Shown here piece by piece: positions 1 to 64,000 of a DNA stretch of 64,000 nucleotides (its first letter is position 1; each line of letters starts with the position of its first letter). Location of the stretch: positions 31,369 to 95,368 of the forward strand of contig JBFFSH010000001.1 of the NCBI GenBank assembly GCA_041572575.1, in the 5' to 3' direction. The translations under genes and the position numbers were made by a program. Under the pieces are notes generated by a model. It worked only from the letters and a program-made list of their open reading frames with translations, ran no database searches and had not been told where the DNA came from. This DNA comes from Thermodesulfobacteriota bacterium (GTDB lineage: Bacteria > Desulfobacterota_D > UBA1144 > Nemesobacterales > N074bin48).

Positions 1-180
1 CTCAGCCGGCAGTCATTTTATATTTTTTATTAGAGGTACGGCTCATTGTTCCGTCCTGATTTTTCCTTTTATAAAAAAATAAATCTAATTAAGCTAATCA
101 TAAGTCTCAGTTCCTGTTTTTTGGAATCTAAGCTTAGTAAAAATTTAATTACTATATTTATAATGTCAAATTTCTATAAC

Positions 181-876
181 TTACTCAAGTTTTATTCTTG
201 GCTTATAACCAAGATTTTTTAATTTTTTGTATTCAGCTTCTGCACTGCTTTTCGTATCGTATCCTACCAACCTTACCCTGTAGTAACTGTCATTATTGTG
301 TGAATATTCATGTACATTTACATTGTCAAAGTTTGCCGAAAGTTTCTTTTTTAGTTTATATGCATTTGATTTGTCTTTGAACGAACCCACCTGAACAACA
401 TACTTACCTTTAAAGTAATTATCTTCCCTGTTAGGAGTGGAAATAACCTCTACTTTTACCTGTGCTGTACCAGGCCCAATAAGATCAACCTCTTTTGCAG
501 CTGCATAGGATAAGTCAATAACCCTACCGGCAACAAAAGGCCCCCTGTCATTTATCCTTACAATAACGTCCATTCCATTCTCAAGATTTGTTACCCTTAC
601 AATGGAGTCCATAGGAAGCGCTTTATGGGCAGCGGTAAGTTCATCCTTATCAAATACTTCGCCGCTTGCAGCCCTTCTTTTATGTTCTTCTATCCCATAC
701 CAAGAAGCTAGCCCAACCTGCACATTACCACTTACTTCACCCTCTAAATCTCCCAAACCCGGAAGTTCCTGTTCCACCGGAGGCCTGGGTTTGGGTTTCC
801 TTTTTGGATAGTACTTGGAAACTCCACAAGACCATGCAAAAATCAGCATACATATCAATAAAAATTCTTTTTTCAT
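181..876 (-). CDS. rlpA: Septal ring lytic transglycosylase RlpA family lipoprotein (DPBB + SPOR)
   Basis: Lipobox FAWSC; GLASWYG, TAAHKALP, VRINDRGPF, IDLSYAAA; C-terminal SPOR (YVVQVGSF...YRVRL). Confidence 0.93.
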   Translation of the reverse strand: MKKEFLLICMLIFAWSCGVSKYYPKRKPKPRPPVEQELPGLGDLEGEVSGNVQVGLASWYGIEEHKRRAASGEVFDKDELTAAHKALPMDSIVRVTNLENGMDVIVRINDRGPFVAGRVIDLSYAAAKEVDLIGPGTAQVKVEVISTPNREDNYFKGKYVVQVGSFKDKSNAYKLKKKLSANFDNVNVHEYSHNNDSYYRVRLVGYDTKSSAEAEYKKLKNLGYKPRIKLE

Positions 877-1057
877 TGCAGTAAATTCATTGAACAGACT
901 TAATCAGATTGGTCTATTCAATAAGTTTTATAAAATATAACCTCATATTTCAAAACTAGATACAAATTTTTTTAAGAAAATATCACATAACCTTCGCTGA
1001 TTTCTTGAGTTTACACAACTTTAGAATAGAATATGAATTTTAATATTTTTAAATAAA

Positions 1058-2242
1058 ATGGACAAAAATTCAGAAGATTTCTCATTAATACAAAGATTAC
1101 CTAATTATGTTTTTAATTCAGTAAATGAATTGAAAACTAAATACAGGGCAAAGGGAGTAGATATTATCGATCTGGGTATGGGAAACCCTGATCAGCCTAC
1201 TCCAAAACATATCGTAGATAAACTGGTTGAATCTGTAACCAAACCAAGAAATCACAGATATTCGGCATCTGCCGGAATTCCAAAACTAAGGCTTGCAATT
1301 TGTGACTGGTATAAGAGAAATTATAATGTTGATCTGAATCCTGACACAGAGGCTGTGGCTACAATCGGCTCAAAGGAAGGCATTTCTCACCTTATGCTTT
1401 CCATACTGTCACCAAGGGATATGGTAATAGTACCAAACCCGGCATACCCCATTCATATTTATTCGGTGATCATAGCTAGGGGAGATATTCAGGGAGTTAA
1501 ACTTTCAGACGATTCTACATTAATTGATGATATAGAAAAAAAAGTTAAAGAAGTCTATCCCAGACCAAAGGTTCTCTCAATTTCATTTCCCAATAATCCC
1601 ACAACACAGACAGTAGACCTGGATTTCTTTAAAAGAATTTATGAGCTTGCAAAAGAGTATGGTCTTATAGTGGTTCATGACTTTGCATATGCAGACCTTT
1701 GTTTCGACGGGTATAAGGCTCCGAGTTTCCTTCAGGTAAAAGGAGCAAAAAAAGTTGGTGTAGAGTTTTACTCTCTGTCAAAAAGTTACAGTATGCCAGG
1801 GTGGAGAGTTGGATTTATGGTTGGCAATCCTAAAATAATAGCAGCACTTAAAAGGATTAAGAGTTATATGGACTACGGCATTTTTCAGCCGATTCAGATT
1901 GCAGCAATAAGCGCACTTAACGGTCCGCAAAACTGCGTAGCTGAGATAACAGAAATTTACAGATCCAGAAGAGACAGGCTTTGCGAAGGGCTTACAAGGG
2001 CAGGCTGGCATATTGAAAAACCAAAGGCGACGATGTTCGTTTGGGGTGAAATACCCGAGCAGTTTAAAAAGATGGGTTCTCTTGAGTTTTCTAAGCTATT
2101 AATAAAAAAAGCAGGCGTCGCAGTTTCCCCAGGTATAGGTTTTGGAAATCACGGCGAAGGTTATGTGCGCTTTGCTCTAGTAGAAAACGAGCAGAGGATC
2201 ATGCAGGCAGTTAGGGGTATAAGGAAGCTTATTAATAGTTAA
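1058..2242 (+). CDS. Class I/II PLP-dependent aminotransferase (AlaC/YfdZ or LL-DAP aminotransferase-like)
   Basis: [35 protein letters not shown] (PLP lysine), GEGYVRFAL. Confidence 0.88.
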
Positions 2243-2331
2243 GTTATCTTTTACTGCTTTATTCAAAATTATTAATTATATATTTTCCATCCACATATTT
2301 ATCTATTTAATTATTCCTTTTAAAAAGGCAC

Positions 2332-2360
2332 TTGACAGACAAGTCTGTCTACATTATTAT
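2332..2360 (+). promoter_or_regulatory. sigma70 promoter of the tetR gene, overlapped by operator 1
   Basis: TTGACA (2332-2337), 17 bp spacer, TATTAT (2355-2360); palindrome GACAGAC-AA-GTCTGTC at 2334-2349. Confidence 0.75.
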
Positions 2361-2367
2361 TTATTCC

Positions 2368-2955
2368 ATGACAACTAAATCACAAGAAGTATCTCCAAGA
2401 GACAGAATAATTAAGACGGCTCTTGATCTGTTTTATAGTCAGGGCTATCTTGCAACTGGAATTAATCAGATAATTTCAGAATCCGGCGTATCCAAGAATA
2501 CTTTTTATTATCATTTCCCCTCAAAAGAGGATTTGTGCGTAGCATATTTAAGAGCACGGCATGATATTTGGAGCGGATGGCTTAAGGATAAGATAAACGA
2601 ATTTGACTCTCCTTATGAAAGGTTTATAGCACCTATGGAATTTCTTCATGAGTGGATGCAGGCCTGTAATTACAGGGGTTGCGCGTTTTTAAACATTGCT
2701 TCAGAGGTTCCTAATCTAAACACAAATATAAGAAGAGAAGTGGTCTATCACAAGAATTCTCTCAATTCCTTGCTAAAAGAACTAACCAAGGAACTAAAAC
2801 GTTCAGACTCTAAGTACAGTGATATTGATGAAGAGCTTATCGGTAATTCATATTATGTAATTTTTGAAGGAGCAATAGTATCGAGTCAGAATTTTGGTGA
2901 AATTTGGCCTGTGGAAGCAGCCAGAAAAAATATTGAAAAAATTGTGAATCCCTAA
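2368..2955 (+). CDS. TetR/AcrR family regulator (NemR/ComR-like)
   Basis: N-terminal HTH ([24 protein letters not shown]) and RGCAFLN motif; ATG 2368 preferred because the TTG at 2332 is the -35 box. Confidence 0.9.
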
Positions 2956-2979
2956 GATATATTTTTTTATCTTAAATAG

Positions 2980-2995
2980 TACAGACTTGTCTGTA
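2980..2995. promoter_or_regulatory. Putative TetR operator 2 upstream of the hydrolase
   Basis: TACAGAC-TT-GTCTGTA, same ACAGAC-N2-GTCTGT core as 2335-2348. Confidence 0.7.
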
Positions 2996-3037
2996 TGTTT
3001 AATGCATATAAATAAATCTAATAAAAGGAGAATAATA

Positions 3038-4042
3038 ATGAAACAAGTTAAATCATTTTTAACAAAGACATTAGTAGGAACAATTGTCGTAATCTCAGTT
3101 CTTTTTATAACCCTAGGATATTTAGAGGCTGCAGAGTCAAACCACGAAACAAAACCCAATGAACATAAGACCCTTCACAAAACAGTAGAGATAGACGGGC
3201 TTGAAATATTCTATAGAGAAGCAGGGCCAAAAGATGCACCGACCATACTTTTACTTCACGGTTTTCCGACATCATCTCATATGTTTAGAAACCTAATAGA
3301 GGAGCTTTCGGATGATTTTCATCTGGTTGCCCCGGATTATCCTGGCTATGGCTTCAGCTCCATGCCTACAGTGGATGAGTTTGACTACAGTTTTGATAAC
3401 CTTGCAAATATAGTACATAAATTCACAAAAAAAATAGGACTTGAAAATTACAGTCTGTATCTACAGGACTATGGCGCTCCCGTAGGATTTAGACTTTTTA
3501 CTAAAAATCCAAATAAAGTAGAGGCCCTTATTATTCAAAACGGTAATGCATATGATGAAGGCCTAAGAGACTTCTGGGTTCCTTTAAAAGCTTACTGGAA
3601 GGATAAATCAGATAAAAATGCTGAACCTCTAAAAGGTTTTCTTACGCTCGATGTAACCAAATGGCAGTTTACTCATGGAGTAAGAAACCCGCAGACCATA
3701 AGCCCTGACAACTGGGGACATGTACAGCCGCTGCTTGACCGTCCGGGCAATCAGGCAATTCAGCTTGAGCTTTTCTACAGCTACGGCACAAACCCTCCGC
3801 TATATCCAAAATGGCAGGCATATATGAGAAACTATCAGCCGCCAACACTCATAGTCTGGGGTAAGAATGATTATATCTTCCCGGCAGAAGGGGCTTATCC
3901 ATACAAAAGAGATCTGAAAAACGTAGATTTTAATATACTGGACACAGGACACTTCGCATTAGAAGAAGATCTGGATGTGATAGCAAAACACATAAGAGAT
4001 TTCTACGGTAAAAAGGTTGCAATGAAATCAAGAATTAAATAA
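3038..4042 (+). CDS. Exported alpha/beta hydrolase (epoxide hydrolase/haloalkane dehalogenase-like)
   Basis: [19 protein letters not shown] nucleophile elbow, TGHFALE; hydrophobic N-terminus; AGGAG RBS before ATG 3038. Confidence 0.88.
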
Positions 4043-4056
4043 CAAGTAAAAAACTG

Positions 4057-4084
4057 GCCGGGTGCTTACATAAAAGCATCCGGC
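4057..4084. terminator. Stem-loop between hydrolase and ECF sigma gene
   Basis: GCCGGGTGCTT-ACATAA-AAGCATCCGGC; A-run on the left side, no U-run on the + strand. Confidence 0.45.
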
Positions 4085-4117
4085 AAAGTTGAATATAAAA
4101 GTAAAAGGGGGTTAAAA

Positions 4118-4780
4118 ATGTTATTAGAAAGAAGGATAGAGACAGGAAATAAAACAAATTATCTAAGTACAGATTTAGACTACAACAATATAGCAGATGA
4201 GAAGTTGGCTGCACTATATGTAAATGGAAGAGACGAAGCAGCATTCAATGAACTTGTAAACAGATTTGGAGACAAGATATACAGGCTTGCAATGAGGATA
4301 ACCAAATCTCCTGAATCTGCCGAAGAGGTTTTACAAAGGGTATTTGTTAAATTGGTTGGGAAGCTAAGATTATTCAGAGGTGACTCAAAGTTATCAACCT
4401 GGATTTATACAGTTAGCAGCAATGAAGCATTCAGGTATTTAAGAGAAAGGAATGGTTCGAGAGAATACAGTCTGGACGAATTAAGTGATAAACAAAGTGA
4501 TGAACATAAAGGCTGGTTGCAACCAAGGGACACCAATCCAGACCCTGAAAGCAATGCTATTAATACTGAGATATCAGAAATATTGGATAATGCAATTAAT
4601 GAACTGCAAGAGGAATATCGCACTGTGTTTCAGCTAAGAGATGTTGAGGGTTTATCCAATTGTGAAGTTGCAGAAATTCTTGGACTATCTATTCCTGCTG
4701 TTAAATCAAGGATTCTTAGGGCAAGGACTCAGCTTAAAGACAAATTATCTAAGCAGATTTCTAAAGATATCATATCATGA
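4118..4780 (+). CDS. ECF RNA polymerase sigma factor
   Basis: Region 2 (AFNELV...FRGDSKLSTWIY) and region 4 (LRDVEGLSNCEVAEILG...VKSRILRAR). Confidence 0.9.
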   Translation: MLLERRIETGNKTNYLSTDLDYNNIADEKLAALYVNGRDEAAFNELVNRFGDKIYRLAMRITKSPESAEEVLQRVFVKLVGKLRLFRGDSKLSTWIYTVSSNEAFRYLRERNGSREYSLDELSDKQSDEHKGWLQPRDTNPDPESNAINTEISEILDNAINELQEEYRTVFQLRDVEGLSNCEVAEILGLSIPAVKSRILRARTQLKDKLSKQISKDIIS

Positions 4781-4799
4781 AAGGAAAAGAGTCATAAAG

Positions 4800-7700
4800 T
4801 TAATATTCAAAATTGAAAAATATATCACCGCCGGATTGCTCGCTTCCTACATCACTGCCTACAGAAAGAAAGTCAAACAATCGATATTCCACTTTAACTG
4901 TATTAGTAGGAATAGATGACCCGGAATCAGATGATGATTTCCTCTCATAGGCAAAATAGATATCATCATTTAAGTATTTACCTACTTCAAGCTCAGGACC
5001 GGATTCACCTGATCCGAATGAGAGTACATCAGGGGAAACATTGTCGCCTAAAACTCCCTTAAGCTGATTAAGAGCTACCCCACCGGCAAGACCTGTAGCC
5101 GCTGATCCAAGTGCAGATCTTTCACCACTTCCAAGTTTGTCAGACGATGTTCCAAAGATTAAATATGAAACAATATCAGTTTCCTGCAGTGAAGGATTGC
5201 TTGTTAACTTAATCTCAGGATTTTTAACATCTCCACCAATACCTACAAACACGTCCACATCCGAGACATTATAAAGAGCAGTAATGTCGAGAAGAGGGTT
5301 AAGATCTTTTATCGCCGGGAAATTCACATTTCCTTCCTGTATTTTAAACAGTTTTCCAAATATTTTATATGTACCTCTAACCGTCGATATATTTCCCGTT
5401 ATAAGTGGTTCGTCTTTATATTCCTTATCAATTTTGAGTTTACCTTTAAGCTCAATATTAGCCCCCCTTCCCCTCACCCAGCTGTTCTTGGGAATCGTGA
5501 CATTTAGATCCAAAGCCATATGGTCTTTAAAGTAGCTTCCTTTCTCTTCATCCTTGATCACAATCTCATCATTTTCGTTAGTCTCTTGATCAACAAATTT
5601 AATTTCACTAACCTGTTGTTTTTTCTGCTGCGTAATAGTTATTCGTGTCTTGTTTAGAGTTGCATCTCCGGCTGCGCTTATATCTTTGCCATTTCCGCTT
5701 AACTGCAAATTCCCAGAAAGATCTGTTTTAATTCTTTTTGGGTTAATTCTAAACCTGTCGAATTCTCCCTGTGCCTTAAAACTCAGATCAGATAAATTAA
5801 AATCACCGCTTATACCCGCAGTACCATCTCCGCTGGATATCATAAATTCATTGAATACAGCTTTATCACCATCGAATTTCATATTCCCATTATCAATTGT
5901 AATTTTATTTTTTAGCTGTTTTAATTTGAATTCTGTATCTTTGATCGCTGTATTTCCGAAAACTCTGGGAGCTTTTGGTGTACCTTTGATTTTTAAGTCC
6001 AGATCGATCACACCATTTATATCATCTAATGTATCTATAAAAGCTGAAAAAGGGCTGAGATTTAGATTTTGAGAAAATAGTGATAAGTCCATACTAGTAA
6101 CACCAGAAGATTTTTCATTACTAAAATTTAGATCGGTATTAATAAAGCCTGAGAGATTAAGCTTGTTATTATCCTGTAGATCCGAAGTGAGATTTATATC
6201 AAATTTCTTATTGCTATACTTTGTATTTAGGTTTAATTTACTTGATGCGAATTCTCTGTATTTAAGGTTGTCGATAGATAGCTGAGAATTTAGCCTGGGC
6301 GCTTTTGTGTTTCCGTTTATATCAAGATGGCCGTTCACTACACCACTGAAAGCTTCCTGTACATTTATTAATTCAGAGATATTTTGCAGCTCAAAATTTA
6401 TAAACTTTATATCACCTTTTAATTCATCACTTGCCGATATATTAAACACACCCTTAATACTGGACCCATTACTGCCGAGATCAAGTCCGCTTATCCTTAT
6501 GCCGTTACTATAGCCTACAACGAGTGTGTCATTGTTCTTAAATTCTGTATCTCCAAAGTTAAGTGTGATTTTCGAAAATTCTATATTTTTTTCCAATTCC
6601 AGATCGGCAATCTTAAACTCCAGGTTGTAATTATTATTGTCATTCTCAGTAAGCAGAATATCGCCGATCACCCGCCCATTTTTTGTAGATACATCATACT
6701 CCAGGCTATTAAATGGTCTGTCATTATATTTTAATCTATTAAATTGCCCCCTTGAATTTATAGTCGAAATACCCTCATCAAATGATATAGCGCCCGTGGC
6801 ATTGCCTTTGTCTGCTATCAATTTTTTTACCTTGAAATCAGACAGCTTGAGAGCATACTCAATGATTGGACTTTCCAACGTACCTTTAATCTGTCCTTTT
6901 ATATCAGCTGACCCATGCATACCCAGATCATCTTTAATTTTGGATATAAAATCCAAATTTTCACTTTTTATATCATAAGAAAAATCAAGTTTGTCATTTA
7001 TGGCATTTCCGGAAGCGTTAATATTTACAAAATCAGACAGAAGCTTTACCGATACATTCTCAATCTTGTTTGGAGAAAATTTAGCTCGGATCGCACCACT
7101 TTTTATCTCATTTTTAAATATTCTTGATTTAAGTATATCAATTTGGGAACTTCCTTTTAAACCACTGATGCTAAAATTTGTGGGCAATGACGCATCAATA
7201 TTAATCTTTGAATTAATTGAGCTATTATATTTCTTTTTGTTCAACAAATAGCCTATGTCGAGTTTATCGGTAGAACCCGTAATATCTGCAACAATGAGAG
7301 AATCTGAAATATTTAAGACTCCGCCTAGGTTTGCATCGCCAGCCTCACCAATCAAAATAAATTTTCTGATATCAGTTTTTAGATCAAAGTTTTCACTTGC
7401 ATTGAAAAAACCTGAGATCTGTAGTTCAGCGTTCAATGCAGATGCTATTTTTTCTATGTCAGCCGGAATTTCAGTATCAATATTCGGAACTTTAGATAAT
7501 CTTGAATAATCAAAATCAGACAACTTTAGAACTGCAAAAAACTCATTATTCTTATCTTTATCGAAAATATTTTTAAGATCTGTATCAATGCCAATTTCTG
7601 CTTTACCGGCATCTCCATCAAGGGTAGCATTTTTCATATTTAGAACAGAATTTTTGATCGATATGTCACCAGCATCAAATGAGAATTTGTTTTCCAGATA

Positions 7701-8606
7701 TTGAGAATTATCGATATCAATACTAAATTTACCGTTAATATCGTCTGTAGTTGTAAAATCACCTTCACCTTTAAAATCCAGGTTCAGTTTGAGTTTTTCG
7801 TTACTAAAATCAGTTACCTTTGTTCTGACAGAAAATAGTTTTTCACCCGAATTTTTAAATTCTCCGGACATGAATATATCAGCGCCATTAAAACCAAACT
7901 TTAATTCACCAATTTCAACTTCTTCCTTGCTGAGCTTAAGTGTGGATGAAGATAAATTGTTTATAATTATCTCATCCGGATCAATATTAATCCGGCCACT
8001 ATGAAAGTTTATTTCAGCAGCAGCAGGGTTTGTTGCAAGTCTTACTGTAGAATTAAAATCGTTTATATCAATAGTTCTTACTGTATCAGCTTGTTTATTA
8101 AAAATCGAAACCCTGGTATCTAAAATCTCAAAACTATTTATGGAAACAATCCAGCTAGAACTCTCTTTTTGTGTGAGTTGTTCATCCTCATTTTTAGGTT
8201 CTTTACGACTTAACCGGCTATAGTTCCAGATTCCGTCCTGGTTTTTGCTGAGTACTAGTTTAAGTCCATCAATTTTAAAGCTGTCTACATTTATATGCCC
8301 CGCTGAAAAATCATTAATAATATTTAATGCACTTAATGGATATCCAAGAGTAATATTTCTAGCTTCCAGAAATTTATTGTTATCAATTTCTAGTTCGGTG
8401 TCATTTATTACAATTCCATCTATTAAAGCAAAATCCACCTTGCCTATCTTTAACTGCTGTCCCATAGATTTGCTTACGGAGCTTTTTATAAGATCGACAA
8501 TCTTATTTTGAACAAAACTCGTCTTAATAAGCAGAGATAATGAAAATATCCCTACAATTAGTAGAACCAGCAAAACTGAAAATATCTTTATTATTTTAGA
8601 ACGCAT
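4800..8606 (-). CDS. tamB: Translocation/assembly module TamB (AsmA-like, C-terminal DUF490-type region)
   Basis: N-terminal TM anchor, long beta-rich body, C-terminal LTSNPSL..DIVSYLIFG and EVGKYL; overlaps the Omp85 gene. Confidence 0.82.
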   Translation of the reverse strand: MRSKIIKIFSVLLVLLIVGIFSLSLLIKTSFVQNKIVDLIKSSVSKSMGQQLKIGKVDFALIDGIVINDTELEIDNNKFLEARNITLGYPLSALNIINDFSAGHINVDSFKIDGLKLVLSKNQDGIWNYSRLSRKEPKNEDEQLTQKESSSWIVSINSFEILDTRVSIFNKQADTVRTIDINDFNSTVRLATNPAAAEINFHSGRINIDPDEIIINNLSSSTLKLSKEEVEIGELKFGFNGADIFMSGEFKNSGEKLFSVRTKVTDFSNEKLKLNLDFKGEGDFTTTDDINGKFSIDIDNSQYLENKFSFDAGDISIKNSVLNMKNATLDGDAGKAEIGIDTDLKNIFDKDKNNEFFAVLKLSDFDYSRLSKVPNIDTEIPADIEKIASALNAELQISGFFNASENFDLKTDIRKFILIGEAGDANLGGVLNISDSLIVADITGSTDKLDIGYLLNKKKYNSSINSKINIDASLPTNFSISGLKGSSQIDILKSRIFKNEIKSGAIRAKFSPNKIENVSVKLLSDFVNINASGNAINDKLDFSYDIKSENLDFISKIKDDLGMHGSADIKGQIKGTLESPIIEYALKLSDFKVKKLIADKGNATGAISFDEGISTINSRGQFNRLKYNDRPFNSLEYDVSTKNGRVIGDILLTENDNNNYNLEFKIADLELEKNIEFSKITLNFGDTEFKNNDTLVVGYSNGIRISGLDLGSNGSSIKGVFNISASDELKGDIKFINFELQNISELINVQEAFSGVVNGHLDINGNTKAPRLNSQLSIDNLKYREFASSKLNLNTKYSNKKFDINLTSDLQDNNKLNLSGFINTDLNFSNEKSSGVTSMDLSLFSQNLNLSPFSAFIDTLDDINGVIDLDLKIKGTPKAPRVFGNTAIKDTEFKLKQLKNKITIDNGNMKFDGDKAVFNEFMISSGDGTAGISGDFNLSDLSFKAQGEFDRFRINPKRIKTDLSGNLQLSGNGKDISAAGDATLNKTRITITQQKKQQVSEIKFVDQETNENDEIVIKDEEKGSYFKDHMALDLNVTIPKNSWVRGRGANIELKGKLKIDKEYKDEPLITGNISTVRGTYKIFGKLFKIQEGNVNFPAIKDLNPLLDITALYNVSDVDVFVGIGGDVKNPEIKLTSNPSLQETDIVSYLIFGTSSDKLGSGERSALGSAATGLAGGVALNQLKGVLGDNVSPDVLSFGSGESGPELEVGKYLNDDIYFAYERKSSSDSGSSIPTNTVKVEYRLFDFLSVGSDVGSEQSGGDIFFNFEY

Positions 8607-10410
8607 GACCTATGCTTAAGAAAAATTGAAATCTGTCAATCTCTGGCTCAGGATTTAAAGTATAACCAAAATCAACCCTCAAAGGGCCTATTATAGTATC
8701 AAACCTAAGACCTGTGCCCACTGCATATTTTATTTCTCCGAAATCGAAATCAAATTCGTCGGGGAATACATTTCCATAATCAAAAAACAGCACTCCTCCA
8801 AGTTTTTTATAGATCGGAAATCTTCCTTCAAGATTACCAAGTAAAAGTGTGTTTCCACCCACGGGCTCACTACCACTGTCAAGCGGGCCAAGCTCCTGAA
8901 AAGGGAACCCCCTCATAGTTGTGCTGCCGCCTGTAAAAAATCTCTTAAATATAGGAACATCCAGACTATCGGTACTGCCAAACGGCTGTATCAACCCTAT
9001 ATCCAGTCTTTTTGCAAAAACAATGTTTTTATATTCTTTATATCCGATAAATTCAAGAACGCTTGTAATAAAATCTTCATCAGACCCTAAAACCCCTAGA
9101 GACGACTCGATATTAAAACTCAGACTCCTTCCACTTGTGGGGTTAAGCGGGTTATCAACTGTGCTGTGGTCTAGCCCGGCACTTAAAAAAGTAAGGAAAT
9201 AACCATCATCCTCTACAAAATCAGAAGTAGAACCGGATATTTCCGATAATCGAGACAGCTGGATATCAAAAGAACTGTAAAAATTTATATTATTGTATAT
9301 TTTCTTCTTAATCTTATTAGAAAAATTGAGGCTCTCTGAGGTGTAGCTTGGAAAATCATCCCTTGAAGTAGAAAGAGTAGAGATAAAATCCATGTCTCTG
9401 TCAAATAAATAAGGCTGAATTAGTGAAGCGCTTAAGCGCTGAGTAAGAAACGAAAATTTGCCTGAAACCTCTAAGTCTCTTGCACCACCGAACAGATTTT
9501 TATGGTTCCATATAATCTGTCCTCGGAAAAGGTCTTCGGTGCCAAAACCTACTCCAACCTTTACACTCCCAAGTTTCCGTTGTTCAACACTTATTACGGT
9601 ATCAACGACTTTTTGCTCCTCATTAAATACAGGATCAATCACAACGGATTTGAAATACCCAAGACCAAATATTGCAAGCCTTGTCCTGTCGAGCATTGTT
9701 AGAGAATATTCATCACCCGACTTATATAAAATCTCTCTCGATATAATCTTATCGTCTATGTCCTTATTACCCTTAATGGATACAGTGCCAAAGTAATATT
9801 TATACCCCCTGTTAACAGAAATATCTACCTTAGCCCATTTATCTTCCCTGTTTACAAGCGCCTCGGATTTTATTTCAGCAAAAGGATAGCCTTTATTTGA
9901 AAAATAGTTCGCAATAATATTCTTTGTTTTTTGATACTCTCTTTGCGAGAAATCTTCATTGGACATTACAGTAGCTGCATCCAAAAGCTCGGCATACTCT
10001 TCATCCAATAGTTTTGGCTTCACATCCAGTACAAAATCTTTTACAACCGTTTTTTCGCCACGATCTATATCTATTATCACATCAACAAAGTCATCATTTT
10101 TTTGCTCAATTAGATATTCTATTTTTACATCATAAAATCCATATTCTTTATATAAATTAGATATCCGTATTACATCTTCCTTTAATATTTCTTCGTCAAA
10201 TACGGGTTTTTTCTTCCAGGGTAAAAACGATGGAAATTCTGTTGCCATATTCTCGGTAATCTCTTTTTTAGATACAGCACCAATGTTATTTAATTTGATT
10301 TTGGAAATATATATTTCACCCGGCTCATCTTGAGAAAAAACAGGAAAAGGACACAAGAATATAGAGATACAATATATTAGTAAGAAATATTTATATGATA
10401 AATTCATCAC
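8596..10410 (-). CDS. tamA: Omp85 family protein TamA/BamA-like (POTRA + beta-barrel)
   Basis: RFFTGGSTTMRGF, GLRFDTIIGPLRVDFG, C-terminal Phe; adjacent to tamB. Confidence 0.82.
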   Translation of the reverse strand: MMNLSYKYFLLIYCISIFLCPFPVFSQDEPGEIYISKIKLNNIGAVSKKEITENMATEFPSFLPWKKKPVFDEEILKEDVIRISNLYKEYGFYDVKIEYLIEQKNDDFVDVIIDIDRGEKTVVKDFVLDVKPKLLDEEYAELLDAATVMSNEDFSQREYQKTKNIIANYFSNKGYPFAEIKSEALVNREDKWAKVDISVNRGYKYYFGTVSIKGNKDIDDKIISREILYKSGDEYSLTMLDRTRLAIFGLGYFKSVVIDPVFNEEQKVVDTVISVEQRKLGSVKVGVGFGTEDLFRGQIIWNHKNLFGGARDLEVSGKFSFLTQRLSASLIQPYLFDRDMDFISTLSTSRDDFPSYTSESLNFSNKIKKKIYNNINFYSSFDIQLSRLSEISGSTSDFVEDDGYFLTFLSAGLDHSTVDNPLNPTSGRSLSFNIESSLGVLGSDEDFITSVLEFIGYKEYKNIVFAKRLDIGLIQPFGSTDSLDVPIFKRFFTGGSTTMRGFPFQELGPLDSGSEPVGGNTLLLGNLEGRFPIYKKLGGVLFFDYGNVFPDEFDFDFGEIKYAVGTGLRFDTIIGPLRVDFGYTLNPEPEIDRFQFFLSIGHAF

Positions 10411-10546
10411 CCAAGCTAATATTATAACAATTCCGATAATTACTTAAGAGAATAACGGACTGTATTAAAATGATAAGGTAAAATATCAGCCGCAATGAAG
10501 TTTAGCAACAGAGATGGAATAAAGCAATTAATTACTTCGCTAAATA

Positions 10547-11281
10547 CTAATCAAACTGCCTTATTTGAGGGAAAGCAAAGAATTTTTCAAGATCAAGCAA
10601 TATTAATAGTTCATCATTAAATTCACAAACTCCATGTAAAAAAGGAGCAATTTTATCATCTACCTTTGCTTCGGTATTCATAATTGAATCCTTTGGAACA
10701 TTATATATCTGATTTACCTGATCAACTATAATAGCAGAGCTTATTTCTTCATCCAAAGAACGTATAACAAGCATTCTTCCCGAATCAAATCTATCCATCT
10801 TGGGAATACCCAAATATGTGCCAAGATCAACAACCGAAACAATCTCCCCTCTAATGTTAGTTACACCTCTTACCCATACGGGAAGATTTGGTACCGGGGT
10901 AACATTGCTGAGAGTTCCTATTTCCAGCACATTTAAAATAGGTATGCCATACATTTTATTTGACAGCGTAAATACAATATACTTCTGCTCGTCTATATCC
11001 TCTGCCTGAGCTTCTTCTCCAAAGTCAGACATTATTACCTGCCCATAATTCTGCTGTATGGAAGAGTCTATTTCTGAAATCAGTTTGTCGAGTTCATCAC
11101 TATCTGAAGATAAATCACTACTGCTACTGCTGCCAATAGATTCTGTAGTCTGTCTGATATTTGCACTCTGAAAAACACTATTTTGGAGCTCTATGTCTTC
11201 GAGATGAAGGTCTTTGGACATAGTTTCTGAAGAGGTGCTTTCACTATTGCTGTTATTATTGGAATCTTTATTATCAGACAT
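10547..11281 (-). CDS. cheW: CheW-domain protein with acidic/Ser-rich N-terminal extension
   Basis: YGIPILNVLEI, TPVPNLP, GVTNIRGEIVSVVDL, LLDLEK. Confidence 0.85.
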   Translation of the reverse strand: MSDNKDSNNNSNSESTSSETMSKDLHLEDIELQNSVFQSANIRQTTESIGSSSSSDLSSDSDELDKLISEIDSSIQQNYGQVIMSDFGEEAQAEDIDEQKYIVFTLSNKMYGIPILNVLEIGTLSNVTPVPNLPVWVRGVTNIRGEIVSVVDLGTYLGIPKMDRFDSGRMLVIRSLDEEISSAIIVDQVNQIYNVPKDSIMNTEAKVDDKIAPFLHGVCEFNDELLILLDLEKFFAFPQIRQFD

Positions 11282-11328
11282 AATATTAGTTCTCCGTCTT
11301 TATATTATTATATAATTTAATGATTTGT

Positions 11329-11907
11329 TTAAAATTTAATCTTAGAAGCCATCTCTCTTAATTCATCTATATGAATTAAATATATTTCCTGCCACTGCTT
11401 CTTTATTAAATCTGATCTAAAGCTCGATTCAAACAAACTGAAATAGGACTGAATGATATTTAGAAGAGCTTCTCGAATTTCATCAAAAATCGGCTGCCGG
11501 TCTGATGGATGACTAGCCCAGCCCTTAAATAAATTTATGACAGTATCAGGTGATAATCTATTTTCTTTCAGATACAGCAGCTTTATATTTGGATAGTTTT
11601 CACTCTGCGATACTAAAAGCTTTTGCAGATAAGATGAATTAACCCTTAACTTTTTTTCGGCAAACCCTACAACCTGATTTACCAGATCACACAGTAGTCT
11701 TAATCCTTCCTTAGGATCTTTTATTATCTTGTCTTCGGTAAGCTTTACAGTAATAACCTGATTATTTGATAGAAGCAGCATTAGTTGTTCTTCCAAAGCT
11801 GTATCCTGCTGTAACGCTACTTTTGAACTATCATCAGCCATGTTATTTTCACCCTGATTAATACCGCTATTTTCTTCTGCTTTATTAAATGGCATTCTAA
11901 GCTTCAT
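11329..11907 (-). CDS. Hypothetical alpha-helical protein in the MshEN-REC/CheW operon
   Basis: 192-aa ORF whose start abuts the upstream stop (11908); no motif recognised. Confidence 0.65.
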   Translation of the reverse strand: MKLRMPFNKAEENSGINQGENNMADDSSKVALQQDTALEEQLMLLLSNNQVITVKLTEDKIIKDPKEGLRLLCDLVNQVVGFAEKKLRVNSSYLQKLLVSQSENYPNIKLLYLKENRLSPDTVINLFKGWASHPSDRQPIFDEIREALLNIIQSYFSLFESSFRSDLIKKQWQEIYLIHIDELREMASKIKF

Positions 11908-14001
11908 TTATGCTGTACCCGCAACACTTACACCCTGTTTTTTTATGGCACTCACAAGTGAGTTTGGTTCAAATGGTTTAGTAATATAATCCGTAGCACC
12001 TACCAATTTACCCCTCATTTTATCAATGATTCCGTCTTTACCTGAAAGCATTATTACCGGTACTTCTTTTGTAAGCTCGTTACCCTTGATTATCTTGCAA
12101 AGTTGATACCCATCCATATGGGGCAAGTTAATATCTAGAAAGATAATATCAGGTATGAATTCATTTAACTTTGCTAACGCCTGCATTGCATTTGATGATA
12201 CTTCTACCTGGTAACCGTGCCTGCTAAGAGTAACAGAAACTATTTTTTGTACAGTAGGGCTGTCATCAACCACTAAAATTGTAGGTTTCGATACAGTATC
12301 TGCTGGTTGAGCATATTGATCCTGAACTGGAATAACCGGCTCATTTACCGGTGGTGGTGGAGGTGGTATGTCCGGCTCTACTTCCCTAAGCTCAGGCTTT
12401 GGAGGTTCAGCACTTACTGTTGTACCTACATGATTTCCATTACTGTCAATGGTCTTATTAAACGATTCAATATTATCATAAGAAGAATCTTCATTTAGTG
12501 ATCTTAAGTCGGTTTCATTATTTACAGGTGGGACAACATTTCCAATCTCACTCTCTTTCTGCCCGGGAATTTGGAAGAGGTCTTCCACTTCTTTACCGGG
12601 ATCAGCAGATTGGGTAGGGGCTGTGGCCCCTGGTTGAGAATCAGCTGCATCAGGTGCTAAATCTGTTTCTGTACCTGCACTTTCTGTCTGCATAGTGGGA
12701 ATTGTAAAAACATCTTTGTTATCAGGAACTTCTATCTGATCAGTTATTTCTTCAGCTTCCAGGCTCAGTTCTATTGTCTTATCATCATCCTCTTCACTTG
12801 CTGATTGGCTGCTTGAAAATACGTTTAACTCCGGGCTGCTATCTTGCGCTTGTGGAGGTACAGGTATGTTAATTGGCTCAGATTTTTGTGATTCTACAGG
12901 CTGAAAACCAACTGTAGCCCCAGCCTGTTCTGCAGGAGCCTGAAATAGACTCTGTTCTCCACCTGCCGTACTAGCTGGTTCACTTTCAGTCTGTTCACTA
13001 TGCGGCCGCGCATCTACTTCACGACTCTCAGCCGGCGGCTGAAAAAGATTACTCGAGCTATCAGAGCTTTGTAATGATATATTTTCAAAGCTGCTATCCG
13101 AACTCTGTTTTACCCCTCTTACATAATCATCATCTTTTGCAAATACATCAATTATTTCATTTTGATTTGGTTTTTCATCAGTTGCTTGTGGTTGAGGTTG
13201 TGGAGATTGACCGGGAAACTGAGGCTCATCAATTTGTGGTGGTTGAGCTTGAGATTCAGGCTCTGTAGTAAGCGATGAAGCTAGAGTATCTGCAGTTTCT
13301 GTTTTTTCTGATGATACCTGTGGAGACGCTGTAAAAACAGAATGATCTGTCTGTTGAGATTGTGATACTGGCGGCTCCGGATAGCTTTGTGGTTGCGTTT
13401 CAATTTGCGGCTCTGGCTCAGGTTGTGCTGGTTCGGACGGTGCTTGTGCAGCAACTTCAGGTTCAGGCTCTGATGGTTGTACTATTTGTTGTTCCTCAGG
13501 TTTTTGAACAATAGTTTGTTCTTGTTCAGCTTTTTGCAATGGTTCAGGTTCTTGCTTTTGTACAACCTGTTCAGCATCAATGTTATGATGATTTACAAGC
13601 GCGCTTTTAATACTACTAAATTCTGCTATATATGGTTTTATATTGTGTCCTGTCAAAAATCTTAACTCATCAATCAGTACAATATTTGTAGGATCAATCA
13701 TTGCAACACTCAAGAATGCCCCTTCTAAATCAAATGGAATCAGGTTATTATCGACGGCCGTGTCCTGAGGGATTAGCTTTATGACTGATGGCTCAATATT
13801 TATCGCTGAAAGGTCTACTCTGGGGAATTGATTGTCTATATTAGTAAGTTCAACAAGTTGAGACTCGGTAATATAACCTTTTCTAATTAATATTTCACCG
13901 AGTGATTTATTATTGTTCTTTTGCTCTTCTACAGCTTCTTTTAGGTTATCAAGAGATAAATAACCCTTTTCAATAAACAGTTTGGCTAGTTTAACATTCA
14001 T
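11908..14001 (-). CDS. MshEN/T2SSE_N domain + long P/Q/E/S-rich linker + PilG/PilH-like receiver domain
   Basis: N-terminal KLAKLFIEKGY...SLGEILIRKGYI resembles the PilB N-terminus; C-terminal VVDDS, FLDINLPHMDGY, YITKPF. Confidence 0.85.
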   Translation of the reverse strand: MNVKLAKLFIEKGYLSLDNLKEAVEEQKNNNKSLGEILIRKGYITESQLVELTNIDNQFPRVDLSAINIEPSVIKLIPQDTAVDNNLIPFDLEGAFLSVAMIDPTNIVLIDELRFLTGHNIKPYIAEFSSIKSALVNHHNIDAEQVVQKQEPEPLQKAEQEQTIVQKPEEQQIVQPSEPEPEVAAQAPSEPAQPEPEPQIETQPQSYPEPPVSQSQQTDHSVFTASPQVSSEKTETADTLASSLTTEPESQAQPPQIDEPQFPGQSPQPQPQATDEKPNQNEIIDVFAKDDDYVRGVKQSSDSSFENISLQSSDSSSNLFQPPAESREVDARPHSEQTESEPASTAGGEQSLFQAPAEQAGATVGFQPVESQKSEPINIPVPPQAQDSSPELNVFSSSQSASEEDDDKTIELSLEAEEITDQIEVPDNKDVFTIPTMQTESAGTETDLAPDAADSQPGATAPTQSADPGKEVEDLFQIPGQKESEIGNVVPPVNNETDLRSLNEDSSYDNIESFNKTIDSNGNHVGTTVSAEPPKPELREVEPDIPPPPPPVNEPVIPVQDQYAQPADTVSKPTILVVDDSPTVQKIVSVTLSRHGYQVEVSSNAMQALAKLNEFIPDIIFLDINLPHMDGYQLCKIIKGNELTKEVPVIMLSGKDGIIDKMRGKLVGATDYITKPFEPNSLVSAIKKQGVSVAGTA

Positions 14002-14070
14002 TCCATTGAGTCCTTAATATGTGCTTAATCTATAGTTTTGTTACACTTTTTTTATATATTTATATATCTA

Positions 14071-14086
14071 GCAAGAATTATGCCAA
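14071..14086 (-). promoter_or_regulatory. sigma54 (-24/-12) promoter of the MshEN-REC operon
   Basis: Minus strand TTGGCATAATTCTTGC, GG-N10-GC, about 70 bp upstream of ATG 14001. Confidence 0.7.
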
Positions 14087-14308
14087 TTCAGGAAATAAAA
14101 TTCCCTATAATATACAGTAAATTAGTATACATAATTATAGTAAATTATAAATTTGAGCACCCCACTCTAATTTCAAAAACCTGTCTTATTATAACATCAT
14201 ATTAATTAGAAATAAACGCTTATATAATTTCTTATCCAATAATTCAGATTCGATTTCTTTAATAATAACAATAAACTTTTTATATTAATCTGTAATTTGA
14301 ACTGTTTT

Positions 14309-14346
14309 TGTATAATTTTTAATACAGTCTGCTTAATTTTTATGCA
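14309..14346. promoter_or_regulatory. Candidate enhancer-binding protein (NtrC-like) sites
   Basis: TGTAT-N8-ATACA (14309-14326) and TGC-N11-GCA (TGCTTAATTTTTATGCA, 14330-14346), 60-100 bp upstream of the glnB sigma54 promoter. Confidence 0.4.
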
Positions 14347-14394
14347 TTAAAAATTTTATTTAATTTACAAAATATAATGATATTAGATGTTTAA

Positions 14395-14799
<405 letters not shown>

Positions 14800-14853
14800 T
14801 AGATTATTACAGCATTTGAAAATAACTTTATAAATTACAAGGAGGAAGGTTAG

Positions 14854-16305
14854 ATGGCAAAATCTACCAAAGGCGGCGCTCAGAGTCCGCCAAACAATGC
14901 AAATGATGTTCTTAAGCTTGTAAAAGATGAGAACATTCAGATTATAGACTTTAGGTTTCTCGATTTTGTGGGGATGTGGCAGCATTTCAGTACACCCACA
15001 CATGAATTGGACAAAGAAGCATTCGAAGAAGGACTGGGTTTTGATGGATCAAGCATCAGAGGTTGGCAGTCAATTCACGCAAGCGATATGCTAATGATAC
15101 CGGATCCCAAAACTGCCAGAATTGATCCATTCACTAATATACCAACTCTCGCATTAATATGTGATATTGTAGATCCAATAACAAGAGAGCCTTATTCAAG
15201 AGACCCGAGAAACATAGCCAAAAAAGCTGTTTCTTACCTCCAGAGCACAGGAATTGCTGACACAGCTTATTTTGGACCTGAGCTGGAATTCTTTATTTTA
15301 GACGATGTTAGATATGACCAGACAGCAAACACCGGATACTATTTTGTAGATTCAGTAGAAGGTATCTGGAACTCAGGCACGGATGAAGGACCAAACCTTG
15401 GTTATAAACCAAGACATAAAGAAGGTTATTTCCCCTGCCCTCCTACAGACAGCTATCAGGACCTAAGATCCGAAATGGTTTTAGAGATGGAAAATCTTGG
15501 TATAGCAGTCGAAGCTCATCACCACGAAGTATCAACAGCGGGTCAGGCTGAGATAGACATGCGTTTTTCCCCTCTTGTTGATATGGGCGACAATATGATG
15601 TGGTATAAATATATTTGCAGAAATGTAGCAAGAAAATATGGTAAAACAGTTACATTTATGCCAAAGGTTATATTCGAAGATAATGGTTCAGGAATGCACA
15701 TACATCAGTCACTCTGGAAAAAAGGCAAACCACTTTTTGCAGGAAACAGCTACGCAGGAATGAGCGAAATGGCAATGCATTATATTGGTGGAATACTAAA
15801 ACATGCTAAAGCTATCTGTGCTTTTTCCAATCCAACAACAAACTCTTACAGAAGACTTGTACCAGGGTTTGAAGCTCCTGTTAACCTTGCATATTCGGCA
15901 AGAAACAGAAGTGCTGCAGTAAGAATTCCTATGTACTCTCCAAGTCCTAAAGCTAAAAGACTTGAAACAAGATTCCCAGACCCATCAGCAAACGGATACC
16001 TTACATTCTCTGCAATGCTTATGGCTGGCCTTGATGGAATCGAGAACAAAATTGATCCGGGTGATCCTCTCGATAAAGACATTTACTCACTTGGACCTGA
16101 GGAACTGGAGGGTATCCCTTATGTTCCAGGTTCGCTCGAAGAAGCTCTTAACTCACTTAAAGAAGATCATGAATTCCTTACAAAAGGTGACACATTCACA
16201 GATGATGTAGTTGAAACATGGATTGACTACAAGATGGAAAATGAAGTTAATCCTGTGAAGCTAAGACCAGTACCTCATGAGTTCATGCTTTACTTTGATG
16301 TGTAA
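14854..16305 (+). CDS. glnA: Glutamine synthetase type I
   Basis: [37 protein letters not shown]. Confidence 0.97.
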
Positions 16306-16334
16306 TTAATTAGAGAATAAAGTTTTTAGATAAC

Positions 16335-16366
16335 AAAAAAAGGCGGCCAAACGGTCGCCTTTTTTT
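16335..16366. terminator. Bidirectional intrinsic terminator after glnA
   Basis: A6-AGGCGGCC-AAAC-GGTCGCCT-T6 between convergent glnA and nuoL. Confidence 0.85.
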
Positions 16367-16521
16367 ATGCCTAATTCAAATTTTCTATTATCCGTTAGCA
16401 GTCTGCAAAAATCAGAAGTAGCAAAAGTTACACAACAAAAGGTTAAAATACCACTATGATGAACTAACCCCTAATATAGATCAGATGATCATGCAGGAAA
16501 AATTATTGATGTACTTATTGC

Positions 16522-18483
16522 TTAGAAAGTTGAAAATATTATATATAGAATAAGAATAAGACCCGCAGTCATAACAGCTGCATAGGCTCTTACAAGACCA
16601 AACTGAAACTTCCTTACAAAAGTTGATAGGCATGAGAAAAAGCCTGCGATTCTGTTTACAAGCCCATCAACAATATTTGAGTCAAACCAAAATGACATCT
16701 TTGATGACTCTTTAAACCCGTCTATAAATGTATGCTCATAAACCTCGTCCATATACCATTTGGAGTTGGAAGCGTTGAACAGAAAGCCAAAGTCCTCATT
16801 TGCTGTAATCTTGCTAAGATGTTTAGGCCTATAAATATAGAAATAATAGGCAAGCCCAATTCCCAAAACAGCTGCAACAATGGAAAGTATAAGTAGATCC
16901 ATGTGGCTAAAGAAGTGATGACTAACTGCTGATGCATGATGCTGTTCAAGAGGTATAGCTGCCCAGATAAACTCTTTAAACTTGTTTACATGGTGCAGTC
17001 CAAACATCTCACCAATAAAATCCGGCACGCCAACATAACCGCCTATTACTGATAGAACAGCCAGTACAATCAAAGGAATTGTCATAGTACTTGGAGATTC
17101 ATGAAGCTTTTTCATTATATTAGCAGGAACCCTGCTCTTTCCTTCAAAAGTTAGGAAATATAGGCGCATCATATAAAGTGCAGTGAGCATTGCCGTAACA
17201 AGTGCTACTGCCCAGTGAATCGCAAATCCTTTTTCGTACAGTTCACCAAGTATCTGATCTTTTGAAAAGAAGCCTGAGAGAAGAGGTAGGCCTGAAATTG
17301 CTAAAGTACCTACAAGAAAAGTCTTGGAAGTTATAGGAAGATATTTCCGAAGCCCCCCCATCTTTCTTACATCCTGCTCATCAGACATTGCATGTATTAC
17401 GCTACCAGCACCAAGAAATAAAAGTGCTTTAAAGAATGCGTGGGTTACTAAGTGAAACATACCAGCGGCATAGGCGCCGATTCCCACACCCATGAACATA
17501 AAACCAAGCTGGCTCACGGTAGAATATGCCAGTACCTTTTTAATATCGGTCTGGCTAAGGGCAATCGTTGCAGCAAAAAACGCAGTAAATACAGCAATTG
17601 TTACAACTATGAATTGCGCTACAGGAGAAGCACTGAAAAATACGGCACACCTTGTAACCATATAAACCCCTGCAGTTACCATGGTTGCCGCATGAATAAG
17701 AGCACTAACCGGTGTTGGTCCTGCCATGGCATCTGGAAGCCACACATAGAGTGGGAACTGTGCCGATTTACCAACAGCTCCTACAAAAAGCAGAAGCGCT
17801 ATTGCTGTGATTGTTATAGCTGGGATATTATTTAAAATTGCCTGACTTGAAGCCTGAGAAAAAACGTCTGCATAACTAAGAGAGCCAAAAGTTATGAAAA
17901 TAAGAAATATCGCTATGAGAAAACCAAAGTCACCTATTCTGTTTACTATAAATGCCTTTCTTCCGGCAAGGGCCTTCTGATCATCATCATACCAAAAACC
18001 AATTAACAGATAAGAAGCAAGCCCAACTCCTTCCCAGCCTACAAACATGAGCGGGAAGTTATTACCGAGTACAAGAACCAGCATGAAGAAAACAAATAGG
18101 TTTAGGTAAGTAAAATATCTGGCGTATGATTTATCATGGCTCATATACCCAATCGAATAGACATGAATCAAAAACCCAACCCAAGTTATTACTAGAGTCA
18201 TAATTGCTGAAATATTATCAAAAAGAAAACCAAACTTTATATCCAGCTCACCAGATACTATCCAGGAAAATGAGGTTTCGACTATGCCGGTTAATCCTTC
18301 CGACCCAACAAGAGTATAGAACATATATGTAGCAATAAGGGCAGAAAAGAGGATCGAGCTGCAGGCAATAACACTAACAATGCTTTTTTCAGATTTATGG
18401 TCTTGTTTTATTAAACCTGTAGTAAAAAGCAGGCCGTTTATAGCAGCTCCAATAAGTGGAAGTAATATAATTAAAAATAGCAT
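16522..18483 (-). CDS. nuoL: NADH-quinone oxidoreductase subunit L
   Basis: GWEGVGLASYLLIGFW, GKSAQFPLYVWLPDAMAGPTPVSALIHAATMV, HAFFKALLFL. Confidence 0.95.
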   Translation of the reverse strand: MLFLIILLPLIGAAINGLLFTTGLIKQDHKSEKSIVSVIACSSILFSALIATYMFYTLVGSEGLTGIVETSFSWIVSGELDIKFGFLFDNISAIMTLVITWVGFLIHVYSIGYMSHDKSYARYFTYLNLFVFFMLVLVLGNNFPLMFVGWEGVGLASYLLIGFWYDDDQKALAGRKAFIVNRIGDFGFLIAIFLIFITFGSLSYADVFSQASSQAILNNIPAITITAIALLLFVGAVGKSAQFPLYVWLPDAMAGPTPVSALIHAATMVTAGVYMVTRCAVFFSASPVAQFIVVTIAVFTAFFAATIALSQTDIKKVLAYSTVSQLGFMFMGVGIGAYAAGMFHLVTHAFFKALLFLGAGSVIHAMSDEQDVRKMGGLRKYLPITSKTFLVGTLAISGLPLLSGFFSKDQILGELYEKGFAIHWAVALVTAMLTALYMMRLYFLTFEGKSRVPANIMKKLHESPSTMTIPLIVLAVLSVIGGYVGVPDFIGEMFGLHHVNKFKEFIWAAIPLEQHHASAVSHHFFSHMDLLILSIVAAVLGIGLAYYFYIYRPKHLSKITANEDFGFLFNASNSKWYMDEVYEHTFIDGFKESSKMSFWFDSNIVDGLVNRIAGFFSCLSTFVRKFQFGLVRAYAAVMTAGLILILYIIFSTF

Positions 18484-18493
18484 TTTTTTGTAT

Positions 18494-18799
18494 TTAACCT
18501 TTAAGTAACTTCAGTACATCTATATTAATAGTCTCTTTATTATGATAAATAGATACCACTAGAGCTAAACCAACTGCAACCTCACATGCTGCAACTACTA
18601 AAGACATAAGCATAAAAACCTGTCCAGTGTTATCGCCATGAAACCTCGAAAAACTCACAAGCGCCAGATTTGCCGCGTTTAGCATTAGCTCAAGTGACAT
18701 AAGGACTATAATTAAATTTTTTCTTGTGATTACACCAAAAGCACCTATCACAAAGAGCATAAAGCTTAGCAGAACGTAGTGGTTTATTGTAACTTCCAT
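18494..18799 (-). CDS. nuoK: NADH-quinone oxidoreductase subunit K
   Basis: MSLELMLNAANL, AACEVAVGLAL, ends LKG. Confidence 0.95.
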   Translation of the reverse strand: MEVTINHYVLLSFMLFVIGAFGVITRKNLIIVLMSLELMLNAANLALVSFSRFHGDNTGQVFMLMSLVVAACEVAVGLALVVSIYHNKETINIDVLKLLKG

Positions 18800-19312
18800 C
18801 TAATCTGCGCTCCTTTTTGAAAGTACAATCACACCGATTATTGCAATTAAAATCAGAACGGATGTAAGCTCAAAAGGCAGTATATAATAAGTAAAAATGC
18901 TGGTGCCCACGTTTTCAACAGAGCCGTAATCTTCTGAAACTGAAATATCGGATAACTTGGCAGGTTTTGAGGTTCCAATCACCACATTTTGCACTATCAT
19001 TGCAGTTATAAATAGCACTGCAAGAGCAGAGCTTACCTTTAGAGGAACATTCTGTGCATCAAAATTAAGTGATTCATCCCTAAGGATCAAAAACATCACA
19101 GTAAACATGAATAGCACCATTATGGCACCTGCATAAACGAGAATCTGCACCACAGCCACAAACTGAGCTGATAGCATAATATAAAGCACAGAGGTATTAA
19201 ACAGAGTAAGAACAAGTGCAACTATACTTGCTACAGGGTTGCGGTTAACAACCACGGCAATAGAGCTTGCAAGCACAGCACACGCAAAGAAATAAAATAA
19301 ATATGTGTCCAA
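18800..19312 (-). CDS. nuoJ: NADH-quinone oxidoreductase subunit J
   Basis: RNPVAS, QILVYAGAIMVLF, PFELTSV; TTG start. Confidence 0.93.
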   Translation of the reverse strand: MDTYLFYFFACAVLASSIAVVVNRNPVASIVALVLTLFNTSVLYIMLSAQFVAVVQILVYAGAIMVLFMFTVMFLILRDESLNFDAQNVPLKVSSALAVLFITAMIVQNVVIGTSKPAKLSDISVSEDYGSVENVGTSIFTYYILPFELTSVLILIAIIGVIVLSKRSAD

Positions 19313-19355
19313 TTATTTAAGTCCTGATTATTAGTTCCGGAAAAAAATTTACGTT

Positions 19356-19384
19356 AGATTATATATGGTATATGCGGTAGTCAA
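19356..19384 (-). promoter_or_regulatory. Candidate sigma70 promoter for nuoJKL
   Basis: Minus strand TTGACT, 17 bp, TAATCT (an overlapping TATAAT sits at 15 bp spacing). Confidence 0.45.
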
Positions 19385-19423
19385 CCCTTGAATTAGTTTT
19401 TTTTAGGAAATTGCAGATAAACC

Positions 19424-19870
19424 TTATTCCAAGTCCTCTAGTGTTTGTGCATCAAGAACATCTCTATCTCTTCCAGTCGATCTTTTATTCTTAATCAGAT
19501 CACTCTTTGAAATAAAAGGAAGCAGTAATCCATCCAGAACTAAGTCGTGCTTACTCTTGTATGCGTCCTTAAAACTAACACCATCAATATCAGTTAAAAC
19601 ATCAATTCTCACAGGAGCAACACCTATCTGATATACAATATCTTTATTTGAAAAAGTCTCAGGTGTTATATCCTTAAGAGGGGCTCCAAAATCAGATAAA
19701 ACCTTGTATAGCTTAACTGAATTTTCTGAAGAGTTCTCCACCCATATATCAAAATCACCAGTTGACCTTGTGTAACCATATGCGGCCATCGCATATGCAC
19801 CCACAATAAGGAACTTAACCCGACTTTCTAATAAGCTTTTCAACATCTCTTTGTAATCTTTGTTCAACAT
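19424..19870 (-). CDS. Small nucleotidyltransferase-fold protein (DUF6036-like)
   Basis: LIVGAYAMAAYG...TGDFDIW (G..DxD NTase motif), RIDVL, C-terminal K..TGRDRDVLD. Confidence 0.72.
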   Translation of the reverse strand: MLNKDYKEMLKSLLESRVKFLIVGAYAMAAYGYTRSTGDFDIWVENSSENSVKLYKVLSDFGAPLKDITPETFSNKDIVYQIGVAPVRIDVLTDIDGVSFKDAYKSKHDLVLDGLLLPFISKSDLIKNKRSTGRDRDVLDAQTLEDLE

Positions 19871-20009
19871 TTTTCCTGTCTTTGAAATACCATACCTCTC
19901 TTGTTAGTTCCCACACCATTGATATTCTTTCTTGCGGAGACGCATCTACAAACCCACTATCATTATCTTTAAGTCGCTTGATAGCCTCAATATTTTTCTT
20001 TAGCCGCAT
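19815..20009 (-). CDS. Small hypothetical protein overlapping the NTase gene (possible antitoxin-like partner)
   Basis: 64 aa, SPQERISMVWELT motif, overlaps the NTase start by 56 nt. Confidence 0.6.
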   Translation of the reverse strand: MRLKKNIEAIKRLKDNDSGFVDASPQERISMVWELTREVWYFKDRKNVEQRLQRDVEKLIRKSG

Positions 20010-20027
20010 TATATTATTATATCACAG

Positions 20028-20684
20028 TCAGAACAATTTTTTCACCCCAACCTTCCTACACATATCCTCCATTTTACAGATATCACATTTTGGCCCGATA
20101 GGCTTGCATAGGTTTTGTCCATAGGCTACAAGTAGTGAGTTTATATCAATCCAATATCTCTTTGGAAGTTTTTCTCTGAGTGCAAACTCACTCTCATCAG
20201 GGGTTTTTGTTTTTATGTACCCCAGGCGGTTAAATATTCTGTGTACATGAGTATCCACGCATATTCCAGGTTTATTGTATCCTAGCGTAATTACCAGGTT
20301 TGCAGTCTTGCGCCCCACTCCTTTAAGTTTTAAAAGCTCATCAAGATCATCCGGGACCCTGGATTCATATTTATCTATTAATTCTTTGCACACTTCTTTT
20401 ATTGTTTTTGCCTTTACTCTGTAAAACCCTGCCGGATAAATTGCTTTTTCGATCTGCGGGATTTTGAGCTTGAGCATGTCCTTAGAATTGGATGCAAGTT
20501 TTAATAGTCTTACAGAAGCCTCTTCTGTTGTTTTGTCCTTTGTGCGAAGACTAATAATGGTTGAGATAAGGACATTAAACGCCTTTTTTGATTTATCAGC
20601 TTCAACACTTACAAAAGGAGTCTTAAATCTTTTATACTCCTTTTTCAGGACTTTAACTACTTCATTAATATTTATATCTTCCAT
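20028..20684 (-). CDS. nth: Endonuclease III
   Basis: HhH LKGVGRKTANL, VDTHVHR, C-X6-C-X2-C-X5-C FeS motif; ATG 20684 avoids overlap with the divergent gene. Confidence 0.93.
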   Translation of the reverse strand: MEDININEVVKVLKKEYKRFKTPFVSVEADKSKKAFNVLISTIISLRTKDKTTEEASVRLLKLASNSKDMLKLKIPQIEKAIYPAGFYRVKAKTIKEVCKELIDKYESRVPDDLDELLKLKGVGRKTANLVITLGYNKPGICVDTHVHRIFNRLGYIKTKTPDESEFALREKLPKRYWIDINSLLVAYGQNLCKPIGPKCDICKMEDMCRKVGVKKLF

Positions 20685-20745
20685 TACCAACCCAGATTTG
20701 TTATTGTGTATTTTTATAAGATTATAAGTAATTATTAACACAGTT

Positions 20746-21963
20746 ATGGAATATCCAAAGCTAAGATTTGTAGATACTTTTCCAATTGAGCATGAAGGGG
20801 GCAAATATGTTTGCCTTAGAGACCCTCAGGACACAAATGGCAATATGCTCCTTGTAGCCCCTCAGGCAATCTATGTTATTTCTTATTTCACAGGCAGTAA
20901 CTCCATAGTGGACATTCAGCTAAAGATTCTAAAAGAGCACGGAGAATTAATTGAAAAAGACCATATCATACAGCTTGCTAAGCAGTTAGACGATGCGCTT
21001 CTTCTAGACAGTGACAAATATAGAGACCACCAGCTGCAGCTTGAAAATGACTTTAAAAAATCAAAGATTAGAGAAGCAAGTCATGCGGGTATGTCATATC
21101 CGAATGAAAAAGAAGAATTAACCAAATGGATCGACGGCTATTTTGATAATGGGTCAACCCCATCAAAAAATGGCAAAAATGCAGTAGGAATAATTTCACC
21201 CCATATAGATTTTAACCGAGGCGGCAGTTCCTATGCAAAGGCATATAAGGAGTTATTGGACAATGAGAAGTGTGAGACATTTATTATTTTTGGTACTTCC
21301 CATTACGCATCTGTAGATAACCCTTTTATCCTTACAAGGAAAAGCTTTAATACTCCTTTTGGTGAGGTTAAAGTGGATCTGGATTTGGTTAACAGCATTG
21401 ATGATCATTGTGACTGGGATCTATATGAGGGCGAGATATTCCATAAATCAGAACATTCAATAGAATTTCAGGTGGTATTCCTGCAATATCTTTTTGGCAG
21501 CAAAAGGGATATCAAAATCCTGCCTATTCTATGCAACTCTTTTTATAGGTTCATTCAGGATGGAAGCTCTCCTGGAGATGACTACAAAACAGCCTCTTTT
21601 CTGGGTAGCATAAAAAATATAGTTAATAAGCTTGGAGATAAGGCAGTAGTCATAGCCGGAGCCGACCTGGCACATATGGGAAACAAGTTTGGTGATGCTG
21701 AAGCTGTAAACGATAAGATACTCGAGTGGATAAAATCAAGGGATTACTTAAGTATACTGCACACTGAAAATCTGGATGCTGAAGCGTTTTACAGATCAGT
21801 TGAGCAAGAAAAAGACAAAAGGAAAATTTGCGGGCTTTCCCCGATATATTCATTGCTCTCGGTTATTAATGCAAAAGAAGGCAAGATGCTGGATTATGGT
21901 CAGGCGCTAGAGCCGGACACAGGCTCGGTGGTTACCTATACCAGCATGGGGTTTTACTCATAA
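20746..21963 (+). CDS. MEMO1 family protein (AmmeMemoRadiSam system protein B) with N-terminal extension
   Basis: SPHID, GTSH, EHSIEFQ, ADLAH, ICG motifs. Confidence 0.85.
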   Translation: MEYPKLRFVDTFPIEHEGGKYVCLRDPQDTNGNMLLVAPQAIYVISYFTGSNSIVDIQLKILKEHGELIEKDHIIQLAKQLDDALLLDSDKYRDHQLQLENDFKKSKIREASHAGMSYPNEKEELTKWIDGYFDNGSTPSKNGKNAVGIISPHIDFNRGGSSYAKAYKELLDNEKCETFIIFGTSHYASVDNPFILTRKSFNTPFGEVKVDLDLVNSIDDHCDWDLYEGEIFHKSEHSIEFQVVFLQYLFGSKRDIKILPILCNSFYRFIQDGSSPGDDYKTASFLGSIKNIVNKLGDKAVVIAGADLAHMGNKFGDAEAVNDKILEWIKSRDYLSILHTENLDAEAFYRSVEQEKDKRKICGLSPIYSLLSVINAKEGKMLDYGQALEPDTGSVVTYTSMGFYS

Positions 21964-21964
21964 C

Positions 21965-22918
21965 ATGGCAAACAAGTTTCCAATTTTTGATGCGCACGAA
22001 GATATTGCTTTTCACCTAAGCTACTTCAAAAGGGATTTTGTAGAGCCAAAAACCCCCTGCATGATTACTCTTCCGGGTCTTAAAAAAGGAAATATCAAAT
22101 TTGTGTTAAACACCATATTTGTTCATCCAAAGCTAAGGCCTGAGAAAACGACCGAAAATGCAAATTTGCAGTTTCAGGTATATGAAAACATTTACAGGGA
22201 TTTCGACTCTGAAATTATAAAAGTACAAAGCAAACAGGATATTGATACAGCCATATCTCAGGACAAGATTGGCTTTATAACACTAATGGAAGGTGCTGAC
22301 CCTTTGCAAAAACCTCAGGACCTTTATGAATATTATGATAAGGGCTTAAGAGTAGTAGGACCTTCATGGAATAATGCCAACCTGTTTGCATCCGGCCCGG
22401 CGACAGAGGATGGCCTCACAGAACAGGGTTATGAGCTTATAAATATAATGAATGAACTAAATATAACCCTTGATCTGTCACACCTTAATCAGGAGTGTTT
22501 TTGGAACAGTCTGGAAAATTACAAGCACATCCCAATTGCCTCCCATTCCAATGCAAGAGCTCTAACAGATCATCCAAGAAACCTTTACGATGAGCAATTA
22601 AAAGAAATTTCAGAAAGAGGCGGGGTGATTGGCATTGTACTTTACAACAGCTTTCTTAAAACTACAGATAATATTCCAACGCTGGAAGATATATATAAAC
22701 ATATAGATCATATTTTAAATATCTGTGGAGAAGATCATGTAGGTATAGGAAGCGACCTGGACGGAGCAGAGATAAAAGACTTTCCTGAGGATATAAGAGC
22801 TATAGAAAATCTGCAAAAAATCCCGGAGTATTTGTATGAAAAAGGTTATTCTAAAGATCTAGTAAGGAAAATTTCATATGATAATTTCCTAAGAGTTATA
22901 AAAAGTAACCTGAGATAA
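21965..22918 (+). CDS. Membrane/renal dipeptidase family (peptidase M19)
   Basis: DAHED, MEGAD, DLSH, ASHSN, GIGSDLDG. Confidence 0.88.
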   Translation: MANKFPIFDAHEDIAFHLSYFKRDFVEPKTPCMITLPGLKKGNIKFVLNTIFVHPKLRPEKTTENANLQFQVYENIYRDFDSEIIKVQSKQDIDTAISQDKIGFITLMEGADPLQKPQDLYEYYDKGLRVVGPSWNNANLFASGPATEDGLTEQGYELINIMNELNITLDLSHLNQECFWNSLENYKHIPIASHSNARALTDHPRNLYDEQLKEISERGGVIGIVLYNSFLKTTDNIPTLEDIYKHIDHILNICGEDHVGIGSDLDGAEIKDFPEDIRAIENLQKIPEYLYEKGYSKDLVRKISYDNFLRVIKSNLR

Positions 22919-22950
22919 AAAAAAGCCCGAAGCATAATCTCCGGGCTTTT
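22917..22950. terminator. Intrinsic terminator, stronger on the minus strand
   Basis: A8-GCCCG-AAGCATAATCTC-CGGGC-T4. Confidence 0.75.
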
Positions 22951-23033
22951 GGAGGAGGATGGAAACGTAATAACTATTTTATTAAATTGTCTATACCTAT
23001 TTAGATAACGATCAATACAAAGAGATTCAAATC

Positions 23034-24029
23034 ATGAAAATTAAAGTTGGAATTCTTGGAGCTACTGGATATACAGGGGCTGAGTTAATAAGATTACTTA
23101 CCGCTCACCCAAATACAGAGATTAAATGGCTAACCTCTGAGAGTTTTACAGGACAGAAAATATGTGAAGTTTTTCCGACATTTAGAAACATTGTTGATCT
23201 AAAATGCAAATCAGTAAGAGAAATTGAAGAACTTAAAAAAGTTGATTTGGTATTTTCCTGCCTTCCAAAAGGTTCGTCCAGCCACTTTTCCAGGTTGTTT
23301 TTAGATAAAGGAGCAAAATTTATAGATTTTAGCTCTGACTTAAGATTTAATAAATCCCCAAAAGGCACAAAAGCTATATATGGCCTGCCCGAACTATTTA
23401 GAAATAAGATCAAAAAAACGTATCTTCTTGCTAACCCCGGCTGCTATGCAACTGCAGCATCTCTGGGTCTTGCTCCACTTATTAACAATAAACTCATAAA
23501 AACAGACTCAATAACGATAGATTCCAAGGCAGGACTTTCAGGCGGCGGCAGAGCGCCTGTTGTTTCCAGACAATTTTCAGAGGCAAATGATGCGATCTCT
23601 GTAGACTCTATATCAGATCATAACCAAAAAACAGAAATAGAAGAGCTTATAAGAAATAGGTACAAAACTAACTCAAATCTAATATTCTCGACCTATAATG
23701 TTAACATAGACCGCGGTATTTTAACCACCATATCAGCCAAATTAGATGAGTCTGTTACTAAAGAAAAATTGCATTCTATATATATGGATTTTTATAAAAA
23801 CGAGAGGTTTATAAGAATAATAGAAAATGAAGATGCTGTTAGTACTAAAAACATCAGGTTTACTAATTACTGTGATATTGGTGTAAATATACAGGACAGA
23901 CATGTAGTATGTGTCACTGCTCTGGACAACCTTGGCAAAGGAGCCTCCGGGCAGGCTGTACAGAATATGAACCTGATGTTTAATCTTGATGAATCTGCAG
24001 GTTTACTAAATTCAGGTTTATTGCCGTAG
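23034..24029 (+). CDS. argC: N-acetyl-gamma-glutamyl-phosphate reductase (divergent)
   Basis: GATGYTGAEL, YGLPE, ANPGCY, DNLGKGASGQAVQNMN. Confidence 0.85.
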   Translation: MKIKVGILGATGYTGAELIRLLTAHPNTEIKWLTSESFTGQKICEVFPTFRNIVDLKCKSVREIEELKKVDLVFSCLPKGSSSHFSRLFLDKGAKFIDFSSDLRFNKSPKGTKAIYGLPELFRNKIKKTYLLANPGCYATAASLGLAPLINNKLIKTDSITIDSKAGLSGGGRAPVVSRQFSEANDAISVDSISDHNQKTEIEELIRNRYKTNSNLIFSTYNVNIDRGILTTISAKLDESVTKEKLHSIYMDFYKNERFIRIIENEDAVSTKNIRFTNYCDIGVNIQDRHVVCVTALDNLGKGASGQAVQNMNLMFNLDESAGLLNSGLLP

Positions 24030-24035
24030 GAATAA

Positions 24036-25505
24036 ATGAATAATTTTTTTGAAATACTTGATAAGTATAAGTCACTACAAAAATCTGCGCTTATCGAAGA
24101 ATCTAAAAGCATAAGCTACGAGGAATTATTTAACCTATGCACAAGCCTCTCATCATTTTTATGTAAAAATCAAATTCATAAAGGTGAGCGGGTTGCCATC
24201 TTTATTCCAAATTCCATAGAATTTGCAGTAAGCTTTTTCTCATGTTTAAACCTGGGTGCAGTTGCTGTTCCTATAAACCCAAAATTTAAAAAATATGAAA
24301 TTGAGTACTTTATTAATGACTCCGAGCCAAAACTAATTATTACATCCGATATACTTAAAACATTATTGCTAACAGTTAATAAAGAACTGAAGAGCAGAAC
24401 AATCTCTATTAGTGGTAAAAATCCTGATTTTAATTTACATGAGCTAATATGTTCTGATCGTATTTTAAACCCTAATTCAACTAGTGAAACGGATAAAGCA
24501 GTTTATCTATACTCGACTGGATCTACAGGTAATCCAAAAAGAGTTACAAGAACCCATAAAAATCTGATTACTCTTGCTAACAACCACAGTGAAACCGTGG
24601 GGTTGGATGAATCGGAAAAAATATTGTTTACCCTGCCAATTTCTCATACATATGCCCTTGGCAACTTCATTTCTGCAATAAAATCCGGTATGACCTGTTA
24701 TTTACTTGAAGATTTTAACAGGAAAAAAGTAACAGAGATTATTATTAAACAGCAGATAACAATTTATCCTTGCGTTCCCTTTATACTAGATATCCTGGCT
24801 GAATCAAATATTGATCCTGACACATTTAAGAGTCTTAAGCTTGTAATATCCGCAGGCGCTGCGCTTTCTAAAGAGATATTTGATAAGTTTTCCAATAAAT
24901 TTGCAAAACATCCAAGACAGCTCTACGGATCTTCAGAAACAGGGGTTATTTCTATAAATCTAAGCAGCAATATAGAAAACACATCCGATTCTGTGGGAAG
25001 ACCCGTAAAAGGGGTTACAGTTAAAATAGTAACCGATGAAGGCAAGGAAGCAGATACCGGAGAATTGGGTGAAATAATTGTAAAGAGTGAAACAATGACT
25101 AACGGATATGATAATATGCCTCAGGAAACCAAAGAGGTTTTTAAAGATGGGTTTTATTATACAGGCGATCTTGGCTATATGGACAATGACGGAATGATCT
25201 ATATTAAGGGTCGCAAGAAGCTTATGATAAATATAAGCGGTAATAAAGTCGATCCTGTTGAAATTGAAAATATTTTAACTTCACATCCGAAAATACATGA
25301 ATCCGCTGTAGTAGGAATTACGGATCAAAACAGCACCGAAATAGTAAAGGCTTTTATTGTTTGTGATGAAAATATTGAAAGGAAAGATATAATCCAATAT
25401 CTAATGAATCAGGTTTCAGATTATAAAATACCAAAACTAATAGAATTTGTTCAGTCCATTCCAAAAAGCCCTACTGGAAAAATCCTAAGGAACAAACTCA
25501 AATAA
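24036..25505 (+). CDS. Adenylate-forming acyl-CoA/acyl-ACP ligase
   Basis: YSTGSTGNPK, YGSSE, YTGDLG, GRKK, PKSPTGKI. Confidence 0.88.
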   Translation: MNNFFEILDKYKSLQKSALIEESKSISYEELFNLCTSLSSFLCKNQIHKGERVAIFIPNSIEFAVSFFSCLNLGAVAVPINPKFKKYEIEYFINDSEPKLIITSDILKTLLLTVNKELKSRTISISGKNPDFNLHELICSDRILNPNSTSETDKAVYLYSTGSTGNPKRVTRTHKNLITLANNHSETVGLDESEKILFTLPISHTYALGNFISAIKSGMTCYLLEDFNRKKVTEIIIKQQITIYPCVPFILDILAESNIDPDTFKSLKLVISAGAALSKEIFDKFSNKFAKHPRQLYGSSETGVISINLSSNIENTSDSVGRPVKGVTVKIVTDEGKEADTGELGEIIVKSETMTNGYDNMPQETKEVFKDGFYYTGDLGYMDNDGMIYIKGRKKLMINISGNKVDPVEIENILTSHPKIHESAVVGITDQNSTEIVKAFIVCDENIERKDIIQYLMNQVSDYKIPKLIEFVQSIPKSPTGKILRNKLK

Positions 25506-25508
25506 ACA

Positions 25509-25760
25509 ATGAGTGAGCAATTAAAACTAAATATTAAAGAAATAATAATAAACAAATTCAATCTTGGCATTGATGTCGTCGATTTCGATGAACAAAAGCC
25601 CTTTATAGAGTATGGAGTAGGAATTGATTCTGTTGCTAATTTAGAACTTATACTCCAAATTGAAAAGAACCTTAAGATCAATATAGATGAAGCGCAGGTT
25701 AATAGTGAAATACTGTTTAATTTTAAAACTCTTTATAAATTTCTAAGAGATCAGATATGA
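25509..25760 (+). CDS. Acyl/peptidyl carrier protein
   Basis: 83 aa, acidic, GIDSV phosphopantetheine-site motif; 3 nt after the ligase stop. Confidence 0.8.
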   Translation: MSEQLKLNIKEIIINKFNLGIDVVDFDEQKPFIEYGVGIDSVANLELILQIEKNLKINIDEAQVNSEILFNFKTLYKFLRDQI

Positions 25761-25763
25761 CAA

Positions 25764-26492
25764 CTATTTAGCATTCTCTTTGGTATTTTTGGTCTCTAGA
25801 TAACTTGAAAGTGAATCCAGAAACTGTATCCGTATCATTTCTGTGGCCTTTGCAATAGGTTTAATGACCACGCTGTCATAAACTTCTGAAGCAGTTTCTT
25901 CTAATTTGGTATCACCTGCTGTCCTTGCCAGTCTCAGTACTCCTACAGAGTTATAAAACGTAGATTTGGATATCGCCTTCTTTGCATCATTAATTCTGAA
26001 TTCTTCTAAAGCTTTTTGCGCCTCGAGAAGAGAATAAAATCCGACTCCGAAGAACAGGCATAGTATTCTCTTTACCTCTTCAGCAGACATTACCTCCATT
26101 ACATTTACCAGTGGAGCTTCCACTATTGCTTCAAGCTGCCTGGTATCACTACCTATAATATTTGCAAGATGCTTTATCTTATCTTCATCTGCATCTTTCA
26201 GAAGACCATTTATGGCGTCTTTAACAAATTCATGGGCAAAGTTATCTCTTATCTCTTCAAGCGACAGGCCCTCCGATTTAAGAGCTTTAATGTACGCAAG
26301 CTTATCCACGGTGTAATCGGGGAAAAACAGGGTTGTAGTCCTGCCCTTATCGTCCTTCACCTTTCTTCTTTTAGGCTTTGGTATAAGACCTAGTTTTACG
26401 CAGGACTTTATAGTCTTTTCAGGATCAGCTCCAAGATTAACATTTTTAACTTTTGAAAATTCAATCAGATCGGACATAGAAAGATCGGTCAT
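25764..26492 (-). CDS. MerR-type HTH protein with unrecognised C-terminal domain
   Basis: TIKSCVKLGLIPKPKR...F..YTVDKLAYIKALKSEGLSLEEIR follows the MerR HTH/wing pattern. Confidence 0.65.
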   Translation of the reverse strand: MTDLSMSDLIEFSKVKNVNLGADPEKTIKSCVKLGLIPKPKRRKVKDDKGRTTTLFFPDYTVDKLAYIKALKSEGLSLEEIRDNFAHEFVKDAINGLLKDADEDKIKHLANIIGSDTRQLEAIVEAPLVNVMEVMSAEEVKRILCLFFGVGFYSLLEAQKALEEFRINDAKKAISKSTFYNSVGVLRLARTAGDTKLEETASEVYDSVVIKPIAKATEMIRIQFLDSLSSYLETKNTKENAK

Positions 26493-26645
26493 ATTCCGAT
26501 ATTAAGGTATTTTGTATGTTTTTGTCAATACAGTAATTTGTTTTTATATTAAATTAGTAAAATAGTTTTAATACTGTATTTTCTTAAAGCAAAATTTGCT
26601 AATGATAACGGCAGGTTAAAATTTGAAGGGGTTTGGCAGCGTTTA

Positions 26646-27257
26646 ATGGACATTTTAAAAGATCATAGAATAGTAGCCGTGATTAGAGCCGAAAATATAG
26701 ATGAGGCAATGCTTAAGGCAGATGCCTGTATTTCGGGTGGAATAAAAGCGATAGAAATCACTTTTTCCTTTGATCAGTGCTGCAGGGCAATTAACAAGAT
26801 AAAAGAAAATAGCGATATTGTTGTAGGAGCGGGGACAGTGCTTACTGTGGATAATGCTAAGCGCGCAGTAGAACACGGTGCTGATTTTATAGTTTCTCCC
26901 CATACCTGTAAAAATATTATAGAATTTACGAAAAAAGAGAATAAGGTAGTAATATCGGGAGCTTCTACATCAAATGAAATAGTTACTGCTCATAGTATAG
27001 GTGCAGATATGGTAAAAATATTTCCTGCCAATTTAATTGGCGGCCCAGGATATGTAAAAGCTATCAAGGAACCTCTTCCATTTGCAAAGATATTTGTTAC
27101 AGGTGGTATAAATCTGCAAAATTGCAGTGATTACATAACCTCCGGAGCATCTTTAATAGGAGTTGCAAGCGCATTATTTACTCACAACTCACAAACACCG
27201 GGAAAAAAGATAACTGAAAATGCTCAGAAATTTGTTGAAAAAGTACATAATATTTGA
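26646..27257 (+). CDS. eda: KDPG/KHG aldolase
   Basis: AIEIT, VGAGTV, FIVSP, VKIFPA, VTGGI. Confidence 0.88.
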   Translation: MDILKDHRIVAVIRAENIDEAMLKADACISGGIKAIEITFSFDQCCRAINKIKENSDIVVGAGTVLTVDNAKRAVEHGADFIVSPHTCKNIIEFTKKENKVVISGASTSNEIVTAHSIGADMVKIFPANLIGGPGYVKAIKEPLPFAKIFVTGGINLQNCSDYITSGASLIGVASALFTHNSQTPGKKITENAQKFVEKVHNI

Positions 27258-27298
27258 TACAAGATAGATAATACTTCTAAAACTAATATACCCAACTC

Positions 27299-28768
27299 AT
27301 GAATATTCTTTTTATTACATCGGAGTTCGATCCACTTACTAATATAGGAGGTCTTGGTGAAGTTACATCGTCACTTTCCAAAGAACTGCAGGGTCTTGGA
27401 TGCAATGTAAAGATAGTTCTGCCTTATTACAAAGCAGTAAAATCTAATCTGCAAAATCTAAAAATTAAGCCAAAATCTATTAACAAAACAATTACTACCT
27501 GTATTGACTGGCTTGCTGTATCGGCAAAAGTTAAAGAGGTTGAAGTAAATGGTATCACTTGTTATTTGATTGATAATAAAGATTATTTTGATAGAAACTA
27601 CATATACAGCGCATATGGATACGAGCTGGGAGATGATGACCTCAGATTTGGATTTTTCTCACTTTGTGCACTGCAGCTTGCAAAATCTCTAAATTTTCAG
27701 CCAAACATAATCCACTGCCATGACTGGCAGACAGCTTTTGTTCCTTTGTTCCTAAAGTACCGCAAACATTTAAAAGATGATCCGTTCTATAAATCATCCA
27801 AGGTCTTATTCACAATTCACAACCTTTACTATCAGGGGGAGTTCAGAGAGGAGCTACTGGAAACTTTTGGTCTTCCAGACTACTTGTTTACTAACCAAAA
27901 CATAGAATTAAAAGGCAAGGTCAATCTGCTAAAAGCAGCAATACTTTTTTCAGATCAGATTACAACTGTTAGTGAAACTTATGCAAAGGAAATAATAAAT
28001 CCCGAGTTTGGATTTGGACTGGACAGGGTTCTTAGAAGAGCTTCCCAGGACTCCAATAAAATGCATGGGATCTTAAATGGGATAGATTACAACCTTCACA
28101 ATCCCAATTATGATAAAGAGATTTATAAGAATTATGGTTTGGACTCATTGGAAAATAAACAATACAACAAGACTAAGCTCAAAGAAGAATTTGGTCTTGA
28201 TACCAGTGAGGATAAACCATTAATTGCCGTTATATCCAAGCTTACAGATCAAAGAGGCATACAGTTAATAATTGACTCATTTTCACAGATTATAGACCTG
28301 GGATATCAGCTATTTATTCTTGGAGTGGGTGATTCAAAATATCATAAAGCGCTCTCACATAAAACAAAGAAATATAAGGGGAATTACTGTCTGATACTAA
28401 AGCAGGATGATCATACAGCAGCAAAGATCTATGCAGGAGCCGACATGATATTGATGCCTTCGAAGTTTGAACCCTGTGGACTTGGGCAAATGATTGCGCT
28501 TAGATATGGAACTATCCCAGTTGTAAGATCCACCGGAGGTTTAGTGGATACAGTACGTGATTATAGTGAAAGCAACAAGCCAACAGGTTTTACATTTAAG
28601 CAGTTCACAAAGGTAAACCTGCTGGATACCCTCATAAAGGCAATCACAGTTTATGAGCACAAAAATGAATGGGAAAAGATTATTAAGAACGCCATGAAAG
28701 AAGATTATTCATGGAAGGTATCAGCCAAAAAATATTTAGATCTTTATGAAAAAACAATAAAGAATTAA
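27299..28768 (+). CDS. glgA: Glycogen synthase (GT5) with substituted catalytic motifs
   Basis: HCHDWQT, FTIHN, GILNGID, PSKFEPCGL, TGGLVDTV; canonical KTGGL reads NIGGL. Confidence 0.85.
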   Translation: MNILFITSEFDPLTNIGGLGEVTSSLSKELQGLGCNVKIVLPYYKAVKSNLQNLKIKPKSINKTITTCIDWLAVSAKVKEVEVNGITCYLIDNKDYFDRNYIYSAYGYELGDDDLRFGFFSLCALQLAKSLNFQPNIIHCHDWQTAFVPLFLKYRKHLKDDPFYKSSKVLFTIHNLYYQGEFREELLETFGLPDYLFTNQNIELKGKVNLLKAAILFSDQITTVSETYAKEIINPEFGFGLDRVLRRASQDSNKMHGILNGIDYNLHNPNYDKEIYKNYGLDSLENKQYNKTKLKEEFGLDTSEDKPLIAVISKLTDQRGIQLIIDSFSQIIDLGYQLFILGVGDSKYHKALSHKTKKYKGNYCLILKQDDHTAAKIYAGADMILMPSKFEPCGLGQMIALRYGTIPVVRSTGGLVDTVRDYSESNKPTGFTFKQFTKVNLLDTLIKAITVYEHKNEWEKIIKNAMKEDYSWKVSAKKYLDLYEKTIKN

Positions 28769-28784
28769 ATTCTATGATTCTAAA

Positions 28785-29087
28785 TCAGATTTCATAATCT
28801 ACTACTACTCTTTCATCCCTTATCTCATTTACAAAATCAACCACTTTTACATGCTCCGGGTGCTTTTGATAGGTCTGCAGATCCTCTCTTGAGTCAAATA
28901 CCGAATACAATGCAACATCATATGCCGCAGCCGATCCGTTAAAATCCATACCTACTTCAATTTCTTTTATAACATCTATTTTATCTTTCAGGTCTTCCAA
29001 TACAGATTTAAGCTCCTTAGCATTTTCTTCTTTACTAACTCCACGAGCACTATCTTTAAGTTTCCACATTACTATATGTTTAATCAT
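28785..29087 (-). CDS. Dabb family stress-responsive A/B barrel protein
   Basis: MIKHIVMWKLK...YQKHPEH...VVDY. Confidence 0.85.
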   Translation of the reverse strand: MIKHIVMWKLKDSARGVSKEENAKELKSVLEDLKDKIDVIKEIEVGMDFNGSAAAYDVALYSVFDSREDLQTYQKHPEHVKVVDFVNEIRDERVVVDYEI

Positions 29088-29181
29088 TTAAGCCTCCATC
29101 GGTTTTTAAGTATTCAAAAGTTAACTGAATATTAATAATTATCTAATTCCTTACTGATTTTGAAACACCACATATTTAAAT

Positions 29182-30168
29182 TCATATATTTACCAGGTGG
29201 GAAACAAACTGATCTGAAATAGATTTCCAGCTCTTTGATTTTGCAAACTTCTGTGCATTGTTCGAAAGGTTAGTATAATCAGCAAAAACTTTTTCTATAC
29301 TCTTGGTCAAATTATCCCCCAAGTATCCTGTTACCCCGTTTTCAACTACATCACAGGGGCTTGGAACATCATATGCCACAACGGGAAGCCCGCAGGCCAT
29401 AGCTTCGAGCATCACCAGACCATATGTATCAAACTTACTCGGGAACACAAATACACCTGCTTTATTATACCAATTTACAAGCTCTTTATGATCTATGAAA
29501 CTAGTATACTCAACATCAGGATAATGCTTCTTAAGTGTGCTTAAGTATGGCCCATCTCCTACCAATATTTTTTTATATCCTTCAATCGAACAAAAATCAT
29601 CCAGGTTTTTATCCTTGCTCACTCTTCCTACAAAAATTAATGTATTTCCTCTTACATTGGCAGATCTGCTGTAATTATTAAACAGTGAAGCATCAACTCC
29701 TCTTGCCCAAACCACCGAATTTTTGAAGTTTAACTGTTTTTCTATACTCTTTGTGGTAACCAAAACCCTGCCACTAGCCGAATGAAACCATCTTATAAAT
29801 AAATTTGTAATAAACCTGGGCACTTTATACAAAAGCCAGCCATAGTCTGCAAGCTGTGTGTGATAAGAAGTATTAAACTTTATCCCATACTTCTTACAGT
29901 AATACCTTGCTGAAAGACCCAGGCTTCCCTCTGTAGCAATATGAACTCTATCGGGCTTTTGCTCTCCAAAATAGTTCCTTACGACCTCAAAAGGGTTTTT
30001 TAGTATTGGAATATTATAATAAAGATTAAAAAGTGTCACAGAGCCTTCAACGCTGGGATGAAGTACAAAGACTTCATGATCAGTAATATTATTAACCACA
30101 TTTTTAAGTGTATAGACAACACCATTTACCTGAGGTTCCCAGGCATCGGTTACAAGAATTATTTTCAT
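29182..30168 (-). CDS. GT4 family glycosyltransferase
   Basis: TDAWEPQVNGV, HIATEG, FVGRV, DTYGLVMLEAMACGLPV. Confidence 0.88.
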   Translation of the reverse strand: MKIILVTDAWEPQVNGVVYTLKNVVNNITDHEVFVLHPSVEGSVTLFNLYYNIPILKNPFEVVRNYFGEQKPDRVHIATEGSLGLSARYYCKKYGIKFNTSYHTQLADYGWLLYKVPRFITNLFIRWFHSASGRVLVTTKSIEKQLNFKNSVVWARGVDASLFNNYSRSANVRGNTLIFVGRVSKDKNLDDFCSIEGYKKILVGDGPYLSTLKKHYPDVEYTSFIDHKELVNWYNKAGVFVFPSKFDTYGLVMLEAMACGLPVVAYDVPSPCDVVENGVTGYLGDNLTKSIEKVFADYTNLSNNAQKFAKSKSWKSISDQFVSHLVNI

Positions 30169-30380
30169 AAAAGTTTCTTTGAGATTGGATATTATAAATA
30201 ATTAAGCCCAATGTACATAGTCATTAATTCTCTACTTTAGGAGATAGAAATTTTGCTATGTTTCTGGATTTATTTTTAGTTAGTAAATGATCGTTATTCT
30301 TTATATGGAATGTGCATCAATTATATAAGTAAAACTAAAAATTAATATACATCAATTTTGTGTACAATAGTTTTAGCAAA

Positions 30381-30821
30381 TTAATGGATGAAAGGAATGA
30401 GTCTTTTGGTTCCCCTTTTGTAAATCTGATAATCTGAGTTTCTATATATTATTAATTTTTCTTCATAAACGAGTTTTACATATAAATCAGCTAATAAAAT
30501 CAGCCAAACAGCAAATCTTATAATAGAAAAATCATCAATAACGAGCATTAAAGTTACAAGCAATAGGCATGAGTACATGGGATGCCTTACTAACTTATAT
30601 GGTCCTTTGGCAACTATTCTTGCATCTTTTGGAAAATTTGGAGTAAGACGGAAATTTTTAAAATTTATTGTCCAGAGCGCCCACAAACCTAGTGCAATAG
30701 CAAGCACATATACTATTTGAAGTGGTAAGCTGTGAGGTATTAATCTTCCTGTAGCCAAAATAAATACAATACATACAAGCTGTATTGCAACAAGAACTAT
30801 CGATTTAAAGTCTATATTCAT
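30381..30821 (-). CDS. Isoprenylcysteine carboxyl methyltransferase family membrane protein
   Basis: GPYKLVRHPMY, EE, RLIPF; several TM segments. Confidence 0.82.
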   Translation of the reverse strand: MNIDFKSIVLVAIQLVCIVFILATGRLIPHSLPLQIVYVLAIALGLWALWTINFKNFRLTPNFPKDARIVAKGPYKLVRHPMYSCLLLVTLMLVIDDFSIIRFAVWLILLADLYVKLVYEEKLIIYRNSDYQIYKRGTKRLIPFIH

Positions 30822-30858
30822 AAATAAATTAGATAGGAATATGATTGTACAGGTATTA

Positions 30859-31251
30859 TCATAGACATAATTGCTTACCAGTCAAAAAATTATTGTCAGG
30901 TTCATTAAGTTTAATAATAAGTGAAATAGGTCTTTGAGTCCACCTGCCCCAGCTTGGTGTAAGCATAATAAACTTTTGATTGATATTTTTTCCTTCAAGT
31001 TTGAATATGGTTTTAAATCTGGATTTACTAAGTATAACAAATTCACCTGAATCAATCATATTATTTCTATCATCATTTTCAGGACGAGAATTGCCTAAGA
31101 TCTCGGTTTCTATAGCTATTTGCCTGTTAATGTTAGTTAGTAAATCAAGGCCTGGTAAGTACCACTGTTTATTTTTATCATTTGATGAATAAAATATCAG
31201 AACCGGTCTATTGTTCACCCTAACTATCACAAAATCACCGGTTTCTCTCAT
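30859..31251 (-). CDS. Hypothetical protein, possibly a degenerate LigD 3'-phosphoesterase-like fold
   Basis: 130-aa ORF overlapping the coaX end; weak pattern similarity by eye only. Confidence 0.45.
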   Translation of the reverse strand: MRETGDFVIVRVNNRPVLIFYSSNDKNKQWYLPGLDLLTNINRQIAIETEILGNSRPENDDRNNMIDSGEFVILSKSRFKTIFKLEGKNINQKFIMLTPSWGRWTQRPISLIIKLNEPDNNFLTGKQLCL

Positions 31252-31999
31252 ATATTATCCAAAGCCCTTTCAATGCTAAATGTTCATCTATTTTTTCAAT
31301 TGTCTCGCTTTCTTTAGCAATAAGCCCGGCAAGACCGCCTGTTCCAATCACAACTGTACCAGCGCCAAGCTCTTTTTTTATTCTTCCCACTATTCCATCT
31401 ACAAGCCCGGCATAACCATAGACAAGACCGGATTGAATGCTCTGGATAGTGGTTTTACCAATAACATTTTCAGGTTTTTTTATTTCTACCTTTGGCAGTT
31501 TGGATGCAGATCCAAATAGCGCTTCAGAGGAAATCGTAATCCCGGGAGTTATCACTCCACCCAGATATTCACCTTTTTTAGAAACGCAGTCAAAAGTTGT
31601 AGCAGTACCAAAATCTACAATCACAAGACTTCTCTTATACTCCTCAAATGCACCGATTGCATTTACAATCCTATCAGCACCAACTTCTTGAGGATTTTTA
31701 TACAATATTTGCATTCCCGTTTTTACTCCCGGGCCTACAACAACCGGTTCTATATCGAAATAATCGTGAATACACTCTACTAGGATATCCTGAAGTGCTG
31801 GGACAACACATGAGATTACAGAACCGCAAAGTCCTGATATATTAACCTTCTTATATTCAAAAAGATTTCTTAACAGAACTCCGTATTCATCCTGCGTCTT
31901 AGTCTTATCAGTCCCTATTCTCCAGGAATGATGTATGCCCTTTGAATCGATCAATCCAAAGACTATATTCGTATTTCCTATGTCTACTGCTAATAACAT
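31235..31999 (-). CDS. coaX: Type III pantothenate kinase
   Basis: AVDIGNTN, GADR, VDFGTATT, IGTGG. Confidence 0.95.
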   Translation of the reverse strand: MLLAVDIGNTNIVFGLIDSKGIHHSWRIGTDKTKTQDEYGVLLRNLFEYKKVNISGLCGSVISCVVPALQDILVECIHDYFDIEPVVVGPGVKTGMQILYKNPQEVGADRIVNAIGAFEEYKRSLVIVDFGTATTFDCVSKKGEYLGGVITPGITISSEALFGSASKLPKVEIKKPENVIGKTTIQSIQSGLVYGYAGLVDGIVGRIKKELGAGTVVIGTGGLAGLIAKESETIEKIDEHLALKGLWIIYERNR

Positions 32000-32175
32000 G
32001 GCTACCTATCCTAAAATAAAATCATGGCAGAGTTGATATACATATAATGATTTATTAAAACAATCTTAATCATAGCAGTAAACTTTGTAAATCAAAAGGT
32101 ATAGCATAAATAAATTGTGCAATATTTTACTGATCCTTGACTTAAAACCAAGCAATCGTTAAGGTTTAGATTCAA

Positions 32176-33474
32176 ATGGATGAAAAATACCTATATATAG
32201 AAACTTATGGCTGTCAGATGAATGATTACGATTCACAGAGAATCAAAAATGCTATAGGTATTCCTCAAACGGACGATCCCGGTAAGGCTGATATTGTTAT
32301 CATTAATACTTGCGCTATAAGAGAAAAAGCAGACCAAAAGGCGCTCAGCAGTCTTGGAAAATTTAAACATCTTAAAAGAGCAAACCCAAATTTAGTTGTA
32401 GGTATGACAGGGTGTGTAGCACAGCTTTATGGTGAAAAGCTTCTCAGTAAAGCTTCGCACTTAGATTTTGTTCTCGGTCCGCGCGCAATACCCAAGCTTG
32501 CAGAAATAATAAAAGACGTAGAAATTGAAAGAACAAGAATAGTGGAGACTTCCTACGATGTTGAAGAGCCTTTTGAAATTCTTCCATATCACGAAAATGA
32601 AAAGGTCACTTCATTTTTATCCATCCAGCAGGGATGCAATAAAAATTGTACTTACTGCATAGTTCCTACGGTAAGAGGAAAAGAAATTAACAGACCGGTT
32701 GAGGATATAATGTCCGAAGCTAAGTATCTTGTAGGTAAAGGTGTCAAGGAAATCACACTTATAGGACAGACTGTTAACTCATGGAAAAATGACGGTCTCA
32801 AATTTGCAGACCTGCTAAATATCGTTGGCGAGTTGGAATCACTAGAAAGGATAAGATTTACAACATCCTATCCAAGAGATTTTACAAAAAAACTAATCAA
32901 TACAATGAAGACCAATCCTAAAGTGTGCAGCCATATTCACCTTCCCGTGCAGTCCGGATCCAACGAAGTATTGTCCAAGATGAAAAGAACTTATACAGTG
33001 GAGTGGTACCTGGATGTAGTAAACAGACTAAAAGAGGAAATTAATGATATGGCAATTTCGTCTGACATAATAGTAGGTTTTCCAGGAGAAACCGAACACG
33101 ATTTTAATCAAACGTTGAAACTTGTTGAACAAGTAGGATTTGATACTTGTTTTTCATTTAAATATTCACCCAGACCAGCAACTCCGGCTGCTGTTATGGA
33201 AAATTCCGTAGACAGTGATACTTCTGGCAGAAGACTCACAATTCTTCAGGAATTACAGAGAAAAATCACATGTAAAAAGAATGAAGATAGAATAGGTAGA
33301 GTTGAAAAAGTGCTTGTCGAAGGAAAAAGCAAGAACGATTTAAACCATTTAATGGGAAGAACCTCTCAAAACAGAATAGTAAATTTCAGCTCAAACGAAG
33401 ATCTGTCCGGAAAATTAGTTAATGTAAAAATAAATAGAGGCTTTCAAAATTCCTTATTAGGCTCTATACTATAA
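32176..33474 (+). CDS. miaB: tRNA-2-methylthio-N6-dimethylallyladenosine synthase
   Basis: TYGCQMN, NTCAIRE, CNKNCTYC radical SAM motif, IIVGFPGET, TRAM domain. Confidence 0.93.
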   Translation: MDEKYLYIETYGCQMNDYDSQRIKNAIGIPQTDDPGKADIVIINTCAIREKADQKALSSLGKFKHLKRANPNLVVGMTGCVAQLYGEKLLSKASHLDFVLGPRAIPKLAEIIKDVEIERTRIVETSYDVEEPFEILPYHENEKVTSFLSIQQGCNKNCTYCIVPTVRGKEINRPVEDIMSEAKYLVGKGVKEITLIGQTVNSWKNDGLKFADLLNIVGELESLERIRFTTSYPRDFTKKLINTMKTNPKVCSHIHLPVQSGSNEVLSKMKRTYTVEWYLDVVNRLKEEINDMAISSDIIVGFPGETEHDFNQTLKLVEQVGFDTCFSFKYSPRPATPAAVMENSVDSDTSGRRLTILQELQRKITCKKNEDRIGRVEKVLVEGKSKNDLNHLMGRTSQNRIVNFSSNEDLSGKLVNVKINRGFQNSLLGSIL

Positions 33475-33501
33475 TAGGACTAGTGCTGTGGGGAGAACAG
33501 T

Positions 33502-33981
33502 ATGTTGTATGAAATGAAAGTTAGTGGAATTGCTATCGATCCGTTTACAAACACTCCAATCATTATACTTAAAGACTTAACAGGGGATAAGATGCTTCCT
33601 ATCTGGATAGGGTTTATGGAAGCAAGTTCCATAGCGATGGAGCTTGAAAAAACACCGAGACTAAGACCACTCACCCACGATCTTGTTAAAAATATTTTAG
33701 ACGACCTGCAGTATTCTGTTAGTAAAGTTGAGCTAACTGACTTAAAAGACAATACATATTATGCAACTATTCACTTAAAAAAATCAGATGATATTCATAT
33801 ACTGGATTCCAGACCAAGCGACGCAATAGCAATAGCCATTAGAACAAGCTCCCAAATCTTTGTACATGAAAACGTTATAGAAAGCTCAAAGCAATTACAG
33901 GCAGTTGATGAGGATAAAGAGAAACTTGCAGAGATCCTGGATAAAATACCCCCTGGAGATTTTGGGAAATACAAGATGTAA
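33502..33981 (+). CDS. Bifunctional nuclease family protein (DUF151)
   Basis: LPIWIG, RPLTHDL, DSRPSDAIAIA. Confidence 0.9.
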   Translation: MLYEMKVSGIAIDPFTNTPIIILKDLTGDKMLPIWIGFMEASSIAMELEKTPRLRPLTHDLVKNILDDLQYSVSKVELTDLKDNTYYATIHLKKSDDIHILDSRPSDAIAIAIRTSSQIFVHENVIESSKQLQAVDEDKEKLAEILDKIPPGDFGKYKM

Positions 33982-33998
33982 CAACAATAAGAATTTAG

Positions 33999-35417
33999 CT
34001 ACTTAGCTGCCTCAGCCGTAAGACCATCACTATCTCCTTCACCATCAATTCCATGTTTAACAAGTCTGTATCTTATTGACCGAAGAGTAATACCTAGTTT
34101 TTTAGCGGCTTCGGTTTTATTTCCACCTGTAGACTCCAATGCTTTAAGCAGCATCTTCTTTTCTATATTATCAAGCATTGCGTCCAGGTTAGTATCAGAC
34201 GACAAGTCATCCCCCCCTATCTCCACATAGTCTTTACCGCTTACAAGAGGCGGTAGGGTTTCGTGTCTTATTATATTAGTTGACTCAAGTGCAATAGAGC
34301 GTGCAATAATATTTTCTAACTCTCTTACATTTCCCGGATAACTATAATTTTCCAGGATCTCAAGCGCTTTTGGTGAGATACCTCTTATCTCTTTTCCCAT
34401 TTCCTCAGAATATTTATTCACAAAACTCATCGCAAGTGGTGAAATATCTTCTCTTCTCTCTCTAAGTGGGGGAAGATTGATCTTAATGACGTTTAACCTG
34501 TAAAACAGATCTTCTCTGAACCTGCCTTCGGCAATTTCATCCTCTAAGCTTTTATTTGTAGCAGCAATCACCCTAAGATCAATCGGTGTTGCGTCAACAG
34601 TTCCAAGGGATCTTATCATTTTCTCTTCTATTGCCCTTAGAATCTTTACCTGTAAATGTATTGGCAGATCGGCAATTTCGTCTAAAAATATTGTACCTTT
34701 ATGAGCCTCTTCAAATAATCCTTTTTTATCCCTTACTGCACCTGTAAAAGAGCCTTTCTTGTATCCAAACAACTCACTCTCAATCAATGTTTCAGGAATT
34801 GCTCCACAGTTAACTGGTACAAACGATCCCTCACTTCTGTTTCCTGCGTAATGTATAGCTCTTGCTACAAGCTCCTTACCCGAACCGCTTTCTCCTGTAA
34901 TCAAAACATTTACATTCAGTTCGGCAACCCTCTTAATGAGTTCAAAAACCTGCAGGATTGCAGGGCTTCTTCCAATTATATTTCCAAATCCAAACTTCGT
35001 TTCCAGTTCACGTTTGAGTCTTGTATTTTCACTAACAAGCCTTTTCTTTTCCAGAGCTTTTTTTATTACAAGCTTTATTTCATCTATTTTAAATGGTTTT
35101 GTAATATAATCGTATGCCCCGTGTTTCATGGCCTCTATTGCTGATTCGTGCGATGCAAAAGCTGTAATCATAATAACTGTGGTATCAGGGGCTTTTTCAT
35201 TTAGTTTTTTAAGCAGATCGATGCCGTCCATTGTCGGCATCTGCACATCGATTATAGCAAGATCAAAAATCTGAGAATTTATTTTATCCTCGGCATGTTT
35301 TCCATCGCCGGCTGTTACAACACTATATCCATCTTTTTGCAGCATTATTTCCAGGAACTCCCTCATCCCCGGTTCATCATCTACTACAATAATTCTTCCG
35401 TTGTTAGCTGCCCCCAT
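33999..35417 (-). CDS. pilR: sigma54-dependent response regulator PilR
   Basis: REC + AAA+ (GESGSGKE, GSFTGA, FLDEI) + HTH; follows pilS-pilC; GAGGAG RBS before ATG 35417. Confidence 0.85.
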   Translation of the reverse strand: MGAANNGRIIVVDDEPGMREFLEIMLQKDGYSVVTAGDGKHAEDKINSQIFDLAIIDVQMPTMDGIDLLKKLNEKAPDTTVIMITAFASHESAIEAMKHGAYDYITKPFKIDEIKLVIKKALEKKRLVSENTRLKRELETKFGFGNIIGRSPAILQVFELIKRVAELNVNVLITGESGSGKELVARAIHYAGNRSEGSFVPVNCGAIPETLIESELFGYKKGSFTGAVRDKKGLFEEAHKGTIFLDEIADLPIHLQVKILRAIEEKMIRSLGTVDATPIDLRVIAATNKSLEDEIAEGRFREDLFYRLNVIKINLPPLRERREDISPLAMSFVNKYSEEMGKEIRGISPKALEILENYSYPGNVRELENIIARSIALESTNIIRHETLPPLVSGKDYVEIGGDDLSSDTNLDAMLDNIEKKMLLKALESTGGNKTEAAKKLGITLRSIRYRLVKHGIDGEGDSDGLTAEAAK

Positions 35418-35440
35418 TGCAAATCTCCTCAAAATGCTTG

Positions 35441-37069
35441 TTATTCATCATTTAATGTTTCTTTTCCCATTGTAATTATAAATGTAGATCCCTCATTTAC
35501 AGCACTTACGACATCAATCTTGCCATTATAACCCTCTATTACCTTTTGCACAATCACAAGGCCCAGTCCTGTACCCGAATTTTTGGTGGTAAAAAAAGGA
35601 TCAAATATACTTGAAATATTTTTCTGACTAATACCGCAACCAGTATCAGAAATTTTTACTATCACATTTTCTTTTTCCACCAAGGCTTCTATTCTAATTG
35701 TCCCCTGACCCGATATAGACTGCATTGAATTTAGAAGCAGGTTCCAGACAGATTGTTTTAGTCTGTAGCTGTCACCCTTTACAAATATTTCACTTTGTAT
35801 CTGCCTTTCTAAATTAATATCCGATCTCTTTATAGTTTTAGAGAACGTATCTAACGTTTCATTCAAGATTACAGACATATCAACCGGCAGACCTGTTTTT
35901 AAAATTGGATTCGTTAATATCGAGAAATCTTCTACGATCAGATTCATTCTCTCGATCTCCTGTGTTGCTACGTTCACAAGTCTTAGATTATCTGAGCTGC
36001 TCTCCACCTCACTGCTAAGAATTTCTATCGCTCCGCTAATAGCAGATAGTGGGTTTCGGATTTCATGAGCCAGGCCCGAGGCAAGCTGTCCAAGTATTGC
36101 CAGTTTTTCTGTGTTTCTTAGTTTATCCTCCAGGATTTTTATTTCTGTAAGGTCCTGAAATATCAGAATATACCCCTGTGTTTGATCATCGTCTCCCTGC
36201 AGTAAAGATGAAGAAAATCCCAGAGTAATCTTTTCCCCCTCACTTGTGGTATATAATATTTGTTCCCGTTTTGTCGAAATAAGATTATCTAAATCTAATG
36301 CTGGGAAAAATTCATAAATATCCTTGTTTATTATCTGCTCATCAGACTGCAGGTCCAATATGTTTTTGCTCATAGGGTTGGCAGATATTATGTTTCCTTT
36401 TAGATCGAGTGTTATGACTCCGCTATCGAGGCTTTTAAGAATATTATCGTTAATATTTTGTAATATACTAAGACTCTTCTTACTCTGACCAAGTTCTTTT
36501 CTTACAATCCTGGTTTTCTCTGATAAATAGCCACTAAGAATTGCAGCAAGTAAAAAACCTGCAAGGTTGAAGTATGTACTTACCAGACTTTGCTGATCTA
36601 TTTGCATACTTGCCTGTAATCTCAATTGATATGAATCATCGGAGTGAAATATCCTTGGTTTTGATGCAACTATTACAAGTAATATTATTGCAAGAAAAAA
36701 TGATAAAGCGTAACTTACCAATCTGTTGGAAAAAATAATATTTGTATAAATTATTATAAGAGCAAATAGGAATATGAATGGACTACCCAGTCCCCCTGTT
36801 ACTACTATAATAATGGATGAAAGTAATACATCTAAAAAAATCTGAAAGGAGTCGATAAGAGTTTTGTATCTAGATATTACATCCTTAAATGACAGATATA
36901 CAAGGCTGAATATATATATTACAGCTACTACAAACAGCAGATATAGCGCAACTCTAGTTCTACCGTTTAGGAAATATATAAGGGCAGAAGAACCGAAAAG
37001 TAGGGTCGCAACTAATATTCGGATCAGTACTATTCTATTGATAGTCGAATCTAACCAATTAAAAAACAT
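35441..37069 (-). CDS. pilS: Sensor histidine kinase PilS
   Basis: Multi-TM N-terminus, PAS, LAHEIRNPL, PFFTTK, GTGLGL; lies between pilC and pilR. Confidence 0.85.
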   Translation of the reverse strand: MFFNWLDSTINRIVLIRILVATLLFGSSALIYFLNGRTRVALYLLFVVAVIYIFSLVYLSFKDVISRYKTLIDSFQIFLDVLLSSIIIVVTGGLGSPFIFLFALIIIYTNIIFSNRLVSYALSFFLAIILLVIVASKPRIFHSDDSYQLRLQASMQIDQQSLVSTYFNLAGFLLAAILSGYLSEKTRIVRKELGQSKKSLSILQNINDNILKSLDSGVITLDLKGNIISANPMSKNILDLQSDEQIINKDIYEFFPALDLDNLISTKREQILYTTSEGEKITLGFSSSLLQGDDDQTQGYILIFQDLTEIKILEDKLRNTEKLAILGQLASGLAHEIRNPLSAISGAIEILSSEVESSSDNLRLVNVATQEIERMNLIVEDFSILTNPILKTGLPVDMSVILNETLDTFSKTIKRSDINLERQIQSEIFVKGDSYRLKQSVWNLLLNSMQSISGQGTIRIEALVEKENVIVKISDTGCGISQKNISSIFDPFFTTKNSGTGLGLVIVQKVIEGYNGKIDVVSAVNEGSTFIITMGKETLNDE

Positions 37070-37116
37070 TCATTAAGTTGTTTAGCAAGTAAGGTAATTA
37101 GAATAGTATTATATGT

Positions 37117-38331
37117 CTATCCAGCCATAGTTGCAACTAGTTTAAACATTGGCAGATACATTGCTACTACTATTATACCCACTGTACAACCTAAAAAGAA
37201 TATCATTGCCGGTTCGAGAGCGGACATAAGTGCTGCAACAGCAACATCTACCTCATCTTCATAGAAGTCCGCAATTTTATTAAGCATGTCGTCCAGATTA
37301 CCAGTTTGCTCACCTACAGAGATCATCTGAACAACCATAGGAGGGAATATCTTAGGTCTTGTAGCAAGGGGTTCAGCAAGAAGCTGTCCTTCGCTTACAC
37401 TCTTTCTTGCATCCATTATTGCCTCTTCAACCACTACATTTCCAGATGCTTTTGCGGTAATTTCCAGTCCATCAAGAATAGGTAAACCACCGGCGGTTAG
37501 TGTAGCCAATGTACGGCAGAACCTTGCTATTACAGTTTTTAATAATAATGTTCCAATAAGCCAGAGTTTTAGTAAAAATCCATCAAATAACCTCCTGGCT
37601 TTTAAGGAGCGTCGATATAGAGCCGAAACACCTATAACCATCAGAACAATTGCAATTAATATATATATTATATTACTTTTAAGCCAGTCACTTATGTTTA
37701 CAATAGTCTGAGTTAGAGACGGAAGCGTTGTGCCCAGATCCTTAAAAAGTTCAGCAAATGTAGGAACCACGAATATCATGATTACAGCAAGCACAATAAT
37801 TGCTACAGAAATAACAACAGCAGGATAAATCATCGCACCCTTCACCCTTCTCTTAATACCTTCTATTTTTTCCAGGTATGTAGCAAGTCTTTGTAAAACA
37901 ACGTCTAAAACACCACCTGATTCTCCGGCTCTGGCTAGATTTGAGTATAAGGTATCGAAAGCCTTAGGATGTTTTTCCAAAGCATCGGCAAAGGTCGCAC
38001 CTCCTTCAACATCTTCCTTTACTCTTCCAATTATCTCTTTAAATGCAGCATTTGGCTGCTGTTCTCTAATTACCTCAAGTGATCTTACAAGAGGAAGACC
38101 CGCATCTATCATCGTAGACAACTGCCTTGTAAAAACAACCAAATCTCGGGTTGGAACACCGCCAAAAGCAATATTCATATTTAATATACTGCTTTTCTCT
38201 TTTATCTTATCAGGAATAGGCTGAATCTGCATACCCCTTAATCGTGCCAGTACTGCAGATCTGCTTGGGGCTTCCATTTCACCTTTTTCTATTCTTCCTC
38301 TAAGTCTTCCCTGCCAAGTATAAACAGCCAT
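37117..38331 (-). CDS. pilC: Type IV pilus platform protein PilC
   Basis: FTRQLSTMIDAGLPL, AGESGG, GEQTG, AMYLPMF. Confidence 0.93.
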   Translation of the reverse strand: MAVYTWQGRLRGRIEKGEMEAPSRSAVLARLRGMQIQPIPDKIKEKSSILNMNIAFGGVPTRDLVVFTRQLSTMIDAGLPLVRSLEVIREQQPNAAFKEIIGRVKEDVEGGATFADALEKHPKAFDTLYSNLARAGESGGVLDVVLQRLATYLEKIEGIKRRVKGAMIYPAVVISVAIIVLAVIMIFVVPTFAELFKDLGTTLPSLTQTIVNISDWLKSNIIYILIAIVLMVIGVSALYRRSLKARRLFDGFLLKLWLIGTLLLKTVIARFCRTLATLTAGGLPILDGLEITAKASGNVVVEEAIMDARKSVSEGQLLAEPLATRPKIFPPMVVQMISVGEQTGNLDDMLNKIADFYEDEVDVAVAALMSALEPAMIFFLGCTVGIIVVAMYLPMFKLVATMAG

Positions 38332-38350
38332 ATTATTTACTCCTTAATGT

Positions 38351-39451
38351 TTATCTTCTGATTGCTCTCTTGTTTCCCTGTGCTGAATTTTGCTCATCCA
38401 GAATTCTTTTAATCTCATCTGGTTCCTGACTCTTCGTTAACGTATCTTCGTATGTAATTTGTTTTCTCAAATATAAATCAACCAGGGATTGGTTGAGCGT
38501 CTGCATATTCCATTTTTCCTGTCCAATCTGCTGCTGTGAATAAATCTGATGCACTTTATCTTCTCTTATTAGATTTCTGATTGCCGGGTTCGGAACCAGA
38601 ATCTCAACCCCTAATACCCTTCCTCCTCCAACACGTGGTATTAATGTTTGGCATAAGATACCCTCTAAGACAAAAGACAGCTGTGCTCTTACCTGGGGTT
38701 GTTCGTGGGGTGGAAATACATCAATTACACGGTTAATTGTTTGAACAGCCGTATTTGTATGGAGCGTGGCAAATGTTAAATGTCCGGTTTCAGACAGAGT
38801 AAGAGCAATCTTGATAGTCTCAAGGTCTCTCATCTCACCAATCAGGATTACATCAGGGTCTTCTCTAAGTACACTTCTAAGTGCGTTGTGAAAGCTTTTT
38901 GTATCACTTCCCACTTCTCTTTGGTTTACCAGACAGTTCTTATGACTAAACATGTATTCTATAGGATCTTCGATCGTAACAATATGCTCTCTTCGTTCCT
39001 GATTAATCTGGTCTATCATTGCAGCAAGAGTCGTAGTTTTTCCTGACCCCGTAGGTCCGGTCACTAGAATTAAACCCCTTGGTTTTTTAATAAGATCATG
39101 AACAACAGGCGGATGCCCCAGTTCATTTAAATCTCTAATTTTGTACGGAATAAGCCTAAAAGCACCTGCTACTACACCCCTTTGCATATAGATATTGCCT
39201 CTAAACCTTCCAAGCTGCTGCATACCAAAAGAAAAGTCAAGTTCCCAGTTTTCTTCAAACTTATGCTTTTGCATATCTGTTAATACGCTATAGCAAAGGT
39301 CTTTAGTTTCTGGTGGAGTAAGGGGGGGATGCTTAATAGGAACAAGCTTACCATCAACTCTTATTACAGGAGGTGAGTTGGTAGTAATGTGTAAATCTGA
39401 AGCTCCGTTATCAACCATTACCTTTAACAGTTGACTAAGTTGAATGCCCAT
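38351..39451 (-). CDS. pilT: Type IV pilus retraction ATPase PilT
   Basis: ASDLH, GPTGSGKTTT, LREDPD, AIRNLIRE. Confidence 0.95.
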   Translation of the reverse strand: MGIQLSQLLKVMVDNGASDLHITTNSPPVIRVDGKLVPIKHPPLTPPETKDLCYSVLTDMQKHKFEENWELDFSFGMQQLGRFRGNIYMQRGVVAGAFRLIPYKIRDLNELGHPPVVHDLIKKPRGLILVTGPTGSGKTTTLAAMIDQINQERREHIVTIEDPIEYMFSHKNCLVNQREVGSDTKSFHNALRSVLREDPDVILIGEMRDLETIKIALTLSETGHLTFATLHTNTAVQTINRVIDVFPPHEQPQVRAQLSFVLEGILCQTLIPRVGGGRVLGVEILVPNPAIRNLIREDKVHQIYSQQQIGQEKWNMQTLNQSLVDLYLRKQITYEDTLTKSQEPDEIKRILDEQNSAQGNKRAIRR

Positions 39452-39467
39452 AAATTATCCTCCCAAA

Positions 39468-41222
39468 TCAATCATCCTGAGATGTATTTCTAACTACCTC
39501 TTCAATTGTTGTTATACCTTGCTTGAGTTTTAGAAGTGCACTTTGTCTAAGAGTATGCATTCCCTGTCTTATAGCTTCTCTTTTAAGTTCGAGAGCCGAC
39601 GCACCGCTTAATATAAATTCTTTGATTTCTTCAGTAATTCTTAATACTTCATAGATTGCGATTCTTCCCTTATATCCTGTACCCATACAGGTCTTGCAAT
39701 TTTCTCCGCTTCCCCTGTAAATCACATAATCTGACACTGCTTTAGGTGAAACCCCAAGATCTATGAGTACCTGTGGAGATACATCCACAACCTCTTGACA
39801 ATCCGGGCATACTTTTCTTACAAGTCTTTGAGCAAGTATTGCATTGAGTGAAGCTGTAAGCAAGAATGGCTCAACACCCATGTTGAGAAGTCTTGTAATA
39901 GTTGAAGGGGCATCATTTGTATGTAAGGTAGATAGAACAAGGTGACCGGTAAGAGCAGCTTTAATGGATATTTCTGCAGTTTCGTAGTCTCTTATTTCAC
40001 CTACTAATATAATATCTGGATCCTGCCTGAGGAACGATCTTAATGCAGACGAGAAATTAAGCCCGATCGCCTCATGCATCTGCACCTGATTTACTCCGGA
40101 CAAACTGTATTCTACCGGGTCTTCTGCTGTGGAAATGTTTACATCTTCTCTGTTTAGCTCCATCAGTCCAGAATACAGTGTTGTTGTTTTACCACTACCT
40201 GTAGGACCCGTAATTAAAACCATACCGAAAGGCTGATAAATTGATTCTCTAAATAGTTTAAGTTCATCTTCATTAAAACCGAGTTGTGTCAGGTCAAGCT
40301 TCAGGGAATCCTGATCAAGAAGCCTCATAACCACTTTTTCTCCGGTTATTGTTGGAAGACAGGAAACACGATATTCCATGGTTCTGCCCTTACCCGCCTT
40401 TATCTTTATCCTTCCATCCTGTGGAAGCCTTCTTTCAGCAATATCGAGATTTGCCATAACTTTAATTCTTGATGAAACAGGATTTTTAAGCTGTGGCGGA
40501 GGTTTAAGAATATCATACAGTACTCCGTCAATTCTGAGTCTTACCCTATAATCAGTCTCATAAGGTTCTATATGAATATCACTGGCTCCTCTTCTTATTG
40601 ATTCTAATAGTATGTGGTTTACCAGTCTTATTACCGGTGCTTCCTCAGAAGCCTCTTTGAGATCTCCGAGGTCAAGATCTTCTACTGTAGCAATATCTAG
40701 TACAAAGTCTTCTAAATCGCCAAAAAGTTTTCCGACTTCTTCCTGACTCTTTTCTGCTTCAACTTTCTTTTGCCATTCTTCCTGAGAACCATAGTGCTTC
40801 TCAATTGCTGTCTTAATCGATCTTTCCGAGGCTACAACTACTTCAATATTCTGACCCGTAGCAAATTTTAAATCATCAATGGCAAAAATGTTTGAGGGAT
40901 CTGCCATGGCAACAACCAGAGTAGATCCTGATCTGTCTATGGGAACCAGTTTGTGTTTGAGCGCTGAATCCCTTGGTACCAGGTCCAGGGCTTCTTCTGA
41001 TACATCGAACTGCTCAAGGTTGATTGCAGGTACTGCATATTGTTTACTCAAATATGCAACAAGCTGGTTTTCATCTATGTATCCAAGGTTTAGCAGAGTC
41101 TCACCAAGCTTCCTACCCGAGTGCTTTTGCTCCTGGATTGCGCTTTTTAACTGATCAAGATTTATAACATCTTCTTTGATCAGAATATCGCCCATCTTGG
41201 CGCCTGCTTTTTGCTGCTTCAT
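39468..41222 (-). CDS. pilB: Type IV pilus assembly ATPase PilB (N-terminal MshEN)
   Basis: ASDIHIEP, RLPQDGR, GPTGSGKTTT, RQDPD, CPDC/CKTC zinc motif. Confidence 0.95.
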   Translation of the reverse strand: MKQQKAGAKMGDILIKEDVINLDQLKSAIQEQKHSGRKLGETLLNLGYIDENQLVAYLSKQYAVPAINLEQFDVSEEALDLVPRDSALKHKLVPIDRSGSTLVVAMADPSNIFAIDDLKFATGQNIEVVVASERSIKTAIEKHYGSQEEWQKKVEAEKSQEEVGKLFGDLEDFVLDIATVEDLDLGDLKEASEEAPVIRLVNHILLESIRRGASDIHIEPYETDYRVRLRIDGVLYDILKPPPQLKNPVSSRIKVMANLDIAERRLPQDGRIKIKAGKGRTMEYRVSCLPTITGEKVVMRLLDQDSLKLDLTQLGFNEDELKLFRESIYQPFGMVLITGPTGSGKTTTLYSGLMELNREDVNISTAEDPVEYSLSGVNQVQMHEAIGLNFSSALRSFLRQDPDIILVGEIRDYETAEISIKAALTGHLVLSTLHTNDAPSTITRLLNMGVEPFLLTASLNAILAQRLVRKVCPDCQEVVDVSPQVLIDLGVSPKAVSDYVIYRGSGENCKTCMGTGYKGRIAIYEVLRITEEIKEFILSGASALELKREAIRQGMHTLRQSALLKLKQGITTIEEVVRNTSQDD

Positions 41223-41271
41223 CTATAAATTATACCTCGAAATTAAAAAACTATGTAATAAATATTAATAG

Positions 41272-41288
41272 TGCAATATATGTGCCAA
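41272..41288 (-). promoter_or_regulatory. sigma54 promoter of pilBTC-pilSR
   Basis: Minus strand TTGGCACATATATTGCA, full TGGCAC-N5-TTGCA consensus, about 50 bp before ATG. Confidence 0.85.
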
Positions 41289-41611
41289 TACCATCGGCTA
41301 ATTTTAGCTGATTAGATAAATCGAAGTATTTATCCCTCCCTATAAGATAATTTCTTCATACTTTTAACCCTCTTACCCTCTATCCTTTATACTACATTTT
41401 TCCTATAAAGTCAATCTGCATGTCCTATATAATTTGTTCTCATAATGTAGGCATATTTAATCTCAAAACTCAAAGTAAACTCTAAAATAATACATATTAC
41501 TTTTTATATCATTTATTTTATATGCACTATTTCATTTTTCTTTTGATACGGTAAATAATATCTAGTATATAATTAAGTCGTTAATAAAATTACTAATATT
41601 ATTTAAATTTA

Positions 41612-42931
41612 ATGAATGCCAACAATAAAATAGTGGTTGTAGGAGCCGGTCTTGCAGGAACTGAGGCTGCATATCAGATTGCAAAAAGAAATATTGAAGT
41701 AGACCTATATGAAATGCGTCCTCATAAAAAGAGTCCCGCGCACAATACAGATAAGTTTGCAGAGCTTGTATGCAGTAACTCCCTTAAGTCCAACTATCTT
41801 GAAAACGCAAGCGGGATTTTAAAAGAAGAAATGAGAAGACTCGATTCGCTTATCATTAAATCAGCAGATAAAACAAGTGTGCCGGCAGGAAAAGCTCTTG
41901 CAGTCGACAGAACTAGATTCGCAGACCACATAACCAGTGTTTTAGAACAAAATCCTTATATAAATATTAAACGCAGGGAATTTGATAAAATACCAGTAAC
42001 CATCGGGACACCTGTAATCATTGCCTCCGGCCCCCTAACATCTAAAGACCTATCAAATGAATTAAGTAAAATCACCTGCACAGACTATCTTTATTTTTTT
42101 GATGCAATCTCACCTATAATAGAAGCTGAAAGCATTGATTTTGACAAAGCGTTTTTTGCATCAAGATATGATAAAGGTGAAGATGAGCAGGGGGATTACC
42201 TAAACTGTCCGCTTGATAGAGACGAGTATTACAGACTTATTGATGATATAATTTCGGCAGAAAATATTGAAGTAAAAGAGTTTGATGATGTGAAATATTT
42301 TGAAAGCTGCCTTCCTGTAGAAGTTATTGCCGGCAGGGGCAAAGATTCTTTGAGGTTTGGGCCTATGAAGGCAAAAGGCCTAACAGACCCAAAAACATCC
42401 AAACGCCCATATGCTGTACTGCAGCTTAGAAAAGAAAATTATGCAGGTTCTATGTACAACATGGTAGGTTTTCAAACGAGGCTTAAATACTCAGAGCAAA
42501 AAAGGGTATTCTCAAACATTAGCGGGCTTGAAAATGCCGAGTTTCTAAGATACGGAAGCATGCACAGAAATACTTATATAAACTCTCCAAAACTTCTCCA
42601 GCCCACGCTTCAGCTAAAAAATCACCCAAACATTTTTCTTGCGGGTCAGATTGTGGGGGTTGAGGGGTATGTAGAATCGGCAGCCATGGGATTAATAGCG
42701 GGTATAAATGCCGTTAAGCTCACTCAGGGTTGTGAACCGAAAATACCTTGTGAGCAAACTTCCATCGGGTCGTTACTAAAATATATTACAGACTCAGGCC
42801 TAAAAGAATTTCAGCCTATGAATATAAATTTCGGTCTTTACCCTGAAGTAGAAAAAAAATATACTAAAACTGAAAAAAGAAGGTATATTGCTGAACGGGC
42901 TTTATCTAAAATAACTGAATATATAAACTAA
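41612..42931 (+). CDS. trmFO: Folate/FAD-dependent tRNA (uracil-5)-methyltransferase
   Basis: [41 protein letters not shown]. Confidence 0.95.
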
Positions 42932-42941
42932 TTTTTACAAG

Positions 42942-43832
42942 ATGACATTTCAAAAGCTTTTATTAGAATTGCAAAACTACTGGTCTAAGAAAAACTGCAT
43001 AATTTACCAGCCCTATGACCTTGAAAAAGGAGCCGGAACTTTTCATCCCGCAACTTTTTTAAGATGCCTTGGGCCAGAACCCTGGCAGGTAGCTTATGTA
43101 GAGCCATCGAGAAGACCCACAGACGGAAGGTATGGAGATAATCCAAACAGACTCCAGCACTACTATCAGTTTCAGGTAATAATCAAACCTTCTCCGGATA
43201 ATATCCAGGATTTATATCTGGACAGTCTAAAGCACTTGGGAATTAACCCAAAGGAGCATGACATAAGATTTGTGGAGGATGACTGGGAATCTCCCACCCT
43301 TGGCGCCTGGGGACTTGGATGGGAAGTATGGCTTGATGGAATGGAAATTACTCAGTTTACCTATTTCCAGCAGGCGGGCGGTATAGACCTCGATCCAATC
43401 TCGGTAGAGATTACCTATGGAACAGAGAGAATTGCCATGTACATTCAGGAAGTTGAAAATGTATATGATGTTGAATGGACAAAGGGAATATCATACGGAG
43501 AGATTCACCACAGAGATGAAGTCGAGTTTTCTACATATAATTTTGAAAGCTCGGATTACAAAATGCTTACTGAGCAGTTCGGCCAGTTTGAAAAGGAATG
43601 TGAAAATGCAGCAAAGAATGAACTTTCTTTACCTGCTTATGATTACTGCCTTAAATGCTCCCATACTTTCAACCTTCTCGACGCAAGAGGAGTGATAGGG
43701 GTTTCAGAGCGTGCAAACTATATTGGAAGAGTGAGAAACCTTGCCAAGATGTGTGCAGAGACCTATCTGGCCCAAAGAGAAAAAATGGGGTTTCCACTTT
43801 TAAAGAATAATCCCTGGACACAGAACAAATAA
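42942..43832 (+). CDS. glyQ: Glycine--tRNA ligase alpha subunit
   Basis: [44 protein letters not shown]. Confidence 0.97.
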
Positions 43833-45955
43833 TGGACAAAGACTTGATACTAGAAATCGGAACCGAAGAAATACCTGCTGGTTTTTTAGAAAGTTCCACT
43901 GCAAGACTAAAAGAAATAATCACAAAGGTTTTTTCGGACTTAAACCTGGGATTTAGTGATATTGCAGTTTACTACACACCCCGGCGAATTACACTTAGGA
44001 TTACGGGCCTGCCCGAAAAGCAAGAAGATATAACAGAACACCATACAGGACCTCCAAAGACCATAGCATATGATAATGATGGAAACCCGACAAAGGCAGC
44101 AATCGGTTTTGCAAAGAAATTCGGTCTTGATGTTAATAAATTAAAGCTTGTTGAAAATGACAAGGGACAGTTTTTGGGATTCACCAAGAACATTAAGGGT
44201 AAACCTACTGCCAAGATACTAAAAGAACAACTACCAGACATAATATTAAAAATACCCTTTCCAAAATCCATGAGGTGGCGTACGAGCAAAATATCGTTTG
44301 CAAGGCCGATAAGATGGATTTTATGCCTTTTTAATAATAAGCCATTAAAATTCAGCATTTATAACATAACAAGTTCAAACAAGTCTTATGGCCACAGGTT
44401 CCTAAGTCCAAAAAGTTTTAAGGTTGAGACATGGAATAGCTACATTTCCCAGCTTGAAAATTCATATGTTGTACTCGATCAGCACAGCCGCGCAGAAATA
44501 ATTGCCAGGGAAGTCAGGATTAAGGCAGAGGAATTAGATGGAAGAGTAGAAGAAGATACAGACCTGCTACAAACTGTTACAAACATAGTAGAATATCCCG
44601 TGGCGCTTACAGGAACCTTTGAAGATGAATACTTAGAAGTTCCACCCGAGGTTTTAGTGAGTGTGATGAAATATCACCAAAAATATTTCCCTGTTTATAA
44701 AAAAGAAAATCCATCCATAAGTGAAGGTTCGGTAAAATCTATTTCAGATATCAGGAAAATAAATAACCTGCTGCCTTATTTCATATTCATATCCGGAATA
44801 AAAGTTGATAACCCCCAAGTGGTGATAAAAGGAAATGAAAGGGTAATAAGGGCAAGGTTTAATGATGCCAGATTTTTTCTTTCTGAAGACACAAAACAAC
44901 ACCTTGAAAAATATATTGATAAACTAAAAACTGTCACATATCTGTCCGATGTCGGCAGTTACTATGACAAGAAAACAAGATTAGAAAAACTATCAGAATA
45001 CGTCTCTAATCTACCCGTCAATATTGATGAGCAGGATATCAAAAGGGCAGCCGAGCTTTGCAAGGCAGACCTTGTAACACAGATGGTTTTCGAATTCCCG
45101 GAGCTTCAGGGAACGATGGGAAAATACTATGCTCTAATCTCAGGAGAATCCCCAGAAGTAGCAACTGCTATCGAAGAACATTATATGCCTTTAACAAGGG
45201 ACGGAGAGCTTCCATCCACAGGGCTTGGAATGTTTTTAAGCATAATAGAAAAGTTAGATAACGTATGCAGCTGTTTTTATGCAGGACTCATTCCCACAGG
45301 AAGCGCAGATCCATATGCTTTAAGAAGACAGGCAATCGGGATTATAAGAATAATCATTGATAATAAAATTAATCTTAATATAAACAATTTAATAAATAGC
45401 TGGATAGAAAACTGTGGTCTGGAAATACCCCTGGAAAGCAAAGATAAGCTACGGGGCCAAATCCTTGATTTCTTTACAGAAAGATTTAGAAACTTCCTGT
45501 TAGAAGAACATCATTTTGACTTTGATGTAATTGATGCCGCATTATCAGTAAAGTTTGAAAACATACTGGATTCCATCAATGTTGTACAAACCATTACAGA
45601 ATTAAAAGAAAAACAGGACTTTGAATCGGTAACCACAGCTTTTAAGAGAGTAGTAAATATTACCAAAAACACTCAGCAGGGAACTGTAGACACATCGCTA
45701 TTTCTTCACGATGTAGAACACCAGTTGTATAAACAATTTAGAACCACAGAAAATGAAGTCACAAAAGATTTAGAGTCCGGCGATTATCAAAGCGTACTTG
45801 CAAAGATAGTCCAGCTGAGAATTCCTGTAGATAATTTTTTCGACAGTGTGATGGTTATGGATAAAAACCTGCAAATAAAAAATAATAGGCTATCCTTGTT
45901 GAATGAAATCAAAAATCTGTTTTTTAAGGTTGCTGATTTCTCCAAATTGAATTAA
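43832..45955 (+). CDS. glyS: Glycine--tRNA ligase beta subunit
   Basis: LEIGTEEIP, TPRR, FARPIRW, EFPELQG, GSADPYALRR. Confidence 0.95.
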   Translation: MDKDLILEIGTEEIPAGFLESSTARLKEIITKVFSDLNLGFSDIAVYYTPRRITLRITGLPEKQEDITEHHTGPPKTIAYDNDGNPTKAAIGFAKKFGLDVNKLKLVENDKGQFLGFTKNIKGKPTAKILKEQLPDIILKIPFPKSMRWRTSKISFARPIRWILCLFNNKPLKFSIYNITSSNKSYGHRFLSPKSFKVETWNSYISQLENSYVVLDQHSRAEIIAREVRIKAEELDGRVEEDTDLLQTVTNIVEYPVALTGTFEDEYLEVPPEVLVSVMKYHQKYFPVYKKENPSISEGSVKSISDIRKINNLLPYFIFISGIKVDNPQVVIKGNERVIRARFNDARFFLSEDTKQHLEKYIDKLKTVTYLSDVGSYYDKKTRLEKLSEYVSNLPVNIDEQDIKRAAELCKADLVTQMVFEFPELQGTMGKYYALISGESPEVATAIEEHYMPLTRDGELPSTGLGMFLSIIEKLDNVCSCFYAGLIPTGSADPYALRRQAIGIIRIIIDNKINLNINNLINSWIENCGLEIPLESKDKLRGQILDFFTERFRNFLLEEHHFDFDVIDAALSVKFENILDSINVVQTITELKEKQDFESVTTAFKRVVNITKNTQQGTVDTSLFLHDVEHQLYKQFRTTENEVTKDLESGDYQSVLAKIVQLRIPVDNFFDSVMVMDKNLQIKNNRLSLLNEIKNLFFKVADFSKLN

Positions 45956-46074
45956 TTGCTTGTATAAGTTTTATTAATTTTGGATTAAATTATATTTTTG
46001 TTGCTAAGAAATATGTATTTATGTAATATCTAAGACTAATTTAGTTAAATACATTCAGGAGGCACTCCTACACA

Positions 46075-47034
46075 ATGATTACTGACAATCCTTATGTAGC
46101 TTTAAAAGAAGAGATGGACAACCTTGTGGTCGGGCATGAAGATGTAAAGATGTCCTTACTTCTTGGAATAATATCAAGAGAACATATTTATATCGAGGGT
46201 CCTCCGGGAACAGCCAAGACCATGCTCTCAGAAATTATTTCAAGCGCTGCCCAGCTACAGTTTTTCTTTTATCAGCTTCATAGAGATACCAGGCTATCCG
46301 AAATAATAGGAGATTTGGTAATATCAAAAGAAAACACTGAAGAAGGCGAAGAAATAATTAAACAAAAAATTGTAAAGGGCGGCATATTAACCGCTGAAAT
46401 CTGTCTTCTAGATGATATATCAAGAGCACCGGGAGAATCACTGAATGTACTGCTTCGTATATTAAATGAAAGAAAATTTTTCAATGAGGATATTCCCCTT
46501 CTAACAGCAATAGCTACAAGTAACCCTACAGCCGATGAATATTACAATGAACCCCTCGATCCTGCTAACCTTGACAGATTTATCCTGCAGATAAACGCAA
46601 AGGGGCTTTCATACGGAAGAAAATGGGATGAAATATCTGAAGTAATTAAGCTATATTCAAAAGACTCAGACAAGCGCGAGGTGCCCGAAAGAGTCACAAG
46701 AAAAATGCTGGATACGTATTATAAGAAACTAAACTCTGTAAAGATTCCTGTAGAGGTACAGAATCTGCTTAAGAGTTTTGTAATGATATTAATTGACAAA
46801 TACGGTTTAAACGAAACCAATTCACTCATATCTGACAGGACTTTTTTCGTAAAATCCTTAAAGATTTTAAAATCACATGCTCTGCTCCATGATAGAAAAA
46901 GCTGCACCCCTGAAGACCTGAGAGCCCTTAGATATATGACTGCTTTCAGAGTTCCTGAAGAAATTCATGCAATGATCGACCAGATTATTGATGAGGTGAT
47001 TAATCAAAAAAAAAAGCCGAAGAAGAGCAAATAG
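46075..47034 (+). CDS. MoxR/RavA-type AAA+ ATPase (short, unshifted product)
   Basis: Walker A GPPGTAKT, Walker B LLDD, LLRILNER, ATSN, LDRF, SDR; ends QKKKPKKSK* just past the A10 run. Confidence 0.88.
   Translation: MITDNPYVALKEEMDNLVVGHEDVKMSLLLGIISREHIYIEGPPGTAKTMLSEIISSAAQLQFFFYQLHRDTRLSEIIGDLVISKENTEEGEEIIKQKIVKGGILTAEICLLDDISRAPGESLNVLLRILNERKFFNEDIPLLTAIATSNPTADEYYNEPLDPANLDRFILQINAKGLSYGRKWDEISEVIKLYSKDSDKREVPERVTRKMLDTYYKKLNSVKIPVEVQNLLKSFVMILIDKYGLNETNSLISDRTFFVKSLKILKSHALLHDRKSCTPEDLRALRYMTAFRVPEEIHAMIDQIIDEVINQKKKPKKSK
46993..47016 (+). other. Candidate programmed -1 frameshift / transcriptional slippage site
   Basis: GAGGTG (46993-46998), 11 nt, A_AAA_AAG (47010-47016) inside A10 (47006-47015); -1 frame opens after TAA 47001-47003. 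Confidence 0.65.
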
Positions 47035-48197
47035 CTAATACTAATCAGGAAGCAAACTTTGGAAATGACGACTCTAGAGATGCTGAAGAAGACAGAGAAC
47101 AGATTGCTCCAGATGAAGCAGAGGAGCATACAGACGATCAGCTTCATGAAGCCAAAAAGACCTTTTTTCAGGCGCTAAAAGAACTTAAGGACAATATAGA
47201 GCAGGACCCCGGATTAATCCCTCCACCTGAAGAAAAAACCAAGAGCGACCCCGATGGCAGACCAGCCGACAGTGGTGAGAAAAATGAAGACGATGAAGAA
47301 GTACGCTCACCCGAGGTCATTTATCCTAGCAAGTCAGAGTCCCCGGGAGATGAAGATGAATACTGGGTAGGTGGCAAGAAAAACCTAAGTACTGCCGATA
47401 ACATAAAAATGATAATGAAGGTTTTAGAAGGAAACTTTCAAAGAAGCTTAGCTCTACAGGCTGTCCATCCGGGTGGTTCTCCAAGAAAGTGGAAGAGAAT
47501 GACCACATTTGATGAAATGGAAGATATCGATCCATTTGAGGCAGTATTTTGGTCATTATATACCTCACCCAGTCTTCCCAGGGTTCATAGAAGAGAAAAA
47601 GAGGTTATGGGCGGCGAGATAGCAATCCTAAGAGACGTAAGCACCTCAATGATGGGAGTGTATAGTGAATGGTCATCATCAGTTGTAAAGGGAGTAATTC
47701 AGCTTGCAAGGTCAAAAAACATGAGGGTTGGTTATATTGAATTCAACCATAAATCATTCAAGCATGAAAAAAACGGCAATTTCTTTACCAGGGACTACAA
47801 CTGGATGATTGAAAGCGCTTCAAATACAGACTGCTCTGGAAACACAAACTACGAAGATGCACTTAAGGATGCTCTTGATGAATTTAAAGGTAAGGGGCTT
47901 AGAAACAAACATATTCTTTTCATAACAGACGGCATACCTACATCAGGGGACTGTGAAGTAATAAAAGAAAGAGAAAGGGCAAAAAAACTTGGCGTATGTA
48001 TTCACTCTATATTTATCGGCGCAAAAAACTTTCCAAGAATTCTGGAAAAAATTTCGGAGGAAACCCAGGGTGCACAGTTTATAGCGTCAAAGAGAGCCGA
48101 TGGAATTATAAGAATCGAGAGAAAGGACAAGAACTTTACAATGCCTGTAATCGAAAAGGCACACGTAGATCCGTTTGCAAGGGCTTTTAAAAGCTAG
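47004..48197 (+). CDS. -1 frame continuation: acidic/Pro-rich linker + von Willebrand A domain
   Basis: No stop from 47004 to the TAG at 48195-48197; 131 codons of acidic linker before first ATG (47409, no SD); MIDAS DVSTS, GNTNY, ITDG. Confidence 0.8.
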   Translation, partial: SKKKAEEEQIANTNQEANFGNDDSRDAEEDREQIAPDEAEEHTDDQLHEAKKTFFQALKELKDNIEQDPGLIPPPEEKTKSDPDGRPADSGEKNEDDEEVRSPEVIYPSKSESPGDEDEYWVGGKKNLSTADNIKMIMKVLEGNFQRSLALQAVHPGGSPRKWKRMTTFDEMEDIDPFEAVFWSLYTSPSLPRVHRREKEVMGGEIAILRDVSTSMMGVYSEWSSSVVKGVIQLARSKNMRVGYIEFNHKSFKHEKNGNFFTRDYNWMIESASNTDCSGNTNYEDALKDALDEFKGKGLRNKHILFITDGIPTSGDCEVIKERERAKKLGVCIHSIFIGAKNFPRILEKISEETQGAQFIASKRADGIIRIERKDKNFTMPVIEKAHVDPFARAFKS

Positions 48198-49204
48198 TTT
48201 CTCTTTCTGATCTGATAATTGTAGACTGCTCTTTGATGGTCTTTATAGCTCTTGGAAAAATAGTGGGTTCCATTTCCCATTGATACAAAGTATAAAAATT
48301 GGGTTTCATCCGGGTTCATTGCCGCATGCAGGGCTGCTTTTCCCGGATTGGATATTGGAGTAGGTGGAAGGCCGGGTATGTGATAGGTGTTATATTCTGT
48401 ATATTGCTCGATATCTCTTTTTCTTATATTACCGTCATATCTGTCTCCCATGCCGTATATGATGGTGGGATCACTATCAAGCTTCATCCCAATCCTCAGC
48501 CTGTTATGAAATACCGACGATATAGTTGTAAGTTCACTGCCGGCACCCGATTCTTTTTCAATTATCGAGGCAAGTTTTAAGATTTCATAATCGCTTAGAT
48601 TATTTTCTCCAGAGTAATGAGGCTTTAGTTCAGAAAAGACTTTATTGTGCATTTGCACCATGATCTTTATAAACTCTTTAGCAGTTACGTCCTTTCCATA
48701 GTGATAGGTTTCAGGAAATAAATATCCCTCAAAAGAGCCGATATCATTTCCCAGCAGCTCTTCTTGGAAGCTCTTGTCATCTAATAAAGCCATAAACTTG
48801 CTTGCTGAAAATAATTTATTCCTCTCAAATATTTGAGCTATTTCTTTTAAAGTAAGCCCCTCGGGTATAGTAATCTTCCGAAGCTTCACATCTCCTTTTA
48901 TAAGCTTGTCGGTTACATTTTTAATCGTAAGTTCTTTATCAAACTCATATTCTCCGGCTTTTAAACCTGATTCCAGATTGTTTATCTTTACATATAGAAC
49001 AAAGAGTTTGTCATTGAAAATTACTTTTTTATCATAAAGCTTCTTGGATATTTTGGTAACACTTTCCCCCTTTTGAATCTCAACAACTTTAGCGGTTGAA
49101 TTAAATGTAAATTGTTCTGTGTAATAATTGAAGAGATATAATGCCCCTGCTGAGCACAATACTAATAGAATTAATAAAGTAAGAAATATAGACCTTAATG
49201 ACAT
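48194..49204 (-). CDS. mltG: Endolytic transglycosylase MltG
   Basis: TIPEG, EGYLFPETY, LASIIEKE, YNTY..GLPPTPI.NPG. Confidence 0.93.
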   Translation of the reverse strand: MSLRSIFLTLLILLVLCSAGALYLFNYYTEQFTFNSTAKVVEIQKGESVTKISKKLYDKKVIFNDKLFVLYVKINNLESGLKAGEYEFDKELTIKNVTDKLIKGDVKLRKITIPEGLTLKEIAQIFERNKLFSASKFMALLDDKSFQEELLGNDIGSFEGYLFPETYHYGKDVTAKEFIKIMVQMHNKVFSELKPHYSGENNLSDYEILKLASIIEKESGAGSELTTISSVFHNRLRIGMKLDSDPTIIYGMGDRYDGNIRKRDIEQYTEYNTYHIPGLPPTPISNPGKAALHAAMNPDETQFLYFVSMGNGTHYFSKSYKDHQRAVYNYQIRKRN

Positions 49205-49226
49205 ATATAATTTATTACTAATTAAT

Positions 49227-50360
49227 CTAAATTATTACCAGATCGTCCCTGTGAATAATTTCATCACCGTATTTATAACCTAGTATTTTTTTAATATTGG
49301 AAGTTTTTTGTCCCGCAAGTTTTTTTATGTCTGCAGCACTATAAGAGCATAGACCCCGGGCAATTTCACTGCCGCTGCTATCAACACATACTACAAGCTC
49401 ACCAATACCAAAATCACCTTCTACATGCGTTATTCCGGAAGGAAGCAGGCTCTTTCCAGATGAGGTAATAGCATTTTTTGCCCCATCATCTACAAAGATT
49501 TTACCAAGGGGCTTATGGGCAAAAGCAATCCAGTGCTTTCTTCCTGTAAGCTTTTCCATAGCAGGAAGGAAAAATGTACCAATATTATCACCACTAAATA
49601 TTGCCGAAATATTTGATGGATCATTGCCATTTGCAATGATAGTCGGTACTCCAAATGCAGCAGCGCTTTTTACAGCTTCAATCTTAGTAACCATACCACC
49701 CGTAGTGGTCTTGCCATGGGTTTTACCTGCATATTTTTCTATATCACCATTTACTTCTTTTATAAGGCTTATCAGTTTTGCATCCTTATTTTCAGTAGGA
49801 TCAGCGCTGTAAAGCCCGTCAATATTGGTTAGTAAAATCAGCAGATCACCTTCAATAAGGCTTGTTACAAGTGCAGCAAGATTGTCATTATCACCAACCA
49901 TAATCTCTTCGTTTGCTACTGCATCGTTTTCATTTATTACCGGTATAATCCCCATTTTGAGAAGCTTAAAAATGGTTTTCCTTGCTGTAATAAACCTTTT
50001 TCTATCAGAAAACCCGGCGTGAGTAAGGAGCACCTGTGCTGAAATCTGGCTGTATTTTGAAAAAGATTGTTCATAAATCCCCATTAACGTGCTCTGACCG
50101 CATGCTGCTATGGCCTGTTTCATCACAATATCCTCAGGCTTTTGCTCAATATTGAGTTTTTTCATCCCTGCGGCTATTGCCCCTGATGAAACAACGATTA
50201 CCTCTAGCCCGGCAGATTTAATATGGGAAATTTGTGAAGCCAGTAAATCAAATATGTTTTCATTCAACTCACCGTTTTCACGAGTCAGCACGCTGCTGCC
50301 TATTTTAATTACTACCCTGTGAACCTTTTTTAAGTACTCTTTTCTCTCTGTATCGCTCAT
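49227..50360 (-). CDS. proB: Glutamate 5-kinase with PUA domain
   Basis: VIKIGSS, VSSGAIAAG, NEND, GDNDNL, TGGMVTK, IHRDD. Confidence 0.95.
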   Translation of the reverse strand: MSDTERKEYLKKVHRVVIKIGSSVLTRENGELNENIFDLLASQISHIKSAGLEVIVVSSGAIAAGMKKLNIEQKPEDIVMKQAIAACGQSTLMGIYEQSFSKYSQISAQVLLTHAGFSDRKRFITARKTIFKLLKMGIIPVINENDAVANEEIMVGDNDNLAALVTSLIEGDLLILLTNIDGLYSADPTENKDAKLISLIKEVNGDIEKYAGKTHGKTTTGGMVTKIEAVKSAAAFGVPTIIANGNDPSNISAIFSGDNIGTFFLPAMEKLTGRKHWIAFAHKPLGKIFVDDGAKNAITSSGKSLLPSGITHVEGDFGIGELVVCVDSSGSEIARGLCSYSAADIKKLAGQKTSNIKKILGYKYGDEIIHRDDLVII

Positions 50361-50432
50361 TCTATTTAGCTTTATTTCTTAGGTTAGAATTTGTTATTAT
50401 TAATTAAACAGATTATGTAAAATAATCCAATC

Positions 50433-50461
50433 TTGACAAGACAATTCAGTCTGGCTATCTT
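50433..50461 (+). promoter_or_regulatory. sigma70 promoter of tRNA-Gly
   Basis: TTGACA (50433-50438), 17 bp, TATCTT (50456-50461). Confidence 0.6.
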
Positions 50462-50473
50462 TAACACTCCTAA

Positions 50474-50550
50474 GCGGGAATAGCTCAGTTGGCTAGAGCG
50501 TCTGCTTGCCAAGCAGAAGGTCGCGGGTTCGAATCCCGTTTCCCGCTCCA
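50474..50550 (+). tRNA. tRNA-Gly (GCC)
   Basis: GCGGGAA acceptor pairs with TTCCCGC, anticodon arm TCTGC-TTGCCAA-GCAGA, TTCGAAT loop, CCA encoded. Confidence 0.97.
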
Positions 50551-50551
50551 T

Positions 50552-51157
50552 TTAATCTTCCATTTTTGTAAATCCATCTTGTGATTCTACTCTTTTAATC
50601 CAATCTTCCACATTGCTATATTTACTAAGATCAAAGCCGCCTTCGGGAGATACCAATATGTATGGAAAACAAGCCATATCGGCTACTGAGTAATCTCCTG
50701 CAAGAAATTCATTCCGGCTTAAATGCTGATCCAGTGTTGAGAGCATCTGCCCTCCGGCTGTATGGAGCTTTTGAAGTTCGTCTTTGTTATAATTGCCCTC
50801 TCCCAAAAATTTTTTATAAAACCTTGCAATAGCAAGATTTGGATCAACTGAAGTTTTACCAAAAATGAGCCACTGAGTTATAAGACCATATTTATTAGGA
50901 TCAGAAGATATATAGCTGTTTGGAGAGTGCTTGTTTGCAAGATAGAGCAAAATTGCATTTGATTCCCAGAGGATAAATCCGTCATCATCCAGTGTAGGAA
51001 TTTTCTGATTAGGGTTTAGCTCTGTATAAGTATCAGTCTTATGCTCGCCCTTAAATATGTCTATTGTTTCTCTTTCATAATCGAGCCCCAGATGACCAAG
51101 AAGAAGTCTAACTTTATAGCAATTACCTGAAAGCGGATGGTCGTATAATTTTATCAT
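50552..51157 (-). CDS. Glutathione S-transferase family protein
   Basis: SGNCYKVRL, NPNQKIPTL, ESNAILLYL, YSVAD. Confidence 0.92.
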   Translation of the reverse strand: MIKLYDHPLSGNCYKVRLLLGHLGLDYERETIDIFKGEHKTDTYTELNPNQKIPTLDDDGFILWESNAILLYLANKHSPNSYISSDPNKYGLITQWLIFGKTSVDPNLAIARFYKKFLGEGNYNKDELQKLHTAGGQMLSTLDQHLSRNEFLAGDYSVADMACFPYILVSPEGGFDLSKYSNVEDWIKRVESQDGFTKMED

Positions 51158-51158
51158 C

Positions 51159-51653
51159 TTAGTCCTGTATATACTGCTGGAATTTTTCGGTAAATTTTTC
51201 TTTACCCATGAGTTTATAAAGAGTATTTCTGTTGGGCATTAAATAAGTAACTTTGCTGGACGCTGTTACACTACCCTTTTCATCCAAAATATTTACGTCT
51301 ACTACCACTCTCCTGTTGTTGATTTCCCCGACTTTACCCCTTATTTCAATATCTTTTAATGTTTCTACCTTGCGTTTGTAACTAAGTTCGATATTTGCTG
51401 TAAGTCCAATTTTTTTTAATTTATCAAACATTGCCCAGAAAGCCACCTCGTCCATCAGCGCACATTGTATGCCCCCATGCAATATCCCCGGGAACCCCTC
51501 AAACTGCTTTTCCATATTCATCTTTGTAAATACCTCACCCGTTTCATCATCGGCAAAGAATTTCATTCTCAACCCCAGTTTATTTGACGGATCACAGGCA
51601 AAACAGCCATAATCAGAAAAGTCTGTAAATATATTTTCTATTTCTCTTATCAT
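51159..51653 (-). CDS. PaaI/hotdog-fold thioesterase
   Basis: CFACDP.N.LG, GILHGG..ALMDE. Confidence 0.85.
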   Translation of the reverse strand: MIREIENIFTDFSDYGCFACDPSNKLGLRMKFFADDETGEVFTKMNMEKQFEGFPGILHGGIQCALMDEVAFWAMFDKLKKIGLTANIELSYKRKVETLKDIEIRGKVGEINNRRVVVDVNILDEKGSVTASSKVTYLMPNRNTLYKLMGKEKFTEKFQQYIQD

Positions 51654-51739
51654 TGTATATCAAAATATTTTTGTTACAGGATTTTTGGTACAGGATAATA
51701 ACTGAAAATCGGTCTTTTTAAATTTAGACTCAAAGAAAT

Positions 51740-52720
51740 TTAATTTCGCCAGTTCTGCGGCACGTCATTTTGCTGGGCGTATTTTTCCAGTCTTTGAAGC
51801 AGTTTTGTAGATTCCTGATGCTGCCATAATGCAAGGTTTTTAAGATCTTTTACTTCACTATCTGTCATATTTAAGTTTATTCTCGATTTTCTTTCCATTT
51901 CATTTAAAAGCTCGCTTACTTGTTTCCACTCCTGCTGAAAAGCTCTGAACTCTGCAAACGATCTCCTCCACCAATTCTCTGAATGTCCGGCGGGAAGGTC
52001 AGAATTTCCCGGGTTTTCCTGAAGAACAATATAGTTGTTAACATTATCTATGCTTATTGAGTAGTTGCCCATAAAGTCCATACCGATAAGCCCCTCAAAG
52101 GCTTCAGACATTGATGTAGTAATTATTGCAGGCACAAAGCTCTCTGTTGCCCCGCCAATTTCTACTTCATCTATTATTGTCCTCATCACATTTACCTACC
52201 CCCCAATACCACTTGCCACGCTAAGAAGAAGACCACTATTATTTTCATAAAGCCCCAGCTTTTTTGCAAGACTTTGCGAAATGATCATCCCCGGGGAGCC
52301 AGTATCGAGTGCAAGCTGGGCCGTAATATCATTGTTAATAGTTACCGGAATTATTATTCTTCTTGCTGCGCCTTCAAAAGGCGTAAATGGAATTTTGTAA
52401 ACTTCGCCCCCGCCCACAAAAGTATTTATCAGTTCATCTGTGTTTGAAAAATCATCATTTTGAGGGGAGTTACCTATATTATGGTTATCGCCAAATTTTA
52501 TTGAGTTTGATTCCTTGCGGTATTGTTCAGGTACACCGGCCTCGGTGTTGGAATAGTGTTTTACCCCGTTTTCATCTGTCCATTCATAGATATTCTGAGC
52601 AAAAACAGGGTTTGCTAATAGAAGTAATGCAAGAGGCAAAAGTAAGAATAAATTACCCGTAAATATTCTAAAAAGGCTGTTATAAAAAAATCCCCACATG
52701 GAATAAAAGTATAATAGCAA
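51740..52720 (-). pseudogene. DUF4124-like domain + retropepsin-like aspartic protease interrupted by one in-frame TAG (52196-52198)
   Basis: IYEWTDENGVKHYSN; LDTGS in the 5' ORF and GLIGMDF in the 3' ORF; both ORFs share a frame: GGG GGG TAG GTA AAT GTG ATG. Confidence 0.75.
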
Positions 52721-52785
52721 GAAGCAAAGATTGCCACAAAAACTTATTATTTTGGCTTTAACAAGTTAGAAATGCAGTAAATAAA

Positions 52786-55221
52786 TTACTGCTCGCGTTC
52801 AATAACCTTGGCCACAGCAGCAACTCTTTCATCTTCGTTAAGACCTATGAGCCTTAGACCCTGAGTTCCTCTGCCGTATACGCTTATTTCAGATGCATCC
52901 ATTCTAATGACTTTTCCGCCGTGTGTGGTAATTATCATGATCTGCATGTCATCTGTAACCTGAAAGGCGCCCACTACCCTGCCAGTCTTATCATTTGTCT
53001 TTAGTGTTATTACTCCCTTACCGCCTCTTCCTGTAAGCCTATATTCTGTAACCTGTGTTCTCTTACCGTATCCCATCTCTGTTACTGTGAGCACCTGTGC
53101 ATTTTGGTTTTCTATTACTTCGAGGCTCACTACAACATCGTCCTTACCAAGCCTTATGCCTATAACTCCTGTTGCGGTTCTGCCCATGTCTCTTACATCA
53201 CCCTCTTTGAACCTGATGGCCTGACCATTTCTTGTTGAAAGCAGTATCTCACTCTCACCGCTGGTAAGCCTTGCGCCTATAAGCTCATCGCCATCTTTTA
53301 TATTCAGGGCTATTATGCCACCCACTCTTGGCTTTGAGTAAGCCATGAGCTTAGTCTTTTTAACAGTACCGCCTCTTGTTGCCATTATGATATATTGATC
53401 GTCTTTAAACTCTATTACAGGCAGTACGGCTGCGACTTGTTCGTTCTCTGCCAAATTGAGCAGGTTCACAAGCGCTTTTCCTCTTGTAGTAGGACCGGAT
53501 TCAGGTATCTCGTGTACTTTTAGCCAGTAACAACGTCCAAGGTTGCTAAAAAACAGCACATAGTTGTGCTTGGATGCTATAAACAGGTCTTCAACAAAAT
53601 CGGTGTCCTTTGTAGACATTCCGGTCTTACCCTTCCCACCTCTTCTCTGGCTTCTGTAGATGCTAAGAGGAGTGGTCTTGATATAACCGTCATGAGTTAT
53701 AGTTACAACCATATCCTCATCGGCTATGAGGTCTTCAATGGACATATCGCCAATGTCATCCACAATCTCAGTTCTTCTGGGATCTGCATACTTGTCCTTA
53801 ATTTCTTCAAGCTCTTTTATGATGATATCGAGCACAAGCTGTTCTTTTGCCAGTATCTCTTTTAGTTTCTTTACGACTTCAATAAGCTCTTTTCTTTCTT
53901 CTAGAATTTTATCTCTTTCTAAAGCTGTAAGCCTCTGCAGTCTCATATCCAGTATGGCCTGGGCCTGAATCTCTGTAAGGGAAAGTTTTTGTACAAGGCC
54001 TGCCTTTGCATCAGCCGGGCTTCCGGATTTGCGGATTAGCGCAATTACTTCATCAATATTATCGAGCGCAATCTTTAAGCCTTCCAGTATATGAAGTCTT
54101 TCTTCGGCTTTTCTAAGCTCATACTGGGTTCTTCTTGTGACAACCTCTTTTCTATGATCAATAAAATTACTTATTACATCTTTTAGAGGAAGCACCTTTG
54201 GCTGATTTCTTACAAGTGCCAGCATGATGATTCCAAAAGATGTGTCCATCGGGGTGTGCTTGTAGAGCTGGTTTAGAATTACTTCGGATATCTCACCCCT
54301 CTTAAGCTCAACGACTACCCTTATGCCGTCTCTGTCAGACTCATCCCTTATATCGGAAATGCCTTTTATCTTTTCGTCTTTTACAAGGTCAACTATACGT
54401 TCAATGAGCCTCTTCTTGTTAACCTGATAGGGAAGCTCTGTAATAATAATTACTTCTCTGTCGCCCTTTTTCTGCCTTTCAATAAATGCACGGGCACGAA
54501 TTTTAATAATTCCACGCCCTGTTTCATAAGCGTCTCTTATTGCACCCCTTCCGGAAATAAAACCATGGGTTGGAAAATCAGGTCCTGGTATGTGGGTCAT
54601 AAGCTCGGTTACCGTTATATCAGGATTTTTTATCTGGGCTATAACACCACTTACAAGCTCGCCTAAATTGTGGGGAGGAATGTTGGTAGACATACCGACT
54701 GCAATACCGGATGAACCGTTTAGAAGAAGATTTGGTATTTTCGAGGGTAGGACTACGGGTTCTCTGGAACTGCCGTCATAGTTTTCAACAAAATCTACGG
54801 TTTCTTTATCGAGATCATCGAGCATTTCAGAAGTGATCTTTCTGAGTCTCACCTCTGTGTAACGCATTGCTGCTGGGGGATCATCATCAATCGAGCCGAA
54901 ATTTCCCTGACCGTCTATTAACTGATAACGCATCGAAAAATCCTGCGCCATTCTTACTAATGTGTCATAGATTGCAGAGTCGCCATGGGGATGATATTTA
55001 CCCATAACGTCTCCCACGATTCTTGCAGACTTCTTGTAAGGCCTGTTATAGGCATTTCCGGCTTCGTGCATGCCAAAGAGGATTCTTCTGTGTACCGGTT
55101 TCAGCCCGTCCCTTACATCTGGTAGCGCTCTTCCGATGATTACACTCATCGAATAGCTGATGTAAGATTCCTTCATCTCAGCTTCAATATTAATTGGTAC
55201 TATTTGGGACGAACCGGGCAT
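52786..55221 (-). CDS. gyrA: DNA gyrase subunit A
   Basis: [30 protein letters not shown], GyrA-box QRRGGKG; GGAGG RBS before ATG 55221. Confidence 0.97.
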
Positions 55222-55262
55222 AGAAACCTCCAAAAATTAAATAACTTAAAACAGAATATATG

Positions 55263-55309
55263 ACACTGTATATAGTGTCAAAAAGAGTTTTACATTCAAT
55301 ATATTGTAT
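55263..55309. promoter_or_regulatory. Tandem NrdR-box-like palindromes upstream of gyrA
   Basis: ACACTGTATATAGTGT (55263-55278) and ATTCAATATATTGTAT (55294-55309), starts 31 bp apart. Confidence 0.6.
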
Positions 55310-55337
55310 CTGAAAGTATTAAAAAGTCATTAAAATA

Positions 55338-55410
55338 TGCCCAGGGGCGGAATCGAACCACCGACACGTGGATTTTCAGTCCACTGCTCTACCGACTGAG
55401 CTACCTGGGC
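55338..55410 (-). tRNA. tRNA-Phe (GAA), CCA not encoded
   Basis: Minus strand GCCCAGGTAGCTCAGTCGGTAGAGCAGTGGACTGAAAATCCACGTGTCGGTGGTTCGATTCCGCCCCTGGGCA. Confidence 0.96.
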
Positions 55411-55529
55411 ACTAAAAACTAATATTTCATTCAAAGATCAATTCGAAAATGAAGGCTTATTCTACCCTAGTCATAAAGCACTCGCAAGGATTAACTTTGC
55501 TAATTTAAATAAAAGGATATACTTAAGAA

Positions 55530-56450
55530 ATGATGCAGATAGGGCTTACACTTCCAATTAGAAACGATATAGACGCAAAGACCAATATTGAGATCGGGGT
55601 GGAAGCTGAGAAGCTGGGGTTTGACTCTGTCTGGGTAAGCGATCATGTTGTTGTTCCAACAAACCACATAGGAAGTTTTAGTGAGATATTCCACGATCCG
55701 TTTGTGCTGCTTTCTGCACTTGCAGGAGTAACCAAGAAAATCAGTCTCGGTACAAGCCTTATCATACTTCCATATAGAAACCCCATCGTGGTTGCCAAGA
55801 TGATTTCCACATTGGATCAACTCTCAGATGGCAGGGTAATTTTCGGAGTTGGAACAGGCTGGATGAAAGAAGAGTTTGATACCCTTGCGGTTCCATTTAA
55901 AGAGAGGGGAAAGAGGTCTAATGAATATATTGAAATTATCAAAAATTTGTGGACTGAGGAAAATCCTGAATTCGATGGAGAATTTTTTAGTTATAGTGAT
56001 ATAAAATTTGAACCCAAATCAGTTCAAAAGCCCCACCCTCCAATACTCGTGGGTGGCAACAGTGAAAAAGCATGGCAAAGGGCAGTGCTTCATGGATCAG
56101 GCTGGCAGCCCACCTGGTACAGCCCGGAAAAGATGGAAGAGGAACAGGAAAAACTAAAAGAATTTGCTTCCGAAAACGATAAAGATCTGGACAACTTTTT
56201 CTTTACCGTAAGAAACAGGATTGCTTTAAAACATGAAAAACTATCTAAAGATTATACTAAAGAGCTTGGAGAAAATAAACCAGCATATCTCTTTTCTGGT
56301 TCGGTTGATTCTATTTTGGCTGACATGGAGAAGTTCAGAAGCTTAGGAATAGAACACATACTACTCGACCCGGTAGTAGATGATCTGGATGACTATTCTA
56401 AAGTTATGGAGATAATATCAGATGAGATTATCCCTGCTATTAAACCCTAA
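55530..56450 (+). CDS. LLM-class oxidoreductase, probably F420-dependent
   Basis: GFDSVWVSDHVVVP, LDQLSDGR, GVGTGW..EEF, PPILVGG. Confidence 0.85.
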   Translation: MMQIGLTLPIRNDIDAKTNIEIGVEAEKLGFDSVWVSDHVVVPTNHIGSFSEIFHDPFVLLSALAGVTKKISLGTSLIILPYRNPIVVAKMISTLDQLSDGRVIFGVGTGWMKEEFDTLAVPFKERGKRSNEYIEIIKNLWTEENPEFDGEFFSYSDIKFEPKSVQKPHPPILVGGNSEKAWQRAVLHGSGWQPTWYSPEKMEEEQEKLKEFASENDKDLDNFFFTVRNRIALKHEKLSKDYTKELGENKPAYLFSGSVDSILADMEKFRSLGIEHILLDPVVDDLDDYSKVMEIISDEIIPAIKP

Positions 56451-56456
56451 TATTAT

Positions 56457-56873
56457 TTATTGCTGACCCTTTTGCTGTTCTTTTCTTTTTGATACAACTT
56501 CATAAACACCCTTCCAATACTTTCCCCAGTATGAGTTTTTCTTGTGATTTTGCAGCTGAGTCTCTGCCCAGTTCAGCACTTCATCTACGCTTGAATGAAA
56601 GAGAAGGAGTTTATTTGCAGCCTCTTCAATATCTTCATCATATAGCTCCATATTGTTCAGTTTACCGTTAATATTGTTAGTAAGCTCATCAATGTTCTTG
56701 CGAATTCTCCCTACCGCTCTGCTTATTGAATTAACTGATTTCTTGGATTCCCCAGGAAGATCGTTTAATTCTTTTTTCATTAACTTTGCATAATCCCCGA
56801 CTTTATCCAAAGCAGCAGCAGCTCTTTTTGTTTCCTGAATCAGTCCTGTAAGTTTTTGCGGGCTAAGTCCCAT
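56457..56873 (-). CDS. Hypothetical coiled-coil protein
   Basis: 138-aa ORF with GAGG RBS and heptad-like helical composition. Confidence 0.65.
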   Translation of the reverse strand: MGLSPQKLTGLIQETKRAAAALDKVGDYAKLMKKELNDLPGESKKSVNSISRAVGRIRKNIDELTNNINGKLNNMELYDEDIEEAANKLLLFHSSVDEVLNWAETQLQNHKKNSYWGKYWKGVYEVVSKRKEQQKGQQ

Positions 56874-56896
56874 TGTTCACCTCACTATAATAATAA

Positions 56897-57700
56897 TTAA
56901 TTAGCTCTATAGATGATAATACCTGCTTTAGTAGAAAAATACCCAATCAAATCCTCATCAACTACTTTCATATACTCATCTTTAGAAGATGCATGTCGTA
57001 AGAAAGTTTTACCTTCCTTTTTGATAATGATACCGGTATGTGATACATCCAGTCCATCAAGGTCTGTATAAATCCCGGCATAGTCTCCTGTATTCATTTT
57101 ATTTAGAATGTCATCATCAATCGACTCTGATGGTATGTATGCAATTTCCCGCTCAACCACAGCAATTCCAGGCAAATATAATGACCCGTCTTTCTTTTTG
57201 TTTAGAAACTTCTTGGTAGACTTAGCTTTATCCCCACCTATATCTTTTGTTACATCCTTAATCCTTTCTTTATTGTAAACAGGCCAGTCACTGAAGAAGT
57301 GATTACGTTTTTTAAAATCAACTTTGGAGTTTTGATATCTGATTTTTTTAACACTATCTCCAAATTGGTTAAAGCTTTTGGATATAGCTAAACCTTCTAC
57401 ATAATCAAGATATGTAAAACAGTCCACCCCTTTTAGGTTTATTGTAAATATTTCAGGTGTGTTAATATCCCCGGTAAGCGTATGGTCTTTATAGGCTGTA
57501 CCCAGAAATTTCGAAGATATATAGTCAATCTTCTCTCCTTCATCTTTAAAGAAAGAAGAAGCTTGCACGATCTGCTGTAGTTTTGGTTCTGTAAAACTGC
57601 CGTAATCTATTTTAGCTTTTTCTTCAGACTCAATGGTACTAGCAAAGAATACAGAAGAACAAAGAACAGCGGTGAAGATACATATAATTTTAATTTTCAT
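56897..57700 (-). CDS. DUF1460 family exported protein (NlpC/P60-related amidase-like)
   Basis: Signal peptide, FLGTAY, VDCFTYLDYV, RNHFFSDW, GLDVSHTG, HASS. Confidence 0.85.
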   Translation of the reverse strand: MKIKIICIFTAVLCSSVFFASTIESEEKAKIDYGSFTEPKLQQIVQASSFFKDEGEKIDYISSKFLGTAYKDHTLTGDINTPEIFTINLKGVDCFTYLDYVEGLAISKSFNQFGDSVKKIRYQNSKVDFKKRNHFFSDWPVYNKERIKDVTKDIGGDKAKSTKKFLNKKKDGSLYLPGIAVVEREIAYIPSESIDDDILNKMNTGDYAGIYTDLDGLDVSHTGIIIKKEGKTFLRHASSKDEYMKVVDEDLIGYFSTKAGIIIYRAN

Positions 57701-57732
57701 GTTATTAGGTTAACAAATAATATTATGTATGC

Positions 57733-59103
57733 TCAGTCTTCTTTTTCATCCTCACTACCTAATCCATACTCTTTTATCTTATAGAGCAGCCCTCTTCTGC
57801 TTATGCCCAATGTTTCAGCGGCTTTAGTTCTGTTGCCCCCAGTCTGAGACAGAGCTTTTTCAATATACAGCTTCTCAAGCTTATTCATCGCTTCATCAAG
57901 CTTAAGTGATCCTATCCAAAGCTTTGGGTCATCCTGCTCGTCTCTTTGTACAATTTCGACTTCATCAATAATATCACTCTGGGTGAGGATCATGGTTTTT
58001 TCTATCAGGTTTTCAAGCTCCCTTACATTCCCTGGCCAGGGGAAAGAAATAAGCTTATCCATCACCTTTTTTGTAACACCTTTTACATTTGATCCCAGTT
58101 TTTCATTATACTTTTCTATAAAATAATCAACTAACACTGCAATATCGTCTTGTCTTTGCCTAAGCGGCGGAATTTCTATGGGCATCACGTGGAGTCTGTA
58201 AAAAAGGTCTGCCCTAAATTCACTCTTTTCTATCTGCTCAGTTAAATCCCTCGATGTTGCAGCCAGAATTCTTACATCAATCTTGTTTGTTTTAGTCCCC
58301 CCTAGCCTTCTGATCTCCTCATCCTGCAGGGTCCTTAAAAGCTTTGGCTGTAAAGCTATGGGAAATTCTCCAATCTCATCCAAGAACAGCGTGCCGCCGT
58401 CGGCTTGTTCAAAAAGCCCGGGTTTGGATTTTGCAGCACCGCTAAATGCACCGACTTCATATCCAAACAGCTCACTCTCAAGTAAGTTTTCGGGAATCGC
58501 TGCACAGTTTACGGCAACAAACGGTTTATCCTTCCTTGAGCTGTTAGCATGAATTGATCTTGCAACAAGCTCCTTACCAGTCCCACTCTCTCCTGTTATA
58601 AGCACTGTAGTTTTATAATCACTTACCTTCGATGCAAGCTCTATGATCCCTTTCATTTTAGCGTCTTTACAAACGATATCTTCAAATCCAACCTCTTTTC
58701 TGAGCTCTTTTTTAAGCGCTACATTTTCCCTTTTGAGCTTCTTCCTTTCTTCAGACATTTTCATGCGCAATATGAGCTCATCGATATTAACGGGCTTATT
58801 TATATAGTCCGATGCGCCAAACTTGATTGCTTTTATAGAGCTTTCAATAGTACCGTATGCTGAAATCATAATAATAATTGAATCAACTTGTTGTTTTTTT
58901 AATTCGGCCAGAAACTCAAGCCCGTCCATATCGGGCATTTTAATATCAGATATGATAAAGTCGTATTTTTTGCCGGAGCCAAGAAGTTTAAGAGCATGAA
59001 CTGCATCCCGTACAGTATCACAACTGTAGCCCTCCATCTTTAATATTAAAGACATGGACTCTCTTACTCCAGGCTCGTCATCTACAATTAATACTGTGAT
59101 CAT
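57733..59103 (-). CDS. sigma54-dependent response regulator (NtrC family)
   Basis: REC + GESGTGKE, GAFSGA, FLDEIG, WPGNVREL, HTH. Confidence 0.92.
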   Translation of the reverse strand: MITVLIVDDEPGVRESMSLILKMEGYSCDTVRDAVHALKLLGSGKKYDFIISDIKMPDMDGLEFLAELKKQQVDSIIIMISAYGTIESSIKAIKFGASDYINKPVNIDELILRMKMSEERKKLKRENVALKKELRKEVGFEDIVCKDAKMKGIIELASKVSDYKTTVLITGESGTGKELVARSIHANSSRKDKPFVAVNCAAIPENLLESELFGYEVGAFSGAAKSKPGLFEQADGGTLFLDEIGEFPIALQPKLLRTLQDEEIRRLGGTKTNKIDVRILAATSRDLTEQIEKSEFRADLFYRLHVMPIEIPPLRQRQDDIAVLVDYFIEKYNEKLGSNVKGVTKKVMDKLISFPWPGNVRELENLIEKTMILTQSDIIDEVEIVQRDEQDDPKLWIGSLKLDEAMNKLEKLYIEKALSQTGGNRTKAAETLGISRRGLLYKIKEYGLGSEDEKED

Positions 59104-59109
59104 AATCTT

Positions 59110-60579
59110 TTATCTAAACCTTATACTAAAAACAGATCCTTCTCCCTGCTTACTTTGCACTTTTAACTGCCCACCAAAATGCTGCACTATCCGAGCTGAA
59201 ACCGACAGGCCAAGTCCCGTTCCTTTTCCAGGCTCTTTTGTAGTAAAAAAGGGATCAAATATTTTATCTATATTTTCTTCGGAAATTCCCATACCGTTAT
59301 CTTTTATACTCATATTTACCGCATCAGCCTCATTTTGAGATGTGATAATAATTTGTCCTTTCTGCTCTGTGGCATCAACCGCATTTAGCAATAGGTTTAT
59401 TATAACCTGAGAGAGTTGATGGGGATCAGCATCTACCATCTTCAGATTCCGGTCAAGATTTATCTGAAGGTCTATATCATTGAATATCCCCTGAGTCTGC
59501 AGAACTTTAACCGAATCAGCTATTATATCATTTAAATTTACTTTCTTTATCTCAAATTCTTTTGCCCTTGCATATTCCAGAAGCGTTTTAATTATTCTAT
59601 CAATCCTGGAGACTTCATTTTTGATATTATCAAGAAACCGTTTTCTATCTTCAGAGCTCAAATCGGTGGATTTATTTAGTACATCCACATAACCCGTGAT
59701 TGCGCTTAAAGGATTGCCTATTTCATGTGCTATACCCGCAGAGAGCTTACCAAGTGAGGCAAACTTTTCAGACGCTATTAACTCCTTTTGTGTACTCTTT
59801 ATAACCTCATTAGATCTTTGCAGTGCAGTAATATTTTCCTCGAGCTTGCCCTTACTTTCTTCAATTTGCTGGTGCATTGTATCCAGGGCGTTTCCAAGCT
59901 GGTTCAGCTCTCTTACATTTCCCATATCCATATTCTCGGGAAACCTGCCCTCTGCGATTTTTTCTGTAGCAAATATGAGTTCTTTCACGGGTTTTATTAT
60001 CCTGTTAGAAAGAACATAGAAACCCAAAGACGCAATAATGATCAAAAAAAGCACTATCCATATGGAAACCTGCTGCTGGCCGCTTAAAATATTGCTCCTT
60101 AGAGAAGAAAGCGGCTGATATATAAGGATCACCCCTTTTGAGTTTGCGCTTTTTATGGGTGAGGCGATTTTGAGTGCTTCATGAAACTTTATGGGCGGAA
60201 GATTAAAACCCTTAAGCTCAACAACTGTTTCACCGGTTCTCATTACATCCAGTATTTGAGGGTCTGTAACTACGATTTGTTTTCGATTGTTAGTAGTGGA
60301 AAATGCCGTTCTTCTCGTTCCATCCGCGATCACTCCCCATGCGCCTGTTTCGAGGGTATTCTCTAAAAATATTATTCCTGATGGAACATCACCTGAGCTG
60401 TAGTATACATTTTCAAAGGTCTCTATTATAGATTTAAGTCCCTCGGTTTTTCCACTGAGAGCAAACCTCTCCATCACATTAAAAGCTATGAGGGAAATAA
60501 GCAGCATTGCAACGGCGGTTATAAAAAGTATGGTAAATAAAATCTCTAAACTTAAGCCCACCTGCCTTTTATCATTCAT
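59110..60579 (-). CDS. HAMP-domain sensor histidine kinase
   Basis: Two TM segments, HAMP, IAHEIGNPL, PFFTTK, GTGLGL. Confidence 0.92.
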   Translation of the reverse strand: MNDKRQVGLSLEILFTILFITAVAMLLISLIAFNVMERFALSGKTEGLKSIIETFENVYYSSGDVPSGIIFLENTLETGAWGVIADGTRRTAFSTTNNRKQIVVTDPQILDVMRTGETVVELKGFNLPPIKFHEALKIASPIKSANSKGVILIYQPLSSLRSNILSGQQQVSIWIVLFLIIIASLGFYVLSNRIIKPVKELIFATEKIAEGRFPENMDMGNVRELNQLGNALDTMHQQIEESKGKLEENITALQRSNEVIKSTQKELIASEKFASLGKLSAGIAHEIGNPLSAITGYVDVLNKSTDLSSEDRKRFLDNIKNEVSRIDRIIKTLLEYARAKEFEIKKVNLNDIIADSVKVLQTQGIFNDIDLQINLDRNLKMVDADPHQLSQVIINLLLNAVDATEQKGQIIITSQNEADAVNMSIKDNGMGISEENIDKIFDPFFTTKEPGKGTGLGLSVSARIVQHFGGQLKVQSKQGEGSVFSIRFR

Positions 60580-60610
60580 AGAAGTAGATTATTAATAAAG
60601 CGATTGTGAT

Positions 60611-61450
60611 TTAATCTATGAAGTAATCTAAACTCAAATCACCGCAAAAACAATACAGCGTTGCCGCAAATGAGATAAATGGGCCAAAGGGAATAGCATA
60701 TTTCAGATCACCTTTATTGCGAAGCATTATTCCTATTCCGATTATAGTTCCAATGAGTGAGCTTATTAGGGCAACAAAAATTATGCTTCTCCAGCCAAGA
60801 AACGCTCCCACCATTGCCATAAGTTTAACATCTCCAAGCCCCAGTCCGTCCATCTTTCTTACATTTTTGTATGCAAACCCGATTAGCAGTAATGAGCCGG
60901 CGCCAATAAATGCGCCAAATACAGAGCTGAATATCCTTACTTCATCAAGCACATACAGGATATAAAGAAAATTGTAATGAAGATTGTCCAAGAGAAACCT
61001 TAGCGAGTCATAATCGGTAATAAGAGCACTGTATATGAGACCGACAACTACACCGGGATAGCTTATTACATTTGGAATAATCATGTGTTCAAGGTCTATA
61101 AAGGTAATTACAATAAGTGACATCACAAATATAAACAGAAACACGAAGTTTATAGTAGGTCCGTATTTAATAAATAGCAGAAGTGATAACAATCCGGCAA
61201 GAAATTCTACAAGCGGGTAGTCCCAACTGTATTTTTCCTTACAGTTATAACACCTGCCACCCAGCACAAGGTAGCTAATAATGGGAATGTTGTGATAAAA
61301 CGGAATGGGTTTTTTGCATGAAGTGCAGTGCGACGACGGAAAAACCAGTGAAATATCATTTGGCAGCCGGTATATGCAAACATTAAGGAAACTTCCCACG
61401 GCTGCACCAAATATAAAAGAAAATATCAGAAGTATTGTGTTTGGATCCAC
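60611..61450 (-). CDS. pilD: Prepilin peptidase
   Basis: GSFLNVCIYRLP, CTSC/CYNC, FIDLE, GLGDVKL, PFGPF; GTG start. Confidence 0.95.
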   Translation of the reverse strand: MDPNTILLIFSFIFGAAVGSFLNVCIYRLPNDISLVFPSSHCTSCKKPIPFYHNIPIISYLVLGGRCYNCKEKYSWDYPLVEFLAGLLSLLLFIKYGPTINFVFLFIFVMSLIVITFIDLEHMIIPNVISYPGVVVGLIYSALITDYDSLRFLLDNLHYNFLYILYVLDEVRIFSSVFGAFIGAGSLLLIGFAYKNVRKMDGLGLGDVKLMAMVGAFLGWRSIIFVALISSLIGTIIGIGIMLRNKGDLKYAIPFGPFISFAATLYCFCGDLSLDYFID

Positions 61451-61478
61451 TCAAAGTTCCCGGAATGTGACATGAATA

Positions 61479-63587
61479 TCAGGATACGGCCTTTACCTTT
61501 TTCTTTACATACTCAAGTGCCGAATCAAAATGAGACTGCTTTATTTTGAGCTCGCCGTTTCTGTTTTTAATATATTCGCTTATTGATATGAGAGAGGCTC
61601 TGCTGCATAGAAGCTCTACATCTGCGCCTGAAAATCCTTTAAGCTCTTTACAGATCTCCCGCAGCTTGATGTTTTTGGCCAGGGGCTTGCCTTTAGTATG
61701 AACTTTTAGTATTTCATAAAGTGCTTTGTCGTTCGGTACAGGAATTTGAATAAATGCATCAAACCTGCCTGACCTCAAAAGTGCGGGATCAATCATATCG
61801 GGTCTGTTTGTGGCTGCAACGATAAATACTCCTCTAAGCTCTTCAATACCGTCCATTTCTGTAAGCAGCTGACTTACTATTCTTTCAGAAACCCTGTTTA
61901 AGCTGTTTTCCAGCCTGCATGGGGCAAGCGCATCTATCTCGTCAAAGAAAAGAATGCAGGGTGAAACCTGTTTTGCTTTTTTAAAAAGCTCTCTTACAGC
62001 CTGCTCTGACTCGCCTACAAATTTAGACAAGACTTCAGAGCCTTTAACTGAAATAAAATTTATCCCACTTTCATTGGCTATGGCCTTAACCACAAGTGTC
62101 TTTCCTGTGCCCGGCGGGCCGTGGAGCAAAATACCCTTGGGTACTCTTGTGTTTGTACTGTCAAACACCTCGCTGTACTTTATAGGCCACATGATTGATT
62201 CTCTTAGTAAATCCTTTACTTCATCAAGACCGCCCACATCGTCCCAGGTGATTTTGGGAACTTCTACAAATATTTCTCTTATAGCAGAAGGTTCGATCTC
62301 CTTAAGGGCTTCTAAAAAGTTGTTATTACTAACCTTAAGCCTGAAAAGCTGCTGGTGATTGCTTGGACCATTTTCAAGATCTACTTCCGGAAGAACCTTT
62401 CTAAGAGCAATTATGGCAGACTCCTTGCAGAGATTCTCCAGATCGGCCCCTACGTAACCGTGAGTGAGGTCAGCAATCTTGTCGAGATCAACATCTGTAT
62501 CAAGCGGCATACCACGCGTGTGAATCTGCAAAATATCATGCCTGTCGTTTCTGTCCGGCACTTCCAGTGCCACTTCTCTGTCAAACCTGCCAGGTCTTCT
62601 AAGAGCCGGGTCTAAGAGATTTGGAAGGTTTGTAGCAGCAAGAACTATAATCTGACCTCGGTCTTTAAGACCGTCCATTAGAGCTAAAAGCTGTGATACC
62701 ACTCTTTTTTCTACGTCTCCGGTTACCTTATCCCTCTTTCTTGCAATGGCGTCAATTTCATCAATAAATATAATCGAAGGCTGGTTTCTTGTGGCAACTT
62801 CAAAAATGTCTCTTAGCCTTGCTTCACTCTCACCATAAAATTTGTGGATTATCTCGGGACCGTTTATAACCTGAAAGTTCGTATTGGTTTCCTGAGCTAC
62901 GGCCTTTGCCAACAGCGTTTTTCCACATCCCGGAGGACCCACAAGCAAAAGCCCTCTTGGAGGATCAATACCAAGTTTTTCAAATAACTGCGGGTATCTG
63001 AGCGGAAGCTCCACAATCTCTCTTACTCTTTTAATCTGTTCACCAAGCCCTCCTACATCTTCAAATGTAACACAGATGGGATCGACCTTGTGCTTTGGTC
63101 TCTTTTTTATCTCTAGCTTCGTGGTTGATCTCAATATTACAGATTCTGCAGGTACAGTTGCTATTACATTAAAATCCTCTGGTTTTGCACCACTTAGATT
63201 TACTCTTATTCTGTCGCCTACTGTAATGGGCATCCCGTCCAGTCTGTTAAGGATAAATTTAGCTTCTTTATCGGTACCTATAATTTCAGGGCTTACTGGA
63301 GTAAGCACCGCTTTTATTGCAATCCTTGAATCTACCTTTTTAACAAACACGTGATCATCTACGGAGGCTTTGGCATTTTCTCTTGTAATACCATCAATTT
63401 TAATTATGGACTTATTATTCTCAGACTTATCCAAAGGCATAACTCTGGTTACTGTTTTTCGTTTGCCTTCTATCTCAATAAGGTCCCACGAGGAAAGCCC
63501 CAGATCGGTCATGTCCTTGGAGTTTAACCTTGCGATCGCCTTTCCGGCATCCTTTAATGATATTTCTGATATTTTAAGAGAAAACAT
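61479..63587 (-). CDS. CDC48/VCP family double-AAA ATPase
   Basis: N-domain (IDGITRENA), D1 [24 protein letters not shown]2 [21 protein letters not shown]. Confidence 0.92.
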
Positions 63588-63710
63588 AGTTTATCTAATG
63601 GAAATATTACTGCTCTCTTTAACCCGGTCAAGCACTACAAAATTGAAGAGCTATATATATAATTTATAATCTGCAAAAAACAATTGCAACTATCCGCAAA
63701 TAAAAACAAA

Positions 63711-64000
63711 GTGCTCGTTAAAACTCTTACACTGCTAAATTATAGAAACTACATAAACCAGTCATTTTCATTTGCTGATAAAATAAATTTAATCATCGGT
63801 AAAAACGGCCACGGCAAGACTAACCTGTTAGAAGCTATTAATTTAGTCTGCAAGTTTAAGCCTTTTAAAAAAACAAATTTTGATGAGCTTATAAATTTTG
63901 AAAAAAATGAAACCCGGCTAAAAGCAGAATTGCTAAACAATAGTAATCTAAATGAAATAAACATCCAGCTTCTAAAGGGCAGAAAGATTATAAAGCTAAA
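63711..64000 (+). CDS. recF: DNA replication/repair protein RecF, 5' part (runs off the window; missing from the ORF track)
   Basis: From GTG 63711: LVKTLTLLNYRNY...INLIIGKNGHGKTNLLEAI, open to the window end. Confidence 0.85.
   Translation, partial: MLVKTLTLLNYRNYINQSFSFADKINLIIGKNGHGKTNLLEAINLVCKFKPFKKTNFDELINFEKNETRLKAELLNNSNLNEINIQLLKGRKIIKL

Follow-up and report, generated by a model that had tools for sequence, protein, structure and literature searches.

Non-mobile bacterial genes rarely show conserved recoding, the described cases being prfB, dnaX, chlD and few more (PMC5009743). For slippage in T. thermophilus dnaX, runs of nine, stops in both other frames and two lysine tRNAs have been reported (PMC5009743), and a genome's depletion of such runs has been used as an indication of slippage in that genome (PMC1088944). 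Chelatase poly-A cassettes in E. coli shifted at 63% (A11), 40% (A9) and 10% (A7) (PMC3711429), and the authors of the frameshifted chlD papers term the signal translational (PMC9227772). Regarding MoxR-type ATPases and their vWA partners, one NorD binds a NorQ hexamer (PMC9976466), and the vWA of CobST engages the ring pore (bioRxiv 10.64898/2026.10.09.757910).

The locus analyzed here lies in a window of 64,000 nucleotides (contig JBFFSH010000001.1, positions 31,369 to 95,368; all positions below are those of the window, forward strand). Judged from its sequence, it probably follows a strategy known from chelatase genes and dnaX, here in a different AAA+/vWA family, phylum-wide, with both polarities and with two-gene substitutes in relatives. 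A description of a frameshifted MoxR-vWA gene or of a frameshift in Dadabacteria was not found in the literature searched; related genes may be listed in Antonov 2020 or in supplement file 1 of PMC3711429. As a whole, we read the locus as a tethered AAA-vWA gene with RNA-polymerase slippage at an A10 run and two products, and assign this explanation a probability of about 0.6.

Layout of the locus and sequence of the junction

The frame of the short product (46075..47034) encodes a MoxR/RavA-type AAA+ ATPase of 319 aa with the C-terminus KKKPKKSK. Its 3' end reads AAT CAA AAA AAA AAG CCG AAG AAG AGC AAA TAG, the TAG (47032..47034) being located 16 nt 3' of an A10 homopolymer (47006..47015), the putative recoding site. 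On the 5' side, the -1 frame is shut by a TAA at 47001..47003, and any frame change is therefore confined to 47004-47034, a 31-nt overlap of both frames that contains the A10. The whole -1 frame (47004..48197) is open over 397 codons, and its stop overlaps the stop of a convergent YceG/MltG gene. A TAA of the third (+1) frame follows 20 nt 3' of the run (47036..47038), so that a transcript in this frame would likewise yield the short ATPase. By arithmetic, one extra A in the run leads to a product of 707 aa. The frame layout, the A10, the TAA closure and the overlap, reread from the sequence, have the same coordinates as in the original prediction.

Upstream of any ATG, GTG or TTG, the -1 frame encodes an acidic, Pro-containing linker (47016..47408; for example AEEEQIANTNQEANFGNDDSR). 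It includes a conserved amphipathic helix (EAKKTFFQALKELKDNI, 47148..47198), based on the alignment and on helix 353-377 in the model of an in-frame relative. The first potential start codon lies at 47409, 131 codons past the run, and shows no Shine-Dalgarno pairing (+0.3 kcal/mol); both the linker and the lack of a ribosome binding site before this ATG had been noticed earlier and hold. The vWA domain (47616..48080) follows with the MIDAS motif DVSTS (47634-47648), the conserved T and TDG. Upstream of the run, a Shine-Dalgarno-like GAGGTG formed by Glu-Val codons (46993..46998; -6.9 kcal/mol) is spaced by 11 nt from A_AAA_AAG (47010-47016). A promoter and terminator scan remained at chance level.

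The run was A10 and gap-free in the contigs of all four sequencing runs compared (4/4; two of them look like a single data set, possibly the source itself) and in two of four metatranscriptome runs, namely those with contigs bridging the site. Contigs of all six bridging runs thus read A10 at 47006-47015, which rules out an assembly error; a -1 break at this place occurs in 94 genomes. An indel at the run was absent from the contigs of six RNA-labelled and two DNA runs, in which rare variants are dropped; among the RNA-labelled runs, X15 and X16 are covered evenly over all genes and might represent DNA, and X19 and X20 do not reach the site. No slipped transcript or protein was seen, the RNA contigs bridging the site being A10 and rare variants being lost in contigs, and no run-length variant at the DNA level was seen in the contigs of this organism.

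Identity of the ATPase and vWA halves

The AAA half scored over the cut-off with PF20030 (75.9 bits), PF07728 (69.3), PF07726 (47.2) and PF17868 (30.3), and represents a MoxR-type module (AAA_5/AAA_3/bpMoxR) with the RavA-type helical lid PF17868. RavA proper could be ruled out, because the RavA equivalog model NF010054 reached 65.2 bits, far under its cut-off of 681, and the C-terminal extension is absent; the alignment stops at RavA residue 285 (RavA has about 500 aa). Based on the RavA alignment and on AAA+ nomenclature, we take the motifs of the AAA frame to be Walker A GPPGTAKT, Walker B LLDD, sensor I N, the Arg finger DRF and sensor II SDR. The Walker B LLDD differs from FLDE/LADE in RavA and 2r44, and the catalytic glutamate is absent; D113 of Walker B is invariant in the family alignment. 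With DD instead of DE, ATPase activity is not assured. The vWA half matches VWA models of Pfam, and its D-x-S-x-S, T and TDG are invariant in 61 homologous sequences, in agreement with the intact MIDAS predicted before.

P0003, a natural in-frame relative that shares 80% identity with the AAA part, was modelled by AlphaFold with a mean pLDDT of 72.5 and a pTM of 0.47. The model comprises the AAA part, a disordered linker with a central helix (353-377) and the vWA part and, at this pTM, shows no fixed AAA-vWA arrangement. Its best folds were MoxR 2r44 (Z 29.0, rmsd 3.3, 297 aligned) and RavA 3nbx (Z 27.1, rmsd 2.8, 288 aligned), compared to a Z of 22.3 for BchI. HMM scores and folds therefore place the ATPase with the MoxR/RavA rather than the ChlI class of AAA proteins, as originally proposed.

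A ChlD identity was ruled out by the absence of chelatase-model matches and by BLASTP. No match of the AAA half (P0001) to the ChlI/ChlD/cobaltochelatase models TIGR02030/02031/02442 was obtained at E<=0.01, PF01078 remained under its cut-off (17.8 bits) and AAA_lid_2 was not found. P0003 scored only 21 bits on the chelatase model, on which true chlD-like genes from the same order reach 370-440, and BLASTP of the gene described here against the latter gave E values of 0.30 and 0.22. Neither this genome (96% complete) nor 95/101 genomes of the order contained a detectable cobN/chlH. The six genomes with cobN/chlH over the cut-off (6/101) all belong to genus g6, and the four of them that were checked have their own chlD-like gene. 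In these four cobN-bearing genomes, the true chlD-like gene adjoins cbiD and carries A8-A10 at its AAA end, being split in two of the genomes and fused in the other two. Because the cobN carriers have a separate chlD-like gene, we rejected a cobalamin link of the gene described here.

Conservation of the poly-A run in Ca. Dadabacteria

The vWA half was found in 117/120 genomes of the phylum Ca. Dadabacteria, including 19/19 small genomes (0.8-1.1 Mb) of the phylum's second order, and a close orthologue of the AAA half was present in single copy in each of 59/61 genomes. Among the 117 genomes with the gene, 115 junctions could be read, omitting G049 (halves on different contigs) and G116 (AAA half off the contig end), and a run of A9-A12 was present at the same place in all of them (115/115), at GC contents of 0.28-0.64. 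As measured in 114 genomes, it starts 59-64 nt after the same conserved motif, and a second run of at least nine A's was found in none of the 115 genes. With the AAA frame as reference, the vWA part is encoded in the -1 frame at 94 junctions, in the same frame at 17 and in the +1 frame at four. The -1 break spans seven families, with many of these genomes being single-contig, and all 17 in-frame genomes keep the run (17/17). Each of the four +1 cases, among which G072 was counted despite several stops, is one A below most of its kin, and one of them is an error-ridden assembly. Since kin are not independent, the counts show conservation and do not represent a p-value. Within 60 nt of the run, both non-long frames are shut in 97% of 30 Dadabacteria genera, compared to 41-62% elsewhere in the same genes. 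From these alignments, the conserved element is a homopolymer of A9-A12 in any phase and either polarity.

The remaining signals behaved differently. A_AAA_AAG was present at 45/115 junctions, Shine-Dalgarno-like pairing reached the top decile in 4/29 genera (29 of the 30 genera were tested), and a downstream fold with z<-2 occurred in 5/29 genera. The only same-genus relative shows A11 followed by C, without GAGG and without A_AAA_AAG. Accordingly, a Shine-Dalgarno element and a 3' hairpin were ruled out as conserved stimulators, as was a conserved signal set of the E. coli dnaX type as a whole. The dnaX-like signals of the original prediction are hence present at this locus, A_AAA_AAG and GAGGTG alike, but neither is conserved; its remark that a clear 3' hairpin is missing agrees with a z of +0.5 here.

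The linker was compared in 91 of the 94 -1 loci (three were dropped). Stops of the -1 frame were found in 0/91 loci, and both other frames were stopped in 91/91; substitutions amounted to 53670 at the third codon position, compared to 15041 and 9948 at the others. By this pattern, the linker evolves as a protein in the -1 frame, with purifying selection on the downstream part. The first potential start codon wanders from codon 4 to codon 131 across relatives, which indicates that the linker does not form the beginning of a gene with a start of its own. Internal initiation was ruled out, the start position not being conserved and the linker being coding upstream of it.

Relatives beyond the phylum

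Proteins named Ca. Entotheonellaceae, Tectomicrobia and Abyssobacteria include fused homologues of about 640 aa, and at least 120 database proteins contain the same sequence fused in frame. Three or more lysines were present at the junction in 114/120 long proteins among the matches listed. Short forms ending just past the lysine run occur among Tectomicrobia- and Abyssobacteria-like proteins, and stand-alone short forms without the lysines are named from SAR324 and Lambdaproteobacteria. In contrast to the fused proteins with lysines, P0060 is fused without junction lysines, and three lysines were found in 0/27 distant long representatives among the junctions displayed, protist sequences included; the long form can thus exist without a poly-A signal.

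In total, 80 metagenome loci were inspected, 18 of them without a readable junction (including L192, which was read in the comparison of run-less loci below). The 15 Tectomicrobia-like loci with a readable junction comprised 14 in-frame cases with A10-A11 and one +1 case with A12. In 14/14 in-frame loci, stops lie 0-1 nt (+1 frame) and 7-17 nt (-1 frame) behind the run, an arrangement also seen in dnaX of T. thermophilus (PMC5009743). Lysine codons in the Tectomicrobia-like genes are 103 AAA versus 117 AAG. Two distant loci, L210 and L215, are -1 with A9 and A10, respectively, and elsewhere in the gene L215 uses AAG 17 times and AAA twice.

Among the sister loci that lack the run, those with sufficient flanking sequence (L192, L194, L195, L198, L209, L212) are all two-gene loci (6/6). 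Each has a divergent AAA-linker-vWA gene directly before a short AAA gene that is intact, and a run of at least eight A's is absent. The AAA identity to the reference is 32-40% for the long and 55-59% for the short copies. A quick tree pairs the long and short copies of these loci with a support of 84; given its long-branch warnings, this pairing is only suggestive. Compared across loci, these two-gene arrangements suggest, as the best indirect sign, that short and long subunits are both wanted. Together with the in-frame relatives that keep the run and its stops, they indicate that one gene very probably gives both the short AAA and the long AAA-linker-vWA product. The central claim of the original prediction, one locus encoding both proteins, was in this way supported by comparison, namely by the conserved run, its retention in in-frame relatives and the two-gene substitutes.

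Proposed slippage at the run and competing explanations

In 1611 mechanically called ORFs of the genome, runs of at least ten A's occurred twice, the A10 described here being one of them, whereas synonymous shuffles gave about 44. A9 was observed 13 times (86 expected), the depletion extending to all three phases (0.12-0.23 of the expected number), and T9 reached 0.03. AAA AAA AAA was used in 6/261 three-lysine stretches, though 68% of the Lys codons are AAA. In-phase A_AAA_AAG was not avoided (304 versus 297 expected; 1.02). A tRNA-Lys(CUU) is present in this genome and in 30/30 of the best loci scanned from 40 matching genomes. This locus combines a conserved A/T run of at least nine with stops close behind it in both frames that do not lead to the long product, and the genome disfavours runs of this length, as expected for programmed transcriptional slippage of the T. 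thermophilus dnaX type (cf. PMC1088944). Owing to the varied phase and polarity, the unconserved dnaX-type signals, the A9/T9 depletion and the tRNA-Lys(CUU), we put RNA-polymerase slippage first. It is moderately probable as the main route, to which the ribosome, slipping at this run as well, may add. The A10 run would make RNA polymerase slip; the unslipped mRNA would be translated into the 319-aa ATPase, and an mRNA with one added A into the 707-aa ATPase-linker-vWA protein.

Against slippage of the polymerase stands the dominance of -1 (94/115), as predicted by ribosomal -1 shifting, and A9+ runs in the AAA frame all contain A_AAA_AAA, a ribosomal slippery heptamer. Slippage of DNA polymerase might alternatively account for the depletion of A9+. 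The two products might arise mainly by -1 ribosomal frameshifting on A_AAA_AAA/A_AAA_AAG, as in E. coli dnaX, a route towards which the original prediction leaned. This locus carries the heptamer and a well-spaced Shine-Dalgarno-like element, the fs-chlD signal has been termed translational (PMC9227772), and in the in-frame genomes G009, G005 and G011 a -1 shift meets a TGA 1 nt past the run. For such a shift, however, seven A's would suffice, yet every junction has at least nine. The Shine-Dalgarno element and the hairpin are unconserved, A_AAA_AAG is not avoided in the genome, tRNA-Lys(CUU) is present, and the nearest stop in Tectomicrobia-like loci belongs to the +1 frame. We therefore regard a mainly ribosomal route as unlikely, while leaving it appreciable weight.

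A phase-variable switch, in which DNA slippage creates short-only or long-only subpopulations, would explain why one-A differences between close kin flip the frame (G013 versus G041/G047; G092 versus other g16; G111, G012, G095; L152) and is compatible with the Tectomicrobia- and Abyssobacteria-like short forms that end just past the lysine run. It appears improbable, as the length is nearly fixed within clades (A10 in 36/37 f8 and 17/18 f9 genomes), contigs of this organism show no DNA variant, the one-A outliers may be assembly errors, and the product is a cytoplasmic core protein retained in genomes of roughly 1 Mb. Separately started AAA and vWA genes, with overlap and A run being incidental, would match the usual organization of MoxR ATPases with separately encoded vWA partners (PMC9976466, PMC3893208) and the ATG or TTG found within the linker in many relatives. 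Here, however, the conserved linker helix lies upstream of any start codon, the start position is unconserved, the run is universal, and the same sequence is fused in frame in 17 genomes and in the database proteins mentioned above, which makes this arrangement very improbable. Finally, error-prone homopolymers and the existence of in-frame fused relatives might point to an ordinary fused gene with an assembly error or to a fresh pseudogene. With A10 in all six bridging runs, the same -1 break in seven families and purifying selection on the downstream frame, this is hardly credible.

Proposed function and significance

Assuming slippage of RNA polymerase at the run, the short and long products would co-assemble into a ring with sub-stoichiometric vWA, and this ring with its tethered vWA, gripping via the MIDAS, would remodel or metallate a client protein. 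By analogy to NorQD and CobST, a ring of mostly short subunits with a tethered vWA gripping its client via the MIDAS is likely, and co-assembly of both products is, on the same analogy, rather probable. Retention in genomes of about 1 Mb suggests a core role. A conserved same-strand neighbour or client gene was not found around the locus; only the convergent mltG and proB recur, and the upstream genes vary.

More tentatively, these data may be summarized in a broader scenario. An undescribed MoxR branch with a DD Walker B might need a mixed ring of short ATPase and vWA-tethered ATPase and might have reached it in three ways: polymerase slippage on poly-A where the short form is the default product, slippage where the long form is the default, and a gene duplication in which the tethered ATPase decayed. 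In this scenario, the poly-A run would have arisen independently of chlD and predate the Dadabacteria/Tectomicrobia split, its core function being kept in marine genomes of 0.8-1.1 Mb.

The gene represents a near-universal recoding case for one phylum, streamlined ocean bacteria included, in an AAA+ family distinct from the chelatases, and the annotation of most of these genomes splits it into two genes and truncates the vWA, the putative metal-binding adaptor domain of the long form. Its run lengths (A9-A12), three phases, both polarities and two-gene relatives provide a natural series for distinguishing polymerase from ribosome slippage. The same series lends itself to the question of why motors of the AAA+/vWA type require short subunits alongside long ones.

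Comparison with known systems

The closest likeness is to frameshifted chlD. There, too, a poly-A run interrupts an AAA-linker-vWA gene where the AAA part meets the linker, and a single gene yields a short and a long subunit, as predicted here. Relatives with in-frame or two-gene versions exist there as well, and some carriers lack the large chelatase subunit (PMC9227772). Unlike fs-chlD, the gene described here belongs to another AAA+ family and shows no conserved 3' stem-loop. With dnaX of T. thermophilus and the two-ORF A10 dnaX genes it shares a run of A9 or more, stops in both other frames, two lysine tRNAs and, by prediction, short and long AAA+ ring subunits (PMC5009743, PMC3711429). 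T. thermophilus dnaX, however, belongs to the unrelated clamp-loader clade of AAA+ proteins; here, both polarities occur within one phylum and slippage is predicted. The pairs RavA-ViaA, NorQ-NorD, CbbQ-CbbO and CobS-CobT have in common with this locus the MoxR-type AAA fold and a MIDAS vWA partner. In contrast to these pairs, the vWA is tethered here to a full copy of the ATPase instead of being encoded alone, the C-terminal 200 residues of RavA are absent, Walker B reads DD and no client gene lies nearby.

Start region and conserved motifs of the main gene

The MoxR/RavA-type main gene is preceded by a Shine-Dalgarno sequence, AGGAGG (46057–46062, within window positions 46056–46070), which is able to form a short hairpin with a CTCCT that lies immediately 3' of it; the scan lists this hairpin on the minus strand. 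This structure could damp initiation. In the Walker B motif, DD replaces the usual DE (codons D112–D113, window 46408–46413). This pair is invariant in the homologue alignment A2, and most of the displayed family members carry it, in both long and short forms. At the other end of the gene, the stop of the vWA frame and that of a convergent YceG/MltG gene overlap by four bases (48194–48197), and at most loci of the Dadabacteria mltG and proB come next, encoded on the other strand. Close to the end of the vWA domain, five of the six copies from genus g6 (L053–L055, L057 and L058) contain an insertion of about 45 residues.

Fused and two-gene relatives

Fused homologues of 700–930 aa without the lysine run were also found (P0245, P0250, P0255 and P0259–P0264). 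One cluster among them derives from transcriptomes of protists. Several of the homologues are extended at the N terminus by sequence that, by eye, resembles mitochondrial presequences. The locus L219 appears intron-split.

At six loci on metagenomic, mostly high-GC contigs (L192, L194, L195, L198, L209 and L212), two genes represent the family: a degenerate AAA-linker-vWA gene comes first and a short, intact AAA gene second. Homologue searches returned about 25 degenerate proteins (500–720 aa) resembling the product of the first gene.

Other poly-A genes

Besides the main gene, the only called ORF with an A10 run in this genome (G000) is L232:184-1233 on contig C68, which also contains two A8 runs. 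The assembly holds two differing 16S rRNA 3' ends (contigs C91 and C100), one of which may be a contaminant.

Four g6 genomes (G012, G006, G031 and G022) encode a second, true chlD-like AAA-vWA gene (L279:3896, L280:4057, L281:3803 and L282:3782), which lies between cbiD and the gene for a cobalamin adenosyltransferase. Its AAA end carries A8–A10, and it is fused in two genomes and split in two. As all four also carry cobN, each therefore houses two unrelated poly-A AAA/vWA genes.
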